From the NCBI GenBank assembly GCA_041589455.1, contig JBFHVQ010000003.1, positions 7,050 to 71,049 of the forward strand: 64,000 bases of DNA, read 5' to 3'. The position numbers and the translations under genes are program-made. This DNA comes from Gammaproteobacteria bacterium (GTDB lineage: Bacteria; Pseudomonadota; Gammaproteobacteria; SZUA-229). Shown here one piece after another: positions 1 through 64,000 of the stretch. Under the pieces are notes generated by a model that saw only the letters and a list, made by a program, of their open reading frames with translations, was not told where the DNA came from and searched no databases. Position 1 is the first letter of the stretch; every line of letters starts with the position of its first letter.

Positions 1-1266
1 CGGAGTTGCACGGAAGATTATTGGTGTTTTATGGCGCCAGCAATGCGGGTAGCTATGTTTAAGTTTTTTATGCTTGAGCAGTGCGCTTTTTTCTTCAAGC
101 ACCTTGATGATTTCATCGTTTGCTTTATTTACATGCAGGCCGGCAAACAGTTCTGTATCAGGTAAGAAAACGCCGTTACTACCTACTGGGTTGTAAACCT
201 CAATGCCATATTTATTGCCCACCGTGTAGTCATCCTGGCCATGTCCGGGGGCGGTGTGAACAGCACCGGTACCGGCGTCAGTAGTTACATGGTCGCCAAG
301 AATGACAGGTACTTGTCGAGAATAAAACGGGTGTTGTAGTAGCTGGTTTTCCAATGCCTCGCCTTTGCATCGGCCGAGAATGGTAAATTTTTCCGCATCG
401 TAACGTTGCAGTGCTACTTCATGTAAAGCATCGGCGAGTAGCAGGTTGATGTCGCCTATGGAGGTGTTGGTTTTTACCAGAACATATTCGAGTTCCGGGT
501 GTAGTGAGACGGCCATATTAGCGGGTAGTGTCCAGGGTGTGGTCGTCCAGATAGCTACGGCCACTGGCAAATTATTATTTTCGACATTACAGGCGTTAAA
601 GAATGCGTCGGCATCTATTGCTTTAAATGCTACGTCGATTGCTGGAGATGTTTTGTCTTCATATTCGACTTCGGCTTCCGCAAGTGCAGACCCGCAGTCA
701 AGGCACCAGTGAACAGGTTTACTGCCTTTGTGTAAGTGGCCCTTGTCGATAATTTTACCCAGTGTGCGAACGATATTTGCTTCTACGTCATAGTTCATGG
801 TGAGGTATGGGTTGTCCCAATCACCGAGAACACCCAGGCGAATAAAATCATCACGTTGTCCATTTACCTGAGTTTGTGCATAGTCACGGCATTTATCTCG
901 AAACACGTGAGCATCAACTTTTTGACCCGGTTTACCGACTTTCTTTTCTACATTGAGTTCGATAGGTAAGCCGTGGCAATCCCAACCAGGAATGTAAGGC
1001 GCATCAAAACCATCCAGTGTACGGCTTTTAATAATGATATCTTTAAGTACTTTATTAACAGCGTGCCCAATATGGATATTGCCGTTTGCATATGGAGGGC
1101 CATCATGCAGAATGAATTTTTCACAGCCTTCACGTGCTTCGCGAATTTTCTGGTAAAGATTTTTTTCCTGCCATTGCTTGAGCATTGCGGGTTCGCGCTG
1201 TGCCAGATTGCCGCGCATTGGGAAATCAGTTGCAGGAAGATTAAGTGTGTCTTTATAGTCGGTCAC
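1..1266 (-). CDS. ileS: Isoleucyl-tRNA synthetase, N-terminal ~420 codons (gene runs off the left edge)
   Basis: Minus-strand translation from GTG at 1266 reads (M)[37 protein letters not shown]...[26 protein letters not shown] (class I HIGH motif)...WDCHGLPIE. It stays open to position 1. It is absent from the ORF track because there is no stop in the window. It lies 16 bp downstream of ribF, the usual ribF-ileS order. Confidence 0.92.
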
Positions 1267-1282
1267 TGTGAATTCACTCGGT

Positions 1283-2215
1283 TCAATTTTTTGAGGCAAA
1301 AAAAAGTTTTGCCTGTTGGCTGTCTTTTTCAATTTGAAGTTTTAATTCGTCGAAGGAATCAAAACGTTTTTCATCTCTAATCTTGTGTTTGAATTCGACA
1401 CAGACCTGTTGCCCATAAAGGTCTGCATTAAAATCAAACAGATGTACTTCAAGTTGCAGGCTATGGCCGTCAACTGTAGGACGTTTGCCTATATTGGCTA
1501 CGCCATTAACAGACAGGTTGTTCTCACCAGTCATGTGTACCGCATAAACGCCATTTACAGCGGTCGAATGGCGATGCAGCTTAATATTGGCAGTTGGAAA
1601 ACCAATGGTTCGGCCTCGCTTGTCGCCATGGGCAATACGGCCACAAATCTGGTAAGGACGTCCCAGCATCTGTGTTGCCAGATCCAGTTTGTCATCAAGT
1701 AACGCTTGTCGAATGGCGGTGCTGCTAATTCGTTGTGATTCATGGCAGTGACTTGGCGAATTAAAAACTTCAAAGCCATATTTTTTACCGGCTTTATTAA
1801 GCATCTCAAAGTCACCGGTACGCTTTTTACCAAAACGGAAGTCATCACCAATCAGTAAGTATTTTACGCCTAGCTGCTTCACCAGTACCTCATCGATAAA
1901 TTGCTCGGCACTAAGGCTGGCAAGGGATGAGTCAAATTTGCAGCACAGGAAGTATTCTATCTGTGCCTGAGCAACGGCACACCATTTTTCTCTCAGGCGG
2001 TACAACCTAGCAGGTGCAGTATCGTGATTAAAATATTCATTAGGCAGTGGTTCAAAGCTCATCATACAAGTGTGTAGCTGACGTTCATGTGCATCTTTTT
2101 TTAATCGATTGAGGATTTCAAGGTGGCCTAAATGGACGCCATCGAAATTACCGATCGTTAGTGCACATCCTCGATGTGACTCAGTCAGGTTGTGTAGTCC
2201 TCTAATGAGTTGCAT
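1283..2215 (-). CDS. ribF: Bifunctional riboflavin kinase / FMN adenylyltransferase
   Basis: 310-aa ORF. The N-terminal nucleotidyltransferase motif is [12 protein letters not shown]. The C-terminal riboflavin kinase region is [11 protein letters not shown]...LEVHLFDF. It sits upstream of ileS. Confidence 0.93.
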
Positions 2216-2282
2216 TGATAAATCGTGATCCGCGCCAAAAGTGGAGAATTATACCTGATAAACCCCATGCTGTGGGTGTTTG

Positions 2283-3839
2283 CTAGACAGAAGTTGGTTG
2301 AAGTTTCAGGTGTCGGGGGCGCACCCCTAAAATTAACAGGCTGGCGATGTAAATAATTATCGCAATGACTACAAAGCCGAGCAATGTGGGTACCCGCTGT
2401 AATGCTTCCCAGCTATACCAGCTAGCGATGCCAGGGCTGGTCAAGGCCAGAAAGGCGCTCATAATGATGTTAGCGAGAATGATTTGAGCCCAGAGTTTCC
2501 CCCAGCCAGATCCGCATTGATATATACCCTGTGTCTTGAGTCCCCTATATAGCAGGAAAGCATTCATATACGCTGATGCAGAGGTCGCTAAAGCAAGGCC
2601 AATATGTGGGCCTTCATAGCTCATCCAGACGAGAGGGGCTACAAAAAGCACATTTAGGAACATGTTTGCAATCATGGCCTTAATGCCGATGCGAACAGGG
2701 GTTCTAGTATCCTGTCGAGCATAGTAGCCCGGTGCAAGCACCTTGATATAAATAAATGCTGGTAGTCCAAGTGAGTAGGCCATCAGGCTTAAAGCAGAAA
2801 GCTGGGTATCCTTCATTGAGAATTCGCCGTAGCCAAACAGGGTTGCAAGTAGCGGCCCTGATAACAGTAATAAACCTAGCGCGGCAGGCAGAGCAATCAC
2901 GGAGGTTAGCTTAAGCGCCCAGTCCAGTGTCTCGCTAAACTGCTGTGCTGACTCTTGTGCGTGTTGTCTTGAAAGGCTGGGCAGTATCACGGTTGCCAGT
3001 GCGATGCCAAAAATCCCAAGTGGAAACTCCACCAGGCGATCAGAGTAGTAGAGCCATGAGACGCTACCAGCCACCAGGAATGAGGCGATAATGGTATCGA
3101 ACAGTAGATTGATCTGTGCAACTGATGAGCCAATGATTGCTGGAATCATAAGGTTGCTGATTTTGCGTACACCCGGGTGTGAAGGTTTGAATTTTGGCGT
3201 GGGTAGCAATTTAAGCTTTAACAGGAAAGGGAACTGAAACAGTAGTTGTGCCAGACCAGCGGCGGCCACACCCCAGGCAAGCGCCATAATGGGTTGCTGG
3301 AAGTAATCAGCTCCCCATAAAGCAGCAGTTATCAGGCACAGGTTGAGCAGTACCGGCGTGAAGGCGGGTACTGCAAATTTGCCGAAACTATTGAGTATGC
3401 CGCCTGCAAATGCAGTCAGAGCGATAAAAAATATATAAGGGAAGGTAATTGCTAACAGTTCGGAAGTTAGCTGGAACCGGCTTTCATCGCTAAAACCAGG
3501 AGCGAAAACATAGACCAGTAATGGTGCTGCGAGTGAGCCGATGGCACTAAGAATGAGCAGGAAGCCGCCCAGTGTTCCTGCGACATGATTTAACAGATCT
3601 TTTAGCGCTTCATAGCTGTGTTTTTCTTTATATTCGGCAAAAACTGGAACGAAAGCTTGAGAGAATGCACCTTCGGCAAAAAGTCGGCGCATAAAGTTGG
3701 GGATTTTAAAGGCGACAAAAAAGGCATCGGTACCGCCGCTGGCACCAAAGGTATGGGCAAGTATGATATCACGTAGTAGCCCGAGAACACGCGAAAGCAG
3801 GGTCATCAGACCGACAATGGCCGTGGATTTAAGTAGCAT
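2283..3839 (-). CDS. murJ: Lipid II flippase MurJ (MviN)
   Basis: 518-aa polytopic membrane ORF with the characteristic N-terminus LSRVLGLLRDIILAHTFGASGGTDAFFVAFKIPNFMRRLFAEGAFSQAFVPV. murJ-ribF-ileS synteny. Confidence 0.92.
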   Translation of the reverse strand: MLLKSTAIVGLMTLLSRVLGLLRDIILAHTFGASGGTDAFFVAFKIPNFMRRLFAEGAFSQAFVPVFAEYKEKHSYEALKDLLNHVAGTLGGFLLILSAIGSLAAPLLVYVFAPGFSDESRFQLTSELLAITFPYIFFIALTAFAGGILNSFGKFAVPAFTPVLLNLCLITAALWGADYFQQPIMALAWGVAAAGLAQLLFQFPFLLKLKLLPTPKFKPSHPGVRKISNLMIPAIIGSSVAQINLLFDTIIASFLVAGSVSWLYYSDRLVEFPLGIFGIALATVILPSLSRQHAQESAQQFSETLDWALKLTSVIALPAALGLLLLSGPLLATLFGYGEFSMKDTQLSALSLMAYSLGLPAFIYIKVLAPGYYARQDTRTPVRIGIKAMIANMFLNVLFVAPLVWMSYEGPHIGLALATSASAYMNAFLLYRGLKTQGIYQCGSGWGKLWAQIILANIIMSAFLALTSPGIASWYSWEALQRVPTLLGFVVIAIIIYIASLLILGVRPRHLKLQPTSV

Positions 3840-3882
3840 GAGCCTGTAGATGGTGTCTCATTATAATTACAGGTGACATAGT

Positions 3883-4548
3883 CTAATCATCTAGGCCTTG
3901 CACAATTTGTTCGTAGACATAGGCGGTAATGATCAGTTTTTGTTCTTCTGTTAACTCAAGAAACTCTACGCCATATTTGTTATCTGCACTAGATGACTCA
4001 TCCCGATCTTGCGGAGTGGATACGTTACGGATGGCGGCCTTAACACGCAGGTATTTTTTGATATTAGTGACTTCCAGTTCCATTGAAATGGTCACGGTAT
4101 CTTCGGTGGTGCCTAGCTCTTCTCTTGACTGAAGTAATGCGCCAGTGGCGCTGGTATTGAGCATGGAGGCAGAAATGTTGTCATTAAGTGTTGTCCCTGA
4201 TATCGAAACGCGAGTTTCTGTTTCTACGCGTCGTGAGCCGCGTACGGTTATGCACTCGACGTCTGAGGGGTGTCTCAGGTGAACATGGGGGTATGGCATG
4301 CTAAAAGACTTAATTACTGAGGACTCGAAGCCATAGACGTTGTTGCCCTGTAACATGCGTATAATGAATGGCTGGTTGTCTTTGAGGAAAGTCACTCTAC
4401 CCTGATTACTGGGTGCAGTAATAATCAGGCTTTTACCTGGGTTGTGCCCTATAATGCGAGCGTTGAGTCGTTCGCGACCGTCTTCCGGGACAAACTGTAG
4501 TTGTACAGGGTCGCCCAGATTGACGCGGAAATCTTTTTTATCTGCCAT
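3883..4548 (-). CDS. PilZ-domain c-di-GMP binding protein (YcgR-like: N-terminal PilZN-type domain plus C-terminal PilZ)
   Basis: 221-aa ORF. The PilZ signature pair is present as RGSRR (RxxxR) followed ~25 aa later by NTSATG (D/NxSxxG). Confidence 0.7.
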   Translation of the reverse strand: MADKKDFRVNLGDPVQLQFVPEDGRERLNARIIGHNPGKSLIITAPSNQGRVTFLKDNQPFIIRMLQGNNVYGFESSVIKSFSMPYPHVHLRHPSDVECITVRGSRRVETETRVSISGTTLNDNISASMLNTSATGALLQSREELGTTEDTVTISMELEVTNIKKYLRVKAAIRNVSTPQDRDESSSADNKYGVEFLELTEEQKLIITAYVYEQIVQGLDD

Positions 4549-4718
4549 GGCTTATTATTAGTTGTTATCAGCGTGTAGTCTACTTCATCTTACGGTGTTT
4601 TATAGATCTGAGTGGCAATTATTTACGTTGTGAGGCTATAGGGCTTGACAAAAGCCCTATAAACTGGAAAAATCTGCGCCCCTGTAAAACAGTTTTGAAT
4701 TTTTTAGGAACCAATACA

Positions 4719-4982
4719 TTGGCTAACTCACCACAAGCAAAAAAACGTGCCCGTCAGGCAGTTAAGCGTCGTGCCCGCAATGTCGGTATGGCATCTATGT
4801 ACCGAACTTTTGTAAAGAAAGTGGTATACGCAATCGAAGCTGGTGATAAAGCCGCTGCAGAGGCTGCATACAAAGCAGCAGTGCCTGTAATCGACAGTGT
4901 TTGCAATAAAGGTCTGGTTCATGCGAACAAGGCTGCACGTCATAAGAGTCGTCTGAACTCTCGAATTCGTGCGATGGCATAA
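4719..4982 (+). CDS. rpsT: 30S ribosomal protein S20
   Basis: Translation ANSPQAKKRARQAVKRRARN...HKSRLNSRIRA. I prefer the in-frame TTG at 4719 to the ORF-track start at 4695, because it gives the usual ~87 aa; E. coli rpsT also starts with UUG. Confidence 0.9.
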   Translation: MANSPQAKKRARQAVKRRARNVGMASMYRTFVKKVVYAIEAGDKAAAEAAYKAAVPVIDSVCNKGLVHANKAARHKSRLNSRIRAMA

Positions 4983-5034
4983 GCATCGGCCTGAATTATC
5001 AGTAATACCTGCTCTCGTATGTATTAGGGGGCAT

Positions 5035-5073
5035 AAAAAAACCGGCTCGTGATTGTACGATGCCGGTTTTTTT
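5035..5073. terminator. Bidirectional rho-independent terminator between convergent rpsT and proB
   Basis: AAAAAAACCGGC-(15-nt loop)-GCCGGTTTTTTT. The stem is flanked by an A-run on one side and a T-run on the other, so it can terminate both strands. Confidence 0.75.
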
Positions 5074-5104
5074 ATGCCTGAATTTTATCTGGTCGCTAAA
5101 AATC

Positions 5105-7253
<2,149 letters not shown>

Positions 7254-7360
7254 TTAATAATGTAATGTCGCAGTAATTTGATACTGCGGCGCTGGACGCG
7301 GTTGCGTGCCTAATTTACCAATTTTGTGGCGTTGTGTCTCGGTGAGTCGATTGGTTCAAC

Positions 7361-7393
7361 AAAAAAAGCCCCGTCCGGAGACGAGGCTTTTTG
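7361..7393 (-). terminator. Rho-independent terminator or attenuator between rpmA and obg
   Basis: The minus strand reads AGCCTCGTC-TCCG-GACGGGGCT followed by TTTTTTTG, about 25 nt after the rpmA stop. Confidence 0.7.
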
Positions 7394-7416
7394 AGTTCTC
7401 GCTAAAGCCGGAAGCT

Positions 7417-7674
7417 TTATGCAGCAACAACACTCACAGTCTTGCGGTTTTTAGGACCTTTGGTCTCAAATACCACTTGACCGTCTGCTTTCGCAAACAG
7501 CGTGTGATCGCGGCCGATGCCCACGTTGTTGCCTGGATGGAATTTAGTACCACGCTGGCGTACCAGAATGTTACCAGCCAGAACAGCCTGACCACCAAAC
7601 ATTTTAACGCCAAGGCGTTTACTTTCTGACTCGCGACCGTTACGCGTACTACCGGCGGCTTTTTTATGTGCCAT
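7417..7674 (-). CDS. rpmA: 50S ribosomal protein L27
   Basis: 85-aa [24 protein letters not shown]... matches the canonical L27 sequence. Confidence 0.97.
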
Positions 7675-7700
7675 TAGAGTATCCTCTTGTTAACAGGTGA

Positions 7701-8012
7701 CTAGCCGTTGATGCCAGTTACTTCAATCTCAGTATAGTACTGACGATGACCTGTGCGTTTCTGATGATGTTTACGACGACGGAACTTCATGATCTCAACT
7801 TTCTTATGACGACCATGAGATTTGATAGTGGCAGTTACCTTGCCGCCGTCTACCATTGGGCTACCAATTTTCAGTTTGTCGCCATCAGCGATCATAAGAA
7901 CCTGGTCTAGCTCAACAGTGTCACCCTCGTTTCCTTCAAGCTTTTCAACTTTCAGGTATTCACCCTGGGTAACTTTGTATTGTTTACCACCGGTTTTGAC
8001 TACAGCGTACAT
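7701..8012 (-). CDS. rplU: 50S ribosomal protein L21
   Basis: [14 protein letters not shown]... I use the ATG at 8012, which is preceded by GGGAG, instead of the ORF-track start at 8042. Confidence 0.95.
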
Positions 8013-8234
8013 ACCGGACAACTCCCAATAAATTACGTACAAAAAATTCTGTTTTCGGAAAGGGCGGGAATTGTAGCGATTTACGGGCCTCGCTACAAGT
8101 GTTTATGCGCTTTGTTTCAGTATTTATTCGTGAAAACGACAAAAAAAGCGCTAATTGGGGTGTTCAACTTGTGACTTTATCAATCATACACCATAATTCG
8201 CAGCTTCTAATATAGCAAATGTACCCCTTGAAAC

Positions 8235-9203
8235 ATGCAAGTAGACTCAATAAAAGCACTGGTTGCCGACGATATGAAGGCCGTAGATGTGGTGATTCAG
8301 CAGCGACTCGCCTCAGATGTGGTGCTGGTCAATCAGCTCAGTCACTATATTGTAAATTCGGGCGGTAAGCGATTAAGACCGCTGTTGAGTTTGATGTCAT
8401 CCAGGGCTTATGGTTATGAGGGAGAGCATCATCATACCCTGGCGGCAATTATTGAGTTTATCCACACGGCGACCTTGCTACATGATGATGTGGTGGATGA
8501 ATCTGAGCTTCGCAGAGGTCGAGAGACTGCCAATGCGTTATTTGGTAATGCGGCGAGCGTACTGGTGGGGGATTTTCTCTATTCCCGAGCTTTCGAGATG
8601 ATGGTAGATGTGGGCAGTATGAAAATCATGCAGATTCTCGCAGAAACCACCAATGTGATAGCCGAAGGCGAGGTCATGCAACTAATGAACTGCCATGATG
8701 CGGATACCACCGAGCAGCGCTATCTGGATGTAATTCATGCCAAAACCGCCAAGCTATTTGAGGCGGCAACCCGTCTGGGTGCCGTGCTCTGTCAGCGCCC
8801 TGAGGAAGAAGAGGTTGCCATGGCTTCATATGGTATGCACTTGGGGACGGCATTCCAGCTTATTGATGATGTACTTGATTACAGCTCCAATAGCGAAGAA
8901 ATGGGCAAGAATGTAGGAGATGATCTGGCAGAAGGTAAGCCTACCCTGCCACTTATCTATGCCATGCGTAATGGCACGCCGGAACAGTCAGCGATTGTGA
9001 GAAAAGCTATCGAGGAAGGTGGTCTGCAATACCTGGATGAAGTTATGGAAGCAATCCGCCAGACTGGGGCGATTGAGTACACAGAGAAAACCGCGAAAAA
9101 TGAAGCGGAACTGGCCATTTCTCAATTGAGTCATTTGCCGGAATCGGACTATCGGCAGGCGCTTGAAGATCTGGCACGTTATTCGGTTGATCGTTCGTTC
9201 TAG
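8235..9203 (+). CDS. ispB: Octaprenyl-diphosphate synthase (trans-polyprenyl diphosphate synthase)
   Basis: 322-aa ORF with both Asp-rich motifs (LLHDDVVDES and FQLIDDVLDY). It is divergent from rplU, as in many gammaproteobacteria. Confidence 0.9.
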   Translation: MQVDSIKALVADDMKAVDVVIQQRLASDVVLVNQLSHYIVNSGGKRLRPLLSLMSSRAYGYEGEHHHTLAAIIEFIHTATLLHDDVVDESELRRGRETANALFGNAASVLVGDFLYSRAFEMMVDVGSMKIMQILAETTNVIAEGEVMQLMNCHDADTTEQRYLDVIHAKTAKLFEAATRLGAVLCQRPEEEEVAMASYGMHLGTAFQLIDDVLDYSSNSEEMGKNVGDDLAEGKPTLPLIYAMRNGTPEQSAIVRKAIEEGGLQYLDEVMEAIRQTGAIEYTEKTAKNEAELAISQLSHLPESDYRQALEDLARYSVDRSF

Positions 9204-9218
9204 TTCAAGTTTTTAGAA

Positions 9219-9791
9219 TTAGAAGCTCAGGCTTTGATAACGAGATATTTTAAGTTCAGGGCTCCAGTGATGCTCACTAAGTCCTGCTTTACGTTTCAGG
9301 TTTTTCAGAAAATTTTCCGGCTCCGGTAACTGTTCCCAGACTGAGGGTAGAAAAGTGCCCTTGTGATAGTCATCTTCCAGAATTAAGCCATCTACCCCGG
9401 GCTTTAGTTGTTTTAGCAGATCCGCCTCGTCAGTAAATGACATTGGTTCAGCTTGCGTAAGAATTGAAATGTGGATATCAAGCAGTGGCGCTTCACTCTC
9501 ACTGACTGGCGCAAAGCGCGGGTCCTTGAATGCAGCATCATAAGCATGCTGAGCGACGTCTGTTACTAAGGGTTGGTAGGCCTGCAAGGTTCCAATACAG
9601 CCACGCAGTTGATGGTCGAGATTGAGGGTAACAAAGCTGGCGGCATCTGCCTGCAATATCTCGGCAAACTCTTCAGGATTAACGGCTAATGGCTGATTGT
9701 ACAGTAGGCCATGCTGTATCGACTGGCGCGCAATATTTTTAAGCGTGTGTTTGTCCTGCTCGCTGAGGTTAGTGGACTGCATAAGCGCCAT
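9219..9791 (-). CDS. amrA: AMMECR1-domain protein (AmmeMemoRadiSam system protein A)
   Basis: AMMECR1-type core ...LRGCIGTLQAYQPL...AAFKDPRFAPV... I chose the start at Met19 of the track ORF (9791); it overlaps the stop of the upstream Memo-like gene. It is clustered with the Memo-like and radical SAM genes. Confidence 0.8.
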   Translation of the reverse strand: MALMQSTNLSEQDKHTLKNIARQSIQHGLLYNQPLAVNPEEFAEILQADAASFVTLNLDHQLRGCIGTLQAYQPLVTDVAQHAYDAAFKDPRFAPVSESEAPLLDIHISILTQAEPMSFTDEADLLKQLKPGVDGLILEDDYHKGTFLPSVWEQLPEPENFLKNLKRKAGLSEHHWSPELKISRYQSLSF

Positions 9792-10569
9792 ACCCAACAA
9801 CCCTGTCTTTGCTGCCAGCAGTGTCACCGGAGTTACGCAAATCAAGTGTATTGATAGATAAATTTTTCTTTATGGCTAAAGTGAGTAAGCCGTTTAAAGG
9901 GTTGCGACCGCAGGCATTATCATAGTGTATCTGTTCGGGGTGAAGCTGCTCGATTGCAGTGGAGGTTTGTCTATCTATTTTCTGAGCAATTTCGTAGTGG
10001 TTGTAGTGGCTTAGATCGGTGCTGATCACCACAAGGGTATCATCCCTGTTCCAGACTGTTTCCAGTAGTTCGGCAACAGCTTCTGCTGGGCACTCGCCAA
10101 CCACCAGTGGAATGAGCTGGAAGTCGTGCAGAATGGATTGCAAAAATGGCAGCTGGACTTCAAGTGAATGTTCCTGTTGATGGGCTTCGTAGCTTGGCGT
10201 GACAAAAGGGAGTGATTCAAATTGCTGACAAAGCTGGGTGTTGATTTTAATGGTGCCTAATGGTGTTTCAAAATAATCAGCATCCGGAGTCGCGATGCCT
10301 CTGAGGGGGACGCGATGTGAGGGGCCTAACAAGACAACTTGCTTAATCTTATCTGCAACCGGCAGGATCTGTTTATATGCGCTGGCGGCGATTGGGCCAG
10401 AGTATATATAACCGGCGTGAGGTGCAATAATCGCCAGAGGTGGCGTGTCCTGTGGTTCAGGTGCTTGTTGTAGGTAGTTCTGGATGCTGGCTTTTAATTC
10501 CGATGGGCTGTCTGGATAAAACAGGCCCGCTACGGCAGCAGGACGTATGCGATTATGTGTATGTGACAT
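9769..10569 (-). CDS. amrB: Memo-like protein (AmmeMemoRadiSam system protein B)
   Basis: MSHTHNRIRPAAVAGLFYP...IIAPHAGYIYSGPIAA...LGPSH...STDLSHY resembles the MEMO1 family. The start at 10569 is an internal Met of the track ORF and gives ~266 aa. Confidence 0.8.
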   Translation of the reverse strand: MSHTHNRIRPAAVAGLFYPDSPSELKASIQNYLQQAPEPQDTPPLAIIAPHAGYIYSGPIAASAYKQILPVADKIKQVVLLGPSHRVPLRGIATPDADYFETPLGTIKINTQLCQQFESLPFVTPSYEAHQQEHSLEVQLPFLQSILHDFQLIPLVVGECPAEAVAELLETVWNRDDTLVVISTDLSHYNHYEIAQKIDRQTSTAIEQLHPEQIHYDNACGRNPLNGLLTLAIKKNLSINTLDLRNSGDTAGSKDRVVGYGAYAVH

Positions 10570-10639
10570 AGCCTTAATCCCGATGTGGAGTACTATAGTT
10601 ATATCATAGACTTTGTTGTGAAACACGGGGAGGTTGATG

Positions 10640-11725
10640 ATGGATAAGCATACTGTCAGTACAAAATACTGGCATAAACTGGACGATGGCCGAATACAGT
10701 GTGATCTGTGTCCTCGCTACTGTAAATTGAAAGAGGGGCAGCGAGGCCTGTGTTTTGTGCGAGCCAACCAGGAAGAGCAGATCGTGATGACGTCCTATGG
10801 TCGGTCTAGCGGCTTTTGCATCGACCCCATTGAAAAGAAACCGCTGAATCACTTTCTACCGGGAACGCCGGTGCTTTCTTTTGGAACAGCGGGCTGTAAT
10901 CTGGCGTGTAAATTTTGCCAGAACTGGGATATGAGTAAGTCTCGTGAAATGGACACACTTGCTTCACAAGCAAGCCCGCAGACAATCGCGAAAACCGCGC
11001 TTCAGCATAATTGCAGAAGTGTGGCCTATACCTATAACGATCCGGTGATATTTCACGAATATGCGTTAGATGTGGCCGTTGCCTGTCATGAGGAAGGGAT
11101 CAAGTCAGTTGCGGTGACCGCAGGCTATATCTGTGAGGAGCCAAGAATTGAGTTTTTTAATGCGATCGATGCCGCGAACGTCGATTTAAAGGCGTTTACT
11201 GAAGACTTTTACTTCAAGTTGACTGGCGGGCACTTACAGCCTGTACTGGACACCCTGGTTTATCTGAAGCATCACACCAGTGTCTGGTTTGAGATCACCA
11301 CGCTACTGATTCCGGGCAAAAATGACAGTGATAATGAATTACACGAGATGAGTGAGTGGATTATGGAAAATCTTGGGCCGGATGTGCCGCTGCATTTTAC
11401 CGCCTTCCATCCTGACTGGAAGATGACAGATATTGAGCCGACACCTTCATCTACTCTTACCAGGGCAAGAAATATCGCAATGAAATCAGGCTTGCGCTAT
11501 GTGTATACAGGAAATGTGCATGATGCTGAAGGAAGTAGCAGCTACTGTCATAGTTGTGGGCATTTGCTGATAGAGAGAGACTGGTATCAGCTGGGTCGCT
11601 GGGGGCTTGATAAGAATGGCTGTTGTGAAGCCTGTGGAAGTGAGTTTCCCGGTCTCATTGAGGCTAAGCACGGTAACTGGGGTGCGCGGCGAGAACCGTT
11701 ATTTATCAATGATAATTCGGCGTAA
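10640..11725 (+). CDS. amrS: AmmeMemoRadiSam system radical SAM enzyme
   Basis: Radical SAM CxxxCxxC motif (CNLACKFCQNW). N-terminal Cys cluster CDLCPRYC and C-terminal CHSC...CEAC pairs. SD GGGGAGG at 10627-10633. The start is ambiguous among 10634, 10637 and 10640. Confidence 0.85.
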   Translation: MDKHTVSTKYWHKLDDGRIQCDLCPRYCKLKEGQRGLCFVRANQEEQIVMTSYGRSSGFCIDPIEKKPLNHFLPGTPVLSFGTAGCNLACKFCQNWDMSKSREMDTLASQASPQTIAKTALQHNCRSVAYTYNDPVIFHEYALDVAVACHEEGIKSVAVTAGYICEEPRIEFFNAIDAANVDLKAFTEDFYFKLTGGHLQPVLDTLVYLKHHTSVWFEITTLLIPGKNDSDNELHEMSEWIMENLGPDVPLHFTAFHPDWKMTDIEPTPSSTLTRARNIAMKSGLRYVYTGNVHDAEGSSSYCHSCGHLLIERDWYQLGRWGLDKNGCCEACGSEFPGLIEAKHGNWGARREPLFINDNSA

Positions 11726-11755
11726 ATAGGTTATTCTTAGGGTAGATCAAATTAA

Positions 11756-12463
<708 letters not shown>

Positions 12464-12479
12464 CATAGAGGTAAGATAA

Positions 12480-12740
12480 ATGGCACGTTTAACAGTTGAA
12501 GATTGTTTGCCAAATGTAGACAACCGTTTCCATCTGGTGCTGGTTGCATCAAAGCGAGCGCGTCAGATTGCAATGGGTTCAGATCCACTGGTCAGCATCG
12601 ATAATGATAAGCCTACAGTGCTAGCATTGCGCGAGATCTCTGAGGGTCTGGTTGGTCCAGAAATTCTTGATCAGAAATCTGAAGAATTAAACATGATGCC
12701 GGCCGCGATTTCTCAGGAAGAAATTAGTCAGGAAATGTAA
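12480..12740 (+). CDS. rpoZ: RNA polymerase omega subunit
   Basis: [30 protein letters not shown] matches the canonical RpoZ N-terminus. Confidence 0.95.
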
Positions 12741-12769
12741 GTAATTTATCTACTTTGACAGGTAATCAA

Positions 12770-14956
12770 ATGGCCATAAGTCCTGATCAGTCCCCTATCG
12801 ATGTTAAGGATTTATATGGGGATCCTTCCAGGTTTCTAATATCTGATCTTTGCCGTATTGTCGAAGACTATATGAGCGAAGATCAGGTGAAAGAAGTTTA
12901 TCAGGCTTACCTGTTCGGCGCGCAGGCGCATGAAGGGCAGTATCGAAAAACCGGTGAACCCTATATTTATCACCCTATATCTGTGGCAAGAATCCTCGCT
13001 GAAATGCATATGGATTCAAGAAGTATTTGCGCTGCTATCCTGCATGATGTCATTGAAGATACACCTGTTACCAAAGAAGAAGTTAAAGAAAAGTTTGGTG
13101 ATGATGTTGCAGAGCTTGTTGATGGAGTAAGCAAGCTTACCGAATTTAAATTTAAAAACAAAAAAGAACAGCAGGCCATTAATATTCAAAAAGTATTAAT
13201 GGCAATGGCCAAAGATATTCGTGTCATACTGATCAAGCTTGCCGATCGACTGCATAATATGCGTACGCTCGGTGTTATGCGGCCAGATAAAAAACGCCGA
13301 ATAGCAAAGGAAACGCTAGAAATATATGTTCCCCTGGCAAGACGTCTGGGTATCAATACCTTGAGGCTCGAACTTGAGGATCTTGGGTTTCGAGCGATGA
13401 ACCCCATGCGTTATCGTATACTGGAGCATGCAATGCTTCAGGAAGCGGGTCACCGTAAGGAAATCATTCAAAAAATTCATAATGCGTTGACTTCGCGACT
13501 GGCTGATCTGAGCATTGATGCGAAAATAAATGCACGTAAAAAACACCCTTACAGCCTGTATAAAAAAATGCGCAACAAAAATCTCGCCTACCGTAATATC
13601 TTTGATGTTTATGGTATGCGGGTCATCGTTGATTCGGTCGATGAGTGTTATCGTGTGTTAGGTGCGGTGCATAATCTTTTTAAACCGATACCCGGAAAGT
13701 TTAAAGACTATATTGCTATTCCGAAAGAGAATGGTTACCAGTCATTGCATACGATTCTTTTTGGCCCACATGCTATTCCACTAGAGGTTCAGATTAGAAC
13801 CATTGAAATGGATAATTTTGCTGAAACAGGCATAGCCGCTCACTGGCTATACAAAGAAACCAGTGGGGGTGACGCGATTGATGTCGGTAGTAGAACCCGT
13901 GAATGGTTAACCGGGTTATTGGAAATGCAGCAGTCAGCTGGCGACTCAGTTGAGTTTCTGGAGAATGTTAAGGTTGATCTGTTTCCAGATGAGCTTTATG
14001 TATACACGCCGCTTGGTGATATTGTTAAGTTACCAAAGAATTCAACACCAATTGATTTTGCGTATTCAGTACACACAGATGTTGGTCATACCTGTGTTGC
14101 CTGTAAGGTAGATCATCGCTTTTCGCCACTGGATACACCGCTTTATAGTGGGCAAACTGTAGAAGTGGTTACATCTGCTGGCGCGCATCCAAACCCCGGC
14201 TGGCTTGAGTTTGTAGTAACGGCAAAAGCCAGAAGTAATATTCGTAATTACCTGAAGAGTACACGAACAGAAGAAGCGGTAGTTCAGGGCCGTCGAATGC
14301 TGTCACGTGTATTGCTGGATAAAAACATTACCCTCGAAGAAGTGTTGCCAGAAGTTTATGAGCCACTATTGAAAGAGTATGGTTTTGCATCACTTAATCA
14401 ACTGCTGGAAGATATCGGTATGGGGAATCGTCCAGCGAGTCTGGTAATGCGCCGTTTATTCCCGATTGATGAGAGTGAAAGTGATGATTCAAAATCAGAA
14501 TTGTCATCGGGCAAACCCGCATTAGCTATTCAGGGTACGGAAGGTATGGTGGTTTCGTACGCAAAATGTTGCCATCCAATTCCTGGTGACCAGATTGTTG
14601 GCAAGCTAAGTAAGGGGCGAGGTCTGGTTATTCATCAGGCAAGCTGCAAAAATATTGCCAATGAACGTCTGCAAAATGACAGTATGGTAGATGTTAAATG
14701 GGCCGAAGATCCGATAGGTGAATATACCTGTCAGTTAGGTTTATATGTGCAAAATGAAAGAGGTGTGCTGGCTAGATTGGCAACAATAATTTCAGATGAA
14801 GCAGCTAATATTGAGCATGTCGAAGTTGCAGATAAAGATGGTCTTTCTACAAATATCACCTTTATAATTGCTGTTAAAGGGCGTGATCATCTTGCGCAAA
14901 TTATGCGTCGTCTAAGGCGTGTGCGCTCTGTGATGCGTATATATAGAATTCAATAA
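12770..14956 (+). CDS. spoT: Bifunctional (p)ppGpp synthetase/hydrolase
   Basis: HD hydrolase motif (YHPISVA...LHDVIEDT), followed by RelA/SpoT synthetase, TGS and C-terminal ACT-like regions. It lies immediately after rpoZ. The start may be 12755 (TTG) or 12770 (ATG). Confidence 0.9.
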
Positions 14957-14976
14957 ATCCAGGCTTGAACATTCAT

Positions 14977-15357
14977 ATGAAGAAAGAAATAATCTCAACA
15001 GAGAAGGCACCTAAAGCCATTGGCACCTATTCACAGGCAGTTAAAGTTAATAACACTGTTTATTTGTCTGGGCAGATCCCGCTGGTTCCAGAAACTATGG
15101 AAATGATTGATGGTTCAGTAGAAGAGCAAATTCATCAGGTTTTTAAAAATCTGCAGGCAGTTATAGACGCGGCAGGTGGTGGCTTTGAAAATATAGTGAA
15201 ATTAAATATATTTCTGACTGATCTGAGTAATTTTGCAACGGTTAATCAGGTAATGTCTCAGTATTTTGAAGAGCCATATCCAGCAAGAGCGGCGATTGGA
15301 GTAAAAGAATTACCCAAGGGAGCGGCTGTTGAAATGGATGGAGTATTGGAGCTTTAA
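14977..15357 (+). CDS. ridA: RidA/YjgF-family enamine/imine deaminase
   Basis: [35 protein letters not shown]...[20 protein letters not shown] use the ATG at 14977 instead of the track start at 14965. Confidence 0.88.
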
Positions 15358-15378
15358 TCCAGTACCGGGCTCTCAGGG

Positions 15379-17487
15379 GTGGCTAAACAGTTAATTCATT
15401 CTGATAGTTTATCCTGCTTGAAAGGTGTTGGCCCGAAACTGGTCGATCGCCTTTCGCGTCTTGGTTTATATACAATCCAGGATGTTCTTTTTCATCTTCC
15501 CTATCGTTATGAAGACCGAACACGAATTGTTCCCTTAGGGGCATTACGACATGGACAGTCATCATTGGTTGAAGGGGAGATTGATCACGCTGAAGTTGCG
15601 TTTACCCGGAAAGGAAAACGACGACGCATGCTGCTAGTGCATCTTTCTGATGGTACGGGCAGTTTGCTACTGCGCTTTTTCTATTTTAATAAGAGTCAGC
15701 AGTCAATGCTTGTTCCAGGCGTGCGCTTACGTTGTTTTGGTGATGTGCGGTTTGGGGCGGCGAGCCTTGAAATTGTGCACCCGGAATATAATATTATTAA
15801 TAGGTCGGAGAGTGGTCATGGTTTTGAAAAAAAACTAACACCCATTTATCCTTTGACTGATGGTGTTAGTCAGTTGTTATTAAGGAAGTTATCAGAACAA
15901 TGTCTAGACCTGTTAAAAACAGATCGTGTTCTGACGGATTATTTGCAGGGTCATCATTTAGAAAATCCCTTTGGCATATCAGATGCTATAAGTTATGTGC
16001 ACCGGCCTCCCGTTAATGCCGATTTAAATCAGTTGTTTGAAACCAAGCATATAGCGCAAATTAGGCTTATAAAAGAAGAATTACTTGCCCAGCACTTAAG
16101 TTTGCAGATGATACGAAATAAAACCCGTAAACATCAAGCTGCCGTTCTTGAAAGTTCAAATCATCTGGTATATCAATTTATAAAATCCCTTCCATTTGAT
16201 TTAACTACAGCGCAGCAAAAAGTTAGTCAGTCAGTAATGCAGGACCTTGAGTCAGGTGTTCCGATGATGAGGTTGGTTCAGGGAGATGTCGGCTCAGGAA
16301 AAACTGTCGTGGCGGCGATGGCCTGTTTAAAGGCTATAGAATGTGAAAAGCAGGCGGCGCTTATGGCGCCAACCGAGATATTAGCGGAACAGCATTATGC
16401 CAATTTCAAAAAATGGTTTGAACCATTAGGTATCAAGGTTGGCTGGTTATCAGGTCAATTAAAAGGTAAAAAAAGACAGCAGGTGCTATCGCAGATCGAG
16501 AGTGGTGAAATACAGGTTGTAATAGGAACCCATGCGCTGTTTCAGGATGAAGTGATATATCATAATCTGGTGTTGAGCATTACAGATGAGCAGCACCGAT
16601 TTGGAGTACAGCAACGCATGTCACTAGCTGCAAAATCTCGAAACTCTGAGACAGAAAAGCAGTTATCACATCAGTTGATAATGACAGCGACTCCCATTCC
16701 TAGAAGTTTGGCGATGACAGCCTATGCTGATCTTGATTATTCAGTAATTGACGAGTTGCCACCTGGCAGAAAGCCGGTAACAACGGTGGTTATTCCGCAA
16801 GAGCGACGACAGGAAGTTTTGTCGCGTATTGATAGTGCCTGTGCAGATGGCAAACAGGTCTACTGGGTGTGCACACTGGTTGAGGAGTCTGAGTCCTTAC
16901 AATGTCAGGCCGCTGAAGAGACGGCAACTGTTCTGGCGAATAGTTTACCTCATGTAAATGTAGGGCTCGTGCATGGCCGAATGAAAGCGCATGATAAAGA
17001 TCAGGTGATGCAGCAATTTAAGCAGGGTGAGCTACAGTTATTAGTTGCTACGACGGTAATTGAAGTTGGGGTTGATGTGCCCAATGCCAGCCTGATGGTT
17101 ATAGAAAATGCAGAACGACTGGGTTTATCTCAGCTACATCAGCTTAGAGGGCGTGTAGGGCGAGGAGATGAAGCAAGTCATTGCGTATTGATGTTTAAAA
17201 GCCCGTTAAGTGGCCTGGCTAAAGAACGCCTGGGAATAATGCGTAAAACCAATTGTGGTTTTGAAATTGCCAGAAAAGACTTGCAACTAAGGGGGCCTGG
17301 AGAGGTGCTGGGGACCAGGCAAACAGGTTTGATGCGTTTAAAAATTGCGGATATTGTGCGAGATGAATATTTACTCGATGAGGTCAAAGAATTGGCGCAG
17401 AGAATAATGGAGCAGTCTCCAGAAAATATCCAGCCATTGCTGGATCGCTGGATAGGGCGTTCTCAAGAATATCTTAATGTGGGATAG
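15379..17487 (+). CDS. recG: ATP-dependent DNA helicase RecG
   Basis: 702-aa ORF with an N-terminal wedge/OB region and helicase motifs GDVGSGKT, DEQHRFG and QLRGRVGRG. spoT-recG neighbourhood. Confidence 0.93.
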   Translation: MAKQLIHSDSLSCLKGVGPKLVDRLSRLGLYTIQDVLFHLPYRYEDRTRIVPLGALRHGQSSLVEGEIDHAEVAFTRKGKRRRMLLVHLSDGTGSLLLRFFYFNKSQQSMLVPGVRLRCFGDVRFGAASLEIVHPEYNIINRSESGHGFEKKLTPIYPLTDGVSQLLLRKLSEQCLDLLKTDRVLTDYLQGHHLENPFGISDAISYVHRPPVNADLNQLFETKHIAQIRLIKEELLAQHLSLQMIRNKTRKHQAAVLESSNHLVYQFIKSLPFDLTTAQQKVSQSVMQDLESGVPMMRLVQGDVGSGKTVVAAMACLKAIECEKQAALMAPTEILAEQHYANFKKWFEPLGIKVGWLSGQLKGKKRQQVLSQIESGEIQVVIGTHALFQDEVIYHNLVLSITDEQHRFGVQQRMSLAAKSRNSETEKQLSHQLIMTATPIPRSLAMTAYADLDYSVIDELPPGRKPVTTVVIPQERRQEVLSRIDSACADGKQVYWVCTLVEESESLQCQAAEETATVLANSLPHVNVGLVHGRMKAHDKDQVMQQFKQGELQLLVATTVIEVGVDVPNASLMVIENAERLGLSQLHQLRGRVGRGDEASHCVLMFKSPLSGLAKERLGIMRKTNCGFEIARKDLQLRGPGEVLGTRQTGLMRLKIADIVRDEYLLDEVKELAQRIMEQSPENIQPLLDRWIGRSQEYLNVG

Positions 17488-17615
17488 CTGCAGGAATAAC
17501 TAAGAAAAAACAGTCAATTAAGTCTAATATTAAGCATTAGGTGGTAATAGAGAAGTACTTTTAAATCGCAGTTACACAGATAAAAATAATTTAGGAAAAC
17601 TGATTACAAAAGCTT

Positions 17616-19514
17616 ATGCTGGGACTTATTGATAACAAAGCTAATACTGAGAATAGTGTTCACCATGAACAGATCTGGCGTGAGCAGGTTAAGCGGGTCG
17701 AGCTGAATGCATATTTGTCGAATATTATTAGCCTGGTACTAGCAATAATAACGTCATTTCTGCTTGCAGGAAGTGTCTCTGGAAGTTTGCTGACTGGTTG
17801 GTTGGTGTTTATGCTGGTGGTATCGGCAGCTCGCATGGCGATGACAATGATCAAGAAGCGAAACGCGTCAGTTGAGCTTGAGTATGATCTATTTGGGCCC
17901 TGGTCGATAGTCGCTATTGTGTTGACAGCCGCTGGTTGGGGCGTCAGTGGTTTTCTTTTGTTTCCAGCTGAATATCCAGTGCAACAACTGGTCATTGGCT
18001 TTGTGCTGGCAGGGATAGTGTCAGCTGGTGCTACAGTAATGGCACCAGTGCTTAAGTTGTTTTATACCTATCTCGTGATTGTCGTTACACCGTTAAGCGC
18101 TAAATTATTTCTAATGGGAGGCGAGTTTACGCCATTGGCTTTTATGGTTCTTGGCTATCTGGTAGTGATGCTAATGATCGGCCTGCGGATGCATAAGAAT
18201 ATATTGTCAGCGCTTGAATTACGATTTCATAATGAATCACTGATAAAGTTTATGAGTCAGGCGAGAAATGAATCTGAAGATCTGAATGAAGAGCTGGAAG
18301 CGGGAATTGAACAACGTAAACGTGTAGAGAAAGAATTACAAAAGGCTAAAGAGGCGGCTGAGGCAGCAAGTAAAACTAAGAGCGAATTTCTGGCAAATAT
18401 GAGTCATGAAATTAGAACGCCTATGAATGGAATTCTGGGTACCTTGCAATTGTTGCAGGGGTCAGATATGAGTGAAAGCCAGAAGGAATATGTATCAATT
18501 GCTTATCGTTCTGGAGAGTCATTGTTGTCATTGCTAAACGATATTCTAGATTTTTCAAAGATTGAAGCTGGTAAACTGGAGCTGGAATATATTCCTTTCG
18601 ATGTGAAATCACTGGTTAAAGAGATACTGGTGCTGCTACAACAGAAAGCAGAAGAACGAAAAGTTGAGCTGGTATCTGAGCTAGATGAAAAAATTCCAAC
18701 GCATATATTAGGTGACTCAGTACGAATACGTCAGATATTGGGAAACCTGCTAACCAATGCGATTAAGTTTACAGAAGATGGGAAGGTAACAGTACGAGTC
18801 AGTGTGTTAGAGGAAGATGAAAAGGTTACGCGATTAAAATTTGAAATTATTGATACAGGGATAGGTATTCCGCAGGAGGCGCAAAGAAAGTTATTTAATT
18901 CATTTACCCAGGCTGATGGTTCAACCACACGTAAATATGGTGGTACAGGTCTTGGTCTCGCTATTGTTCGTCAATTAGTGACAATGATGCGCGGGCGGCT
19001 CGGTGTTGAAAGTGAGGCGGGTAAAGGTGCTACTTTCTGGGCTGAAATTGCATTCCAAATTGTTGACGAGGATAAAGTAAATGTTATTCAAGATGAAAAG
19101 GCGCCAGAAGAAATCTTGAGTTTGCAGGGAAAGGCATTGTTGGTTGAAGATAATCCAGTGAACCAGGTTGTAGCCAAAAAAATGCTGGAGAAGGTTGGGT
19201 TGAGTTATGAGGTGGCAAACAATGGCGAGGAAGCGATTAAAAAGCTTACTACAGAGCATGACTTTGATGTTGTGTTAATGGACTGTCAGATGCCGGTTAT
19301 GGATGGTTATGAAGCGACTCAAAAACTGAGAGATTATGAAAACGAGCAGCAGCGACAGCGCATGCCTGTGATAGCAATGACAGCCAATGCAATGGAAGGT
19401 GATAAAGATAAGTGTCTTGCTGCAGGAATGGATGATTATGTAGCAAAGCCGGTAAAACAGCAGTCGCTAAAAGAAACCCTGGCAAAATATTTAGAGGCTG
19501 GCAATACTGATTAG
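17616..19514 (+). CDS. Hybrid sensor histidine kinase/response regulator with a multi-TM integral membrane sensor region (no HPt)
   Basis: 632 aa. There are ~6 predicted TM helices in the first 200 aa, then a coiled coil. HisKA H-box is [17 protein letters not shown]. HATPase_c has DTGIGIP and GGTGLGLAI. The REC domain has [10 protein letters not shown]...[14 protein letters not shown]...KP. Confidence 0.85.
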
Positions 19515-19534
19515 CATTTGAAAAGTCAGGCTTT

Positions 19535-20110
19535 TTATCTAAGCTGCTGATGTGTTTCGATATCAAAAATTGGAGTGGCAGATTTTATCTGCCCCGTTTT
19601 TCCAGCCAAATACATATCTACCTCATTCATAAAATATATGCGTGCTTCTAATATGTTTTTTGCAGGTTGTGCACCGGCCGGGTTGGCGCTGGTAGAAACG
19701 ATGGGCCCTTTCAGATAATTGCATATCGACCTGACGACGGGGTGTTGTGTAACACGAATAGCCACTTTATGATGATCACCGCATATCCATCTTGGGGAAA
19801 GTGACGATTTTCGAACCAGCCAGGTAACGGGTGTGGTTTGTTGTAAAATTTTCTCACGTTCATTATTTTCTAACTGGCAGAATGGTTCCAGTTGATTTAG
19901 GCTTGCGGCGATGAGTATCATGCCTTTTTCTATGGGTCTATTTTTGAGTTCCAGAATGCGCATGGTTGCGCTTTCATTAAGCGGGTCGCAACCTAGCCCA
20001 TAAACCGATTCGGTTGGATAGGCTATAACACCAGAATGACTAATGATATGTGAACATAGTCTTAGCTGAAAGTTTGAAGGCTGAGAGTGTTGTGAATTTG
20101 CCATAACCAT
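19535..20110 (-). CDS. tsaC: L-threonylcarbamoyladenylate synthase, type 1 (YrdC/TsaC)
   Basis: 191-aa ORF with IAYPTESVYGLGCDP...STSANPAG, as in the YrdC family. Confidence 0.85.
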   Translation of the reverse strand: MVMANSQHSQPSNFQLRLCSHIISHSGVIAYPTESVYGLGCDPLNESATMRILELKNRPIEKGMILIAASLNQLEPFCQLENNEREKILQQTTPVTWLVRKSSLSPRWICGDHHKVAIRVTQHPVVRSICNYLKGPIVSTSANPAGAQPAKNILEARIYFMNEVDMYLAGKTGQIKSATPIFDIETHQQLR

Positions 20111-20155
20111 GAGTTAAGTAATAGGTGTAAATAGCAGAATATTTAAACTCGATTG

Positions 20156-22612
20156 CTAGTCAGTCTTCTTTTTACTAGCGGCCTTTTTCTTAACGGTTTT
20201 CTTTTTAGCTGCTTTTTTCTTTACCGTTTTCTTCTTCGTTGTTTTTTTCTTTGTGACTTTCTTTTTAGGCGCAGCCTTTTTCTTGGCAGCGGCTTTCTTT
20301 TTCTTTTTGCCTTTGCGTTCTGGTGCTTCGGCAATGAGCTTTTCGCACTCTTCTAATGTGAGGCTTGCAGGCTCGCGGTCCTTGGGTATTTTGGCGTTTT
20401 TATTGCCGTCGGTAATATAGGGGCCGTATCTGCCATTGAGAACCTGGATTTCAGAGTCATCAAACGTTTTAATGTATTTATTGGCTTCAAAGATTTTTTT
20501 CTCGTTGACCAGTACCATCGCCTGTTCAAAGGTAATGTTGTATGGGTCTATTCCCTGGTCCTGAAATTCTTTTCGTATTGAAACAAAGAATTTACCGAAT
20601 TTAACATAGGGCCCAAAACGGCCAACATTTGTTGTGACTTCTTCATCTTCTTCTGTGTAGCCAAGGCTGCGAGGCAAAACAAACAGCTCGTAGACATTAT
20701 CCATGGTAATGTCTGCCATTTTCTGTCCCGGCTTGAGGCTGGCAAAACGAGGCTTTTCTTCGTCATCCTTGTCACCAATCTGAGCAAATGGTCCATATGG
20801 CCCCATGCGGACAGTGATCGGTTTGCCGGATTCTTTATCGACGCCCACTTCACGACTTTGTGCCACATCTGCGCGACTGACGTTCTCATCAATGTCATGA
20901 ACTTTATTAATGAAAGGATCCCAGAAGGTTTTCATTAAAGGGATCCAGTCTTCTTCACCACGGGAGATGGCATCCAGTTCATCTTCCATTTTTGCAGTGA
21001 AATCGTAGTCGACATAGTCGGTGAAATACTGCGTCAGGAATGAGTTAACGATGCGGCCCATATCTGTCGGAGTAAAACGACGGTTTTCAATTTCTACATA
21101 CTCACGATTCTGAAGCGTTGAAATGATACTGGCATAAGTTGATGGGCGACCAATGCCATATTCTTCAAGTGCTTTAACCAGGCTGGCCTCTGTAAATCTT
21201 GGTGGCGGCTCAGTGAAGTGCTGGTCGGTACGAATTTCAAGTAACTTAAGTATTTCGCCCTGTTCAAGAGGTGGCAGGATTTTCTCATCACCATCTTTAT
21301 CGGAGCTGTCATCCTGGTCTTCCATATAAACAGACATAAAGCCTGGATGTTTGATGGTAGAGCCATTTGCACGGAACTGGTTTCCTTCACCACACTGGAG
21401 GTCAACGGCAACTGTATCCATGGTTGCATGAATCATCTGGCATGCAACAGTGCGTTTCCAGATGAGTTCATAGAGCTTGTACTGGTCAGGAGTTAGATGA
21501 CTTTTTATTTCATCGGGTAGGTGCATCGCTGATGTAGGGCGAATGGCTTCGTGTGCTTCCTGTGCATTTTTTGATTTGTTTTTAAATACACGTGCTTCTT
21601 CAGGCAGGTTGTCTTTGCCATAGCGCTGTTCAATTAATTCACGTAATTCAGTAAGTGCGTCTTGGGATAGCATCAATGAGTCGGTACGCATATAGGTGAT
21701 AAGACCGACAGTTTCACCACCGATATCGATACCTTCATAAAGCTGTTGTGCTGTACGCATTGTGCGTTGTGCGGAGAAGCGTAATTTTCTGGATGCTTCC
21801 TGTTGAAGCGTAGAGGTTGTAAACGGTGCCGAAGGATTTCGTTTGCGTTGTTTCTTTTCGATTTTTGCAACAGTTAATTGGCCATTTGCGGAACTATCTA
21901 AATGCTGTTTTGCCTGACTGGCTGAATCAGTATTGTTAATCGTAAACTGTTCAACTTTTTCATTCTTATAGAGGCGAAGCTTACTGGTAATATTTTTGCC
22001 ATTTTTTTCGCTGTCAGCCTCTATGGTCCAGTATTCTTGAGGAATAAAGGCTTCAATTTCTTCTTCGCGGCTGACGATCATGCGCAAGGCAGGGCTTTGT
22101 ACGCGGCCAGCTGAAAGGCCTCTTTGAACTTTTTTCCACAGTAAAGGTGACAGGTTAAAGCCAACCAGGTAATCCAGGGCGCGTCGAGCCTGCTGTGCGT
22201 TTACCATCGACATGGAAAGCTCGCGTGGTGAATCTACCGCTTCTCTTAGAGCACGTTTAGTGATTTCATTAAATGCAATACGGTGAACCTGTTTGTCTTC
22301 GAGTGAGCCGTCCTGTTTCAGCAGGTCGTAAAGGTGCCATGAAATGGCTTCTCCTTCGCGGTCAAGGTCGGTCGCGAGATACAGGGTGTCTGCTTTTTTT
22401 AGTGCTTTTCTGATCGCATCAACATGCTTCTCATTTTTTTCAATGAGTTCATATTTCATGCTGAAATTATCGTCAGGGTCTATCGCGCCAGTTTTAGGGA
22501 TGAGGTCGCGTACGTGTCCGTAAGACGCGAGAACGTTAAAGCCCTTACCAAGATATTTTTTGATTGTTTTGGCTTTGGCGGGTGACTCAACTATTAGCAG
22601 GCTGTTACTCAT
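20156..22612 (-). CDS. topA: DNA topoisomerase I, with a Cys-free C-terminal repeat domain and a poly-Lys tail
   Basis: 818 aa. TOPRIM N-terminus (LLIVESPAKAKTIKKYLG). The catalytic region includes ITYMRTDS. The C-terminal domain has three GxxGPY repeats (GPYGPF, GRFGPY, GRYGPY) and ends in ~50 aa of KKKxxKKK. Confidence 0.93.
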   Translation of the reverse strand: MSNSLLIVESPAKAKTIKKYLGKGFNVLASYGHVRDLIPKTGAIDPDDNFSMKYELIEKNEKHVDAIRKALKKADTLYLATDLDREGEAISWHLYDLLKQDGSLEDKQVHRIAFNEITKRALREAVDSPRELSMSMVNAQQARRALDYLVGFNLSPLLWKKVQRGLSAGRVQSPALRMIVSREEEIEAFIPQEYWTIEADSEKNGKNITSKLRLYKNEKVEQFTINNTDSASQAKQHLDSSANGQLTVAKIEKKQRKRNPSAPFTTSTLQQEASRKLRFSAQRTMRTAQQLYEGIDIGGETVGLITYMRTDSLMLSQDALTELRELIEQRYGKDNLPEEARVFKNKSKNAQEAHEAIRPTSAMHLPDEIKSHLTPDQYKLYELIWKRTVACQMIHATMDTVAVDLQCGEGNQFRANGSTIKHPGFMSVYMEDQDDSSDKDGDEKILPPLEQGEILKLLEIRTDQHFTEPPPRFTEASLVKALEEYGIGRPSTYASIISTLQNREYVEIENRRFTPTDMGRIVNSFLTQYFTDYVDYDFTAKMEDELDAISRGEEDWIPLMKTFWDPFINKVHDIDENVSRADVAQSREVGVDKESGKPITVRMGPYGPFAQIGDKDDEEKPRFASLKPGQKMADITMDNVYELFVLPRSLGYTEEDEEVTTNVGRFGPYVKFGKFFVSIRKEFQDQGIDPYNITFEQAMVLVNEKKIFEANKYIKTFDDSEIQVLNGRYGPYITDGNKNAKIPKDREPASLTLEECEKLIAEAPERKGKKKKKAAAKKKAAPKKKVTKKKTTKKKTVKKKAAKKKTVKKKAASKKKTD

Positions 22613-22650
22613 GGGGGTTTTTATTATGTACTCGTTAGTGTAAGGAGCAA

Positions 22651-23142
22651 TTACTGCATATAGCTCAAATCAGATTCAAATACCAAGTTTTCCATCCAGG
22701 CATATGCATTTTCCTCACCTGGCTGACTATATAATACAATCATAACAATCCATTTAAGCTGTTCTAATTCAAGTTCTACATCGAGTGCAATGACGCGATC
22801 CAGAATAATTTCACGGCTAGTCGCCGAAATTACCTGTTTCTGTTCAAGCTGCATTAGAAAGCTGATGCTTTCATTATCGAGCAGCATTTTTTCAAGCTCG
22901 CTATAAACACGAATAGAGGCGATGTTAGTGAGTTCCGGAAGCTGACCCTCACTATCGAGTTGTTTATGGTGTAACTCGGCAAGTGCTTCTAGCCAGTCAA
23001 AAGCCAACAGGATTTCATGTTGTGGAAAGCCCATGTCCTCAAGGCGATCAAACATGTGTTCATGCTCTGAAAAAATTGGGTATTCCTCTGTGATAATGTT
23101 CTCAAACAGGTACATCAACACATCAACAACGTTTTGTTTCAT
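22651..23142 (-). CDS. smg: Smg protein (DUF494)
   Basis: 163 aa, MKQNVVDVLMYLFENIITEE..., a typical Smg N-terminus. dprA-smg-topA synteny. Confidence 0.85.
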   Translation of the reverse strand: MKQNVVDVLMYLFENIITEEYPIFSEHEHMFDRLEDMGFPQHEILLAFDWLEALAELHHKQLDSEGQLPELTNIASIRVYSELEKMLLDNESISFLMQLEQKQVISATSREIILDRVIALDVELELEQLKWIVMIVLYSQPGEENAYAWMENLVFESDLSYMQ

Positions 23143-23167
23143 ATAAATCTCTTAGTTCGCCTGAGGC

Positions 23168-24292
23168 CTAGCCTGCAGTGCGAGAATATAGCCCATTTTG
23201 TGATACTACCTGCCCCTGAAGCTCTAATATAAGTAGCATGGAGGCGATTTCAGCTGCACCCAGATTACTGCGTTCTACCAGTTCGTCAACACTTATGGGT
23301 TCAAACTCCATGTGTTTTAACAGAAGAAGGTAGGTTGGATCAAGTTCTTCAGAGATATCTGTCTCATTAGATGTGCAGGCTTCAGGGGCGCTAGTATGGC
23401 GAATCGGAGCAGAATTTACCAGTGGTAACAGCTCTTCGAGGATATCTTGTGCACTTTCGACCAGCTTGGCGCCTGACTTTATTAACTGATGGCAGCCTCG
23501 TGATAGGGGATTATGTATAGAACCGGGAATGGCAAATACTTCCTTGCCCTGCTCCATGGCATGCCGACTGGTAATCAATGAGCCGCTTTTTAATGCGGCC
23601 TCTATCACCAGTGTTCCCTGGCTCAGCCCGCTAATAATTCGGTTGCGACGGGGAAACAGGTACTTATGAGGCTCTGTGCCAACGGCGGATTCGCTGATAA
23701 TACAGCCATCACCTGCGATGGCAGCGGCAAGCTGGGTATTGCTCCTGGGATAAATGCTGTGTAGTCCGTTGGCGACCACGGCTATGCTGCCTGCAATACC
23801 CTCCAGGGCGCCTTTGTGACTTGCTGCATCAATGCCGTGCGCCAGTCCTGAGGTGATGGTAATGCCTGAATTAGACAGGTGGCGGGCGAAATCCACTGCC
23901 GTCTGCAAACCTGCTTTAGTGGCATTTCGGCTACCGACCATGGCTAGCTGGGGTTGTTTGAGGTAATCGATGTCACCTATATGGAATAACGCAAAAGGCG
24001 GTTCGCTTAATGCCAGTAGTGGGGCCGGGTACGCCTCATCATCGAAAAACAGAATGCCGTGGTTGGTTTTCGTCAGCCAGGCCATGTCTCTTGAAACTTC
24101 TTCAGTAGGCTGTTGTAGTTTCTCTATTTGGTTCGGCTTGAGGCCCGAACCTTCCAGTAGCGATCCGCGAGCATTAAAGATGGCTTCAGCTGAAGTAAAC
24201 TGCTGGCTGAGAGCGATCATTGTCGATGGTGACAGGCCGCTGCGTATCAGGCGTAGGCGCGATTCGAGCTCGGCCTCTGTTCGAGATTCCAT
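23168..24292 (-). CDS. dprA: DNA-processing protein DprA (Smf)
   Basis: 374 aa with a Rossmann-like DprA core (MVGSRNAT...GLAHGIDAASHKGAL...VVANGL) and a C-terminal winged-helix-like region. Confidence 0.9.
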   Translation of the reverse strand: MESRTEAELESRLRLIRSGLSPSTMIALSQQFTSAEAIFNARGSLLEGSGLKPNQIEKLQQPTEEVSRDMAWLTKTNHGILFFDDEAYPAPLLALSEPPFALFHIGDIDYLKQPQLAMVGSRNATKAGLQTAVDFARHLSNSGITITSGLAHGIDAASHKGALEGIAGSIAVVANGLHSIYPRSNTQLAAAIAGDGCIISESAVGTEPHKYLFPRRNRIISGLSQGTLVIEAALKSGSLITSRHAMEQGKEVFAIPGSIHNPLSRGCHQLIKSGAKLVESAQDILEELLPLVNSAPIRHTSAPEACTSNETDISEELDPTYLLLLKHMEFEPISVDELVERSNLGAAEIASMLLILELQGQVVSQNGLYSRTAG

Positions 24293-24449
24293 AGCATGTG
24301 TTCAAGTTAATGTGGGAGGCCAGTTTAAAGGTTGTAAAAATAGAAAGGCAACTGGAATTGCAAATAGATGGACGGGTTGGATTAAGGAGAGGTTGCCGGC
24401 CCCTACTCCCTTAGGCGACCAGCTAAGTTGTTACGCTTTTTAGTTATAG

Positions 24450-25688
24450 TTATCTGGGTTTTTCTACGCGGTCATGCTTCTTGATTGCCCGGGTAGATTT
24501 AAGAATTAGGCCATAACTTACCTGGTCGTAAACTTTGAATAACATCATAATGCCGCTTCTTTCGTTTGGCAGTTGGATGTCAAGTTTGGTTTCGTCGCCC
24601 CGTTTCAGGCTAGTCTGATCAAGGAAGCGATCTCGTGCATAGCCACCATAATGATAAGTGGCAAGCAGGTGACCTGTTTCCAGGCCGTGATTGCTGCCAC
24701 GATTAATAACAGCAATCTGGTACTTGGCGACAGAAGAAATGGCATCGAACAGAGAAATGATCTGCCCATTAACTTCCTTCATAGGTAGTTGAGGGTAGTA
24801 CTGCTGACTTATTTCGCCTTTATCTGTAGGTAACAGACGGTCACCCAATAATACCTCACGAGTTGTCTCGTCGAGTATGGCGGTTGATGGAGTGCCAAAA
24901 CGGGTAATTCTTGCCTGGCCAGCATAAATCACTTCAAAGCCAAGCAAATCACCGGTTTCAGGATCCTCAAGGCGCTTGCCTTCGCGGAATACGCTGTAGC
25001 GTACACGTTCTTTATCAATTTCACCGCGAACATAGACCTTGTTATTTGAGCCCAGGATCAGATGGTCGTCGTCACTACCCACAATATAAGGGGCTTCATT
25101 CCAGGCTTCTGAGCTAATTACTCGGGGTCGAGCCAGAAATTGACGAATTGAGTCTGCAGGTATACTGGGAATTGCTTCATTGAGTGACTGTCGGTGAACT
25201 CTGGGGCTCAATTTAATACGCTTTGTGCCACCTTCACCAATGAGTTCGCGTCGGATTACATCACTAGTGCCACCTTCGCCAGGGCGCTGATGGGTAATGC
25301 GTGGCATGCCATCAACATAAATAAGTGTCAGTATGTCGCCAGGATAAATCAGGTGGGGATTGGCTATCTGTGGGTTGCGTTGCCAGATTTCTGGCCAGTA
25401 CCATGGGTCTCTGAGGAAAAGGCTTGCAATATCCCAGAGCGTATCGCCTTTTTTCACGATATACTCTTGGGGGTAATCGGCAACGACCTGGATATTTTGT
25501 GGTGGGGTGGGCGTTACAACAGGGGCTGCCTGTGTTGCTTCAATGCTGCCAGATTGCGGTGTGAAGGCACTGTCATCTTCGGTTATTTCCTGCTTGGTTG
25601 AGGTGCTGCTACAGGCAGAGAGTGCGATAGCTGAGGCAAGTAACAGTGCGATGTTTCCACAACTGAACCTGAGTGCTTTTATATCCAA
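24450..25688 (-). CDS. LysM-domain peptidoglycan-binding lipoprotein (TsaP-like; conserved neighbour of def/dprA)
   Basis: LysM motif YIVKKGDTLWDIASLFLRDPWYWPEIWQRNPQIANPHLIYPGDILTL. Lipoprotein signal ...LLLASAIALSAC. I chose the TTG at 25688, preceded by GGGGA. The track ORF extension to 26000 would overlap def and has no support. Confidence 0.8.
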   Translation of the reverse strand: MDIKALRFSCGNIALLLASAIALSACSSTSTKQEITEDDSAFTPQSGSIEATQAAPVVTPTPPQNIQVVADYPQEYIVKKGDTLWDIASLFLRDPWYWPEIWQRNPQIANPHLIYPGDILTLIYVDGMPRITHQRPGEGGTSDVIRRELIGEGGTKRIKLSPRVHRQSLNEAIPSIPADSIRQFLARPRVISSEAWNEAPYIVGSDDDHLILGSNNKVYVRGEIDKERVRYSVFREGKRLEDPETGDLLGFEVIYAGQARITRFGTPSTAILDETTREVLLGDRLLPTDKGEISQQYYPQLPMKEVNGQIISLFDAISSVAKYQIAVINRGSNHGLETGHLLATYHYGGYARDRFLDQTSLKRGDETKLDIQLPNERSGIMMLFKVYDQVSYGLILKSTRAIKKHDRVEKPR

Positions 25689-25842
25689 GGTAAAATCCCC
25701 ATATATATCCGTGGTTTTCAAGAGTTTAGCTGATAAACTTGAATTAATGAAGTAAGTTTGTACAGTAATTGGAAGATAATAGTCATTATTCCTGTAAATT
25801 TCAGTGCAAAAGTTAAAATAGTTGGTAGAAAAGGTAAGAGAA

Positions 25843-26349
25843 ATGGCATTGTTGGAGATTCTTAAGTTCCCTGATGAACGTCTGCGTACACGTGCAAAGC
25901 CGGTTGAGGCGGTCACTCCTGAGGTGCAGCAGCTGGTTGATGACATGTTTGAAACCATGTACGCAGCACCTGGAATTGGTCTTGCGGCAACCCAGATCAA
26001 TGTTCATCAGCGAATCGTGGTTATCGATACCTCATCAGAGAAGGATCAGCCATTGTGTTTTATCAACCCGGAAATTGTTGCTAAAGACGGTGTTGAGCAA
26101 TATGAAGAAGGCTGTCTTTCGGTGCCGGGTATCTATGAAACCGTTGAACGTGCAGAACATATAAAAGTTAAGGCGCTAAATAGAGAAGGCGAGCCATTTG
26201 AGCTGGAGACCGGTGATTTACTGGCGATTTGTATTCAGCATGAGCTGGATCATCTGGAAGGCAAGCTGTTTGTTGATTATCTCTCCCCATTAAAGCGAAA
26301 TCGAATCAGAAAGAAACTGGAAAAGCATTATAAAACGGCGGATATGTAG
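25843..26349 (+). CDS. def: Peptide deformylase
   Basis: [15 protein letters not shown]...GIGLAATQI...EGCLSVPG...QHELDHLEG contains all three PDF motifs. The start at 25843 is an internal Met of the track ORF. Confidence 0.95.
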
Positions 26350-27323
26350 TGAGCAGTTCGGAACCATTGAAAATAATATTCGCTGGTACGCCAGACTTTT
26401 CTGTGCCACCCCTGAAGGCGTTAATTGATTCTCCCCATGACGTGATCGCGGTATTTACCCAGCCGGATCGTCCGGCAGGACGAGGTCGAAAGTTGACGCC
26501 CAGCCCGGTAAAAGCCTGTGCTCAAGAGCATAATATCCCGGTTTATCAGCCAGAGAAATTAAAGTCTGATGAAGAGCAGTCGATGGTGCTAGGGCTTAAG
26601 GCTGACCTGATGGTCGTGGTTGCCTATGGCATTATCCTGCCGAAGGTTGTGCTGGATGCACCGCGTCTGGGCTGTATTAATATTCATGCCTCCTTATTGC
26701 CTCGCTGGCGTGGTGCGGCACCGATTCAGAGGGCGATTCTGGCGGGTGACAGGGTAACGGGGATTACCATTATGCAAATGGATGTGGGACTGGATACCGG
26801 CGATATGCTTCATATTCGAAACTGTGAGATAGAAGCTACGGACACGGGCTCCAGCTTACACGACCGTTTGTCGGTGCTGGGTGCTGAGGCGTTAATGGAA
26901 GCGCTACCGGCGATAGCAGATGGCACTATCGAAGCGGTTAAGCAGGATGATAATGCAGCCAATTATGCGCAGAAGCTGCATAAGTCAGAAGCGCTGATTG
27001 ACTGGTCAAAACCGGCGCCTGAGATTCTGTTGCAGGTAAATGCCTTTAATGCTTGGCCGGTTGCACAAACACCGGTTGATATAAAATCAAATGGTAAGCC
27101 AGAGATGATGCGGATATGGCAGGCGGAGGTAATTGATGATCAGCGACAGGATGCGCCTGGCAAGGTGGTCAATTGCAATAAGCTGGGCATTGATGTAGCT
27201 ACAGGGCAGGGCCTGTTACGTTTGAAAACAATTCAGATGCCGGGGAAAAAACCCATGGAGGTTCAGGCTTTTGTTAACTCAGTTGACCTTACTGGGCAGT
27301 TATTGGGTACATCGGCCAGCTAA
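26349..27323 (+). CDS. fmt: Methionyl-tRNA formyltransferase
   Basis: 324 aa, IIFAGTPDFSVPPLKAL...HASLLPRWRGAAPIQRAI. The GTG start overlaps the def stop by 1 nt. Confidence 0.95.
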   Translation: MSSSEPLKIIFAGTPDFSVPPLKALIDSPHDVIAVFTQPDRPAGRGRKLTPSPVKACAQEHNIPVYQPEKLKSDEEQSMVLGLKADLMVVVAYGIILPKVVLDAPRLGCINIHASLLPRWRGAAPIQRAILAGDRVTGITIMQMDVGLDTGDMLHIRNCEIEATDTGSSLHDRLSVLGAEALMEALPAIADGTIEAVKQDDNAANYAQKLHKSEALIDWSKPAPEILLQVNAFNAWPVAQTPVDIKSNGKPEMMRIWQAEVIDDQRQDAPGKVVNCNKLGIDVATGQGLLRLKTIQMPGKKPMEVQAFVNSVDLTGQLLGTSAS

Positions 27324-27350
27324 TGCGCTTTTATTCACCTCAGGGTATAT

Positions 27351-28700
27351 ATGTCTGAATCCAACGCATCTTCCCCGCAGGAAACCTCTATTGCATCACG
27401 CAAAGTCGCATTGAATTTATTGCTGGCGGTTCTTAAAGAGGGACAATCATTAAGTTCACTGTCTTCAATGACAGATTCCTTGTCGAGTCGTGATGCGGCA
27501 TTTGCACGTATGCTGTGTTATGGCGTGCTACGTTTTTATCATCAGATAAAGGGGATATTGCAACCGCCATTGTTGCAGAAAAGCCTGAAAAAGAAGGACA
27601 TGGATATCGAACTGGTATTGATGATCGCGATATATCAGATTCTCTACAGCCGTGTGCCAGACTATGCCGTGGTGGATGCGGCGGTAAAACAGGTGCAGAA
27701 ATCGAAAAAGAAGTGGGCCGGCCGCCTGGTTAATGGTGTGTTACGAAACTTTATTCGACAAAAAGATTCTTTATTGCAGCATCTACAAAAAAGTGATGCT
27801 AATTACGCGCATCCAGAATGGCTGCTTGAGGCCATTCGAAATGACTGGCCGCAGCACTGGAAGCAGTTGTTACAGGCAAACAATGTGCAGCCGCCGATGA
27901 TGTTGCGAATTAACCAGCAGAAGAAAAGTGTGCAGGATTATCTTGAGGAGTTACCTGACTTAACTGAAGCGAGTGCGGTCAAGGGACTGGCGAGTGCTTT
28001 ACAATTAAAGCAGGCAACCGATGTGGTGCAGTTACCCGGGTTTGAGCAAGGGTGGCTTTCCGTGCAGGATGCCGGTGCGCAAATGGCAGCACAATTACTG
28101 GCACCAGAAGCCGGGGACAGTATTCTTGATGCCTGTGCTGCGCCGGGCGGCAAGACGGCTCACCTGTTTGAATTGCAGCCAAAGATTAAGTTAACCGCGC
28201 TGGATATTTCAGAACAGCGTCTTGAGCGGGTCAGAGAAAACTGCCAGCGTCTGGGCTTTGATGCGGAATTAATCACTGCAGATGCGGCCGATGTGGAAAG
28301 CTGGTGGAATGGAAAAACATTCGACAAGATATTGCTTGATGTGCCCTGTTCTGCCACCGGTGTCATTCGGCGGCATCCTGATATAAAACACTTGCGTCGT
28401 GCAGAAGATATTCAGGAGCTTGTGAAAGTGCAAAGAGAGATACTGCAGAAGTGTTGGCCATTGCTAAAACCGGGAGGGCTGCTACTGTATGCAACCTGCT
28501 CAGTACTAAGAGCAGAAAATCAGCAACAGGTTGAATGGTTTCTGGGGCAGATGGATGATGCTTGCCTGCTACCTGTACCGGCATGGCTGGAGCAGTATGA
28601 AGCGCAGGAAAATATTCAGCAACTGGATACCGGTGTGCAGTTATTGCCGTTAAATCCGCTGAATGATGGTTTTTACTATGCTTTACTACAAAAGAAATAG
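27351..28700 (+). CDS. rsmB: 16S rRNA (cytosine967-C5)-methyltransferase
   Basis: 449 aa with an N-terminal NusB-like domain. SAM-MTase motifs are DACAAPGGKT and LLDVPCSATGVIRRHPD. def-fmt-rsmB-trkA synteny. Confidence 0.92.
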   Translation: MSESNASSPQETSIASRKVALNLLLAVLKEGQSLSSLSSMTDSLSSRDAAFARMLCYGVLRFYHQIKGILQPPLLQKSLKKKDMDIELVLMIAIYQILYSRVPDYAVVDAAVKQVQKSKKKWAGRLVNGVLRNFIRQKDSLLQHLQKSDANYAHPEWLLEAIRNDWPQHWKQLLQANNVQPPMMLRINQQKKSVQDYLEELPDLTEASAVKGLASALQLKQATDVVQLPGFEQGWLSVQDAGAQMAAQLLAPEAGDSILDACAAPGGKTAHLFELQPKIKLTALDISEQRLERVRENCQRLGFDAELITADAADVESWWNGKTFDKILLDVPCSATGVIRRHPDIKHLRRAEDIQELVKVQREILQKCWPLLKPGGLLLYATCSVLRAENQQQVEWFLGQMDDACLLPVPAWLEQYEAQENIQQLDTGVQLLPLNPLNDGFYYALLQKK

Positions 28701-28784
28701 CCGATAGGCTGATATAGCACTGGAAACTATCACTGAATTGCGTACACTTCGCTTCAGGTTGTAATCTGAACAAAAAGATTAACT

Positions 28785-30161
28785 ATGAAAATTCTGATTC
28801 TAGGTGCAGGTCAGGTAGGCTCCTCCGTAGCCTCCAATCTGTCATCTGAAGCTAATGACATCACACTGGTGGATAATCACCAGGATGTTCTTAATGAACT
28901 GCGTGATCGTCTGGATATCCAGACCGTGACGGGTAACGCTGCACATCCCAATATTTTAGAGCAGGCCGGTGTCCAGGATGCGGACATGCTAATTGCTGTG
29001 ACCAATAGTGATGAAGTTAACATGGTGGCCTGTCAGGTTGCCTGGACCCTACATCATACACCCACCAAAATTGCTCGTATTCGATCTGCACAGTATCTCA
29101 AACACAATGAGATATTCCGCGGTAATGCAGTGCCCATCGATGTCATTATCAGTCCCGAAGAAATCGTTACCAATTATATCTTCAATATAATTGAGTACCC
29201 CGGTGCATTGCAGGTGCTGGATTTTGCCGATGGCAAAGCAGTACTGGTTGGCATGCGTGCTTATTACGGTGGGCCACTTGTCGGGCATCAATTAAGCGAT
29301 TTGCCTAAACATACGCCGGGCACAGAAACACGCGTCGCTGCAATTTATCGACGTGGACGTGCAATTATTCCTCGTGGTCATACAGTTATTGAAGCAGGAG
29401 ATGAGGTTTTCTTTATCGCAGCACGAGAAGATATTCGTGTTGTTATTAGGGAAATGAGAAAACTTGATAAACGTAATAAGCGAATCATTATTGCCGGCGG
29501 CGGTAATATTGGTAAGCGTCTAGCTGAACGCCTTGAAGAAAGGCATCAGGTGAAAATTGTTGAGCGTGATTCGAATCGTGCATTTCATTTGTCACAGACA
29601 CTGAATAAATCAGTTGTCCTGTTAGGTGATTCTGCTAATGAAGAATTACTGCTGGAAGAAAATATCGATAGCATGGACGTTTTCTGTTCGGTGACAAATG
29701 ATGATGAGGCAAATATCTTATCCGCGATGCTGGCTAAGCGATTAGGCACTCGAAAGACGATGTCATTAATTAATCGTCCAGCATATGTCGATTTAATGGA
29801 AAACCAGGAAGCAATTGATGTTGCTATATCGCCAGAGCAAGTGACCATTGGTGCGCTTTTAACCCATGTTCGGCGTGGCGATATTGTGGCCGTACATTCC
29901 TTAAGACGAGGAGCGGCTGAAGCAATAGAAGCGATTGCGCATGGCGATAATAAAACGTCGAAAGTAGTCGGGCGATATATTGAAGAAATCGAACTGCCAG
30001 AAGGCACAACTATTGGCGCCATTGTGCGCGGTGATCAGGTCATTATCGCGCATCATGATACAGTCGTTGAATCAGAAGACCACGTAATTATGTTCCTGGT
30101 TGATAAAAGAAAAATCCATGATGTGGAACGCTTGTTCCAGGTTAGTGTGACATTTATTTAG
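28785..30161 (+). CDS. trkA: Trk system K+ uptake protein TrkA (tandem RCK/KTN)
   Basis: 458 aa, MKILILGAGQVGSSVA..., with a second Rossmann repeat at IIIAGGGNIGKRLA. Confidence 0.93.
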   Translation: MKILILGAGQVGSSVASNLSSEANDITLVDNHQDVLNELRDRLDIQTVTGNAAHPNILEQAGVQDADMLIAVTNSDEVNMVACQVAWTLHHTPTKIARIRSAQYLKHNEIFRGNAVPIDVIISPEEIVTNYIFNIIEYPGALQVLDFADGKAVLVGMRAYYGGPLVGHQLSDLPKHTPGTETRVAAIYRRGRAIIPRGHTVIEAGDEVFFIAAREDIRVVIREMRKLDKRNKRIIIAGGGNIGKRLAERLEERHQVKIVERDSNRAFHLSQTLNKSVVLLGDSANEELLLEENIDSMDVFCSVTNDDEANILSAMLAKRLGTRKTMSLINRPAYVDLMENQEAIDVAISPEQVTIGALLTHVRRGDIVAVHSLRRGAAEAIEAIAHGDNKTSKVVGRYIEEIELPEGTTIGAIVRGDQVIIAHHDTVVESEDHVIMFLVDKRKIHDVERLFQVSVTFI

Positions 30162-30171
30162 GGCGAGTATT

Positions 30172-31623
30172 TTGTACTTCACTGTAATACAGCGGATATC
30201 TGGTATTTTGTTAATGTTGTTTAGCTTTACGCTAATACCACCAATGCTGATTGATGTGTTATATCAGGAGCAGGCTTTTGATTCATTTGCAAGATCGTAT
30301 TTTATTTTACTTGGGACAGGCCTGGTTATCTGGTTGCCAGTAAAAAATGTTAAAAAAGAATTGCGTTTAAGAGACGGATTCGTAGTTGTCGTCCTATTTT
30401 GGTTTATTCTGAGTATGTCTGGCTCCTTGCCTTTTATATTCAATGAGCAAATCGATATAAGTATTACGGACGCCGTATTTGAATCTGTGTCAGGCTTAAC
30501 AACAACAGGTGCCACTGTATTAATGGGTTTAGATGAATTGCCGCATTCCATACTGTTTTATCGGCAAGAGCTGCAATGGCTCGGTGGTATGGGCATCATC
30601 GTCCTGGCAGTTGCCGTGTTACCAATGTTAGGCATTGGTGGTATGCAGTTGTATAAGGCGGAAACGCCAGGCCCAATAAAAGACAATAAGCTGACTCCTA
30701 GAATTACCGAAACGGCCAAAGCACTTTGGTATATTTATTTAAGCCTCACAGCAGCATGTGCGTTTGCCTACTGGTTTGCGGGGATGAGTGTATTTGATGC
30801 GATATCTCACAGTTTCTCAACAGTAGCAATTGGTGGTTTTTCAACGCATGATGAAAGCTTGGGTTACTTTGATAATGCGGCAATAGACATTGTGGCGATT
30901 ATCTTTATGTTTTTAGGAGGAGTAAATTTTGCGTTGCACTTTCTGGTTTTCAGAAGCTGGAATTTGAAATCTTATGTTAAAGATACGGAGTTTAAAGTTT
31001 ACTTCTCAGTGTTATGTATCGTATCGATAATCACTGTAAGCTATTTGCAAATTACATCATCTACTGCAGGCTTTAGTGAATCGCTATTACAAGGTGTGTT
31101 TCATGTGGTGTCTATTGGAACAACAACCGGATTTGCTGCATCAGAATATTATTTATGGCCGACGTTCCTGCCGGTTTTATTATTGTTTACCAGTTTTATT
31201 GGTGGTTGTGCAGGTTCCACCGGTGGTGGAATGAAAGTGATCAGAGTTATTCTATTGCTTAAACAGGGGTTGCGTGAGATGACTCGTCTGATACACCCAA
31301 GCGCATTAATAACGGTAAAAATTGGTAAGAAGCCAGTAGATAACTCAGTTATTGATGCGGTCTGGGGCTTTTTTGCCACCTATGTTGCGGTGTTTGTAAT
31401 TATGATGTTGTTATTAATGGCAGCAGGACTTGATCAAATTACCGCGTTCTCTGCAGTAACAGCGACGCTAAATAACCTGGGTCCAGGCCTAGGTGAAGTT
31501 GCATCTAATTACGCTTCAATTAATGATTTTTCAAAATGGGTTTTATCGATAGGGATGATTCTGGGGCGACTTGAGATCTTTACATTGCTGGTATTACTAA
31601 CACCTGCTTTCTGGAGAAAATAG
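30172..31623 (+). CDS. trkH: Trk system K+ uptake protein TrkH
   Basis: 483-aa polytopic membrane protein with TrkH-type pore loops (SGLTTTGATV, VAIGGFS, GTTTGFA, NNLGPGLG). Confidence 0.92.
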   Translation: MYFTVIQRISGILLMLFSFTLIPPMLIDVLYQEQAFDSFARSYFILLGTGLVIWLPVKNVKKELRLRDGFVVVVLFWFILSMSGSLPFIFNEQIDISITDAVFESVSGLTTTGATVLMGLDELPHSILFYRQELQWLGGMGIIVLAVAVLPMLGIGGMQLYKAETPGPIKDNKLTPRITETAKALWYIYLSLTAACAFAYWFAGMSVFDAISHSFSTVAIGGFSTHDESLGYFDNAAIDIVAIIFMFLGGVNFALHFLVFRSWNLKSYVKDTEFKVYFSVLCIVSIITVSYLQITSSTAGFSESLLQGVFHVVSIGTTTGFAASEYYLWPTFLPVLLLFTSFIGGCAGSTGGGMKVIRVILLLKQGLREMTRLIHPSALITVKIGKKPVDNSVIDAVWGFFATYVAVFVIMMLLLMAAGLDQITAFSAVTATLNNLGPGLGEVASNYASINDFSKWVLSIGMILGRLEIFTLLVLLTPAFWRK

Positions 31624-32183
31624 TGCCCGACTGGGATTTGTGGTATGCAGAAAAAGCGGTACAAGATGCAAAGGCATCAAGAGTGCTTACCGAAAATGCT
31701 CATCTACTGCCAAAGTCTGGCGTTGCGCTAGATTTTGCCTGTGGACTTGGTGGGAATTCGAAATATATGGCCCAGCGTGGCTGTAAGGTTGTGGCGTTAG
31801 ATAAGTCAGGAGTAGCAGTAGAAAAGCTAAGCCAGTTCGCCGCAGATAAGCAGCTAAATATAAATGCAATATGCCATGACCTGGAAGAAAGTGTTCCAGC
31901 CTATCAGGAAGAGTTTGATGCCATAATAGTGAGTTACTATTTGCATCGACAATCGCTACCGTTAATAGAAAAAATGTTAAAAAAAGGTGGGCTATTGTTT
32001 TACCAGACATTTAGTGGGCCGCAGCTTTCTGGTGTTGGGCCGTCTAATCCAGAATACAGGCTACATAGGGGTGAGTTGCTCGAAGTTTATAAGAATATGG
32101 AATTGTTGGTTTATCATGAAGCGCCGTTCGATGATTTTGAGAATTCGATGGCTGATCAGGTGTTGTTTGTGGCCAGAAAATGA
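31623..32183 (+). CDS. Class I SAM-dependent methyltransferase (TehB-like, substrate unknown)
   Basis: 186 aa with SAM-binding motif I, ALDFACGLGGNS. The GTG start overlaps the trkH stop, and the stop overlaps the next gene's start (ATGA). Confidence 0.7.
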   Translation: MPDWDLWYAEKAVQDAKASRVLTENAHLLPKSGVALDFACGLGGNSKYMAQRGCKVVALDKSGVAVEKLSQFAADKQLNINAICHDLEESVPAYQEEFDAIIVSYYLHRQSLPLIEKMLKKGGLLFYQTFSGPQLSGVGPSNPEYRLHRGELLEVYKNMELLVYHEAPFDDFENSMADQVLFVARK

Positions 32184-33145
32184 GTAAACAAAACGATAAA
32201 AAAATCAGTATGAGTAAAAGCTCACGACATTATGATACAAGCTTTAAGTTGGAGTATTTAATGCCTGAGTACTGGTTTACCTGGGTATTAATTGTGTTTC
32301 TTTATTTTCTATTTTTAATGCCGACTATGATACATGAGCAGTTTGCAAAAATATTAGGTGCTCTTGCATATAAATTTAATAAAAAACGTCGGAATATTTC
32401 TAAAGTGAATTTAGGGCTGTGTTTTCCAGAACGTTCAGAAGGTGAGCTACAGAAAACTGTAAAAAGAAACTTTCGACATCAGGCGAGAAGTATATTGCAT
32501 TATGGGTTAATCTGGTGGGCGTCACAGTCTGTGCTTAATAAGCGAATACGTATTGAAGGTGAAGAGAATATTCGGTCGTCATTAAATAATCAGAAATCGG
32601 TAATTGTTATGGCGGCACATAGTTATGGTCTGGAGGCAGCTGTTGCAGCAACTTCAATAAGATACCCGATTAGCGGGCCGTTTAATCCGATAAAAAATAA
32701 ATTAATTGACTGGTTTATTGCAAAAGGTCGCGCACGACATGGGGCTCGCATATACACAAGAGAATCTGGTTTGCGACCAATAATAAAAGATGTGCGAGCA
32801 GGCTGCGTGATGTTTTATTTGCCTGATGAGGATTTAGGACCAGACCGGTCTATTTTTTCTTCTTTTTTCGGTATTCAAAAAGCCACGGTTCCTGTTCTTG
32901 GGCGATTAGCTAAGTCATGTAATGCTGATGTAATACCCTGTATTGCCTGTTACGATGGCGAGAATGAACAGTATGTTATTCATTACTTGCCAAAATTAGA
33001 AAATTTTCCTAGCGGCGATGACTATCGAGATAGCCAGGCAATGAATAATGAGCTGGAAAGCTTGATAAAAATATGCTCAGAGCAATATTTCTGGACTATG
33101 AAGCTGTTCAAGACGCGACCTCAGGGGGAGTCGCGTTTATATTGA
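32180..33145 (+). CDS. Lipid A biosynthesis late (lauroyl/myristoyl) acyltransferase, LpxL/LpxM family
   Basis: 321 aa that can be aligned by eye to E. coli LpxL: N-terminal TM segment, NLGLCFPE, HS(x4)E catalytic motif AAHSYGLE, PDEDLG, and C-terminal EQYFWTMKLFKTRP. Confidence 0.85.
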   Translation: MSKQNDKKISMSKSSRHYDTSFKLEYLMPEYWFTWVLIVFLYFLFLMPTMIHEQFAKILGALAYKFNKKRRNISKVNLGLCFPERSEGELQKTVKRNFRHQARSILHYGLIWWASQSVLNKRIRIEGEENIRSSLNNQKSVIVMAAHSYGLEAAVAATSIRYPISGPFNPIKNKLIDWFIAKGRARHGARIYTRESGLRPIIKDVRAGCVMFYLPDEDLGPDRSIFSSFFGIQKATVPVLGRLAKSCNADVIPCIACYDGENEQYVIHYLPKLENFPSGDDYRDSQAMNNELESLIKICSEQYFWTMKLFKTRPQGESRLY

Positions 33146-33163
33146 ATAATTAAGTTTTTTCAG

Positions 33164-35437
33164 TTAGTTGATGAAGTAGCTTTCGATGAGTTTTATTTTG
33201 CTTGCTGCTAGTTCGTTCTTGCCATTGTGTAGTAATTCGCTGGTTTCTGCAGCGATATCGGTGAGGTCTTGATAGCCAAGGCTGCCGCTAATTCCTTTGA
33301 GTTGATGAAGAACGGCATAGGCCTGTTGTAAGTTGTTCTTTTCAAGTGACTGTTTTAGTTCGTCTACGTATATCGGTAATTGTAGTAAGTATTTTTCTTT
33401 TAGATCTCGCAAAATATCATCATGCTGCATGTCGTTAAGAAGTGTCTTTTTCCGTAAATTTAGGGAGTGCGTTTGTGAAGGTTTTTCGGGTTGTGAGTCG
33501 TCAATGGAATTTTCTTGAATTATTTTAGTAACTGCGTTGTTGCCAACGTGTTTCTTGATGCTGTTAACGAGTTCATTAATGTTAATTGGTTTGGTGAGAG
33601 TGTCATTAAAGCCGATTTCCAGGTATTCTCTTTTGTGTTCAGTCAGTGCATCAGCTGTTAATGCAACAACTGGTATTTTATAGTCGTTTGATCGCAGTTC
33701 TTTGATAGCCTGGCTGCCATTCATTATGGGCATTTGAATGTCCATGAGCACCATGTCGTACTGATTGTTGAGTGCAGCTTCTACGCCCTCTTTACCATTA
33801 TTGGCTATGTCTATATCAACGCCATAATCTTCAAGATATGCTTTTACTAGCTGTTGTATTTCGAAGGTGTCTTCAACCAAAAGGATACGTCCAGTAATTG
33901 TAATGTCTGTAAGTGGTTTTTCGAGCTCGGCAATTTCAAGATCTTTTGGTGATATAGCTGTAATGAGATGGTCTTCGTTGGAGTCGTAGTTAGCGCGAAT
34001 CTGACAGGTGAATTGACTGCCAATATCTTTGATGCTTTCTGCGGTGATGTTGCCTCCCATTAATTCAGCAAGGCGTTGGGATATTGTGAGTCCTAGGCCG
34101 GTTCCGCCGAATCGATGAGAGATGGAGGAATCGGCCTGGGAAAATGGTTTAAAAAGATTCAGTTGTTGCTCCAATGTCATGCCAATGCCGGTGTCTTTAA
34201 CTTCAATAGTTAACAGGTCGTCAAGTTCACTATAAGATACATTGATGTCAACTCTACCCTCTTCTGTAAAGCGAATGGCATTACTGGCAAGATTTAGAAT
34301 GATTTGCTTTATTCGTGTTGGGTCGCTGTGTATTTTGCTAGGCAGTGGCAGTGTGTAATTTATATTAAGAAGAATGTTTTTGTTTAATGTTTTTTCGCTT
34401 AATAGCCTGCGAATATGTTCAGTTATTTTAATGATGGATACGGATCTGTTTTCAATTGTTAGTTTGTTGGCTTCGATTTTTGAAAGATCTAGAATGTCAT
34501 TGATGATATGGAGTAGATGATTTCCATTGTGTAAGACAATATCTAGCATGTTGTCCTGATCTTCTTTGCTTTTAGCTTTGTTGTAACGAACGCGTTCTGT
34601 GTAACCTATAATTGATGACAGCGGCGTCCTGATTTCATGGCTCATGTTAGCCAGGAATGCGCTTTTTTGTTGATTGGCTGCTAATGCTTCTTCTCTGTTT
34701 TTAATTTCGTTAATTAAGTCTTTGTTGGCGTGTTGTAATTCAATCTGGTTTAGATTGATGACGTCTAACATTTCATTTAGAAATTTTGAGACAAGGCCAA
34801 ACTCATCTGATCGGTTGCTATCAAGTCGAAGTTTGCTTTCTCCTTTAGAGATGCGTTGAATTCGGGTGATGATTTCATTGAAGGGTTCATGAACGATCTT
34901 TCTGTTGAGCCAGAATAAAAAAATACTGAATAATACGGAAAAGCCAACTATGGCGCTACCAGATTTAACTTGTAGTAATTTCGCACTACGTGAAAGCGAA
35001 GGGAATTCAAAGCTTATCTCGGTGTCGCCATTTGGAATGTTGACTCGTGATGTGATTTGGTAATTGTCTGGGTTAGATGATCCGACTATATAGCTTGTGC
35101 TATTAAGCTCAAACTGTATGTATTCAAGGTTGTTTTGTTTGAGAAAATCAGAAACCATATTGTTTATGGATTCTTCGTCGGCCTGATTCTGTATTAATGT
35201 TTCTATTTGATTTGAAAGCTGTAAGGTTTTCCATGAATATTCTTTTTCAGTGGTCGATTCGAAGGTTGATATGAATGGAACGGTAACAGAAAATGAAAGA
35301 ATAAGTATGATCCACACTGTTACTGCAGTAATTTTTATTGCAATGCTGCCATTCCAGTTGCTGGCCAGGTCTGTTCGTTTCACAGATGAATTCACTATCT
35401 CATTCCTGACCATTTTAGGAACATTGCCATAGGGCAA
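33164..35437 (-). CDS. Hybrid sensor histidine kinase (TM - periplasmic - TM - HAMP - HisKA - HATPase_c - REC - HPt; same domain order as BarA/GacS)
   Basis: 757 aa. H-box [17 protein letters not shown]. HATPase has DTGIGM and GGTGLGLTIS. REC has LLVEDTFEIQ...DMVLMDIQMPIMNG...KP. HPt is LHQLKGISGSLG. Confidence 0.85.
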   Translation of the reverse strand: MPYGNVPKMVRNEIVNSSVKRTDLASNWNGSIAIKITAVTVWIILILSFSVTVPFISTFESTTEKEYSWKTLQLSNQIETLIQNQADEESINNMVSDFLKQNNLEYIQFELNSTSYIVGSSNPDNYQITSRVNIPNGDTEISFEFPSLSRSAKLLQVKSGSAIVGFSVLFSIFLFWLNRKIVHEPFNEIITRIQRISKGESKLRLDSNRSDEFGLVSKFLNEMLDVINLNQIELQHANKDLINEIKNREEALAANQQKSAFLANMSHEIRTPLSSIIGYTERVRYNKAKSKEDQDNMLDIVLHNGNHLLHIINDILDLSKIEANKLTIENRSVSIIKITEHIRRLLSEKTLNKNILLNINYTLPLPSKIHSDPTRIKQIILNLASNAIRFTEEGRVDINVSYSELDDLLTIEVKDTGIGMTLEQQLNLFKPFSQADSSISHRFGGTGLGLTISQRLAELMGGNITAESIKDIGSQFTCQIRANYDSNEDHLITAISPKDLEIAELEKPLTDITITGRILLVEDTFEIQQLVKAYLEDYGVDIDIANNGKEGVEAALNNQYDMVLMDIQMPIMNGSQAIKELRSNDYKIPVVALTADALTEHKREYLEIGFNDTLTKPININELVNSIKKHVGNNAVTKIIQENSIDDSQPEKPSQTHSLNLRKKTLLNDMQHDDILRDLKEKYLLQLPIYVDELKQSLEKNNLQQAYAVLHQLKGISGSLGYQDLTDIAAETSELLHNGKNELAASKIKLIESYFIN

Positions 35438-35796
35438 ATATTGGTGATGCCAGCCATGATTAGCATGCCAGCAGTAAACCAGGGTAGGAACCAGAGATAT
35501 TGCTGATAAAAAGTTAATGGAATTAATACAAACAGGGCAATAATAAATCGAAGAACTCTTTCAGAATCTAGTTTATTCATTATTTTGTGCTGACACTTTT
35601 CCTCACTGTATGTTTCAAAATTTTTTCCATCACTTGCTTTGTTGGTCAGGCGAGTCAGGCTCAGGTTAGTAATGCTTTCGAATATCAGGAAACCGGTAAG
35701 TATGTAGATGGGAAGCAATGTCTCAAAATATGCTGAATATATGAGAATGCCCCATAGCATAAAACCAATTATGAATCTGTAGCTACGCTCGTTCAC
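35395..35796 (-). CDS. Small 4-TM membrane protein, tandem DUF2892 (YgaP-like TM domain)
   Basis: 133 aa. The second half, SERVLRFIIALFVL...WFTAGMLIMAGITNICPMAMFLKWSG, fits the DUF2892 pattern (ER..R...G......G..L...G..G.CP). The first half is a degenerate copy lacking the Cys. The 3' end overlaps the downstream kinase start. Confidence 0.55.
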   Translation of the reverse strand: MNERSYRFIIGFMLWGILIYSAYFETLLPIYILTGFLIFESITNLSLTRLTNKASDGKNFETYSEEKCQHKIMNKLDSERVLRFIIALFVLIPLTFYQQYLWFLPWFTAGMLIMAGITNICPMAMFLKWSGMR

Positions 35797-36075
35797 GATG
35801 TTTACCTGTAAGGTTTGGTTGTGTAATAGGCTGCTGTGACTGGTTTGATGTGTTGTATCTTATTGGTCTCAAGATACCTGGTATGTCAGATCTATATAAA
35901 GCATCCGTGTGGTGTTGCTTGTTGAACAAGGCCTGGATAAATAGCTATTTGCTCGATCTCGCTGAGCCAAATCACTATGATGGATTTACTGCCATGTGTT
36001 CTTGTTCAAAATCTGTCACATAAAAATTTAGCCTGCAAATGATTATAGCGGCTCCTGACGAGTTTTGTGGTTATG

Positions 36076-36819
36076 CTATGGTTTTTTGGGTGTTCCAACA
36101 GACATCAGTGGTCGCATTGTGCTTAACAGTGATTTGAATAGTAGCTTGTTCTGTTGCTCTTCGGCAGCCAGTAGTTCTTTCATGTGCTGGCGCTGTGTTG
36201 GCATTGAAAAGCAGGCAGGGCATGAGTCGGGGATTATGGGCAGGCTTTCGTTGATTGCAAAGTCTCGAGTCTGGCGTTCCCTGGCATATACCAGTGGTCG
36301 GATTATGCGTAAATCCCCATTATCATTGACGTAATGCGCTTTCATGGTCTTGAGTTGGCCGCCGTGAAATGCCGACATCAAAAAACTCTCGGCCAGATCA
36401 TCGAGGTGCTGAGCGAGGGCGATGACATTAAAATTATGTTCACGTGCAGTGCTGTACATAATGCCCCGTTTGATACGTGAGCAAAATGCGCAATATGAGG
36501 GCTTGCCCATATGCTCTTTTGCCATATCCATTATGGCTTCGCGACGGTAGTGATACTCTACGCCAAGTGATTCCAGATAAGGAATCATGGGCGAAGGATC
36601 AAAGTCTCCCGCCATTGGGTCTACGGTCATCGCGGCGAATTCAAATTGAATCGGTGCGTGACGTTTAAAGTGGTTGAGAATGTGCAGCAGGGCTAAAGAG
36701 TCCTTGCCTCCTGATAATCCTAATAAGACACGATCGCCTTCGCGGATCATGCTGAAATCCATGAGTGCTCGGCCGGTCTGGCGCAACAGGGTTTTGGGTG
36801 GTTTAATGAATTCGCTCAT
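36076..36819 (-). CDS. ttcA: tRNA 2-thiocytidine(32) synthetase TtcA
   Basis: 247 aa with PP-loop GLSGGKDSLALL and Cys motifs CAFCSRIKRG and CPAC. Confidence 0.9.
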   Translation of the reverse strand: MSEFIKPPKTLLRQTGRALMDFSMIREGDRVLLGLSGGKDSLALLHILNHFKRHAPIQFEFAAMTVDPMAGDFDPSPMIPYLESLGVEYHYRREAIMDMAKEHMGKPSYCAFCSRIKRGIMYSTAREHNFNVIALAQHLDDLAESFLMSAFHGGQLKTMKAHYVNDNGDLRIIRPLVYARERQTRDFAINESLPIIPDSCPACFSMPTQRQHMKELLAAEEQQNKLLFKSLLSTMRPLMSVGTPKKP

Positions 36820-37202
36820 GGGCGCAAAGATACAGGCAAACTGACCGCTTGCAAACCCACTTTAGAGTCGATGGCCTGGTTTTTGTCACGTGTTTCACTT
36901 AATTTGCAGTGTATCCATTGGGCAGGATATTGAAAAACAACAATTTGTCTACTTGCTGTTTTTCATCGGGTAAGGCTTATAGGTTGCTTGCCTGGTGATT
37001 ACGGAGATAAGAGAGGGTTCTAGTGCTATCGCTGTGTGCCTGACAAGCGTCATGTTGAGAATTACTGTTCATTATTCTAATGCGAATAATGAATGGTGTT
37101 TAAGTAATTAACAGAGAGGAGCGGGTATGATTGCTTATTTGGTGTGTGAGCTAAGTTGTTGAGTGACCTAGGATAGTTAATACGTGTATTTTAGACAGAC
37201 AT

Positions 37203-37233
37203 AAAAAAACCCGGCATTCCCTGCCGGGCTTTT
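37203..37233 (-). terminator. Rho-independent terminator of the candidate sRNA (GGA in loop)
   Basis: The minus strand reads AAAAGCCCGGCAGGGAATGCCGGGTTTTTTT: a 7-bp GC-rich stem, a GGGAA loop and a 7-U tail. Confidence 0.8.
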
Positions 37234-37404
37234 GGACATCCCTTGCCCTTGGTGATTGAGTATGGCGTTGTAGCTTAATCCGTTTTTCCATATACTCCTG
37301 TATATAAATCTGATCTTCCGTGGATTCCTTATCCTTGTTTATCCGTTTCAGCTACGTCCTTACGATCCTTGTGTCCCTTTGATGCCATGTCCTGTGTCCA
37401 TGGT
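37203..37404 (-). ncRNA. Candidate CsrA/RsmA-sequestering sRNA (CsrB/RsmY/RsmZ-like)
   Basis: There is no ORF. I count 14 GGA trinucleotides in ~200 nt on the minus strand, several in predicted hairpin loops: CCATG-GACACAGGA-CATGG, TATATAC-AGGA-GTATATG, and ACAAGGAT twice. The 3' end is CCCGGCA-GGGAA-TGCCGGG followed by U7. A -10-like CATAAT lies at 37413-37408. The 5' end is approximate. Confidence 0.65.
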
Positions 37405-37480
37405 TGTATTATGGGTGAGACAATGGGTAAGCTCCATCAGTTGAATCAGTTGCTTTATGTAAGAAAAAGTATCATTGGCT

Positions 37481-37498
37481 TGTAGGGATATCCCTACA
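37481..37498. promoter_or_regulatory. Perfect 18-bp palindrome resembling the GacA/UvrY upstream activating box
   Basis: TGTAGGGATATCCCTACA against the published box TGTAAG-N6-CTTACA matches 5 of 6 positions in each half-site with correct spacing. It is centred ~85 bp upstream of the inferred sRNA start and 23 bp upstream of the divergent pip ATG. Confidence 0.5.
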
Positions 37499-37520
37499 AA
37501 TATGCGAGATCGAGGAGACA

Positions 37521-38471
37521 ATGCCTAGTTTATTTCCACCTGTTAAGCCTTATGTGACTCACCATCTGGAAGTGGATAAGCCACATGTTCTGTATATCGA
37601 AGAGTGCGGAAACCCATCTGGCGTACCGGTTGTTTTTCTTCATGGGGGACCTGGAGCTGGTTGCTCTGGTTATCATCGGCAGTATTTTGATCCAGAGGTT
37701 TACCGGATTATTTTGTTTGATCAGCGTGGCTGTGGAAAATCTCAGCCACATGCAAGTCTCGAAAATAATACCAGCAGGCACCTGGTAGAAGATCTGGAGA
37801 CGATACGTAAGCATCTGAAAATTCATCAATGGGTAGTATTTGGCGGTTCATGGGGCTCGACCCTGGGACTGTTGTATGCTGAAACTTATCCCGATAGCGT
37901 TAGCGGGCTGATTCTAAGAGGGATTTTTTTGGCGAGAGATCGTGATGTCAGCTGGTTTTATCAGGAGGGTGCAAGTCGGCTTTTTCCAGATTACTGGCAG
38001 GCCTTTGTTCAGCCGATTCCGTTGTCACAGCGAGGTAATATGATCGAGGCATATCACCAGATATTAACGGGTGATGATGAGGTGTTGAAGTTGCGGGCAG
38101 CAAAGGCCTGGTCGGTCTGGGAAGGGATGACGGCAACTCTGCAGACAAATGATTCTGTGATAGAAAGCTTTGCTGGATCCCATGCGGCGTTAAGTATCGC
38201 GCGTATTGAGTGTCACTACTTTAAGCATCAGTGTTGGCTAGAGCCAGACCAGCTGGTTCGGGATATTAATAAGATTCGTCATATTCCCGCTTATATTATT
38301 CACGGTCGCTACGATGTTATCTGCCCGGTAGAGCAGGCGTGGGCGCTTTCCAGGGCATGGCCTGAAGCGCAATTGTCGATTATTGCAGATGCGGGTCATG
38401 CCGTCGTAGAGCCGGGGATTACCCAGGCCCTACTCGAAGCAACTCGTGAGATGGCGAGTAGGCTTAGGTGA
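37521..38471 (+). CDS. pip: Prolyl aminopeptidase (proline iminopeptidase)
   Basis: 316-aa alpha/beta hydrolase with HGGPGAG, nucleophile elbow GGSWGS and C-terminal GHA. Confidence 0.9.
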
Positions 38472-38905
38472 TTGCGTTATTGCAAAGAGTAAGCGCTGCA
38501 GGAGTGACAGTGGAAGGGGAGTTTGTTGCGCGAATTGATAAGGGACTTCTGGTTTTGCTGGGTATTGAAAAAGGCGATGATCAGGCGAAGGCAGATAAAT
38601 TGGTGCATCGTATGCTGGGTTATCGGCTCTTTGAAGATGAGCAGGGTAAAATGAACCTGAGCTTGCAGGATATTGGTGGACAGTTATTGCTGGTTCCCCA
38701 GTTTACCCTCGCGGCAGATACGAATCGGGGGATGCGCCCCAGCTTTTCCTCAGCGGCAACACCGCAGCAGGGTGAATTCTGGTTTAACGAGGTAGCGAGG
38801 CAGTGCAGTGAGCAGGTGGAATTGTTGCAACTGGGGCGGTTTGGTGCAGATATGCAGGTTGAGCTGGTTAATGATGGCCCAGTGACTTTTTGGTTGCAGG
38901 TTTAG
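38468..38905 (+). CDS. dtd: D-aminoacyl-tRNA deacylase
   Basis: 145 aa, [17 protein letters not shown]...[14 protein letters not shown]...VNDGPVTF. The GTG start overlaps the pip stop. Confidence 0.92.
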
Positions 38906-39131
38906 TGTTTCTCAAAAAAGACATCAAAAAATAAAGCTAAATCAAGGGTTTTATGAGGAATAGCCTGACTTAATACACTGTCATTTTCGGGAAGCGGTTG
39001 ATTGTTAATTCCTTTTCTTTGTATAGTGAGTGTTATTGTTGGGTTGTTATTAAAATAATATGAAAAAATAGGTTGTTAATCTGAATGATCAACCTATTTG
39101 CTTAAATATATCTGTTTAGTCGGATTGTTTC

Positions 39132-39160
39132 TTGACAGAAACCGGTGTCTTAGTTATTAA
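39132..39160 (+). promoter_or_regulatory. Sigma-70-like promoter upstream of the small membrane-protein gene (and possibly hisB)
   Basis: TTGACA, then 17 nt, then TATTAA. This is a consensus -35 with ideal spacing, ~100 nt upstream of the ATG at 39262. Confidence 0.45.
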
Positions 39161-39261
39161 TGGCTACCAGTGCAGTATGTCTTTTGGGGCTGTTTTATAT
39201 AAGAGGCGTCGTCGTATAACTGCTTATTAAATGACTATCCAGGTTTTCAGGGGGAGGAGCT

Positions 39262-39528
39262 ATGAGTGGTGTGCCGAGCTGTAAGTGTGTGATTTCATAT
39301 TTGTGGACAAATGCGCTGGTGGTGGCAGTGCTGGTGTTTCTGGTGTTTGCCTTTATTGACCCCGCTGATATTGCTGTGGCGATGATGCTGGAAGTTGACG
39401 AAGGTGTCTTCCGTATACAAGCCTATTTCTTTAGTTTCGTGTTCCTCTGGCTGGCTTTTGCCGCATCAACCTTTCTTAATTGTTACTTTAATAAAATGCG
39501 TTACAACATGCATGAACCGGCAGAATAA
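39262..39528 (+). CDS. Hypothetical small membrane protein (2 predicted TM helices)
   Basis: 88-aa ORF with a strong SD (GGGGGAGGAG, 4 nt before the ATG) and two hydrophobic segments. I recognise no family. Confidence 0.45.
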   Translation: MSGVPSCKCVISYLWTNALVVAVLVFLVFAFIDPADIAVAMMLEVDEGVFRIQAYFFSFVFLWLAFAASTFLNCYFNKMRYNMHEPAE

Positions 39529-39670
39529 TTCGCTTTTTGAGTGGCCAGGAAGAGAATCGCCTGTTTCCTGAGGATTTGTGGTGCGGATATTGCTCTCAAG
39601 AGTTTTCCCATTGTATAGAACAGTGTATCCTATACGGCTAATATACCTCATCCTCTGGAGACTCTAATCA

Positions 39671-40264
39671 ATGACTGATCGCACTGCGAAGGTCGCTCGC
39701 GATACGCTGGAAACTCAAATCACTGTTGAAGTAAATCTTGATGGCAGTGGCAAATCCGAATTCAATACTGGTGTGCCTTTCCTTGATCATATGCTGGATC
39801 AGGTAGCTCGTCATGGGCTGGTTGATCTGAATATTCAAGCCAAAGGTGATTTGCACATCGATGCTCATCATACAGTGGAAGACATTGGTATTACCCTGGG
39901 TCAGGCATTTGATCAGGCAGTTGGCGATAAAAAAGGCATCAAGCGTTATGGGCATGCCTATGTGCCACTGGATGAAGCGCTGTCACGTGTGGTTATTGAC
40001 TTCTCAGGACGCCCGGGCCTCGAAATGCCGGTTGAGTTTCCACGAGCCTCTATAGGTGGCTTCGACGTAGACCTGTTCTTTGAATTTTTCCAGGGCTTTG
40101 TTAACCATGCCAAGGTGACCCTGCACATCGATTCTATTCGTGGTCGAAACGCACATCATGTTGCAGAAACGATTTTCAAAGCCTTTGGTCGTGCATTACG
40201 TATGGCACTGGAAAATGACCCACGTATGCAGGGTGTTATGCCTTCAACCAAAGGTAGCCTGTAG
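39671..40264 (+). CDS. hisB: Imidazoleglycerol-phosphate dehydratase
   Basis: 197 aa, monofunctional IGPD, with RETxET-type start ([11 protein letters not shown]), [11 protein letters not shown] and [17 protein letters not shown]. Confidence 0.95.
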
Positions 40265-40905
40265 TGTCGCAGATCGTTGTTGTTGACTATGGCATGGGGA
40301 ATTTACGCTCTGTCGCCAAGGCAATTGAGCATGTGGCTGACAACCATCGCGTTCTGGTAACCTCAGATGCAGCTGTGATCGCCAGTGCGGATAAAGTTGT
40401 ATTTCCTGGTCAGGGTGCAGCGAGAGACTGTATGCGAGAACTGGATGACCGTAAGCTCAGGGACGTGGTACTACAGGCGGCAGAAGAGAAGCCTTTTCTG
40501 GGTATTTGTATGGGTATGCAGGTGCTGCTTTCCCATACGCAGGAAAATGAAGGTGTGGATTGCCTTGGGTTATTTTCTGGTGATGTGCGCTATTTCGGTC
40601 CTGATCTTAAAGGCGCCAATGGTGATAAGCTGAAGATTCCACATATGGGCTGGAATACAGTTGATCAGCAGATTGAGCATCCGCTCTGGCATAAAATAGA
40701 AAACCACAGTCGTTTCTACTTTGTGCACAGTTATTATGCGGCTCCGGATGATGCTGATATCATTGCGTCAAAAACACACTATGGTAAAGAATTTGTTTCT
40801 GCTGTGGCGCGTGGCAATGTGTTTGCCATTCAGTGCCATCCAGAGAAAAGTGCTCAGGATGGGCTACAGTTATTAAAAAACTTCACTCAATGGAGTGGAG
40901 ACTGA
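40264..40905 (+). CDS. hisH: Imidazole glycerol phosphate synthase, glutaminase subunit
   Basis: 213 aa, VVDYGMGNLRSV, GICMGMQ (catalytic Cys), HPEKS. Confidence 0.95.
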   Translation: MSQIVVVDYGMGNLRSVAKAIEHVADNHRVLVTSDAAVIASADKVVFPGQGAARDCMRELDDRKLRDVVLQAAEEKPFLGICMGMQVLLSHTQENEGVDCLGLFSGDVRYFGPDLKGANGDKLKIPHMGWNTVDQQIEHPLWHKIENHSRFYFVHSYYAAPDDADIIASKTHYGKEFVSAVARGNVFAIQCHPEKSAQDGLQLLKNFTQWSGD

Positions 40906-40944
40906 TCAACACACTACAACTATAAATTTCGACTAGGTGATTAC

Positions 40945-41679
40945 ATGTTATTGATACCTGCCATTGATTTAAAAGACGGGCAATGCGTTCGGCTTCGTCA
41001 GGGTATTATGGAAGATAATACTGTGTTTTCAGATGACCCAGTGGCGGTAGCTGGGCAATGGGTTGAAGCTGGGTGTCGTCGTTTGCATCTAGTGGACCTG
41101 AATGGTGCCTTTAAAGGTAAGCCGATGAATGCAGAGGTCGTGCACAGTATTGCAGAGGCCTATCCGGATGTGCCCATACAAATTGGCGGTGGTATTCGCG
41201 ATGAAAGCACGATTGAGACCTATCTGGATGCGGGTGTGAGCTATGTCATTATCGGCACCAAAGCGGTTACGGATCCGCACTTCATTAGCGAAATTTGTGC
41301 AGGCTTCCCCGGTCATATTATTGTTGGCCTGGATGCCAAAGACGGCAAGGTTGCAACTGAAGGCTGGTCAAAAGTGTCACGTCATGATGTGATCGATATG
41401 GCGCAGCGATTTGAAGAAGATGGTGTTGAGTCAATTATTTATACTGACATATCAAGAGACGGTATGATGCAGGGTGTGAACGTTGAATCTACCGTTAAAC
41501 TGGCTCAGTCAATTCATATTCCAGTGATTGCATCTGGTGGTATTACCAATATGGATGATATCAAGGCGCTTAAAGCGGTTGAAGATGAAGGTATTATGGG
41601 TGCAATTACCGGCCGTGCAATCTATGAAGGCACACTTGATTTTGCAGAAGCTCAGTCCTGGGTAGATAGCCAGTCATAA
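40945..41679 (+). CDS. hisA: ProFAR isomerase (1-(5-phosphoribosyl)-5-[(5-phosphoribosylamino)methylideneamino]imidazole-4-carboxamide isomerase)
   Basis: 244 aa, [17 protein letters not shown]...HLVDLNGA...GGGIRD...ASGG. Confidence 0.95.
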
Positions 41680-41703
41680 AGAGCAGTTGCTACAGAGTAA
41701 ACT

Positions 41704-42477
41704 ATGTCATTAGCTAAACGTATTATTCCCTGTCTTGATGTTGATAATGGTCGTGTCGTTAAAGGTGTGCAATTTGTTGATATTCGTGATGCAGGAGATC
41801 CTGTGGAAGTGGCCAGGCGCTATGATCGCGAAGGCGCTGATGAAATTACCTTTCTGGATATCACGGCGAGCTCCGACGATCGTGAAACCATTGTCCATGT
41901 CGTTGAGCAGGTGGCTGAACAGGTATTTATCCCGCTAACAGTTGGTGGTGGTATCCGAAAACTGGAAGATGTACGGCGCATGCTGAATGCCGGTGCAGAT
42001 AAGGTTGCGATTAATACGGCAGCTGTTTTCAATCCTGAGTTTGTCAAAGAAGCCAGTGAGCGAGTGGGTTCGCAGTGCATCGTAGTTGCTATTGATGCCA
42101 AAAAGGTGAGTGCTGAAGGCGAGCCAAATCGTTGGGAAATCTTTACTCACGGTGGTCGTAAGCCAACCGGACTTGATGCTATCGAGTGGGCAAAAAAAAT
42201 GGCAAATTATGGTGCTGGTGAAATATTACTTACCAGTATGGATCGAGACGGCACTAAGATAGGCTTCGATCTGGAATTAACGGCAGCGATTAGTGATGCG
42301 GTGAGTATTCCGGTTATTGCATCCGGTGGCGTCGGCAACCTGGATCATCTGGCAGATGGTGTGTTGAAAGGCAAGGCTGATGCAGTGCTGGCGGCAAGCA
42401 TCTTTCACTTTGCTGAATACAGTGTTGAAGAGGCTAAGCAGCACATGGCCGCTAAGGGCATAGAGATGCGACTGTAG
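41704..42477 (+). CDS. hisF: Imidazole glycerol phosphate synthase, cyclase subunit
   Basis: 257 aa, [22 protein letters not shown]...TVGGGIR...SMDRDGTK...ASGG. Confidence 0.96.
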
Positions 42478-42532
42478 CTGGCTCTCAGCATAGGGATAAT
42501 AGTCTAAAACCTACCTGTGATAAAATAACCCT

Positions 42533-42916
42533 ATGAGTGATAACTGGTTAGATCAAATAAAGTGGACCGATGATGGTCTGGTGCCTGCCATTGCCCAGGA
42601 TGCAGTAAGTGGTCGTGTGCTGATGTTCGCCTGGATGAACAGAGAATCGCTGCAAATGACAGTCAATAAAGGTGAGGCGGTATACTTCTCACGTTCTCGT
42701 AATAAGCTCTGGCATAAGGGTGAAGAATCAGGTCACACGCAAAAGATTAAATCGTTACGTCTGGATTGTGATGGTGACGTGATTATTATGCAGATTGAGC
42801 AAACTGGCGGGATTGCCTGTCATACAGGTAGAGAAAGCTGTTTTTATCGTGAGTTTGATAATGGTAAATGGGTCACTGTTGATGAAGTGATTAAGGATCC
42901 GGAAGAAATCTACTAA
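42533..42916 (+). CDS. hisI: Phosphoribosyl-AMP cyclohydrolase
   Basis: 127 aa, GLVPAIAQD...[10 protein letters not shown]...[16 protein letters not shown]...DCDGD...CHTG. Confidence 0.94.
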
Positions 42917-42989
42917 TTAAAGGTCTGTTTGGTGCTTAAAGGTGCCAGGTGGCTTTATAACTGATTCGCCTGATAGAGTTGAGAAGTTA

Positions 42990-43307
42990 ATGAGCGATGT
43001 TTTAACAAAACTAGCAGAGGTGCTGGAACAGCGGAAACAGGCTGAGCCAGACTCTTCTTATGTTGCCAAACTGTATAGCAAAGGTCTGGATTCGATCCTT
43101 AAGAAAATAGGGGAAGAAGCGACCGAAACAGTGATGGCGGCGAAAGATGGTGATGCAGATAAAATAATTTATGAAACAGCAGACCTGTGGTTTCACTGTA
43201 TGGTGTTGCTGGCGCAGCAGGACTTAAGTCCTAATGATGTTTTAAAGGAATTAGACAGGCGATTTGGACTGTCTGGCCTTGAAGAAAAAGCTTCAAGAAA
43301 AAATTAA
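42990..43307 (+). CDS. hisE: Phosphoribosyl-ATP pyrophosphatase
   Basis: [16 protein letters not shown]...[10 protein letters not shown]...KIGEEATE...ETADLWFH. I use the internal Met at 42990 (105 aa) rather than the track start at 42942. Confidence 0.92.
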
Positions 43308-43360
43308 CAGACTGCCAGTTGGTGGTCTTCAATCTATGCAGATTAAGAGGATAAAGAGTT

Positions 43361-43582
43361 ATGGGTATTAGTATTTGGCAATTGGTGATTGTGCTTGGCA
43401 TTGTTGTGCTGTTATTTGGGACAAAAAAATTGCGTAATATGGGTGGGGACATGGGTTCTGCGATCAATAGCTTTAAGAAGGCTATGAAAGATGGCGAAAA
43501 AGATGCTGATAAAAATCTCGAAAATAAAAATGATAATGTGATTGAAGCTGAAGTAACCAAGAAAGACAAAGACCAGGCGTAA
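43361..43582 (+). CDS. tatA: Twin-arginine translocase subunit TatA
   Basis: 73 aa, [32 protein letters not shown]. Confidence 0.93.
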
Positions 43583-43604
43583 TTGCCCGATGAATTTGTA
43601 AACT

Positions 43605-44099
43605 ATGTTTGATATTGGTTTTCTAGAGCTCACCATTATTCTGGTATTGTCGTTACTGGTGTTGGGGCCTGAACGACTGCCCAAAGCAGCCAAATCAGTT
43701 GGTTACTGGTTTGGTAAGGCGCGTCGTTATGTGGATAGTATGAAGTCACAGGTCGAGGCTGAATTTGATACGGCTGAAGTCAAGCGCCTGTTGCATAATC
43801 AGGAAGTGCAGATTCGTGAGCTACAGACCAAGCTGCAAAAAGGCAGTGATGATTTACTCAATGATGAAGCACATGAAGAGTATGAGCCAAATCCTGTAAA
43901 CCAGGAGCTGCAGCATAATGAGGCATTGGCCGAGAAAAAGACCGATTACCCGCAATATGATATTGTCGAAGAAGATGATGATGAGTGGGATGACTTGATA
44001 GAAAGTAACCCTAAAAAAGAACAGCTACCTGATTCTGGAATAAATCAGTCTGATATTGTTACGGAAGAACCTCCTGCAGCAGAAGGCAAAACTCAATGA
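43605..44099 (+). CDS. tatB: Twin-arginine translocase subunit TatB
   Basis: 164 aa, MFDIGFLELTIILVLSLLVLGPERLPK, with an acidic C-terminal tail. Confidence 0.9.
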   Translation: MFDIGFLELTIILVLSLLVLGPERLPKAAKSVGYWFGKARRYVDSMKSQVEAEFDTAEVKRLLHNQEVQIRELQTKLQKGSDDLLNDEAHEEYEPNPVNQELQHNEALAEKKTDYPQYDIVEEDDDEWDDLIESNPKKEQLPDSGINQSDIVTEEPPAAEGKTQ

Positions 44100-44935
44100 G
44101 TGAAAACCTGGGTCAGAAGGATGATAAAAAGGAGCTGGGATTTATTGGTCACCTTATCGAGTTAAGAGATCGATTATTAAGAAGTGTCCTGGTTATACTG
44201 TTTGTTTTTCTTTTTGCCTTTCCGTTTGCAAATGATATCTATCATTACCTGTCGCTGCCAGTTGTAGAAAACATGGGAGAAGGCGCGAGTATGATAGCGA
44301 CGGGTGTTATCTCGCCTTTCCTCACGCCGATAAAACTGGCGTTTATCGTGTCAATATTTATTGCCTTTCCCTATTTAATCTTTGAAGCCTGGGCATTTAT
44401 TGCGCCGGGTTTATATAAGCATGAGAAAAAACTTGCCTTACCATTGATAGTTTCCAGTGCGATACTGTTTTATATTGGGATCGCATTTGCATACTTTATA
44501 GTGTTGCCTAATGTGTTCACCTTTATGATGTCGATGGCGATAGAGGGAGTAGAGCATGCGCCTGATATAACTTATTATCTGGACTTTACTTTAAAGTTAT
44601 TTTTTGCGTTTGGTATAGCGTTTGAAGTACCAATAGCAACGATACTGCTTGTGCTTGCAGGTATTACTACACCACAAAGTCTTGCAGAAAAGCGGCCGTA
44701 TATTATTGTCGGTGCATTTGTTTTTGGGATGTTGCTTACTCCTCCGGACCCTGCGTCCCAGGTTATGCTGGCAATACCCATGTGGCTGTTATTTGAAGTG
44801 GGTCTTATATTGTCCCGATTAATAAAAAAGAATCGGCCGGAAGAAGATGCTTATAATCCGATGACAGAAGATGAAATGGAAGCAGAGCTTGATCGAATTG
44901 AAGCTGAGGATGATAATAAATCTCCCAAGCTATAG
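44096..44935 (+). CDS. tatC: Twin-arginine translocase subunit TatC
   Basis: 279 aa, 6 TM, HLIELRDRLL...PGLYKHEK...LTPPDP. Confidence 0.93.
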   Translation: MSENLGQKDDKKELGFIGHLIELRDRLLRSVLVILFVFLFAFPFANDIYHYLSLPVVENMGEGASMIATGVISPFLTPIKLAFIVSIFIAFPYLIFEAWAFIAPGLYKHEKKLALPLIVSSAILFYIGIAFAYFIVLPNVFTFMMSMAIEGVEHAPDITYYLDFTLKLFFAFGIAFEVPIATILLVLAGITTPQSLAEKRPYIIVGAFVFGMLLTPPDPASQVMLAIPMWLLFEVGLILSRLIKKNRPEEDAYNPMTEDEMEAELDRIEAEDDNKSPKL

Positions 44936-44961
44936 GTGTTAGCTACTAAAAGACAGGTGTC

Positions 44962-46746
44962 GTGATGAATAAAATGTTCGTGATGTCTATCTACTACCTG
45001 TTTATATCTTTGCTCTTATGGGTGGCACCGTTATCGGCAAAAAACATTACTTCTAACAACATGTCTCCATATGTGCGTATGCATGTTAGTGATGCGGTGA
45101 AATGGCAGCGTTGGGATGAAGATGTAATTCTTCGTGCGCAAAAAGAGAAAAAACTTATTCTAATCTCCAGTGGTTACTTTTCCTGTCACTGGTGTCATGT
45201 GATGCAGCGTGAAAGTTTTAATGACAAATCAGTTGCAGAGATTCTAAATCGTTATTTTATTCCTGTAAAAGTTGATCGAGAGCTAGAGCCTGTTTTAGAT
45301 AGTTATTTAATTGAGTTTATGAAAAAAACTCAAGGTTATGCGGGGTGGCCGTTAAATGTGTTTCTGACACCCAGTGGTTATCCTCTAACTGGGCTTGTCT
45401 ATCAGACTAAACCAAAATTTCTGGATACGCTTGTCTTGCTTAAGGAGAAATGGAGTAGCCAGTCAGTCAGGCTGGAAAAAATATCATTAGATGTGTTTAA
45501 TCATCTTTCACAAATGGAGCGTAAGGCATCTAATGTTACAGCTAAAGATTTGTTAAAGATAATCCTGAATGATGTCAGAGAAAGCATGGATGAATTTGAG
45601 GGTGGATTTGGCAATCAGTCAAAATTTCCAAGGCCACATTTAATGATGGCGCTGTTAGATATTTATGTAAAAAAACCTGAGCCGTGGCTTAAAGACTTTA
45701 TACAGTTAACTCTGAAACAGATGGCCGAACGAGGACTGCATGATTCAGTATTTGGTGGATTTTTTCGTTATACAGTTGATCAAAGCTGGAATGTGCCGCA
45801 CTTCGAAAAAATGCTCTATGTTAATGCCTCTATGCTGTCACTATATGTCAAAGCCTATGAAGTTTTCAATAATAATAAGTGGCTGATGCTGGCGAAAGAG
45901 ACGATGGACTTTATTGTGGCGGATATGACTGATGGGAAAGATGGATATGTTAGTGCGTTGACTGCGCAGAGTCAGCGAGGCGGCGAGGGTGCTGCTTATA
46001 TATGGCGTGATGGGGAATTAACTGGAGAATTGAATCAAAAGCAATATGAGTGGTTTGTGAAGAATTCAATAGAAATCACAATCGAAAATACAAATTATCG
46101 TTTTGCAATAGGTAATTGGTCGACACGGTTTGGTAAGGAAATGCAAAGCTTGCTACGCGCTAAGAAACAACAGGTCCGGCATCTAAAGGATAAAAAATTT
46201 ATAATTTCATGGAATGCCTATTTATTGAGTGCAATGTTGGAATTAAATACAGTGCTTCAAAATGAAGAATATGATGAGATTGTATCCCGGCTATATAGCC
46301 GTCTTAAAAATGAATTTTTTAATACTAACCAAGTAAAGCAGTTGAGCGGGAATTCGGAGTTATTATCTGATTATGTATTTATGGCAAATGCTATTAACAT
46401 GTGGCAAAAATATAAGCATAGTAATAAAGATAAAAGATTGCTGAAACAGTTGATTATGGATATCTTAGAAAAATTTCGAATGGAAGGGGGCTGGCGTTTA
46501 ACAGGTAAGGGGATAATTCCGTTACCAGAAAATATCGTCAGTATTGCAGATGGTAATTTACCATCTACTGATGCTGTTTTCTTGAAGTTGCTGATGTTGC
46601 TTCCTGACGAGCAGATGCAGGGATTGGCGGTAACCAGGGAAAATATGTATCCAGTGTCAAGACGTGTTGAGGAGCAGTCAATGGAGTATGCGACACATAT
46701 TGCTGTAAGGCTGGAGCTGGAATCACCAAAGGCGCAAGGATGGTAA
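44962..46746 (+). CDS. Exported DUF255 thioredoxin-fold protein with a C-terminal alpha/alpha-barrel-like region (YyaL/SPATA20 family)
   Basis: 594 aa with an N-terminal signal peptide (...LLLWVAPLSA/KN) and the DUF255 motif SSGYFSCHWCHVMQRESF. It starts 26 nt after tatC. Confidence 0.75.
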   Translation: MMNKMFVMSIYYLFISLLLWVAPLSAKNITSNNMSPYVRMHVSDAVKWQRWDEDVILRAQKEKKLILISSGYFSCHWCHVMQRESFNDKSVAEILNRYFIPVKVDRELEPVLDSYLIEFMKKTQGYAGWPLNVFLTPSGYPLTGLVYQTKPKFLDTLVLLKEKWSSQSVRLEKISLDVFNHLSQMERKASNVTAKDLLKIILNDVRESMDEFEGGFGNQSKFPRPHLMMALLDIYVKKPEPWLKDFIQLTLKQMAERGLHDSVFGGFFRYTVDQSWNVPHFEKMLYVNASMLSLYVKAYEVFNNNKWLMLAKETMDFIVADMTDGKDGYVSALTAQSQRGGEGAAYIWRDGELTGELNQKQYEWFVKNSIEITIENTNYRFAIGNWSTRFGKEMQSLLRAKKQQVRHLKDKKFIISWNAYLLSAMLELNTVLQNEEYDEIVSRLYSRLKNEFFNTNQVKQLSGNSELLSDYVFMANAINMWQKYKHSNKDKRLLKQLIMDILEKFRMEGGWRLTGKGIIPLPENIVSIADGNLPSTDAVFLKLLMLLPDEQMQGLAVTRENMYPVSRRVEEQSMEYATHIAVRLELESPKAQGW

Positions 46747-46916
46747 AATCCAAAACCATTGTAAAAATAAGGATAATGTGACAGTGTGACGAGTGCCAGA
46801 TAAAATAATACAGGATTTGCTAATATTCCACACACAGCTAGTCAAACTCCTGTATAATATGCGCCGGTAAAAGTAAAGAGAAAACTTACGAGCTTAATAA
46901 ACTAGAGAATTTCATA

Positions 46917-48461
46917 ATGGCTGAAAAGCGCAGTGTTCCCCGTCGTCCTACTCTACTTGTCATACTTGATGGATTTGGAGTAAATCCAAGTCGAATAAAT
47001 AATGCTGTCGTAGAAGCAAATACACCTCGGCTCGATGAATATTTCTCGAAAAACGCTCATATTACTTTAGAGGCTTCAGGGCGCTCAGTTGGGCTGCCAT
47101 CGGGCCAGATGGGCAACTCTGAGGTAGGTCACCTGACGCTGGGTTGCGGCACGATCATGAAACAGGATCTGGTGCGTATTGACGACTCCATCGAGAGTGA
47201 AGAGTTCTTTGATAATGCAGCGCTGGTAGCGGCTATGGAAGATGCTGTTAAACGTGAGCGCCCAATGCATCTGATAGGTCTGGTATCAGATGGTGGCGTG
47301 CATAGCCACACCAATCACCTATGTGCTCTTATCAAAATGTGTGGTCGATATAAGGTAAAGCCGCTGGTTCACATGATTACTGATGGCCGTGATACTGCAC
47401 CAATGGCTGCAATGGGTTATCTATCGGGTCTTGAGGAAGCGCTTGATGATGCAAATGGCGCAATCGCGACTATATGTGGACGTTACTATGCGATGGATCG
47501 TGATAATCGTTGGGATAGAACTGAAATAGCATTTAAAGCATTGGCTGATCTCAAAGGCGAAATGCATGAAGCGCCACGTTATGCGATTGAGGCTTCCTAC
47601 AATAATGATGTTACTGACGAATTCATTATGCCGTGTATTTTCCCGGAGGCAGAGAAAATTGAAGGAGATGACAATGTCATATTCTTTAATTTCAGAAATG
47701 ATCGTCCACGTCAGTTAACAGCAGCACTTAGCCAGCAGCACTTTGATGGTTTTGATCGTGGAGAGTTTGATCCAGTAACAGTTACCTGTCTTACTGAGTA
47801 TGATCCCCAGTTTCTATTACCCATTGCGTTTGCGCCACAACGCCCAACTACAACCCTGGCCTCTGTTGTTAGCCGAGCTGGATTCAAACAGCTTCATTGC
47901 GCAGAAACAGAAAAGTATGCACATGTAACGTTCTTTTTTAATGGTGGTCGTGAAGAGCCATGGGCTGGAGAAGATCGAGTTATGGTGCCATCACCAAAAG
48001 TTTCAACCTATGACCAGGCGCCAGAAATGAGTGCGCATGAAGTGTCTGACAAGATGATTGATGCGTTGCAGTCACATGATTATGGCTTTCTGGTAGTGAA
48101 TTTTGCAAATGGAGACATGGTTGGTCATACGGCGAAGCGCGAAGCGATTATTAAAGGTGTTGAAGCGATGGATGCTCAGGTAGGTCGCTTGCTTGATGTG
48201 GCTGTAGCGGAGGGCTACTCAGTATTGTTAACTGCAGACCATGGTAATTGCGACGAAATGGTTGATCCAGTTACTGGAGAACCGCATACGCAGCATACAG
48301 TATACCCTGTACCATGTATGATCATAGATCAGGACAACTGGCGACTTAATACAGGTATGGGTCTAAGTGGTGTGGCGCCGACAATATTGCAACTAATGGG
48401 CTTGCAGCAGCCCCCAGAAATGTTGGGGCAAAGTATATTACTGGAATCATTTAGCAAGTAA
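46917..48461 (+). CDS. gpmI: 2,3-bisphosphoglycerate-independent phosphoglycerate mutase
   Basis: 514 aa, LVILDGFG...GNSEVGHLTLG...SDGGVHSH...TADHGN. Confidence 0.95.
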   Translation: MAEKRSVPRRPTLLVILDGFGVNPSRINNAVVEANTPRLDEYFSKNAHITLEASGRSVGLPSGQMGNSEVGHLTLGCGTIMKQDLVRIDDSIESEEFFDNAALVAAMEDAVKRERPMHLIGLVSDGGVHSHTNHLCALIKMCGRYKVKPLVHMITDGRDTAPMAAMGYLSGLEEALDDANGAIATICGRYYAMDRDNRWDRTEIAFKALADLKGEMHEAPRYAIEASYNNDVTDEFIMPCIFPEAEKIEGDDNVIFFNFRNDRPRQLTAALSQQHFDGFDRGEFDPVTVTCLTEYDPQFLLPIAFAPQRPTTTLASVVSRAGFKQLHCAETEKYAHVTFFFNGGREEPWAGEDRVMVPSPKVSTYDQAPEMSAHEVSDKMIDALQSHDYGFLVVNFANGDMVGHTAKREAIIKGVEAMDAQVGRLLDVAVAEGYSVLLTADHGNCDEMVDPVTGEPHTQHTVYPVPCMIIDQDNWRLNTGMGLSGVAPTILQLMGLQQPPEMLGQSILLESFSK

Positions 48462-48586
48462 TTAAAGTAGTGCGCGCCATTAATCGAATGACAAGAGTGA
48501 TGTTAGTTACCTGGATTATGGTTATTTAATAGTATAACCAGATTAGAAGTGGAAGTGGCATGATTAACTGCCTGAGTTTTTGCCAG

Positions 48587-49786
48587 TTATGTGTCATGGA
48601 ACTTACTATACATTATTTTTAGTGATACAGGTGTGAGAAGAGTGGTTAACGCTATTACGATGACCATTGCGGCATGAATTTCTGGATTGAAGATCCCGCT
48701 AATATGACCCAGTTCGGCAAATACTAATCCGACCTCTCCCCTAGGTACCATTGACATACCAATTAGGACGCGAGTCTTCCAGCTCTCATTTATCAATAGT
48801 GCGCCAATAAATTTACTGAATACGGCGATGATAAAAAATACGATCGAGAATTTCCATATAAAGGTTGAGCTCCAGTCAATTTCTCTAAGATCTAGAGACA
48901 TACCAACCATTACGAAAAAAATAGGTGTAAAAAGCTGAATGATTGGCCTCATCTGATCTCTGATGTGTGAAGCAAATACAGGGTCAGTACGTAGTACCAT
49001 TCCAAATGGTAAAAAGAAGCGTCTTGATAAAGCAAGGCCCGCTGCAAAACCACCTATCAGCTCTGGTGCACCAATTACATGGGCTAACCACGCAAAGAAT
49101 AGTACCAATGCTACCATGCTGGTGGGTATTAATCCGGGTATGTGCTCAGTATCTTCATAGCGTTTTATTAAGCCTGAAATAAGTTTGGCCGCAATTGGTG
49201 CACAAAAAAAGAAAACACTCACAAAGATAAATACTTTACTGGCATTAATAAAGCTAACGCCATCGTTGGTACTGAATTCATATAGCAAGGCAAGCAAAAT
49301 AACACCAAGTACATCATCAAGTACAGCTGCGCCAAGGACTATTTGACCTTCTCTTTTGTTGTGCCGTTTTACATCTGATAATACGCGAATGGTAATTCCG
49401 ATACTGGTTGCGGTCAGTGTGCCGCCAACAAAAAGTGATACTAATAGGGAAATATCAAAAAACCAGTAACAGATAAATGCACCAATTAGAAATGGCATGA
49501 CAAATCCAAACAGTGCAACAGTAATAGATTTATTGCCAGCATCAATAAGTCTTTTTATATCAGTTTCAAGGCCAACTGAAAAAAGAAGGAGAATAATGCC
49601 TATTTCGGCGAGTAATTTTATAACTTCATTCGGTTCAAGATAGCCAAGTACGCTTGGTCCGAGGACAACACCAGCTATCAGTTCGCCTATTACGGATGGT
49701 GCGTTGAGTCGTACAGCGATTTCTGCAAACAAACGTGCAGAAACTAAAATGACCAGTAGATGAAGAAAAAAAGTATGTGTTTCCAT
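48587..49786 (-). CDS. Cation:proton antiporter (Na+/H+ exchanger family, CPA2-like, no KTN domain)
   Basis: 399 aa with ~11-12 TM segments. The N-terminus LLVILVSARLFAEIAVRLNAPSVIGELIAGVVLGPS is typical of Kef/NapA-type transporters. Confidence 0.8.
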   Translation of the reverse strand: METHTFFLHLLVILVSARLFAEIAVRLNAPSVIGELIAGVVLGPSVLGYLEPNEVIKLLAEIGIILLLFSVGLETDIKRLIDAGNKSITVALFGFVMPFLIGAFICYWFFDISLLVSLFVGGTLTATSIGITIRVLSDVKRHNKREGQIVLGAAVLDDVLGVILLALLYEFSTNDGVSFINASKVFIFVSVFFFCAPIAAKLISGLIKRYEDTEHIPGLIPTSMVALVLFFAWLAHVIGAPELIGGFAAGLALSRRFFLPFGMVLRTDPVFASHIRDQMRPIIQLFTPIFFVMVGMSLDLREIDWSSTFIWKFSIVFFIIAVFSKFIGALLINESWKTRVLIGMSMVPRGEVGLVFAELGHISGIFNPEIHAAMVIVIALTTLLTPVSLKIMYSKFHDT

Positions 49787-50190
49787 CCTGGTGTCATGAC
49801 TGTTAATTGCATTACTACTAGTCTAATACAATGTAAGCGAGAATTCTTAGTTCTTGAAATGTAAGAGTATTTGGTGAAAGGAATTAAAGGATAGCTATAT
49901 AATTAGATGCTTCTATTAATAAAGATAATAAGACGTATAAGTCTGGCGAATGATTCGTTAAGCCATCTATCCTAAATGGTGAAATAAATACAACTTGAAA
50001 AAGTTAATAATGAGTCACAGTATAGGCTGTTAGTTGTCTAATGATATTGACTATAGAATGTAGAATAGAAGTGTTGAAAAGACTATCAACATTAGAAAAT
50101 TTGGGTGGGCGGAAAATATACTTAATGTGATGATAAATGATTTCTTATAAAATAAATAATAAATCAATGGAAATGACTCATGAGGAGGAG

Positions 50191-52509
50191 TCATAAGCTA
50201 TTATTCATGTTTGTAGCATTGGTAGATAAAAAGTTATTTTCAAGAATGTATGTACGGAATGTATTGATTTCTTCTAAAACTATAGCTGCTTGATGTTCCA
50301 CAAGATCAAATTTAGAGTCTTTCGATTTTAATGTTTCCATTAAAGAGTGAGTAGCATCATGTAGTGACTTGGCCCCAATGACGCAGGTAGACCCAGCTAG
50401 CTTGTGAGTGGAGCTGTACATGTCTAAAGTGTTTTGGTCGTTTAATGCTTGCTGGATTTGGTTTTCATATGTAGCAAGTGACTCAATAAATTCCTTTAAT
50501 AGATTGTCGGCGACAATTTCTTTTCCGCCAACTGCATTAATGGCTAATTGTCTGTCGTAAATGGCATTGCTGCTGTCATCAAAAGAGTCAATGGGCTGTA
50601 TTATTTTATTTTGAGAGCACCATTTAGATATCATATGATAAAGATCTTCAGCTTGATAAGGCTTTGAGAGTAAGTCATTCATGCCTGAATTAAGTGCGTC
50701 AACACGCGTGCCGGGGTAAGCGTGAGCAGTAAGTGCTATTATGGGTGTGGTTTCACAGTTCTTCAGTTGTCTTATTTTAGATGTGGCCTCAAAGCCACTA
50801 ATGTCTGGCATCTCAAGATCCATTAATATTAAATCAAAATGATTTGACTGTGCTTCTTTTAAAGCTTGAATTCCGCTATTAACTGCTACAGCGTGGATAT
50901 TGCGATTTTCTAATAAAGTTGTAGCAACCTGTAAATTTATAGAGTTGTCATCTACAACCATAATAGAAAGGTTAGATAAATCAGTTGTTTCAGTTGATGT
51001 AGTAGGCTCAGGCTCAGGCTCAGTAATGTTTTTTGCAATTTTTAGTGGCAAACATACTGTAAATGTTGTGCCTATGTCAGGTGTGCTCTTAAAGTTAATG
51101 GATCCTTTCATCATTGTAACAAGGCGCTGTGTGATGACAAGGCCAAGTCCTGTTCCGCCATATCGACGCGTGATTGAGCTATCACCTTGATGAAAAGGTT
51201 GGAATAATTTACTTTGATGTTCTAATGGAATGCCAATGCCTGTGTCTATTATTTTAATATTGAGTTCAACGGTATTTTCATTTAGGTGTGTGTGGTTAAG
51301 TTCAATAATGGTTTTTCCCTGATGTGTGAATTTTACGGCATTGCTTATAAGATTGGTCAGGATCTGTTTAAGTCGGACTGGGTCACCGATTAGATGATTT
51401 GGTATTGTGCTGTCTAAATGTGTTTCAAGTGATACGCCTTTATTATTAGCGCCAATTATAAATAGTGATGAAATATCATCAATCATTTCTTTCAGTGAAA
51501 AGCAGCTTTCAACGAGTTCGAGCTTTCCGGCTTCAATTTTGGACAAATCAAGAATATCATTTATTATCTCAAGTAATGAGTTTGTTGATATAGAAATGTT
51601 ATGTACATAGTTTGACTGTTCGTTATCTAGATCAGTGTTTTGAAGAAGATTTGTGAAACCAATTACGCCATTCATAGGAGTACGAATTTCATGGCTCATG
51701 GTGGCAATGAAATCGCTTTTGGCTTTATTGGCGGATTCTGCTTCTAACATTGCTCGTTCAAGATCGTGCGTGCGGTCAATTACTAGTCGTTCAAGATCTT
51801 TTCTGTATGAAGTAAGTTCATTGTCATAGCTATTGATCTGGTTCAGCATAATATTAAAGCCGTCAACTAGAGTCCCGAATTCGTCATTAGTCGTGCGTTC
51901 TGCTCTATGACTGAAATCTTTTCTATTGGCTACATGCTTCATTGTTGAAAGAAGATTATTAATAGGTGTTGAAATTATTTTATGTAACCAGTTGGAGAGA
52001 AAGAGAGCAAGAGCCATAGAGAGTATAAAAATGCCAATGGTCATATATAGTTGTTGCAGTAGAGTCTCTCTTGCCTTGTTCATATTGGCAATAACTTCTA
52101 TATTGCCGATGACTTCATTGTGTATCTGAATGGGGATGTTTGTGATTATATTGTTAAATAAATTCCATGAATTGTTAGTGCCTGATGTGGTGTGAAATTG
52201 ATCGTTGTTACGATATTCAGAGAATACATGATTGTTAATGTCATATATGGTTACTTGTAAAATGTCGGGCTGTGATTTTATAGATGATAGTATCTCGTTT
52301 GTTGCTTTTTTGTCCTGAAATATAATAGCAGCTGTACTGTTGGCGCTTAATATTTTCGCAAGCGATGTAATACGTATTTCAGTTTGACTTCGTGCAGTCC
52401 CATATTCTAATGCCATGAAGAGTGAGAGCGAGACAACTAGAACCATTGCTGCAGTAAACAGGATAATATAAACAAGTTTGTTTTTAATGGAAGAGCTAGA
52501 GAAAATCAT
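50191..52509 (-). CDS. Hybrid sensor histidine kinase (TM - periplasmic sensor - TM - HAMP - HisKA - HATPase_c - REC - HPt)
   Basis: 772 aa. H-box [17 protein letters not shown]. HATPase has DTGIGIP and [13 protein letters not shown] has [11 protein letters not shown]...[14 protein letters not shown]...KP. HPt is THKLAGS. The ATG overlaps the upstream DUF4154 stop (ATGA). Confidence 0.85.
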
Positions 52510-53084
52510 TGATTAGCTTCCATGTTAATAACATTAGCTAAAATCAATAGTCTTGAGCTGATTTCCAGCCCGGATTTTTTTGTGCTACCAATGTTTATGG
52601 TTAGTTTTGTTTGTCCACTGACTTTTTTTAGTTCTATCATGCCTCCATTGTGAGAAAAGTTATCGAAATGCGCGACGGTTAAAATAGGAGAATTCTGGAT
52701 TTTTTGTAAAAAACTTTTGTAATTCTTTTTTTCAGATTGAGCTATGTAAAGCAAATGGCATTTGTATAAATCTGTAGGCGCGATGTTTTTGGTGGTTAAG
52801 GTTTTAGATCTGATCTTTCTGCCGTTAAGATCTTCGAGGTGGTGTGTTAGCTCATCATGTCCTATGGTGCATAGTTTAATGGTGGGCGCTTCTTGTTCCC
52901 ATTTAATGTCTGGCCAGTTAGTGAATTTAATAAAGTTATATATGAAGGCAGCGGTGAATAGCTTGTCGTCATCATGTGTGTGGCCAGATAAAGGCAGCAG
53001 AAATAGAATGAAGAATATTGTGCAGGTGATTCTTCTAAAAATGCTTCTATGTGAATTAGATCTTTGCAATGTGCGTCCTTGCAA
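52506..53084 (-). CDS. YfiR-family periplasmic protein (DUF4154)
   Basis: 192 aa with a signal peptide ([21 protein letters not shown]) and the DUF4154-type core [18 protein letters not shown]. The start is TTG at 53084 or 53069. Confidence 0.7.
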
Positions 53085-53280
53085 TTAAAAGTGTCTGTCG
53101 GTTGTTGTGTCCGTGCTCGCCATGAAATAGGTTGCCCTGTTTTTTTTCTTAGAAAGATGGCGAAGGATTAAGGTAAATTGCTCTTTTTTTAAGAGCCAAC
53201 AGATAATTATTTTTATTACTGGTAAGTCCTTGTCGGACAGTTTTTCTGGCGTTAGAGTATCGGGGTAGATTGATCTCATA

Positions 53281-55323
53281 TTAAAACTTCATGCGTGCTT
53301 CGAGGTAAATGTTACGTTTTGCTAATGGCAAATCATTTGTAATATTACGACCTGTGAATTCTCTTGCATCAGAGTCGAATAGATTTCTAACAGACATAGA
53401 AAACTCCCAGTAATTACTGTTGGAGTACCTCAGTGTTGAGTCAGTAATTGTATGATCGTCTACTGATTGACGGCTGTCATTGCTTCTTCTTTCTCTTTCG
53501 CCGATCCAGCTTGATTGTATGTTCCAGTTGATATTTTCGCTTGGACTCCAGTTCAAGCTAATAAATGCTTGATGATCGGCTTCCTGTATGGCAGGTGGAT
53601 TGTCATCATGTGATCTTGCGGTGTAATTGGCAATGAAGTTGGCGGTATCAGTTGCCTGCCATCTTGCTTCTATCTCAAGGCCTCTAATATTGTGTTTACC
53701 AATATTCTGGTACTGACCGTTATTGTCTCGAGAGATGAGGTCTGATTGTTGTATGTGAAACAAATTTAAAGCCAGTAGCAAATCAGTGTGGAAAGTATAG
53801 TTAAGAGCTAATTCAATAGTTTCTGAACGCTCAGGATCTAATTCAGTATTGGGCGTTGAGAATGAGGTGAATGCGAAAAGCTCATTATATGTTGGCGGCC
53901 TGAAGGCTTTTCCGTAAATAAGTTTTGAAGTTAGCTTTTCTGTGGTTTGCCAGACCAGAGCGGCACGTGGGTTAAAGGTGTTGCCAAAATCAGAATATTG
54001 ATCGTAGCGGGCGCCTGCCGTTAATTCCCAATTGTTATTGATGGTCCAGATGTCTTCAATAAATGCATGTTTGATAATGCGTGACTTTTCAGGGGCAAAG
54101 GCAAACTGGCTGTCGGATATGTCGAGCAGTGGGCTGCCGGCACTTATTGGGTTGCCGTCGGCGTCAGTGCCAAAATTAACCATATGTACTACAGAGTAGA
54201 GGTCCTGCCAGGTATAACCTGTGCCCAGGGTCAGGTTATGATTCTGAAAACCAGAGTAGCTTGTGTGTAGCTGAAGTGTAACGCGTCGTTCTGAGGCATC
54301 GTTGCGATTTATTAGTCCATCAGGGTAGGTGCCTGAGCCATCGGTGTAACCGGGAGGGCGTTCGAAAAATCCTTCGCCAGATGTGTAATCAAGGTGCTGG
54401 TATCGTAGTTCTGCATTCAGGGACCAGTTGTCGTTAAAGTTGGTATTGTTATAGAACAGATCCAGGTTGAAACGAGAATCTTCGCCTTTTGTCAAAGGGT
54501 CAAGTACGCCAAATCCAGTTAGGCCAATTTCAACATCCTGCTGTTCACGGTAATCTGCCTGCAGTCGCCAGTGGTCTTTGGCCAGGGACATTCGTAGGTC
54601 ATGACTTTCCCAGCCGTAGTTTGCGTCGGCAGGTGCATAGCTGGGGCCAATTGCATTCGTCTGGCCGTCGCTTTCGATAAAAGGGGCGTGTCCATTTGTT
54701 CTGGAGAAATCTGCAGTAAAGGCAAATTCATAGCCATTGAAATGATTGCCATGTTGTAGCCACAGGTTTTGGGTGTTAAAGCTGCCGCTTCGTACACCAA
54801 ATTCATTATGCCTGATACGGCTTGCCGTTTTAGTTATGACGTTGACGATGCCCGCTGAAGCGTCAGCGCCAAATAGTGCAGAACCTGGGCCGCGGATGAC
54901 TTCTATGCGTTCAATGATGCTGGCGGGAATACCCTTCCAGAAAATCCCCAGGTTCCAGGTCAGGTCTTTCAGTGAGTTGCCATTGATCATTACCAGCGTT
55001 TGGTTTCCGGTTGTTCCGCGAAACTGTATTAGTGGCCTGTTTGCAAACTGGCTGGATCTTATGTGTATGCCTGGAACGGTCTGTAATGCCTCTGTAAGGT
55101 TTGTTGCGCCACTGGCTTTAATTTCATCAGCGGTTATCAGGCTGACTACAGCAGGTGCTTTGCTTGCAGTGCGCTTGGATGTCGTGGCTATAGTGGTTTC
55201 GAGACTAATGAGTTCTTCAAGGCTTAGTGAGAGAAAGTGGTCGAGTTGGTGGCTGGCGTGAGCGGTATATATAGGGGTTTGGCTGAGTGCAATTAATGCA
55301 CACAAAGAATAAGGTTTAAGCAT
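53281..55323 (-). CDS. TonB-dependent outer-membrane receptor
   Basis: 680 aa with a signal peptide, a plug domain (VVSLITADEIKASGATNLTEALQTVPGI...IEVIRGPGSALFGADASAGIVNVITK), a long beta-barrel and a terminal aromatic residue (...YLEARMKF). Confidence 0.9.
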   Translation of the reverse strand: MLKPYSLCALIALSQTPIYTAHASHQLDHFLSLSLEELISLETTIATTSKRTASKAPAVVSLITADEIKASGATNLTEALQTVPGIHIRSSQFANRPLIQFRGTTGNQTLVMINGNSLKDLTWNLGIFWKGIPASIIERIEVIRGPGSALFGADASAGIVNVITKTASRIRHNEFGVRSGSFNTQNLWLQHGNHFNGYEFAFTADFSRTNGHAPFIESDGQTNAIGPSYAPADANYGWESHDLRMSLAKDHWRLQADYREQQDVEIGLTGFGVLDPLTKGEDSRFNLDLFYNNTNFNDNWSLNAELRYQHLDYTSGEGFFERPPGYTDGSGTYPDGLINRNDASERRVTLQLHTSYSGFQNHNLTLGTGYTWQDLYSVVHMVNFGTDADGNPISAGSPLLDISDSQFAFAPEKSRIIKHAFIEDIWTINNNWELTAGARYDQYSDFGNTFNPRAALVWQTTEKLTSKLIYGKAFRPPTYNELFAFTSFSTPNTELDPERSETIELALNYTFHTDLLLALNLFHIQQSDLISRDNNGQYQNIGKHNIRGLEIEARWQATDTANFIANYTARSHDDNPPAIQEADHQAFISLNWSPSENINWNIQSSWIGERERRSNDSRQSVDDHTITDSTLRYSNSNYWEFSMSVRNLFDSDAREFTGRNITNDLPLAKRNIYLEARMKF

Positions 55324-56137
55324 CGTATGTTATCGGCTTTTGTGATTTTACTATTCAAAATATACTACCAACTATAATAGCGCAAGTTCACAGTAATGAA
55401 TCCTGGATAAATCGTGGTGTGTCGGTGATTGTGATTGTGAAAATTTTAGATAAGGGACTGAAAAACTTCCATGTGTTAGCTGCAACTAGTGATATGTAAG
55501 AAAATGATAGCGGACTTATCATGTATGTATATGGTGCATGAAGATAAGGGAGATAGCGTACAAATGTGTAGTGTTGATTGTGTTTGAGGTGTCAGATGTG
55601 CTCGTGGGATCATAATGTGGCCAGAGATTGTTACCATAAATTGGCCGTATTTAGCATCAAATAAGAAGTCGATTCTAATAATGCTAAGGTTCTGCTGTAT
55701 CAGCAGGCTGTGTAAAAACTCAAAATATTTTAGGCTGGTGGGGGCTCACGCCTAAATTCACGCACTCATATAGCAATAAAGCAAAAATAAAACTCACTTG
55801 AAATGAGTTATTGGATAATAATAACTTTCATTTCCCAACTTCAAAAAACATATATAGTTTTTACACGGTCTGTCAGGAAAGCGGGCGAGTTACCTAAAAT
55901 AGCAAGAGGCAGAAATCGGCCAGAAGCAGCCAGTTCTCCTTGTCATTACAAGCCAGGCGAGAATCTTTCAATTCTCTCACCATCTTTGTAGATAGCCAAA
56001 AATAGACACGAAGTCCTCTTTCTCGGTTTCGATCAAATTATCTCATATACATCCATTTTTGTCTGACATAAATCAATTCTATCACGAGTAAAGATGAGTA
56101 AAATTTGTGTATATGCAAGCCAAGGGAGGGCGGGCAA

Positions 56138-59100
56138 ATGTATATCTACAATCTTTCTGTTAGAGTTGTTTTTGTCCTGTTTTTCACGCTCGCAGCAGTA
56201 AGTTGCGGTGGTGGTGGAGGCAGTAGCGGCAGTAAAGACAGTGGCGGCGGAGACGGATCGGATGATACGGAGCTTGTGACCGGACAGTTTATCGATGCCG
56301 CGGTTGAAGGTCTGGAATACCAGTGTTCTACAGGTGAATTTAGCGTCAACCGGGGAACGACCAACAGCAACGGGGAATTCACTTGCCCTCAAGGAGATTC
56401 TGTTACCTTCTACCTGGGGCATATCCAGCTGGGGACGGTAGCCGCGGATGGTGCAGTGGTCACGCCTTACAATCTGTATCCAGGGGATGGCCAGTCAGCA
56501 ATTAATCTTTCTAGGATTTTGCAGTCGATAGATGTTGATGGCGATGTCAGTAATGGTATTACTGTTAATGATGCATTGGTCAATAGCATTCCCGCAGATG
56601 CTGACATGTCCAGCACAAATTTTGGGGATTACATCACTAGTACAACCTCTATTACGCTCGTTACAGAAGCGCAAGCTCAAGCGCATTTAAATCAAACGAT
56701 TATTGAATCGATTGCTCCAACAACAGCACCGGTTGCTAACGCAGGTGCCGATCAGACTGCTTTTATTGGCAATACGATCATTCTGGATGGATCAGCATCC
56801 AGCGATGCTGATGGGGATTCATTACAATATACCTGGTCCTGGTATCGTAAACCTGTTGGCAGCACTGCAGAGTTTCTGAGTCAAGGAGGTGATGGCAACA
56901 GTTTTGTCGCTGATGTTTCTGGTTTGTACACGGTTAGTCTCTGGGTTTTTGATGGTCATGTGACTGTTTTTGATCGTGTAAACATTACCGTAAATATCGA
57001 ACCTGACCGCGGTGATGCCAGCCTGTCTTCGTTGATACTTTCCTCCGGCGAATTCAGTCCCGAATTCGATCAGGCCACTTATGTTTATAGTGCTGAATTC
57101 GCCAACAATGTAAGTTCAATCACGATCACTGCTATTAGCTCACAGCCTGGTGTTGCACTCTTAATGAATGGTGATTCTATTGTGAGTGGCGAAGAGAGTG
57201 CTTCAATTCCTCTATCCGTTGGAAGTAATACCATTGAAATTGAATCTACAGCACTTGATGGTATGACGACTCGTACGTACGTGATTACGGTTACACGCCT
57301 CGCGAATTCAAATCAGACACCCGTTGCGGATGCAGGCGATGATCAGGTCGTGACGTCTGGAGTACAGGTTAATCTTGATGGTTCCGGTAGTAGTGATAGT
57401 GATGGCGACAATCTGACCTATTCGTGGAGTTTTGTTTCGATGCCAGGTTCGAGCAACGCAGTTTTATCCAGCAGTAGTGGTGTCTCACCATCATTCTTAG
57501 CAGATCTCGGTGGTATCTATACCTTGCAATTGATTGTATATGATGGACAGGCCAATAGTGCTCCTGATCAGGTGGCCATCACGGCAACCAGTGTTCCGGT
57601 TGCCAATGCCGGTCCTGATCAGACTCTTCAGGCTGGTAGTGTTGTTTACCTTGATGGCAGCGGTAGTAGTGACAGTGATGGTGATAATCTGACTTATTCG
57701 TGGAGCTTTCTTTCTGTTCCTCAATCAAGCAGCGCTGTATTGTCAGACAGCAGCAGTGCTACGCCAAACTTTACTACCGACCTCAGTGGTAACTATGAGG
57801 TTCAATTGATTGTTAACGATGGCCAGAGTGACAGCGTTGCGGACATTGTTATCATCCTTGCCGAAGAATTGTCATCAGGATGGATGCACCCACTCAGCGA
57901 AGATAGCCATATTAGTGTTGCTGGCGCCTCAGGTATTTTGCAAACAGCAGTGAATAATCAGGGTCAGGCCATCGCAGCCTGGACTACTGGTGATGGCGGC
58001 ACGGATTGCGGAGGATATGAATGCGCCCAGGTATTTGTCAGTCTTCACGACAATGGTAGCTGGACCCAAATTGCAGGCCTTAGTGACAACATCAGTCCCG
58101 ATGGCTTTAATGCCAGCGATGTAAGGGTGGCAATAGATGATACCGGCGACGCCATCGTTGTATGGCGAATGAATACTGCCTGGAACTCATTATGCGGTTC
58201 TTACACGTCGCAATGTAGTCACATCTATATGAGTGAGTACCGTGATGGCTCCTGGTCGCACCCAGTTGATATGAATGATCATATTGATCCCAGTCGAGTG
58301 AATAACGTTTCACAGAGGCCCAGGGTGGCAATGGCTGATAATGGTGAAGCCGTCATCGTATGGCAATCTCAGTCAACCTCGGATGTCGGTAATATTGGTA
58401 TCTATAAAAAAGAATATCGCAACGGTAGCTGGACACAGCCAGCGACAACCGATTTTATACCGAAATCATACTGGAATCCCGAAGTAGCCATGGATGACAG
58501 CGGCAATACCCTTATTGTCTGGCAGTCCAGTGATAGTAATTATCATAGCCGCTTATACCTAAGTGAATATCGTGGTGGTACCTGGAGTCATCCGAGTGAT
58601 CTGGATGCCGATGCCTTCAATCCTCCTGGTCAGGTCTGTCCGGGAATAACCTGCCCGATTCCAGTTAACATTGCCATGGACAACAACGGAAATGCCATCA
58701 TTGTCTGGGATCAGCGTACCACGACTTATGCAGACTACTACGATGGTGCAATCTACAGGAGTGAGTACCGCAACGGTAGCTGGACACATCCTGCAAACGT
58801 CAACGACACTGTTAACTCAGGTGAAATGACCGACTGGGCCCGTTACCCTGAGGTCGCCATGGATAACAATGGCAATGCGTTGATTGTCTGGGCACAGAAC
58901 GACGATACACTCGATTGTATGGTTTCACCTCCCAATGTATATGGTTCATTTGAATGGCCTTGCCAGCAGATTTTTGTGAGTGAATTCCGCGATGGCAGCT
59001 GGACCGAACCGCTGAACAAGTCCGACCATATCAGTCTTCCCGGTCAGCCTGCACACGCTATGCGTAGTAGTACTATCAAGTCCTACTCGGTGGCCATGAG

Positions 59101-60844
59101 TGATAATGGCGATGCTGTGATTGCCTGGGCGGAAACACTACCGTCAGATACTTGTGGTGAAACTGAAAGACAGATATTTGTCAGCCAGTACCAGGATGGT
59201 GGCTGGGTGCATCCGGTGAGTAACGAGGACCACATACTTGGCCTGAACCTTAATACCTACCTACCTCAGGCTATGATGGATGATGAGGGTACCGTTTTGC
59301 TGGGATGGACTGGCTATGTGACTGACTTAAATATTTATTTCAGCCAATATGAATGTATGGGATGTGAAACTGGGTTGCCTGCCGTCATTGCGCCTCGCAA
59401 TCTGGAGGCAGTCCCCGGTAATGGGTTGATAGACCTGAGCTGGCAGGCAGTTAGTAATGCTGATTACTACAATCTCTACTGGAGTGTCAGCGGTGAGGCT
59501 AGCACTGACTCAACACCGATCACTGCCATTATGGGCAGCAGCTATCAACATACTGCTCTGGACAATCGTACGACGTACAGCTACCTCGTGACAGCAGTCC
59601 TGCCAGATACCACCGAAAGCCAGCCATCCAGCCAGGCGGTTGCGACCCCTACGGCATGTGCAGGCTGTGAGCCGCTTCTGTCACAGACTTTCCTGTCAGG
59701 TTCGATCTCTACCGATGAAGGTAAGGGTGTCGGTGTTGATTCAGATGGGAATGTATTTGTAACCGGTTATACCTTTGGAGGTATGGACGGCAATATCAGT
59801 AATGGTAGCTCCGATTTGTTTATTTCCAGGTATGCCAGTGGTAGTCGGCAGTGGACGGTTCAACCTGGCTCAGATGCGTATGAAAGAGGTAACGATCTGG
59901 CACTCGATACCGGAGGTAATATCTACGTGGCAGGTGGTGGAACCCTGTTGTCGAAATACAGCTCATCAGGTGTATTGCAATGGTCAGTGATGACTCATCT
60001 TTTCGCTGAAGTTGAAGCTTTTGGAGTTGTCGTAGATGCTTCCGGCAATATCTATATCACCGGCAGTACTACGGTCGAACTGTATGGCAATCCGAATGTG
60101 GGAGGGCAAGATATATTCCTCGCCAAGTACAATGCTGATGGAGAGTTACAGTGGAGCGTGCAGACCGGTACCGCATTAAATGATCGTGGAAATGATCTAG
60201 CCCTGGATAGCGAGGGTAATATTCTCGTCACTGGCTACACCTCAGTTAATGGTAATTACATTGGCGATGCCTTTATCACCAAGTACAGTCCGGCTGGCGA
60301 TTTGATCTGGTACGAAGATTTTGAGCGGGGTCTGGGCGATCAGTACATGTCAAAAGCCTATGGTATCGCCCTGGATGCCGACGACAATGCCTACATCACT
60401 GGTCATGCAGATTACCGACTGTTCCGAAGATACAGTGTTTCGGGATTTGAAGCTTTTGTTGTGAAGTACAGCCCTGATGGTTGCTTCCAGTGGGCAAGAC
60501 AAAGAGGAGTGTCCGGCAGTTTTGACTACAGCAATGGTATTGTGGTCGATCAAGACGCGAACATCTACATTATTGGTACAACACAGGGCGCATTGGATGG
60601 TAACACACATAATGGAGAAGACGATATTTTCATCATGAAGTATGAAGCTGGTGGTATTCATGCCTGGACCCAGCAATATGGTGAAGCTGGTCATGATCGT
60701 GGATATGCTATTGCTCTCGATGCCAGCGGCAACATTTTGACTGTCGGGGCTTCTGATGGCGACCTTAACGGTGAAACGAATAATGGAAGTGGAACGCTCT
60801 ATAATTTCGATATTTTCTTGATGAAGCTTAGCCGGCAGGACTGA
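56138..60844 (+). CDS. Giant mosaic surface lipoprotein
   Basis: 1568 aa from the ATG at 56138 (SD AAGGGAGGG 8 nt upstream), with lipobox FTLAAVS-C followed by a Gly/Ser linker. Domains read from the translation:
- Three ~90-aa modules that look PKD/REJ-like (ANAGxDQ...LDGSGSSDSDGDxLTYSWS), at 56726-56995 and 57317-57862.
- One segment that resembles a cadherin-like beta-sandwich (LSSLILSSGEFSPEFDQATYVYS), at 57010-57300.
- About eight ~60-aa Trp repeats, at 57950-59355.
- An FN3-like module (PRNLEAVPGNGLIDLSWQAV...YYNLYWS), at about 59395-59650.
- C-terminal repeats that resemble SBBP beta-propeller repeats (GNIYVTGYT...DIFLAKY...G...W), at about 59700-60840. Confidence 0.85.
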   Translation: MYIYNLSVRVVFVLFFTLAAVSCGGGGGSSGSKDSGGGDGSDDTELVTGQFIDAAVEGLEYQCSTGEFSVNRGTTNSNGEFTCPQGDSVTFYLGHIQLGTVAADGAVVTPYNLYPGDGQSAINLSRILQSIDVDGDVSNGITVNDALVNSIPADADMSSTNFGDYITSTTSITLVTEAQAQAHLNQTIIESIAPTTAPVANAGADQTAFIGNTIILDGSASSDADGDSLQYTWSWYRKPVGSTAEFLSQGGDGNSFVADVSGLYTVSLWVFDGHVTVFDRVNITVNIEPDRGDASLSSLILSSGEFSPEFDQATYVYSAEFANNVSSITITAISSQPGVALLMNGDSIVSGEESASIPLSVGSNTIEIESTALDGMTTRTYVITVTRLANSNQTPVADAGDDQVVTSGVQVNLDGSGSSDSDGDNLTYSWSFVSMPGSSNAVLSSSSGVSPSFLADLGGIYTLQLIVYDGQANSAPDQVAITATSVPVANAGPDQTLQAGSVVYLDGSGSSDSDGDNLTYSWSFLSVPQSSSAVLSDSSSATPNFTTDLSGNYEVQLIVNDGQSDSVADIVIILAEELSSGWMHPLSEDSHISVAGASGILQTAVNNQGQAIAAWTTGDGGTDCGGYECAQVFVSLHDNGSWTQIAGLSDNISPDGFNASDVRVAIDDTGDAIVVWRMNTAWNSLCGSYTSQCSHIYMSEYRDGSWSHPVDMNDHIDPSRVNNVSQRPRVAMADNGEAVIVWQSQSTSDVGNIGIYKKEYRNGSWTQPATTDFIPKSYWNPEVAMDDSGNTLIVWQSSDSNYHSRLYLSEYRGGTWSHPSDLDADAFNPPGQVCPGITCPIPVNIAMDNNGNAIIVWDQRTTTYADYYDGAIYRSEYRNGSWTHPANVNDTVNSGEMTDWARYPEVAMDNNGNALIVWAQNDDTLDCMVSPPNVYGSFEWPCQQIFVSEFRDGSWTEPLNKSDHISLPGQPAHAMRSSTIKSYSVAMSDNGDAVIAWAETLPSDTCGETERQIFVSQYQDGGWVHPVSNEDHILGLNLNTYLPQAMMDDEGTVLLGWTGYVTDLNIYFSQYECMGCETGLPAVIAPRNLEAVPGNGLIDLSWQAVSNADYYNLYWSVSGEASTDSTPITAIMGSSYQHTALDNRTTYSYLVTAVLPDTTESQPSSQAVATPTACAGCEPLLSQTFLSGSISTDEGKGVGVDSDGNVFVTGYTFGGMDGNISNGSSDLFISRYASGSRQWTVQPGSDAYERGNDLALDTGGNIYVAGGGTLLSKYSSSGVLQWSVMTHLFAEVEAFGVVVDASGNIYITGSTTVELYGNPNVGGQDIFLAKYNADGELQWSVQTGTALNDRGNDLALDSEGNILVTGYTSVNGNYIGDAFITKYSPAGDLIWYEDFERGLGDQYMSKAYGIALDADDNAYITGHADYRLFRRYSVSGFEAFVVKYSPDGCFQWARQRGVSGSFDYSNGIVVDQDANIYIIGTTQGALDGNTHNGEDDIFIMKYEAGGIHAWTQQYGEAGHDRGYAIALDASGNILTVGASDGDLNGETNNGSGTLYNFDIFLMKLSRQD
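57317..57862 (+). repeat. Tandem duplication of a ~270-bp PKD/REJ-like module inside the lipoprotein gene
   Basis: The two copies share long near-identical DNA stretches: cttgatggttccggtagtagtgatagtgatggcgacaatctgacctattcgtggag versus cttgatggcagcggtagtagtgacagtgatggtgataatctgacttattcgtggag. Confidence 0.8.
57950..59355 (+). repeat. About eight tandem ~60-aa coding repeats (consensus roughly VAMDxxGNAxIVWxQ...IYxSEYRxGSWxxP), probable beta-propeller blades
   Basis: The repeats can be read directly from the translation: GEAVIVWQS...YRNGSWTQP, GNTLIVWQS...YRGGTWSHP, GNAIIVWDQ...YRNGSWTHP, GNALIVWAQ...FRDGSWTEP, GDAVIAWAE...YQDGGWVHP, and so on. Several blades carry a Cys pair. Confidence 0.75.
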
Positions 60845-61297
60845 GAGTTCAGTTTCTCATTTCATAATGTCGGGACAATATCAGGTTAGCAGTTAATGAA
60901 AAACAGGGGTGTTTTGTTTTTTATGATCTCTCAAGGAGAAGTGGCTGCTGATATTATGGTTTGTTGAAAATTACAAGGTATCAGCCTCTCTGGTTCTTAT
61001 TCAAATTTCAGGAAAATGGTAGCTGTCATATCAAGAAAGGTTTTTCTTTTCACAATATCTCATTGCATTGGGGTAGGATTAAATAGAAGTCTTAGAATAA
61101 GCCCAGGTAGGCTAAATATTAAGAGGTGCACTAAAAAATTGAACGATGGCTTCAGGGTGGTAGCCGACCAGGTTGGACTTTTAAATTGGGTTGCTCTGAA
61201 GTCAAAATGGCCAGGTTAGGTAATAAGTTTACCAATTTCTGACCAAAGCGGCCACATTATGGTTTCGTGCACAGGTGTGGGTAAAAAAGTGTAAAAA

Positions 61298-61374
61298 TGG
61301 TGGGCCTGGAAGGACTCGAACCTTCGACCGATCGATTATGAGTCGAGCGCTCTAACCAACTGAGCTACAGGCCC
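61298..61374 (-). tRNA. tRNA with CAT anticodon, most likely tRNA-Ile2 (lysidine-modified); elongator tRNA-Met not excluded
   Basis: 77-nt cloverleaf on the minus strand. Acceptor stem GGGCCTG/CAGGCCC, D-arm GCTC-AGTTGGTTA-GAGC, anticodon loop CT-CAT-AA, T-arm GAAGG-TTCGAGT-CCTTC, and an encoded CCA. It is not an initiator, because 1:72 is paired and there is no GGG/CCC anticodon stem. C4-G69, C5-G68 and GACTCATAATCG resemble E. coli ileX, which also lies near rpoD. Confidence 0.85.
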
Positions 61375-61389
61375 ATATAGGGCGGGTCA

Positions 61390-61420
61390 CAAAAAACAGA
61401 CGCACATTATATGCGTCTGT
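61390..61420 (-). terminator. Rho-independent terminator downstream of rpoD
   Basis: The minus strand reads ACAGACGCA-TATAATG-TGCGTCTGT followed by TTTTTTG, ~20 nt after the rpoD stop. Confidence 0.75.
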
Positions 61421-61437
61421 TCGATTTCGACAAGCTT

Positions 61438-63315
61438 TTATTCTTCGCCGATGAAACTACGCAGGTGTTCGGCACGTGATGGGTGGCGGAGTTTGCGTAG
61501 TGCTTTTGCTTCAATCTGACGAATGCGCTCACGGGTAACGTCAAACTGTTTGCCGACTTCTTCCAGTGTATGGTCGGTATTCATGTTAATGCCAAACCGC
61601 ATACGCAATACCTTGGCCTCTCTTGGAGTCAGGGTAGAGAGAATGTCCTTGGTAGAGTCTCGTAGTGATTCTCCTGTGGCTGAGTCGATTGGAGACATGA
61701 TATTGGTGTCTTCAATGAAGTCGCCCAGGTTTGAATCTTCGTCATCGCCGATGGGTGTTTCCATGGAAATCGGCTCTTTGGCGATTTTGAGGACTTTACG
61801 TACTTTATCCTCCGGCATTTCCATTTTCTCTGCCAGTTCTTCCGGGGTGGGCTCGCGGCCTTTTTCCTGTAGCATCTGACGGAAAATTCGGTTCAGTTTA
61901 TTGATTGTTTCAATCATGTGAACCGGAATACGAATGGTGCGTGCCTGATCAGCAATTGAGCGAGTAATTGCCTGACGAATCCACCAGGTAGCGTAAGTAG
62001 AGAACTTGTAGCCGCGACGGTATTCGAACTTGTCGACTGCTTTCATCAGGCCAATATTGCCTTCCTGAATTAAATCCAGGAACTGTAATCCACGATTGGT
62101 ATATTTCTTGGCGATAGAGATAACCAGTCGCAGGTTGGCTTCAACCATTTCCTTCTTGGCGCGGCGTGCTTTGGCCTCACCAATAGACATCTTGCGGTTG
62201 ATCTCCTTGATATCAGTAATGCTCAGGCCGTACGCTTTTTCAAGCAGGGACAGTTTCAGTTGTGCCTGCTTGATCTCAGGAGAGAAGGCTTCCAGTGCGT
62301 CTGAATACTCATGTCCGCTCAGGTACTGATCAATCCACTTCTGATTGGTTTCGTTTTCAGGGAATGATTCGATAAACGCCTTTCGTGGCATATGGGCCTT
62401 GTTGACGCACAGGTTCAGAATCTGTCGTTCATAGGTGCGCACTTTCTCGATGGTGGTGCGCAACTCTTTTGTCATGGAGATAATGATAGAAGGCAGGAAT
62501 TTGAGTTCCATAAATACTTCGGCCATTTCTTCACGTGCTTTGGCGGTGTTTTTCTTGTTGTTCTTTTCCAGTGCCTTAACAACTTTCAGATAGGCAAGGC
62601 TAAGTAGTTCAAATTGCGCCATAGCCCGTTCTGGGTCTGGGCCAGTGTCAACGACTTCTACTGCAACATCGTCGTCATCATCTTCTTCTTCGCGTTCTTC
62701 TGCAGGGCCTGATGCAGGCTGGGCTATTTCGTCGCTATCATCGCTGCGAAACCCACTAATGAGGTCAGTCAGTCGAGCTTCCTCGCTCTGAATCAGTTCG
62801 ACAGTTTTTAATACCTGGCTAACAGAGCGGGGGTTGGTGGCCAGTGCGATCATCACCTGCTTGAGGCCTTCTTCAATGCGTTTGGCAATGGAGATTTCGC
62901 CTTCGCGAGTCAATAGTTCCACACTGCCCATTTCACGCATATACATACGGACAGGGTCTGTGGTTCTACCGAACTCGTTTTCGATGGAGGCGAGTGCCGC
63001 GGCAGCTTCTTCAGCGGCTGTGTCGTCAGTGGCGCTAGCATCTGTTAGAACAAGAGACTCGGTATCGGGCGCAACTTCGTGCACGGTGATGCCCATGTCA
63101 TTGATCATGTTGATAATATCTTCAACCTGCTCGGGGTCAACAATCTCTTCTGGCAGGTGGTCATTTACCTCGGCATAGGTCAGGTAGCCCTGTTCTTTGC
63201 CCTTGGCGATCAACTGTTTAAGTAGTGATTGTTTGTCCTGCGGCGCTTTACTTGCGCTCTCGGTTGCATCTTGCTTTTTCGGCAGGTCTTCTGGTGTCTG
63301 GTCGTCTTGAGTCAT
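61438..63315 (-). CDS. rpoD: RNA polymerase primary sigma factor sigma-70
   Basis: 625 aa with an acidic region 1, region 2.4 ([27 protein letters not shown]) and region 4.2 ([30 protein letters not shown]). Confidence 0.97.
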
Positions 63316-63562
63316 GTTTATCCGCTAAAGTTTCAAGAATTCAAAACTGAACTACCCATTTTAGCATGGGTGAGGCCAGCCTGCTAGTTAGTTATAAATA
63401 TATTTAATATATTTTTGGGTCAGGTAATAAAATAAATTAATACGTATTGTTTCATAATAAGTTGGACGGGATATTGCCGAAGGAGTTCATGTGGGGTGTT
63501 TGCTAATCGGCAGTTTTGGTGGCAAGGTGTGCTGCCCTAATAATCTCATGAGGTGCAAGAAA

Positions 63563-64000
63563 ATGGTGAGTTTAGAGACCCCGGTTTGTGATTTTGGGCT
63601 ACCTGCTGTGGATTTTTCACTACCAGGTGTTGATGGTAAGCAGTGGTCATTGGGTGATTGTGCAGGCGAGAAGGGCTTGCTGGTTATGTTTATCTGTAAT
63701 CACTGTCCTTATGTAAAGGCAATTCGTGATCGAATCGTAAGAGATGCCCGGGAGCTCAAGGTGCTGGGAGTGAATACGGTAGCGATTATGTCGAATGACC
63801 CGACAGAGTATGAAGAAGACTCATTTGAGAATATGCAGAAAATTGCAGATGAGTTCGATTTTGATTTTCCTTACCTGCTGGATGAGTCACAGCAGGTTGC
63901 GAAGGCCTATGGCGCAGTTTGTACGCCAGATTTCTTTGGTTATAACGCGTCGCTTGAATTGCAATACCGCGGTCGCCTGGATGAGAGTCGTAAGCAGGCA
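63563..64000 (+). CDS. Thioredoxin-fold (AhpC/TSA-redoxin-like) protein, N-terminal 146 codons; runs off the right edge
   Basis: The frame stays open from the ATG at 63563 to the window end: MVSLETPVCDFGLPAVDFSLPGVDGKQWSLGDCAGEKGLLVMFICNHCPYVKAI...VAIMSNDP. It is not in the ORF track because there is no stop in the window. An alternative start is 63548. Confidence 0.75.
   Translation, partial: MVSLETPVCDFGLPAVDFSLPGVDGKQWSLGDCAGEKGLLVMFICNHCPYVKAIRDRIVRDARELKVLGVNTVAIMSNDPTEYEEDSFENMQKIADEFDFDFPYLLDESQQVAKAYGAVCTPDFFGYNASLELQYRGRLDESRKQA

Follow-up and report, generated by a model that had tools for sequence, protein, structure and literature searches.

CsrB/CsrC and RsmX/Y/Z are small RNAs that titrate CsrA/RsmA away from mRNA ribosome-binding sites. 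The global switch of the Gac/BarA type, which governs carbon storage, motility, biofilm formation and secondary metabolism, has these sponges as its output. To our knowledge, nearly all characterised examples come from cultured Enterobacteria, Vibrio, Pseudomonas, Legionella and a few other groups, since rapid sequence divergence puts these RNAs beyond the reach of homology search. In Pseudomonas, GacA regulons are very small and centre on sRNAs. The GacA upstream activating sequence (UAS) has the consensus TGTAAG-N6-CTTACA and is located at position -75 for rsmY and -196 for rsmZ (PMC4950607, PMC4353343). A computational class of CsrA-regulating sRNAs was described by five sequence criteria (Kulkarni et al. 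2006, PMC1488887): intergenic location with independent transcription, a high AGGA/ARGGA concentration, GGA in loops or free regions, a rho-independent terminator and a conserved upstream UvrY/GacA-type site. Here we compare these systems with a GGA-rich locus in a 64-kb stretch of gammaproteobacterial DNA, which is referred to as the window.

The locus lies in an ORF-free gap beside pip, for which we measured 701 bp in agreement with the roughly 700 bp given in an earlier note on this DNA. The gap extends from a TtcA-like ORF (36076-36819, minus strand) to pip (37521-38471, plus strand). The former had been called ttcA; the ORF of 247 aa is present, but the name is too firm as its product scores 221 bits against an NCBIfam cut-off of 272 bits for TtcA, and we therefore call it TtcA-like. 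On the minus strand of the gap we predict a transcript of about 200 nt at 37203-37403, carrying 14 A(N)GGA motifs and a stable fold of -54 kcal/mol (z = -4.9 in comparison to shuffled sequences). Its 5' end was inferred from the position of the -10 element, while the 3' end corresponds to the T-run of the terminator. The -10 element proposed in the earlier note, CATAAT at 37413-37408 on the minus strand, is indeed there and is present in all homologues as either CATAAT or CATACT. We obtained 22 alignable homologues with 57–90% identity from MAGs and metagenomes. An identical copy occurs in the sequencing run SRR29257444, and the closest loci belong to the MAGs JBFHVK01 (L002), JAPHSS01 (L004), JBFHWF01 (L005) and DATCTK01 (L007). 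Location in the gap, a -10 element of its own and a terminator of its own make the element intergenic and independently transcribed in the sense of the class described above. The -10 element and the intrinsic terminator, both conserved, bracket a body rich in A(N)GGA, with a palindrome and a third half-site at fixed distances upstream. Judged by this comparison of sequences, the locus is a genuine conserved gene that lies on the minus strand, occurs in uncultured Gammaproteobacteria and specifies a small non-coding RNA of about 200 nt; the 22 homologues, the retained promoter, box and terminator and the fixed spacing turn what had been a guess into a well-supported gene call.

The enrichment in GGA was borne out by the counts. 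The minus strand of 37203-37410 (208 nt) contains 14 GGA where 2.1 are expected from the window-wide rate, and dinucleotide shuffles of the segment contain 7.5 +/- 1.7 and reach 14 in only 1 of 5000 cases. No other 200-nt stretch on either strand of the window is as dense. The earlier note had placed many of the triplets in A(N)GGA context; in fact all 14 are found in AGGA or A-N-GGA. The density of 7.0 GGA per 100 nt, in comparison to 6.0 in E. coli CsrB, represents the high AGGA/ARGGA concentration expected of the class. The second-densest stretch of the window (11 GGA, 56249, plus strand) was considered as a sibling sRNA and discarded, being glycine-rich coding sequence. Among the homologues, whose RNA bodies carry 13–15 A(N)GGA motifs, each of 13 of the 14 GGA sites is present in 20 or more of the 22 sequences. 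The base at position -2 to GGA is A in nearly all homologues, whereas the base at -1 uses all four letters at most sites. In a set of nine sequences, 32 of 39 GGA columns are invariant in comparison to 60 of 142 other columns (p = 9e-6). Selection, as the alignments show, maintains each GGA triplet together with the A at -2, and not the intervening base. The resulting pattern ACA-N-GGA agrees with the SELEX-derived CsrA consensus RUACARGGAUGU, whose ACA and GGA were 100% conserved (PMC7652899).

We also assessed the exposure of these motifs by partition-function folding. An unpaired probability above 0.5 was found at 8 of 14 GGA sites, which is no more than in shuffles, and the mean of 0.56 lies close to the 0.54 +/- 0.09 of shuffled sequences. 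For E. coli CsrB the corresponding mean is 0.80 versus 0.54 +/- 0.06 in shuffles. Three GGA are located in hairpin loops with an unpaired probability of about 1 (shuffles 0.65 +/- 0.77, 2% of which reach 3), and the conserved helices contain only 2 of the 14 GGA. Folding with or without the conserved helices, overall GGA exposure did not separate the RNA from shuffles, and we therefore set it aside as evidence.

The terminator hairpin at 37233-37205 on the minus strand has a 12-bp stem with 6 G-C pairs and a loop AGGGAAU, followed by seven T at 37209-37203; this rho-independent terminator with GGGAA in its loop had been recognised correctly. All 22 sequences keep this helix fully (100%) paired, with compensatory changes at 3 pairs, and the loop GGA is present in 22 of 22. 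The long-range helix P1 is formed by GACAUGGC (37384-37391) and GCCAUACUC (37258-37266); pairing is retained in 99.4% of cells across the 22 sequences, with an A-U to U-A swap in 4 of them, whereas a local hairpin competing with P1 is only 86% paired. Helix P2, formed by GUAGC (37351-37355) and GCUAC (37270-37274), encloses the central GGA-rich domain. It is 100% paired yet nearly invariant, so that comparative data speak neither for nor against it.

Within the RNA, the hairpin GGAU[AAGGA]AUCC (37322-37334, minus strand) presents GGA in a pentaloop with an unpaired probability of 0.99, its helix being 86% paired across homologues. A second hairpin drawn in the earlier note, UAUAUAC[AGGA]GUAUAUG (37289-37306, minus strand), has its loop GGA unpaired with a probability of 1.0, and gains support from divergent homologues in which the stem is swapped for GUAC/GUAC, GCAC/GUGC or AUAC/GUAU. 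The other one, CCATG[GACACAGGA]CATGG, is predicted for the window sequence alone and is broken in 5 of 22 homologues, in which a compensatory change keeps the long-range helix sharing the same 3' arm; the hairpin is less well supported than this helix. Compensatory changes were seen only at one pair of P1, in hairpin 3 and in the terminator, most helices being too conserved for such changes to appear. The most conserved GGA-free stretch, GCUACAACGCCAUACUCAAUCACCA at 37250-37274 on the minus strand, consists partly of helix strands and is partly single-stranded. Here UCAAUCACC, which contains no GGA and is nearly invariant in the 22 homologues, is the most conserved stretch of the RNA and is not accounted for by a sponge model.

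Upstream of the -10 element we confirmed the perfect 18-bp palindrome TGTAGGGATATCCCTACA at 37481-37498, which reads TGTAGG-GATATC-CCTACA and is centred at about -88. It is the single match in the window (0.04 matches expected by chance), and a search for siblings returned no second palindrome in the 64 kb at up to 3 mismatches. The resemblance to the GacA/UvrY box pointed out in the earlier note also stands, with agreement at 5 of 6 positions per half-site and the same N6 spacing; of the 12 half-site bases 10 agree with the canonical box, the single A-to-G difference being symmetric. The position of about -88 falls within the published range of -75 to -196. Among homologues the half-sites are invariant and the central 6 bp variable, and relatives alternate between TGTAGG and the canonical TGTAAG. 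Invariant half-sites, a varying centre and this toggling point to a protein site rather than an RNA stem. An extra half-site, CTTACA at 37458-37463 on the minus strand (CTKACA in relatives), follows exactly 17 nt downstream of the palindrome; 22 of 23 homologues share this gap, as do unalignable pip-linked loci. Between the half-site and the -10 element, 37431-37457 (minus strand) forms a conserved promoter block with the consensus AAGCACCTGAATCnnCTGATAGC, nearly invariant columns of alignment A1 between two variable stretches, in which inspection by eye revealed no convincing sigma-54, sigma-32, sigma-28 or IHF motif. With a box in all homologues at a fixed distance from the -10 element, the locus has the conserved upstream UvrY/GacA-type site of the class.

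That the Rfam models would miss the sRNA had been anticipated, and indeed no Rfam family reached threshold at the locus and no Csr/Rsm model came near its gathering score. RsmY (RF00195) matched with 13.1 bits (E = 0.37–1.3) against a gathering score of 57, which does not make the RNA a member of that family. CsrB/RsmB (RF00018), CsrC (RF00084), PrrB_RsmZ (RF00166) and RsmX had no match in the window at E <= 10, and none of these models attained its gathering score in 11 related loci. Recurring sub-threshold similarities were seen only to the CsrB/Rsm clan CL00106: RsmY with 18.1 bits in L103 and 26.0 bits (E = 0.016) in L023, and CsrB with 25.4 bits (E = 0.003) in L193, the best CsrB score in the related loci, against a gathering score of 71. 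Sub-threshold matches to the rnk leader, FsrA, sraA, STnc430 and others were discarded, most of them aligning to the terminator alone.

We searched for the protein partners as well. The csrA gene was sought by a motif scan and by tblastn, with the E. coli CsrA and P. aeruginosa RsmA proteins as queries, and was found neither in the 64-kb window nor in the fetched loci, about 1.5 Mb in total. Neither gacA nor uvrY was found in the window or the fetched loci, and a Pfam search of all ORFs of 186–244 aa revealed no NarL-type regulator in the window. Both partners are therefore assumed. The window does encode a HAMP-HisKA-HATPase-REC-Hpt kinase (33164-35437), the best NCBIfam match of which is BarA with 359 bits against a cut-off of 890.

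Taken together, all sequence-level hallmarks claimed in the earlier note were found to be present. We estimate a probability of roughly 0.7 that the minus-strand gene of about 200 nt represents a new sequence family of Gac-type-controlled CsrA/RsmA sponges. The best reading is that the sRNA, which by sequence lies outside every described RNA family, is a lineage-specific new addition to the Csr/Rsm functional class. The RNA would act as a protein sponge, binding CsrA/RsmA dimers through the many A(N)GGA sites of its hairpin loops and single-stranded linkers, and titration by the RNA would draw CsrA off mRNA ribosome-binding sites. A phosphorylated response regulator of the GacA/UvrY type (NarL family), the presumed cognate regulator of the palindrome at about -88, would activate transcription, possibly with an extra regulator contact at about -60.

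The box together with the CTKACA half-site 17 nt on also precedes GGA-rich, terminated RNAs that cannot be aligned to the family and carry 3–17 GGA. These are linked to pip in L020, L023, L032 and L128 and stand in other contexts in L180, L129 and L134. A family profile (nhmmer) did not detect the pip-linked RNAs of L020, L023, L024, L028, L031, L032 or the L050 type, which we therefore regard as positional counterparts rather than demonstrable homologues. Some of these counterparts have just 2–4 GGA plus a CU-rich stretch, and the relative in L032, in which an 84-nt unit containing GGA has been duplicated in tandem, has reached a length of about 400 nt.

Several other explanations of the locus have to be weighed. 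It is very improbable that there is no sRNA gene here and that the region instead encodes a small protein, serves the TtcA-like gene as a cis-acting leader or is a spacer rich in GGA by chance. Short ORFs do overlap it (37151-37291, 46 aa; 37360-37521, 53 aa), and 385 nt downstream comes the TtcA-like gene, which has the same orientation. The homologues, however, have 1–2-nt indels and early stops, as in L003 with a stop five codons past the ATG of the 46-aa frame, and the open frame in the GGA-dense stretch is below 66 aa in most of them, so that no conserved ORF remains and this candidate was rejected. A leader or a spacer fits poorly with a strong covarying terminator closing the element and with a downstream neighbour that changes between loci, the TtcA-like gene being absent from L003, L004, L006 and L008. 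The RNA also holds its sequence better than the flanking protein does: between the window and L018 it shows 76% nucleotide identity while Pip shows 63% amino-acid identity. It is also improbable, though less so, that the RNA acts mainly or additionally by base pairing in trans, with the invariant, GGA-free, single-stranded CUCAAUCACCA just before the terminator as seed and the GGA motifs secondary. Seed or Hfq-binding modules typically adjoin the terminator, and McaS is an sRNA that both base-pairs and binds CsrA. In line with such a role, UCAAUCACC lies outside the strongest helices, counterparts in other lineages combine few GGA with a CU-rich stretch that is anti-SD-like, and L031 weakly resembles anti-hemB and a betaproteobacterial toxic sRNA (25 bits, E = 0.12). 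There is also precedent in base-pairing sRNAs with at least two GGA motifs that are known to bind CsrA (PMC7652899). With the dtd start region (38467-38477) this conserved stretch could pair at 10 of 11 positions, but this lies within chance, with 3 matches in the window versus 1.25 expected and 12% of shuffles doing equally well. An RNAduplex scan of 44 translation-start regions gave no standout and unrealistically long duplexes. Moreover, helices P1 and P2 explain part of the conserved block, and 14 selectively conserved A(N)GGA far exceed what a base-pairing sRNA needs.

The remaining alternative concerns the palindrome, which could be the operator of another NarL/LuxR-family or dimeric regulator, possibly serving the divergent pip-dtd operon, and would place the sRNA outside a Gac-type cascade. 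We consider this unlikely. In most loci the box lies at only 4–60 nt from the start codon of the divergent gene and overlaps any possible pip promoter or 5' UTR, and it is linked to pip in 25 of 27 matches from the genome collection and 32 of 121 from metagenomes. On the other hand the palindrome centre is fixed at 75–76 nt from the first base of the sRNA -10 element in 22 of 23 loci, while its distance to the divergent ORF varies between 4 and 186 nt, and box and sRNA persist where pip is lost (L108) and in a ppx/ssb context (L180). Both half-sites deviate from the canonical box; however, relatives use TGTAAG interchangeably, and GacA-type boxes vary between lineages. An identical box-plus-half-site module is located upstream of stand-alone receiver genes in 20 metagenome loci of other lineages, as well as before other protein-coding genes on unrelated contigs, so that another NarL-family regulator may read the box. 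The third half-site is moreover missing in E. coli csrB. Against a role apart from the sRNA, GGA-dense ORF-free stretches in the fetched loci nearly all have the box upstream.

Beyond the proposed Gac-type sponge at this locus, we tentatively raise the possibility that the pip/dtd-linked site is an old sRNA slot common to many uncultured Gammaproteobacteria, where the promoter module is kept, the RNA body has been repeatedly rebuilt and the module is recognised by a subfamily of GacA-related regulators. The fixed module would be TGTAGG-N6-CCTACA, 17 nt, CTKACA, about 45 nt and the -10 element. Bodies would span RNAs of about 150 nt with 2–4 GGA and a CU-rich stretch, the 200-nt family with 14 GGA and the repeat-built RNA of about 400 nt. 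The same regulator subfamily would use the module with class-I-like geometry before the stand-alone receiver genes of other lineages. If this holds, the module would provide a cis-regulatory signature for finding Csr/Rsm-type sRNAs and the regulon of the regulator in metagenomes.

The locus leaves the understanding of the Csr/Rsm system unchanged and is a solid, unsurprising find. What is gained is a new family from uncultured Thiotrichaceae-labelled and related sediment and sand-filter Gammaproteobacteria, represented by 22 aligned sequences and a partial structure. Box, phased half-site and fixed spacing add a sharper promoter signature able to find further metagenome candidates, and the counterparts provide a worked example of Csr/Rsm-like RNAs changing size at a conserved site.

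In comparison to RsmY, RsmZ and RsmX of Pseudomonas (RF00195, RF00166 and RsmX; clan CL00106), the RNA is likewise small, intergenic and independently transcribed, with many A(N)GGA in hairpin loops and linkers and one in the terminator loop. Fast sequence evolution at a conserved position is also shared, as is an 18-bp palindromic UAS of 6+6+6 layout before a promoter with a poor -35 (PMC4950607). The box is found at about -88 here in comparison to -75 for rsmY and -196 for rsmZ (PMC4950607), and its half-sites are TGTAGG/CCTACA instead of the TGTAAG/CTTACA of the rsm genes. The Rsm RNAs measure about 110–130 nt in Pseudomonas, whereas the sRNA described here has about 200 nt and is denser in GGA with its 14 sites. 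Unlike them it has an additional CTKACA half-site at a fixed gap of 17 nt, a long-range closing helix and a genomic context divergent from pip-dtd, and it shows no significant match to them in sequence or structure.

With CsrB/CsrC of Enterobacteria and CsrB1-3 of Vibrio (RF00018, RF00084) the RNA has in common a comparable GGA density, a rho-independent terminator and an upstream UvrY/GacA-type inverted repeat. It is about half the length of CsrB, and the GGA of CsrB are predicted to be far more exposed (0.80 versus 0.56). CsrB is built from repeats, and the relative in L032 has likewise expanded by duplication of its 84-nt unit. In E. coli the csrB box is located at -183, IHF acts in the interval separating it from the promoter (PMC7652899), and a third half-site as found here is absent. 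The study defining the computational class demanded a CsrA homologue in the genome (PMC1488887), whereas for the sRNA described here the CsrA partner is assumed. Of the five sequence features of that class the locus displays four in full and the placement of GGA in loops or free regions in part, and its upstream site represents a variant form relative to the weight matrices of that study (PMC1488887).

The sRNA gene lies in a 701-bp gap between a TtcA-like ORF (36076-36819, minus strand) and pip (37521-38471, plus strand; TIGR01249, 416 bits). Read on the minus strand, the gap holds the perfect 18-bp palindrome TGTAGGGATATCCCTACA (37498-37481), followed after 17 nt by a CTTACA hexamer (37463-37458), a conserved promoter block with the consensus AAGCACCTGAATCnnCTGATAGC (37431-37457), the -10 element CATAAT (37413-37408), a body of some 200 nt rich in purines and a terminator (37233-37203), which is a 12-bp G+C-rich hairpin with the loop GGGAA and seven subsequent T. 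Palindrome, CATAAT and the GGGAA-looped terminator had been described in an earlier note and were all located. The name ttcA used there was not upheld: the 247-aa product scores 221 bits against the 272-bit cut-off of the NCBIfam TtcA model, and the gene is better termed a TtcA-like PP-loop ATPase. This protein is 87-91% identical in three related loci (L005, L007, L018), a conservation far above that of Pip.

The sRNA body contains 14 GGA within 208 nt compared to 2.1 predicted from the window-wide frequency. No other 200-nt stretch of the window is as dense in GGA, whichever strand is taken; the second-densest is a glycine-rich coding sequence. Dinucleotide-preserving shuffles of the segment yielded 7.5 ± 1.7 GGA and reached 14 in 1 of 5000 cases. 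All 14 motifs are found in an AGGA or A-N-GGA context, and the GGA enrichment noted earlier was confirmed as written.

Scanning a genome collection for Pip yielded 80 loci from uncultured Gammaproteobacteria, the nearest with 70-75% Pip identity. In nine of them GGA is again densest ahead of pip, on the strand opposite to it, and this stretch aligns to the window from the palindrome through the terminator. Searching metagenomes with the promoter signature contributed 15 further homologues, leading to a final alignment of 22 distinct sequences with 57-90% identity to the window. The sRNA is more conserved than the adjoining protein: in L018 the RNA shows 76% nucleotide identity and Pip 63% amino-acid identity. 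Indels of 1-2 nt and premature stop codons occur in the aligned homologues, the gene past the terminator varies from locus to locus and the terminator helix contains three compensatory pairs; neither a small ORF nor a leader is compatible with this. The locus is a conserved gene with conserved signals, and that the region should represent a coding gene, a leader or mere chance is barely conceivable.

Conservation is concentrated on the GGA motifs. Thirteen of the 14 sites are retained in at least 20 of the 22 homologues, and the GGA of the terminator loop is present in 22/22. Position -2 to GGA is an A almost everywhere, and position -1 uses all four letters at most sites. In the nine-sequence set 32 of 39 GGA columns are invariant versus 60 of 142 others (Fisher p = 9e-6). 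A-N-GGA as such is thus the target of selection. Several sites take the form ACA-N-GGA; in the CsrA SELEX consensus RUACARGGAUGU both ACA and GGA are invariant (PMC7652899).

The sRNA is predicted to fold with -54 kcal/mol (z = -4.9), most helices being too conserved for covariation testing. A long-range helix pairs GACAUGGC (37391-37384) with GCCAUAnUC (37266-37258) at 99.4%, and in four sequences A-U is swapped to U-A. This swap disrupts the local hairpin CCAUG...CAUGG drawn in the earlier note, which is 86% paired, and we therefore favour the long-range helix in the predicted fold. A second, invariant helix, GUAGC/GCUAC, surrounds the central GGA-rich domain, where GGA is placed in the loops of GGAU[AAGGA]AUCC and UAUAUAC[AGGA]GUAUAUG; the latter stem changes to GUAC/GUAC, GCAC/GUGC or AUAC/GUAU in divergent homologues. 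Three GGA lie in hairpin loops, compared to 0.65 ± 0.77 in shuffles (three reached by 2%), but the mean unpaired probability of 0.56 is close to the 0.54 ± 0.09 of shuffles and exceeds 0.5 at 8 of the 14 sites. E. coli CsrB, our positive control, reached 0.80 against 0.54 ± 0.06. The modelled exposure of the GGA motifs is not special. Exposed-GGA numbers are similar in accepted members: 3/7 in RsmW and at least 3 in RsmX-2 (PMC4950607, PMC7911923).

We also analyzed the geometry of the promoter. The distance from the palindrome centre to the first base of the -10 is 75-76 nt in 22 of 23 loci, across partly variable sequence, and the box is always 17 nt from the CTKACA half-site; the divergent start codon lies 4 to 186 nt from the box. 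Half-sites of the box are invariant and the central six bases variable, and more distant relatives combine TGTAGG and the canonical TGTAAG on either side. Such a pattern indicates DNA bound by a protein and not the stem of an RNA. Assuming a start about 7 nt past the -10, the box is centred at about -88 and the extra half-site at about -60. The published GacA site TGTAAG-N6-CTTACA is found at -75 in P. aeruginosa rsmY and -196 in rsmZ (PMC4950607, PMC4353343), and in our analysis the E. coli csrB box is located at -183. The sRNA promoter lacks a usable -35, which fits dependence on an activator. A GATA(G/C/T)C element as in the block 37431-37457 occurs at the same distance in pip-linked promoters that cannot be aligned; neither block nor element matched any known factor site. 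In 37481-37520 (plus strand) the palindrome is separated from the pip start codon by just 22 nt, which contain the Shine-Dalgarno sequence GAGGAG, and the scan gave no sigma-70-like promoter for pip. Transcription of pip therefore either begins within the promoter region of the sRNA or upstream of it, which would make the palindrome a perfect hairpin in the pip 5' UTR, or is co-regulated via the box.

GTARG-N6-CYTAC occurs 27 times in the genome-collection loci, and 25 of these sites are directly upstream of pip. Many of them precede RNAs that are not alignable to the sRNA family and share its layout: box, 17 nt, CTKACA, about 45 nt and a -10, frequently TATACT, then an RNA body of some 150-400 nt and finally a terminator. 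GGA numbers in these RNAs are 2-4 (L050 type), 7-8 (L024, L028, L031) or 12-17 (L128, L020, L032). The pip-linked L032 RNA (L032:3461-3870, minus strand; about 400 nt, at least 17 GGA) contains 2-3 tandem copies of an 84-nt unit with 88-94% identity and exemplifies a sponge-like RNA enlarged by internal duplication. The module of box, spacer and half-site also precedes GGA-rich terminated RNAs elsewhere (L180, in the ppx/ssb interval, L129 and L134), and in about 1.5 Mb of fetched loci nearly all GGA-dense stretches without an open frame are box-preceded. One stretch without a box, L072:3150-3350 (plus strand), has 11 GGA and no frame above 39 codons; it shares the strand of pip and is situated some 650-850 nt ahead of this gene.

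L050-type RNAs are pip-linked, box-driven, terminated and about 150 nt long. They have only 2-4 GGA, in most cases as CAGGGA, and their conserved CU-rich stretch UUUUUCUCUCCUCGAG resembles an anti-Shine-Dalgarno sequence. They were observed on the strand opposite to pip, some 150-250 nt ahead of it (L044, L050-L053, L056, L058, L059, L071), and in metagenomes (L093, L101, L102, L105, L106, L122, L158, L170, L202). The related L031 RNA has a weak likeness to Rfam anti-hemB (25 bits, E = 0.12) and to a betaproteobacterial toxic sRNA. These RNAs may differ from the sRNA in functional type while occupying the same site.

As anticipated in the earlier note, Rfam models gave no match reaching the gathering score in the window and related loci. 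The sole recurring sub-threshold group was the CsrB/Rsm clan, with RsmY at 13.1 bits in the window, 18.1 in L103 and 26.0 (E = 0.016) in L023, and CsrB at 25.4 (E = 0.003) in L193.

The best-supported reading, as first proposed, is that the sRNA acts as a CsrA/RsmA sponge and that a GacA/UvrY-type activator controls its transcription. This reading builds on what the alignments establish, a gene with conserved signals, selectively conserved A-N-GGA and a fixed box-promoter geometry; from these we infer that the sRNA would bind CsrA/RsmA and that a GacA orthologue would read the box. Neither csrA nor a GacA-type gene is encoded in the window or any fetched locus. A tripartite kinase (33164-35437, minus strand; 757 aa, HAMP-HisKA-HATPase_c-REC-Hpt) with the domain order of BarA/GacS is encoded 1.8 kb downstream of the sRNA. 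Because its best NCBIfam hit, BarA, scores 359 bits against a cut-off of 890 and synteny is restricted to the closest relative, L005, it is only a hint.

A rival reading is a base-pairing or dual-function sRNA. The most conserved part of the sRNA (37250-37274, minus strand; GCUACAACGCCAUACUCAAUCACCA), with UCAAUCACC adjoining the terminator, is GGA-free and is not explained by a sponge. ACUCAAUCACC is complementary at 10/11 positions to the GUG start region (38467-38477, plus strand) of dtd, second gene of the conserved pip-dtd pair; 12% of shuffles equal this, so that it is within chance. We judge action by base-pairing alone unlikely. It is also rather unlikely that the box belongs to another NarL-family regulator or to pip. 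The identical module does precede receiver genes and further coding genes on metagenome contigs that are unrelated. Among 121 metagenome hits there are 20 in which exact TGTAGG-N6-CCTACA-N17-CTKACA lies 19-244 nt upstream of receiver genes (L086, L087, L097, L117, L121, L139, L140, L146, L149-L151, L153, L166, L171, L179, L182, L183, L189, L194, L198), most encoding stand-alone REC proteins of 120-145 aa; three put through Pfam matched Response_reg only. G+C of these contigs is 37-70%, and L151 and L189 carry two more CTTACA half-sites in a 23-bp register. The occurrences suggest an autoregulated NarL/GacA-like circuit using the same site in other lineages. CTKACA could serve there as -35, placing the box at about -61.5. 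However, the spacing between box and sRNA promoter is fixed, and at L108, adjoining dtd, module and sRNA family member are kept although pip is lost, which argues that the box serves the sRNA.

Other module copies precede protein-coding genes. Two on one 8.9-kb contig (L160:969-1009, plus strand, and 4825-4865, minus strand) and L112:1204-1244 share a longer conserved context (GCAAAGGYCTCYTTGTAGGGATT...) followed by an extended -10-like TGATAAGAT or TGATAATAT; this promoter cassette is thus present repeatedly in an organism that is unrelated and low in G+C.

By the score test the sRNA is outside every Rfam family, a new sequence family inside a well-known functional kind. For Thiotrichales, Beggiatoa, Thiothrix or Methylococcales, a literature search returned no work on Csr/Rsm sRNAs; specialists would anticipate them in these lineages, making the surprise modest, and what is of worth is the alignment, together with the search signature and the picture of RNA-body turnover at a conserved site. 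The sRNA shows four of the five published sequence hallmarks of CsrA-regulating sRNAs (PMC1488887) and the fifth in part. By analogy it would work like RsmY/RsmZ/RsmX and CsrB/CsrC, from which the symmetric box variant, the phased third half-site and the predicted long-range closing helix set it apart.

Follow-up and report, generated by a model that had tools for sequence, protein, structure and literature searches.

Three co-directional genes, encoding a TonB-dependent receptor, a periplasmic YfiR-like protein and a hybrid histidine kinase, adjoin one another in the window (the whole 64-kb stretch of DNA that was analysed), and they raise the question of whether they act together as a single sensory system of the YfiR/YfiN type that spans the envelope, with the receptor as its outer-membrane input. 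A sequence-only reading had described this arrangement, and we found all three ORFs where it had placed them, on the minus strand and with matching Pfam domains. The features of the locus are as follows.

53281..55323, minus strand: TonB-dependent receptor gene (680 aa, P0001) with signal peptide, conserved N-terminal peptide, plug, 22-strand barrel and C-terminal Phe (ORF, Pfam, AF2, Foldseek)
55171..55245, minus strand: N-terminal peptide conserved in the mature receptor (residues 27-51), LDHFLSLSLEELISLETTIATTSKR, in which the TonB-box position comes after an 'LSLEEL' element (alignment of module receptors)
53085..53280, minus strand: spacer separating the YfiR-like gene from the receptor gene; a weak hairpin lies at 53196-53180, and with the second TTG as start codon the spacer reaches 53070 (sequence, folding)
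52506..53084, minus strand: gene of the periplasmic YfiR-like protein (DUF4154), 192 aa with TTG 53084 as start or 187 aa with TTG 53069 (ORF, Pfam PF13689)
50191..52509, minus strand: hybrid (unorthodox) sensor histidine kinase gene (772 aa, P0003), TM-CHASE8-TM-HAMP-HisKA-HATPase-REC-HPt (ORF, Pfam)
52093..52374, minus strand: CHASE8 periplasmic sensor domain of the kinase, residues 46-139, with the AAIIF patch (residues 60-64) at 52318-52332 (Pfam)
50272..51723, minus strand: phosphorelay core of the kinase, with HisKA (H273, 51691-51693), HATPase_c, receiver (D564, 50818-50820) and HPt (H702, 50404-50406) (Pfam, residues located by script)

The region 49500-56300 was tiled at ≥99% identity by assembler contigs from four marine metagenome runs, pieces of which crossed both the receptor/YfiR-like and the YfiR-like/kinase junctions; as evident from this tiling, the DNA of the trio region is real. 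In the window, the trio is flanked by a Na+/H+ exchanger gene and a large PKD/SBBP surface protein gene.

The assignment of the 192-aa protein to the YfiR/DUF4154 family was borne out by the HMM search, in which Pfam PF13689 (DUF4154, 'YfiR/HmsC-like') matched with an E-value of 1.6e-36 and 126 bits, far over the cut-off of 24.9, and covered 139 of its 143 profile positions. The AF2 model of the protein (pLDDT 88) superposed on P. aeruginosa YfiR crystal structures; the top 15 Foldseek matches in the PDB were all YfiR (TM 0.74-0.82 on target, rmsd 2.5-3.6), which was also the sole PDB match found by phmmer. In particular, Cys72 and Cys109 aligned with YfiR Cys71 and Cys110 and were nearly invariant in the family alignment. 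Canonical YfiR has two cysteine pairs, and only the first was present; the alignment had no cysteines where YfiR carries the Cys145-Cys152 structural disulfide. Additionally, the canonical YfiR equivalog of NCBIfam (NF053586) gave 50.8 bits, below its cut-off of 85. These two results indicated a relative of canonical YfiR rather than an orthologue, and the latter identity was rejected.

Conservation in the YfiR-like family peaked in the first and last helices, and the last helix carried an invariant family-specific SSRLL motif where the YfiR sequence differs. After YfiR, the Foldseek search ranked small substrate-binding proteins and an L-Trp-bound ABC-type binding domain as structural neighbours, and the likeness of the YfiR fold to periplasmic binding proteins has also been remarked elsewhere (PMC4655355). 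Such neighbours favour an import-based explanation, in which the receptor merely imports a small ligand, while the YfiR-like protein, with the fold of half a type I periplasmic binding protein, binds this ligand and presents it to CHASE8; LuxP-LuxQ and TorT-TorS provide the precedent, and the receptor and the YfiR-like protein would never touch. We consider this explanation possible but rather unlikely. The first and last helices of YfiR constitute its protein-binding surface (PMC4655355), so the family's conservation is concentrated there and not in a ligand cleft, contrary to what ligand presentation would suggest.

The kinase contained the Pfam domains CHASE8, HAMP, HisKA, HATPase_c, Response_reg and Hpt, all over their gathering scores. 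A CHASE8-type sensor had been guessed from the sequence, and CHASE8 matched at 3e-16 (59.9 bits against 27; HAMP, 36.6 against 25), between hydrophobic segments at about residues 12-34 and 153-175. Residues 60-64 of the kinase, AAIIF, matched the AAVVF motif through which YfiN binds YfiR (PMC3375315), and AAxxF.D was at least 90% conserved among 64 YfiR-like-associated sensors. The periplasmic domain of YfiN, formerly called 'PAS', has itself been re-classified as CHASE8 (PMC8085984). The kinase thus has the CHASE8, HAMP and AAVVF-type patch of a YfiBNR-type inner-membrane partner, and the proposed analogy with YfiBNR held on both sides, in the YfiR fold and in the YfiN-like CHASE8 domain and AAxxF patch. 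No GGDEF domain was matched by Pfam in the kinase; its output is HisKA-HATPase-REC-HPt, with H273, D564 and H702 all present. Along its whole length, the kinase shared 48% identity with its counterpart in a related locus (L006). Its overall TM-periplasmic-TM-HAMP-HisKA-HATPase-REC-HPt architecture is shared with BarA/GacS, and BarA (NF008318) was the best curated NCBIfam kinase model, aligned from residue 7. However, the score of 528 bits was under the equivalog cut-off of 890, and unlike BarA/GacS the kinase has a CHASE8 sensor and a gene coupled to a YfiR-like gene; identity with BarA/GacS was rejected. Two further hybrid kinases are encoded in the same window. REC domains were confined to the three hybrid kinases, and the 64-kb window held no stand-alone receiver protein, in agreement with the earlier remark that no cognate response regulator lies nearby.

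The kinase start overlaps the YfiR-like stop in an ATGA at 52506-52509, as had been noted, and on the basis of this overlap the two genes are translationally coupled. The database version of the YfiR-like protein (P0004) comprises 187 aa and begins at the second TTG (53069), with AAGGA six bases upstream, which indicates that the protein is probably 187 aa rather than 192 aa long and that the spacer ahead of it is probably 211 bp rather than 196 bp. The 196-bp spacer with a weak hairpin described earlier was seen at 53085-53280 (211 bp with the second TTG); the terminator-like hairpin comprised a 6-bp stem followed by a poor T tail, and the whole spacer folded no better than its shuffles (z = -1.9, not significant). 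This spacer parts the receptor from the downstream pair and as such speaks against a single unit. The corresponding spacer measured 4-282 bp in close orthologous loci, and in distant loci the receptor and YfiR-like genes often overlapped by 12 bases. Upstream of the receptor, the reported lack of a Fur box and a riboswitch was reproduced: the best Fur match was 13/19, typical of random 800-bp windows here, and Rfam gave no match at E≤1.

We compared 80 related genome loci from many phyla. All three genes were located on one strand in 51 loci; a receptor was present in 62 and a CHASE8-type sensor in 65. The order of receptor (T), YfiR-like (Y) and sensor (S) genes among the 51 was TYS in 40, YST in 5, STY in 3, YTS in 2 and SYT in 1, and this varied order speaks for selection maintaining the neighbourhood, as opposed to simple inheritance. 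In close orthologous loci, only these three genes were consistently common, mostly in the same order, whereas the flanking genes differed. The pairwise distances of the three proteins were also correlated (r = 0.60-0.67, Mantel p = 0.001, uncorrected for species phylogeny). Comparative sequence data thus strongly support a conserved three-gene module, as had been proposed. A fortuitous neighbourhood of three unrelated units, for which the spacer could be cited, is already contradicted by these comparative data and by the ATGA coupling of the YfiR-like and kinase genes, and we regard it as extremely improbable.

The trio is not obligatory, as 14 of the 80 loci had a sensor without a nearby receptor and 11 a receptor without a sensor. 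Together with the spacer and hairpin in the window, the receptor-less loci would suit an arrangement of two functions in one operon, with the YfiR-like protein and the kinase as a self-contained periplasmic redox or envelope-stress sensor acting via Cys72/Cys109, as has been proposed for YfiR, and the receptor merely co-regulated or a target without a sensory role. The cysteine pair is indeed conserved, and YfiNR pairs without an outer-membrane partner exist (PMC3375315). We nevertheless judge this arrangement improbable, because the adjacency runs in both directions and is seen across many phyla even though the gene order is shuffled, and because it involves a dedicated receptor family with a dedicated peptide. 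Moreover, receptor/YfiR-like pairs occur in kinase-less loci, some of them repeated (L047, L054 and L062), which connects the YfiR-like protein with the receptor itself. The 18 sensors least like P0003 all carried CHASE8 and HAMP; their outputs were mostly kinases, and three were GGDEF domains.

The receptor matched Plug (4e-24, residues 54-159) and TonB_dep_Rec_b-barrel (3.8e-47, residues 278-648) in Pfam, and its AF2 model (pLDDT 87.9, pTM 0.88) was best matched in Foldseek by BtuB, PfeA, FepA and Cir, with TM up to 0.87 on target. The receptor shows the attributes of its class, namely a plug and 22-strand barrel, a TonB-box position and an aromatic residue at the C-terminus (final residues RMKF), and on these criteria is predicted to be TonB-dependent. 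The model is that of a complete ordinary transporter, as the import-based explanation would have it. Just ahead of the TonB-box position, an 'LSLEEL' peptide was found in every module receptor aligned, across phyla. It remained constant although the barrels were only about 20% identical, from which the ligands are presumably different, and it was retained in two receptor clades: 21 of 51 module receptors matched NF053590 (E≤1e-60), whereas the clade of the window did not. Residues 15-40 had pLDDT<50 in the AF2 model and are predicted to be flexible or disordered, and the 50-aa N-terminal piece matched no PDB chain.

Metagenomic receptors were also sampled in reverse, solely by DNA encoding EELMNIEVT. 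A DUF4154 neighbour was present in 35 of the 44 decidable receptors picked in this way and absent from 9. It lay directly downstream in 34 of 46 informative cases and after a second receptor in one more, and 17 of the 19 receptors with enough room had a CHASE8 sensor as well. Mere import of a ligand leaves unexplained both this prediction of a DUF4154 neighbour by the peptide and the sharing of one peptide by barrels with presumably different ligands. The peptide could instead serve a dedicated TonB paralogue.

As in FecA-FecR-FecI type transducers, the candidate element for signalling sits at the N-terminus of the receptor, beside the TonB box. In contrast to these, which carry an STN domain, the receptor gave only Plug and barrel among Pfam hits at E≤0.01 and has only about 30 mature residues ahead of the plug; no anti-sigma/ECF sigma genes occur in the module or its flanks, and the partner is a soluble YfiR-like protein with a two-component phosphorelay as output. 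A TonB-dependent transducer of cell-surface signalling was ruled out on the lack of STN and of an adjacent anti-sigma/ECF sigma pair.

NCBIfam models the trio as NF053590 (TOL_0244 family TonB-dependent receptor), NF053591 (TOL_0243 family YfiR-like periplasmic protein) and NF053592 (sensor histidine kinase, YfiR-like protein-associated). Like the trio in the window, this cassette comprises neighbouring co-directional genes for a receptor, a YfiR-like protein and a CHASE8 sensor, and its receptor bears the same N-terminal peptide; the three-gene layout recurs in close orthologous loci. However, the proteins of the window fell under all three cut-offs (150.5/645, 103.7/125 and 160/194 bits, respectively), and its receptor belongs to a clade apart from NF053590, common to Thiodiazotropha, Thiotrichaceae and Chromatiales metagenome-assembled genomes. 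The module had been called conserved but experimentally uncharacterised; our full-text literature search likewise found no experimental work on its mechanism. For the namesake TOL_0244, the only datum found was a sevenfold increase in the proteome on the n-C28 alkane (PMC6304351), a nutrient-transporter-like response that favours import of a ligand.

YfiBNR (TpbB/DgcN-YfiR-YfiB of P. aeruginosa and E. coli) and HmsCDE of Yersinia likewise have a periplasmic DUF4154/YfiR-fold gene adjoining a TM-CHASE8-TM-HAMP gene, and YfiBNR shares with the trio the sensor AAxxF patch, the redox-sensitive cysteine pair and an outer-membrane partner gene in the cluster. YfiBNR has a GGDEF cyclase as its output, the trio a hybrid histidine kinase carrying REC and HPt. 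The YfiBNR outer-membrane partner is the OmpA/Pal-like lipoprotein YfiB, which is absent from our cluster, where the 22-strand TonB-dependent receptor gene is the only one for an outer-membrane protein. Malone et al. 2012 (PMC3375315) had already reported, from in silico work, YfiR/CHASE8 pairs with kinase outputs but without the receptor.

From the observed domain identities, fold, conserved motifs and two-way genomic linkage, we lean towards a single envelope-spanning sensory unit of the YfiR/YfiN type with the receptor as its outer-membrane input, a reading we hold with slightly more confidence than doubt. In the YfiR-YfiN pair, YfiR is the repressor. By homology, the YfiR-like protein would be exported to the periplasm, bind the CHASE8 domain of the kinase at the AAxxF patch and set its signalling state. 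Redox sensitivity may come in addition from Cys72/Cys109, as it does from Cys71/Cys110 in YfiR. The receptor would be a dedicated outer-membrane input bearing the flexible 'LSLEEL' peptide before its TonB-box position and, by analogy with YfiB, may sequester the YfiR-like protein. As the likeliest mechanism we infer a partner switch in which ligand occupancy and/or TonB action would expose the peptide, which would then capture or release the YfiR-like protein and thereby free or load the kinase. The signal would pass from His273 through Asp564 to His702 and on to a response regulator encoded elsewhere. The likeliest arrangement, by analogy with YfiR and YfiN, is thus CHASE8-mediated gating of the kinase by the YfiR-like protein, with input at the outer membrane from the receptor.

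All three genes are encoded on the minus strand, one after another in the co-directional arrangement that the sequence-only reading had described, and their main features are as follows.

Genes of the module in the window
55323..53281, minus strand: TonB-dependent receptor, 680 aa, with Pfam Plug at residues 54-159 and the TonB-dependent-receptor barrel at residues 278-648
53084..52506, minus strand: YfiR-like protein, Pfam DUF4154 'YfiR/HmsC-like', 126 bits
52509..50191, minus strand: hybrid histidine kinase, 772 aa, with Pfam domains and residues located

Because the YfiR-like protein has 187 aa in its database copy (P0004), which corresponds to the second TTG, and because AAGGA lies six bases upstream of this codon, its true start is probably the second TTG at 53069. 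The proposed ATGA overlap between the YfiR-like and kinase genes was present at 52506-52509, where the kinase ATG overlaps the YfiR-like stop codon. The kinase (P0003) was composed of a transmembrane segment (~12-34), CHASE8 (46-139), a second transmembrane segment (~153-175), HAMP, HisKA (H273), HATPase_c, REC (D564) and HPt (H702). The source of the window is an uncultured marine bacterium, and four marine metagenome runs, all belonging to one study, yielded contigs that tile the module stretch 49500-56300 at ≥99% identity; since both gene junctions were crossed by some of these contig pieces, the gene arrangement is not an assembly chimera. A 6-base in-frame deletion inside the kinase gene, at window position 51004, was present in contigs of runs X1 and X2 and absent from X4, and represents population-level variation.

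To examine the linkage of the three genes, a YfiR-like profile was run against one genome per species (GTDB representatives), the best 80 loci were kept, and their ORFs were searched with the window's receptor, YfiR-like protein and kinase pieces. A CHASE8-type sensor was found on the same strand and at most one gene away in 65 of the 80 loci, a TonB-dependent receptor in 62, and both in 51, proportions that describe the subfamily by whose similarity the loci were picked and not all DUF4154 proteins. The trio thus recurs in other genomes, and several of the remaining loci were cut by contig ends. With T for receptor, Y for YfiR-like protein and S for sensor, the gene orders were TYS (40), YST (5), STY (3), YTS (2) and SYT (1), and the loci were spread over Gamma- and Betaproteobacteria, Thermodesulfobacteriota, Acidobacteriota, Nitrospirota, Nitrospinota, Planctomycetota, Bacteroidota and others. 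Additionally, the pairwise distances of the three proteins correlated with one another (r = 0.60-0.67, Mantel p = 0.001), in a statistic that ignores species phylogeny. The explanation that the three genes are neighbors by chance is regarded as extremely improbable.

In the 20 closest loci (Thiodiazotropha, Thiotrichaceae, Chromatiales and Gallionellaceae, all metagenome-assembled), the trio alone was consistently common, and in some of them tatB/tatC lay a few kb off, as in the window. This favors a chromosomal module that has been inherited vertically. The kinase and YfiR-like genes had a GC content of 0.35-0.37 versus 0.45-0.49 in the 5' half of the receptor gene and ~0.45 in the flanks (49500-55500); recent acquisition is disfavored because of the tatB/tatC synteny in relatives. 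Sequence identity to the closest genome copies was 58-61% in the case of the receptor, and the YfiR-like protein and the kinase reached 44% and 48%, respectively. Some loci were more elaborate: in L047, L054 and L062 (an unclassified Pseudomonadota genome and two Desulfonema limicola contigs, metagenome-assembled), receptor/YfiR-like pairs alternated in tandem, uninterrupted by any kinase gene, and L045:5884-16491 contained two tandem YfiR-like/kinase pairs with receptors on the flanks.

The assignment of the small protein as YfiR-like held at the level of family and fold, and the protein is not a YfiR orthologue. P. aeruginosa YfiR was the sole match of a phmmer search against all PDB sequences (E = 2e-4), and the 15 best structural matches of the AlphaFold2 model (pLDDT 88) were all YfiR, with TM-scores of 0.74-0.82 on the target. 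The nearest PDB structures after YfiR were 5z6v, 6k1x and 8wgl, a small 'substrate-binding protein' from Rhodothermus marinus (TM 0.53-0.58 on the target), whose fold may be distantly related to that of DUF4154. In contrast to YfiR, the window protein lacked the second disulfide (Cys145-Cys152), and it did not reach the curated equivalog model (50.8 versus 85 bits). Invariant blocks particular to the subfamily were AAFIYNF.KFT.WP, located in the first helix, and L.ISSRLL.LA, located in the last helix; the same helix regions of YfiR make up its conserved partner-binding surface (PMC4655355). When public data were searched with a profile of the window's subfamily, 22,818 clusters (50% identity) were retrieved. 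In a search of 1.84 billion proteins, the best scorers (P0074 and P0075) were proteins of 342-378 aa with two tandem DUF4154 domains.

Cys72 and Cys109 of the YfiR-like protein aligned to Cys71 and Cys110 of YfiR, a redox-sensitive pair (PMC4655355), and were near-invariant in 31 relatives. This pair would suit an explanation in which the YfiR-like/kinase pair senses redox state or envelope stress and is simply transcribed along with a transporter; weighed together with the linkage of the receptor to both other genes, we consider that explanation improbable.

A CHASE8-type sensor, one of the possibilities raised at first, was identified in the kinase by Pfam at residues 46-139, and the periplasmic domain of YfiN is now classed as CHASE8 (PMC8085984). 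Malone et al. (2012) predicted that a conserved 'AAVVF' patch on YfiN is the YfiR-binding site, and noted distant YfiN/YfiR pairs with kinase, hybrid-kinase, HPt or MCP outputs; no TonB receptor is mentioned in that paper or its supplement (PMC3375315). The window kinase carried AAIIF at residues 60-64, and in an alignment of 64 sensors encoded beside YfiR-like genes, no other feature of the periplasmic domain was as strongly conserved as NS.AA..F.D. Among the 18 partner sensors least like the window kinase, CHASE8 and HAMP were present in all 18, a kinase ATPase domain in 14 and GGDEF in three. A sequence search of the PDB matched no solved structure to the CHASE8 part. On the strength of homology with YfiR-YfiN, it is quite probable that the CHASE8 domain is bound by the YfiR-like protein, which would set the state of the kinase.

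The AlphaFold2 model of the receptor (P0001; mean pLDDT 87.9, pTM 0.88) superposed on BtuB, PfeA, FepA and Cir, and the protein had a plausible signal peptide ending in TAHA and a C-terminus of ...RMKF. As a TonB-dependent transporter it is complete and looks ordinary, no STN signalling domain is present, and a FecA-type transducer was ruled out for want of this domain. With respect to substrate, the closest curated models, those for siderophores, B12 and heme, all scored far under their cut-offs and the fold matches were generic; no receptor subfamily was informative on the ligand.

Upon alignment of the module receptors between signal peptide and plug, we found that all of them share d-L-x-x-L-S-L-E-E-L-M-x-x-x-V-T-S-x-S-K, which in the window receptor is the peptide LDHFLSLSLEELISLETTIATTSKR at residues 27-51. 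Its second half lies at what we take to be the TonB-box position, placed from the BtuB N-terminus, and the LSLEEL part is an extra element ahead of that position. The peptide was kept even though the barrels were only ~20% identical, and it was kept in two receptor clades, as the NCBIfam receptor model NF053590 was matched at E ≤ 1e-60 by 21 of 51 receptors and not by the window's clade. Residues 15-40 had pLDDT values below 50 with some helical propensity in the AlphaFold2 model, so the peptide looks like a flexible linear interaction motif; no PDB chain matched the N-terminal 50 residues in a sequence search. In a reverse test, metagenome contigs were scanned with a degenerate DNA pattern for EELMNIEVT, disregarding the neighbors, which yielded 46 complete receptors followed by 600 bp or more of sequence. 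A DUF4154 gene lay directly downstream of 34 of these and beyond a second receptor in one, two were undecidable, and nine had no DUF4154 gene; a CHASE8 sensor was also present in 17 of the 19 positives with enough room. These counts show that the linkage between the peptide and DUF4154 is two-way and not absolute.

The comparative data would be read most economically if the receptor supplied the outer-membrane input by a partner switch through the LSLEEL peptide, a tentative proposal to which we give somewhat less than an even chance. An ordinary-looking transporter would also be at home in an import-then-sense scheme, in which the YfiR-like protein acts as a ligand-binding adaptor; beside the two-way linkage of receptor peptide and DUF4154 gene, we judge this scheme to be unlikely.

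On the output side of the proposed partner switch, a phosphorelay would run to a response regulator encoded outside the 64-kb window, and no response regulator was encoded within it. Neither a response regulator nor a TonB system was an additional conserved neighbor among the close orthologous loci. A BarA/GacS orthologue was ruled out for the kinase (528 versus 890 bits), which had the highest BarA model score of the three hybrid kinases in the window (528 versus 359 and 408). The second of these (33164-35437, minus strand, 757 aa) contained REC, HPt and an unassigned N-terminal sensor and shared 33% identity with P0003 over the part that starts at the HAMP domain, and the third (17616-19514, plus strand, 632 aa) had REC without HPt.

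The earlier failure to see a Fur box or riboswitch upstream of the receptor was borne out, as the best Fur match was no better than chance and Rfam at E ≤ 1 showed no riboswitch. The sole Rfam match, SdsR_RyeB at 50132-50223 (minus strand), was sub-threshold (27.5 bits versus a gathering score of 38, E = 0.09) and overlapped the kinase stop codon. Directly past this codon, a short inverted repeat (ATGACTC...GAGTCAT) and a T-rich run behind it may form a weak terminator. No significant fold was found in the receptor/YfiR-like spacer, and promoter and terminator scans gave sites no more numerous than in shuffles. Between the receptor gene and a divergent gene for a 1579-aa PKD/SBBP surface protein lies an 814-bp non-coding region (55324-56137), where we found weak promoter-like matches only and no Rfam match.

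NCBIfam release 20 contains three models for the cassette, NF053590 (TOL_0244 family receptor), NF053591 (TOL_0243 family YfiR-like periplasmic protein) and NF053592 (sensor histidine kinase, YfiR-like protein-associated). The window proteins matched all three, each below its cut-off (150.5/645, 103.7/125 and 160/194, respectively). The only experimental datum found on the namesake is that TOL_0244 was up sevenfold in Thalassolituus oleivorans on n-C28 alkane (PMC6304351). A full-text literature search found no study of the trio, in agreement with the view that the module is conserved but experimentally uncharacterised. Cultured carriers of related modules include Fluviicoccus keumensis DSM 105135 (locus L025), Zoogloea oryzae NBRC 102407 (locus L063) and Thalassolituus oleivorans MIL-1.

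Taken together, the results confirmed the original observation and supported its interpretation with the qualifications described here. We lean slightly towards the complete scheme, in which the YfiR-like protein would gate the kinase via CHASE8, the receptor would give the outer-membrane input and a phosphorelay would form the output. A broader and more doubtful proposal is that such trios constitute a general, mechanistically distinct form of TonB-dependent envelope signalling, in which a receptor without a signalling domain would report ligand occupancy via the short disordered LSLEEL peptide beside its TonB box, and the peptide would capture or release a soluble YfiR-like shuttle through which a CHASE8 sensor would be gated, here that of a BarA/GacS-like phosphorelay kinase whose relay might feed a Gac/Rsm-type cascade.

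To our knowledge, the only role so far described for YfiR is the repression of a single diguanylate cyclase, in a few pathogens. For most members of the subfamily sample, the neighbors were a dedicated TonB-dependent receptor and a CHASE8 kinase instead of YfiB and a cyclase. This variant of the YfiR/YfiN signalling principle is widespread and catalogued, though unstudied in its mechanism; the window trio is a divergent member of it, set apart by its receptor clade and by a BarA-like phosphorelay kinase, and the interest lies in the class more than in the window's own copy. If the receptor does signal via its N-terminal peptide, this would be a second inward signalling route for TonB-dependent receptors besides the sigma/anti-sigma route.
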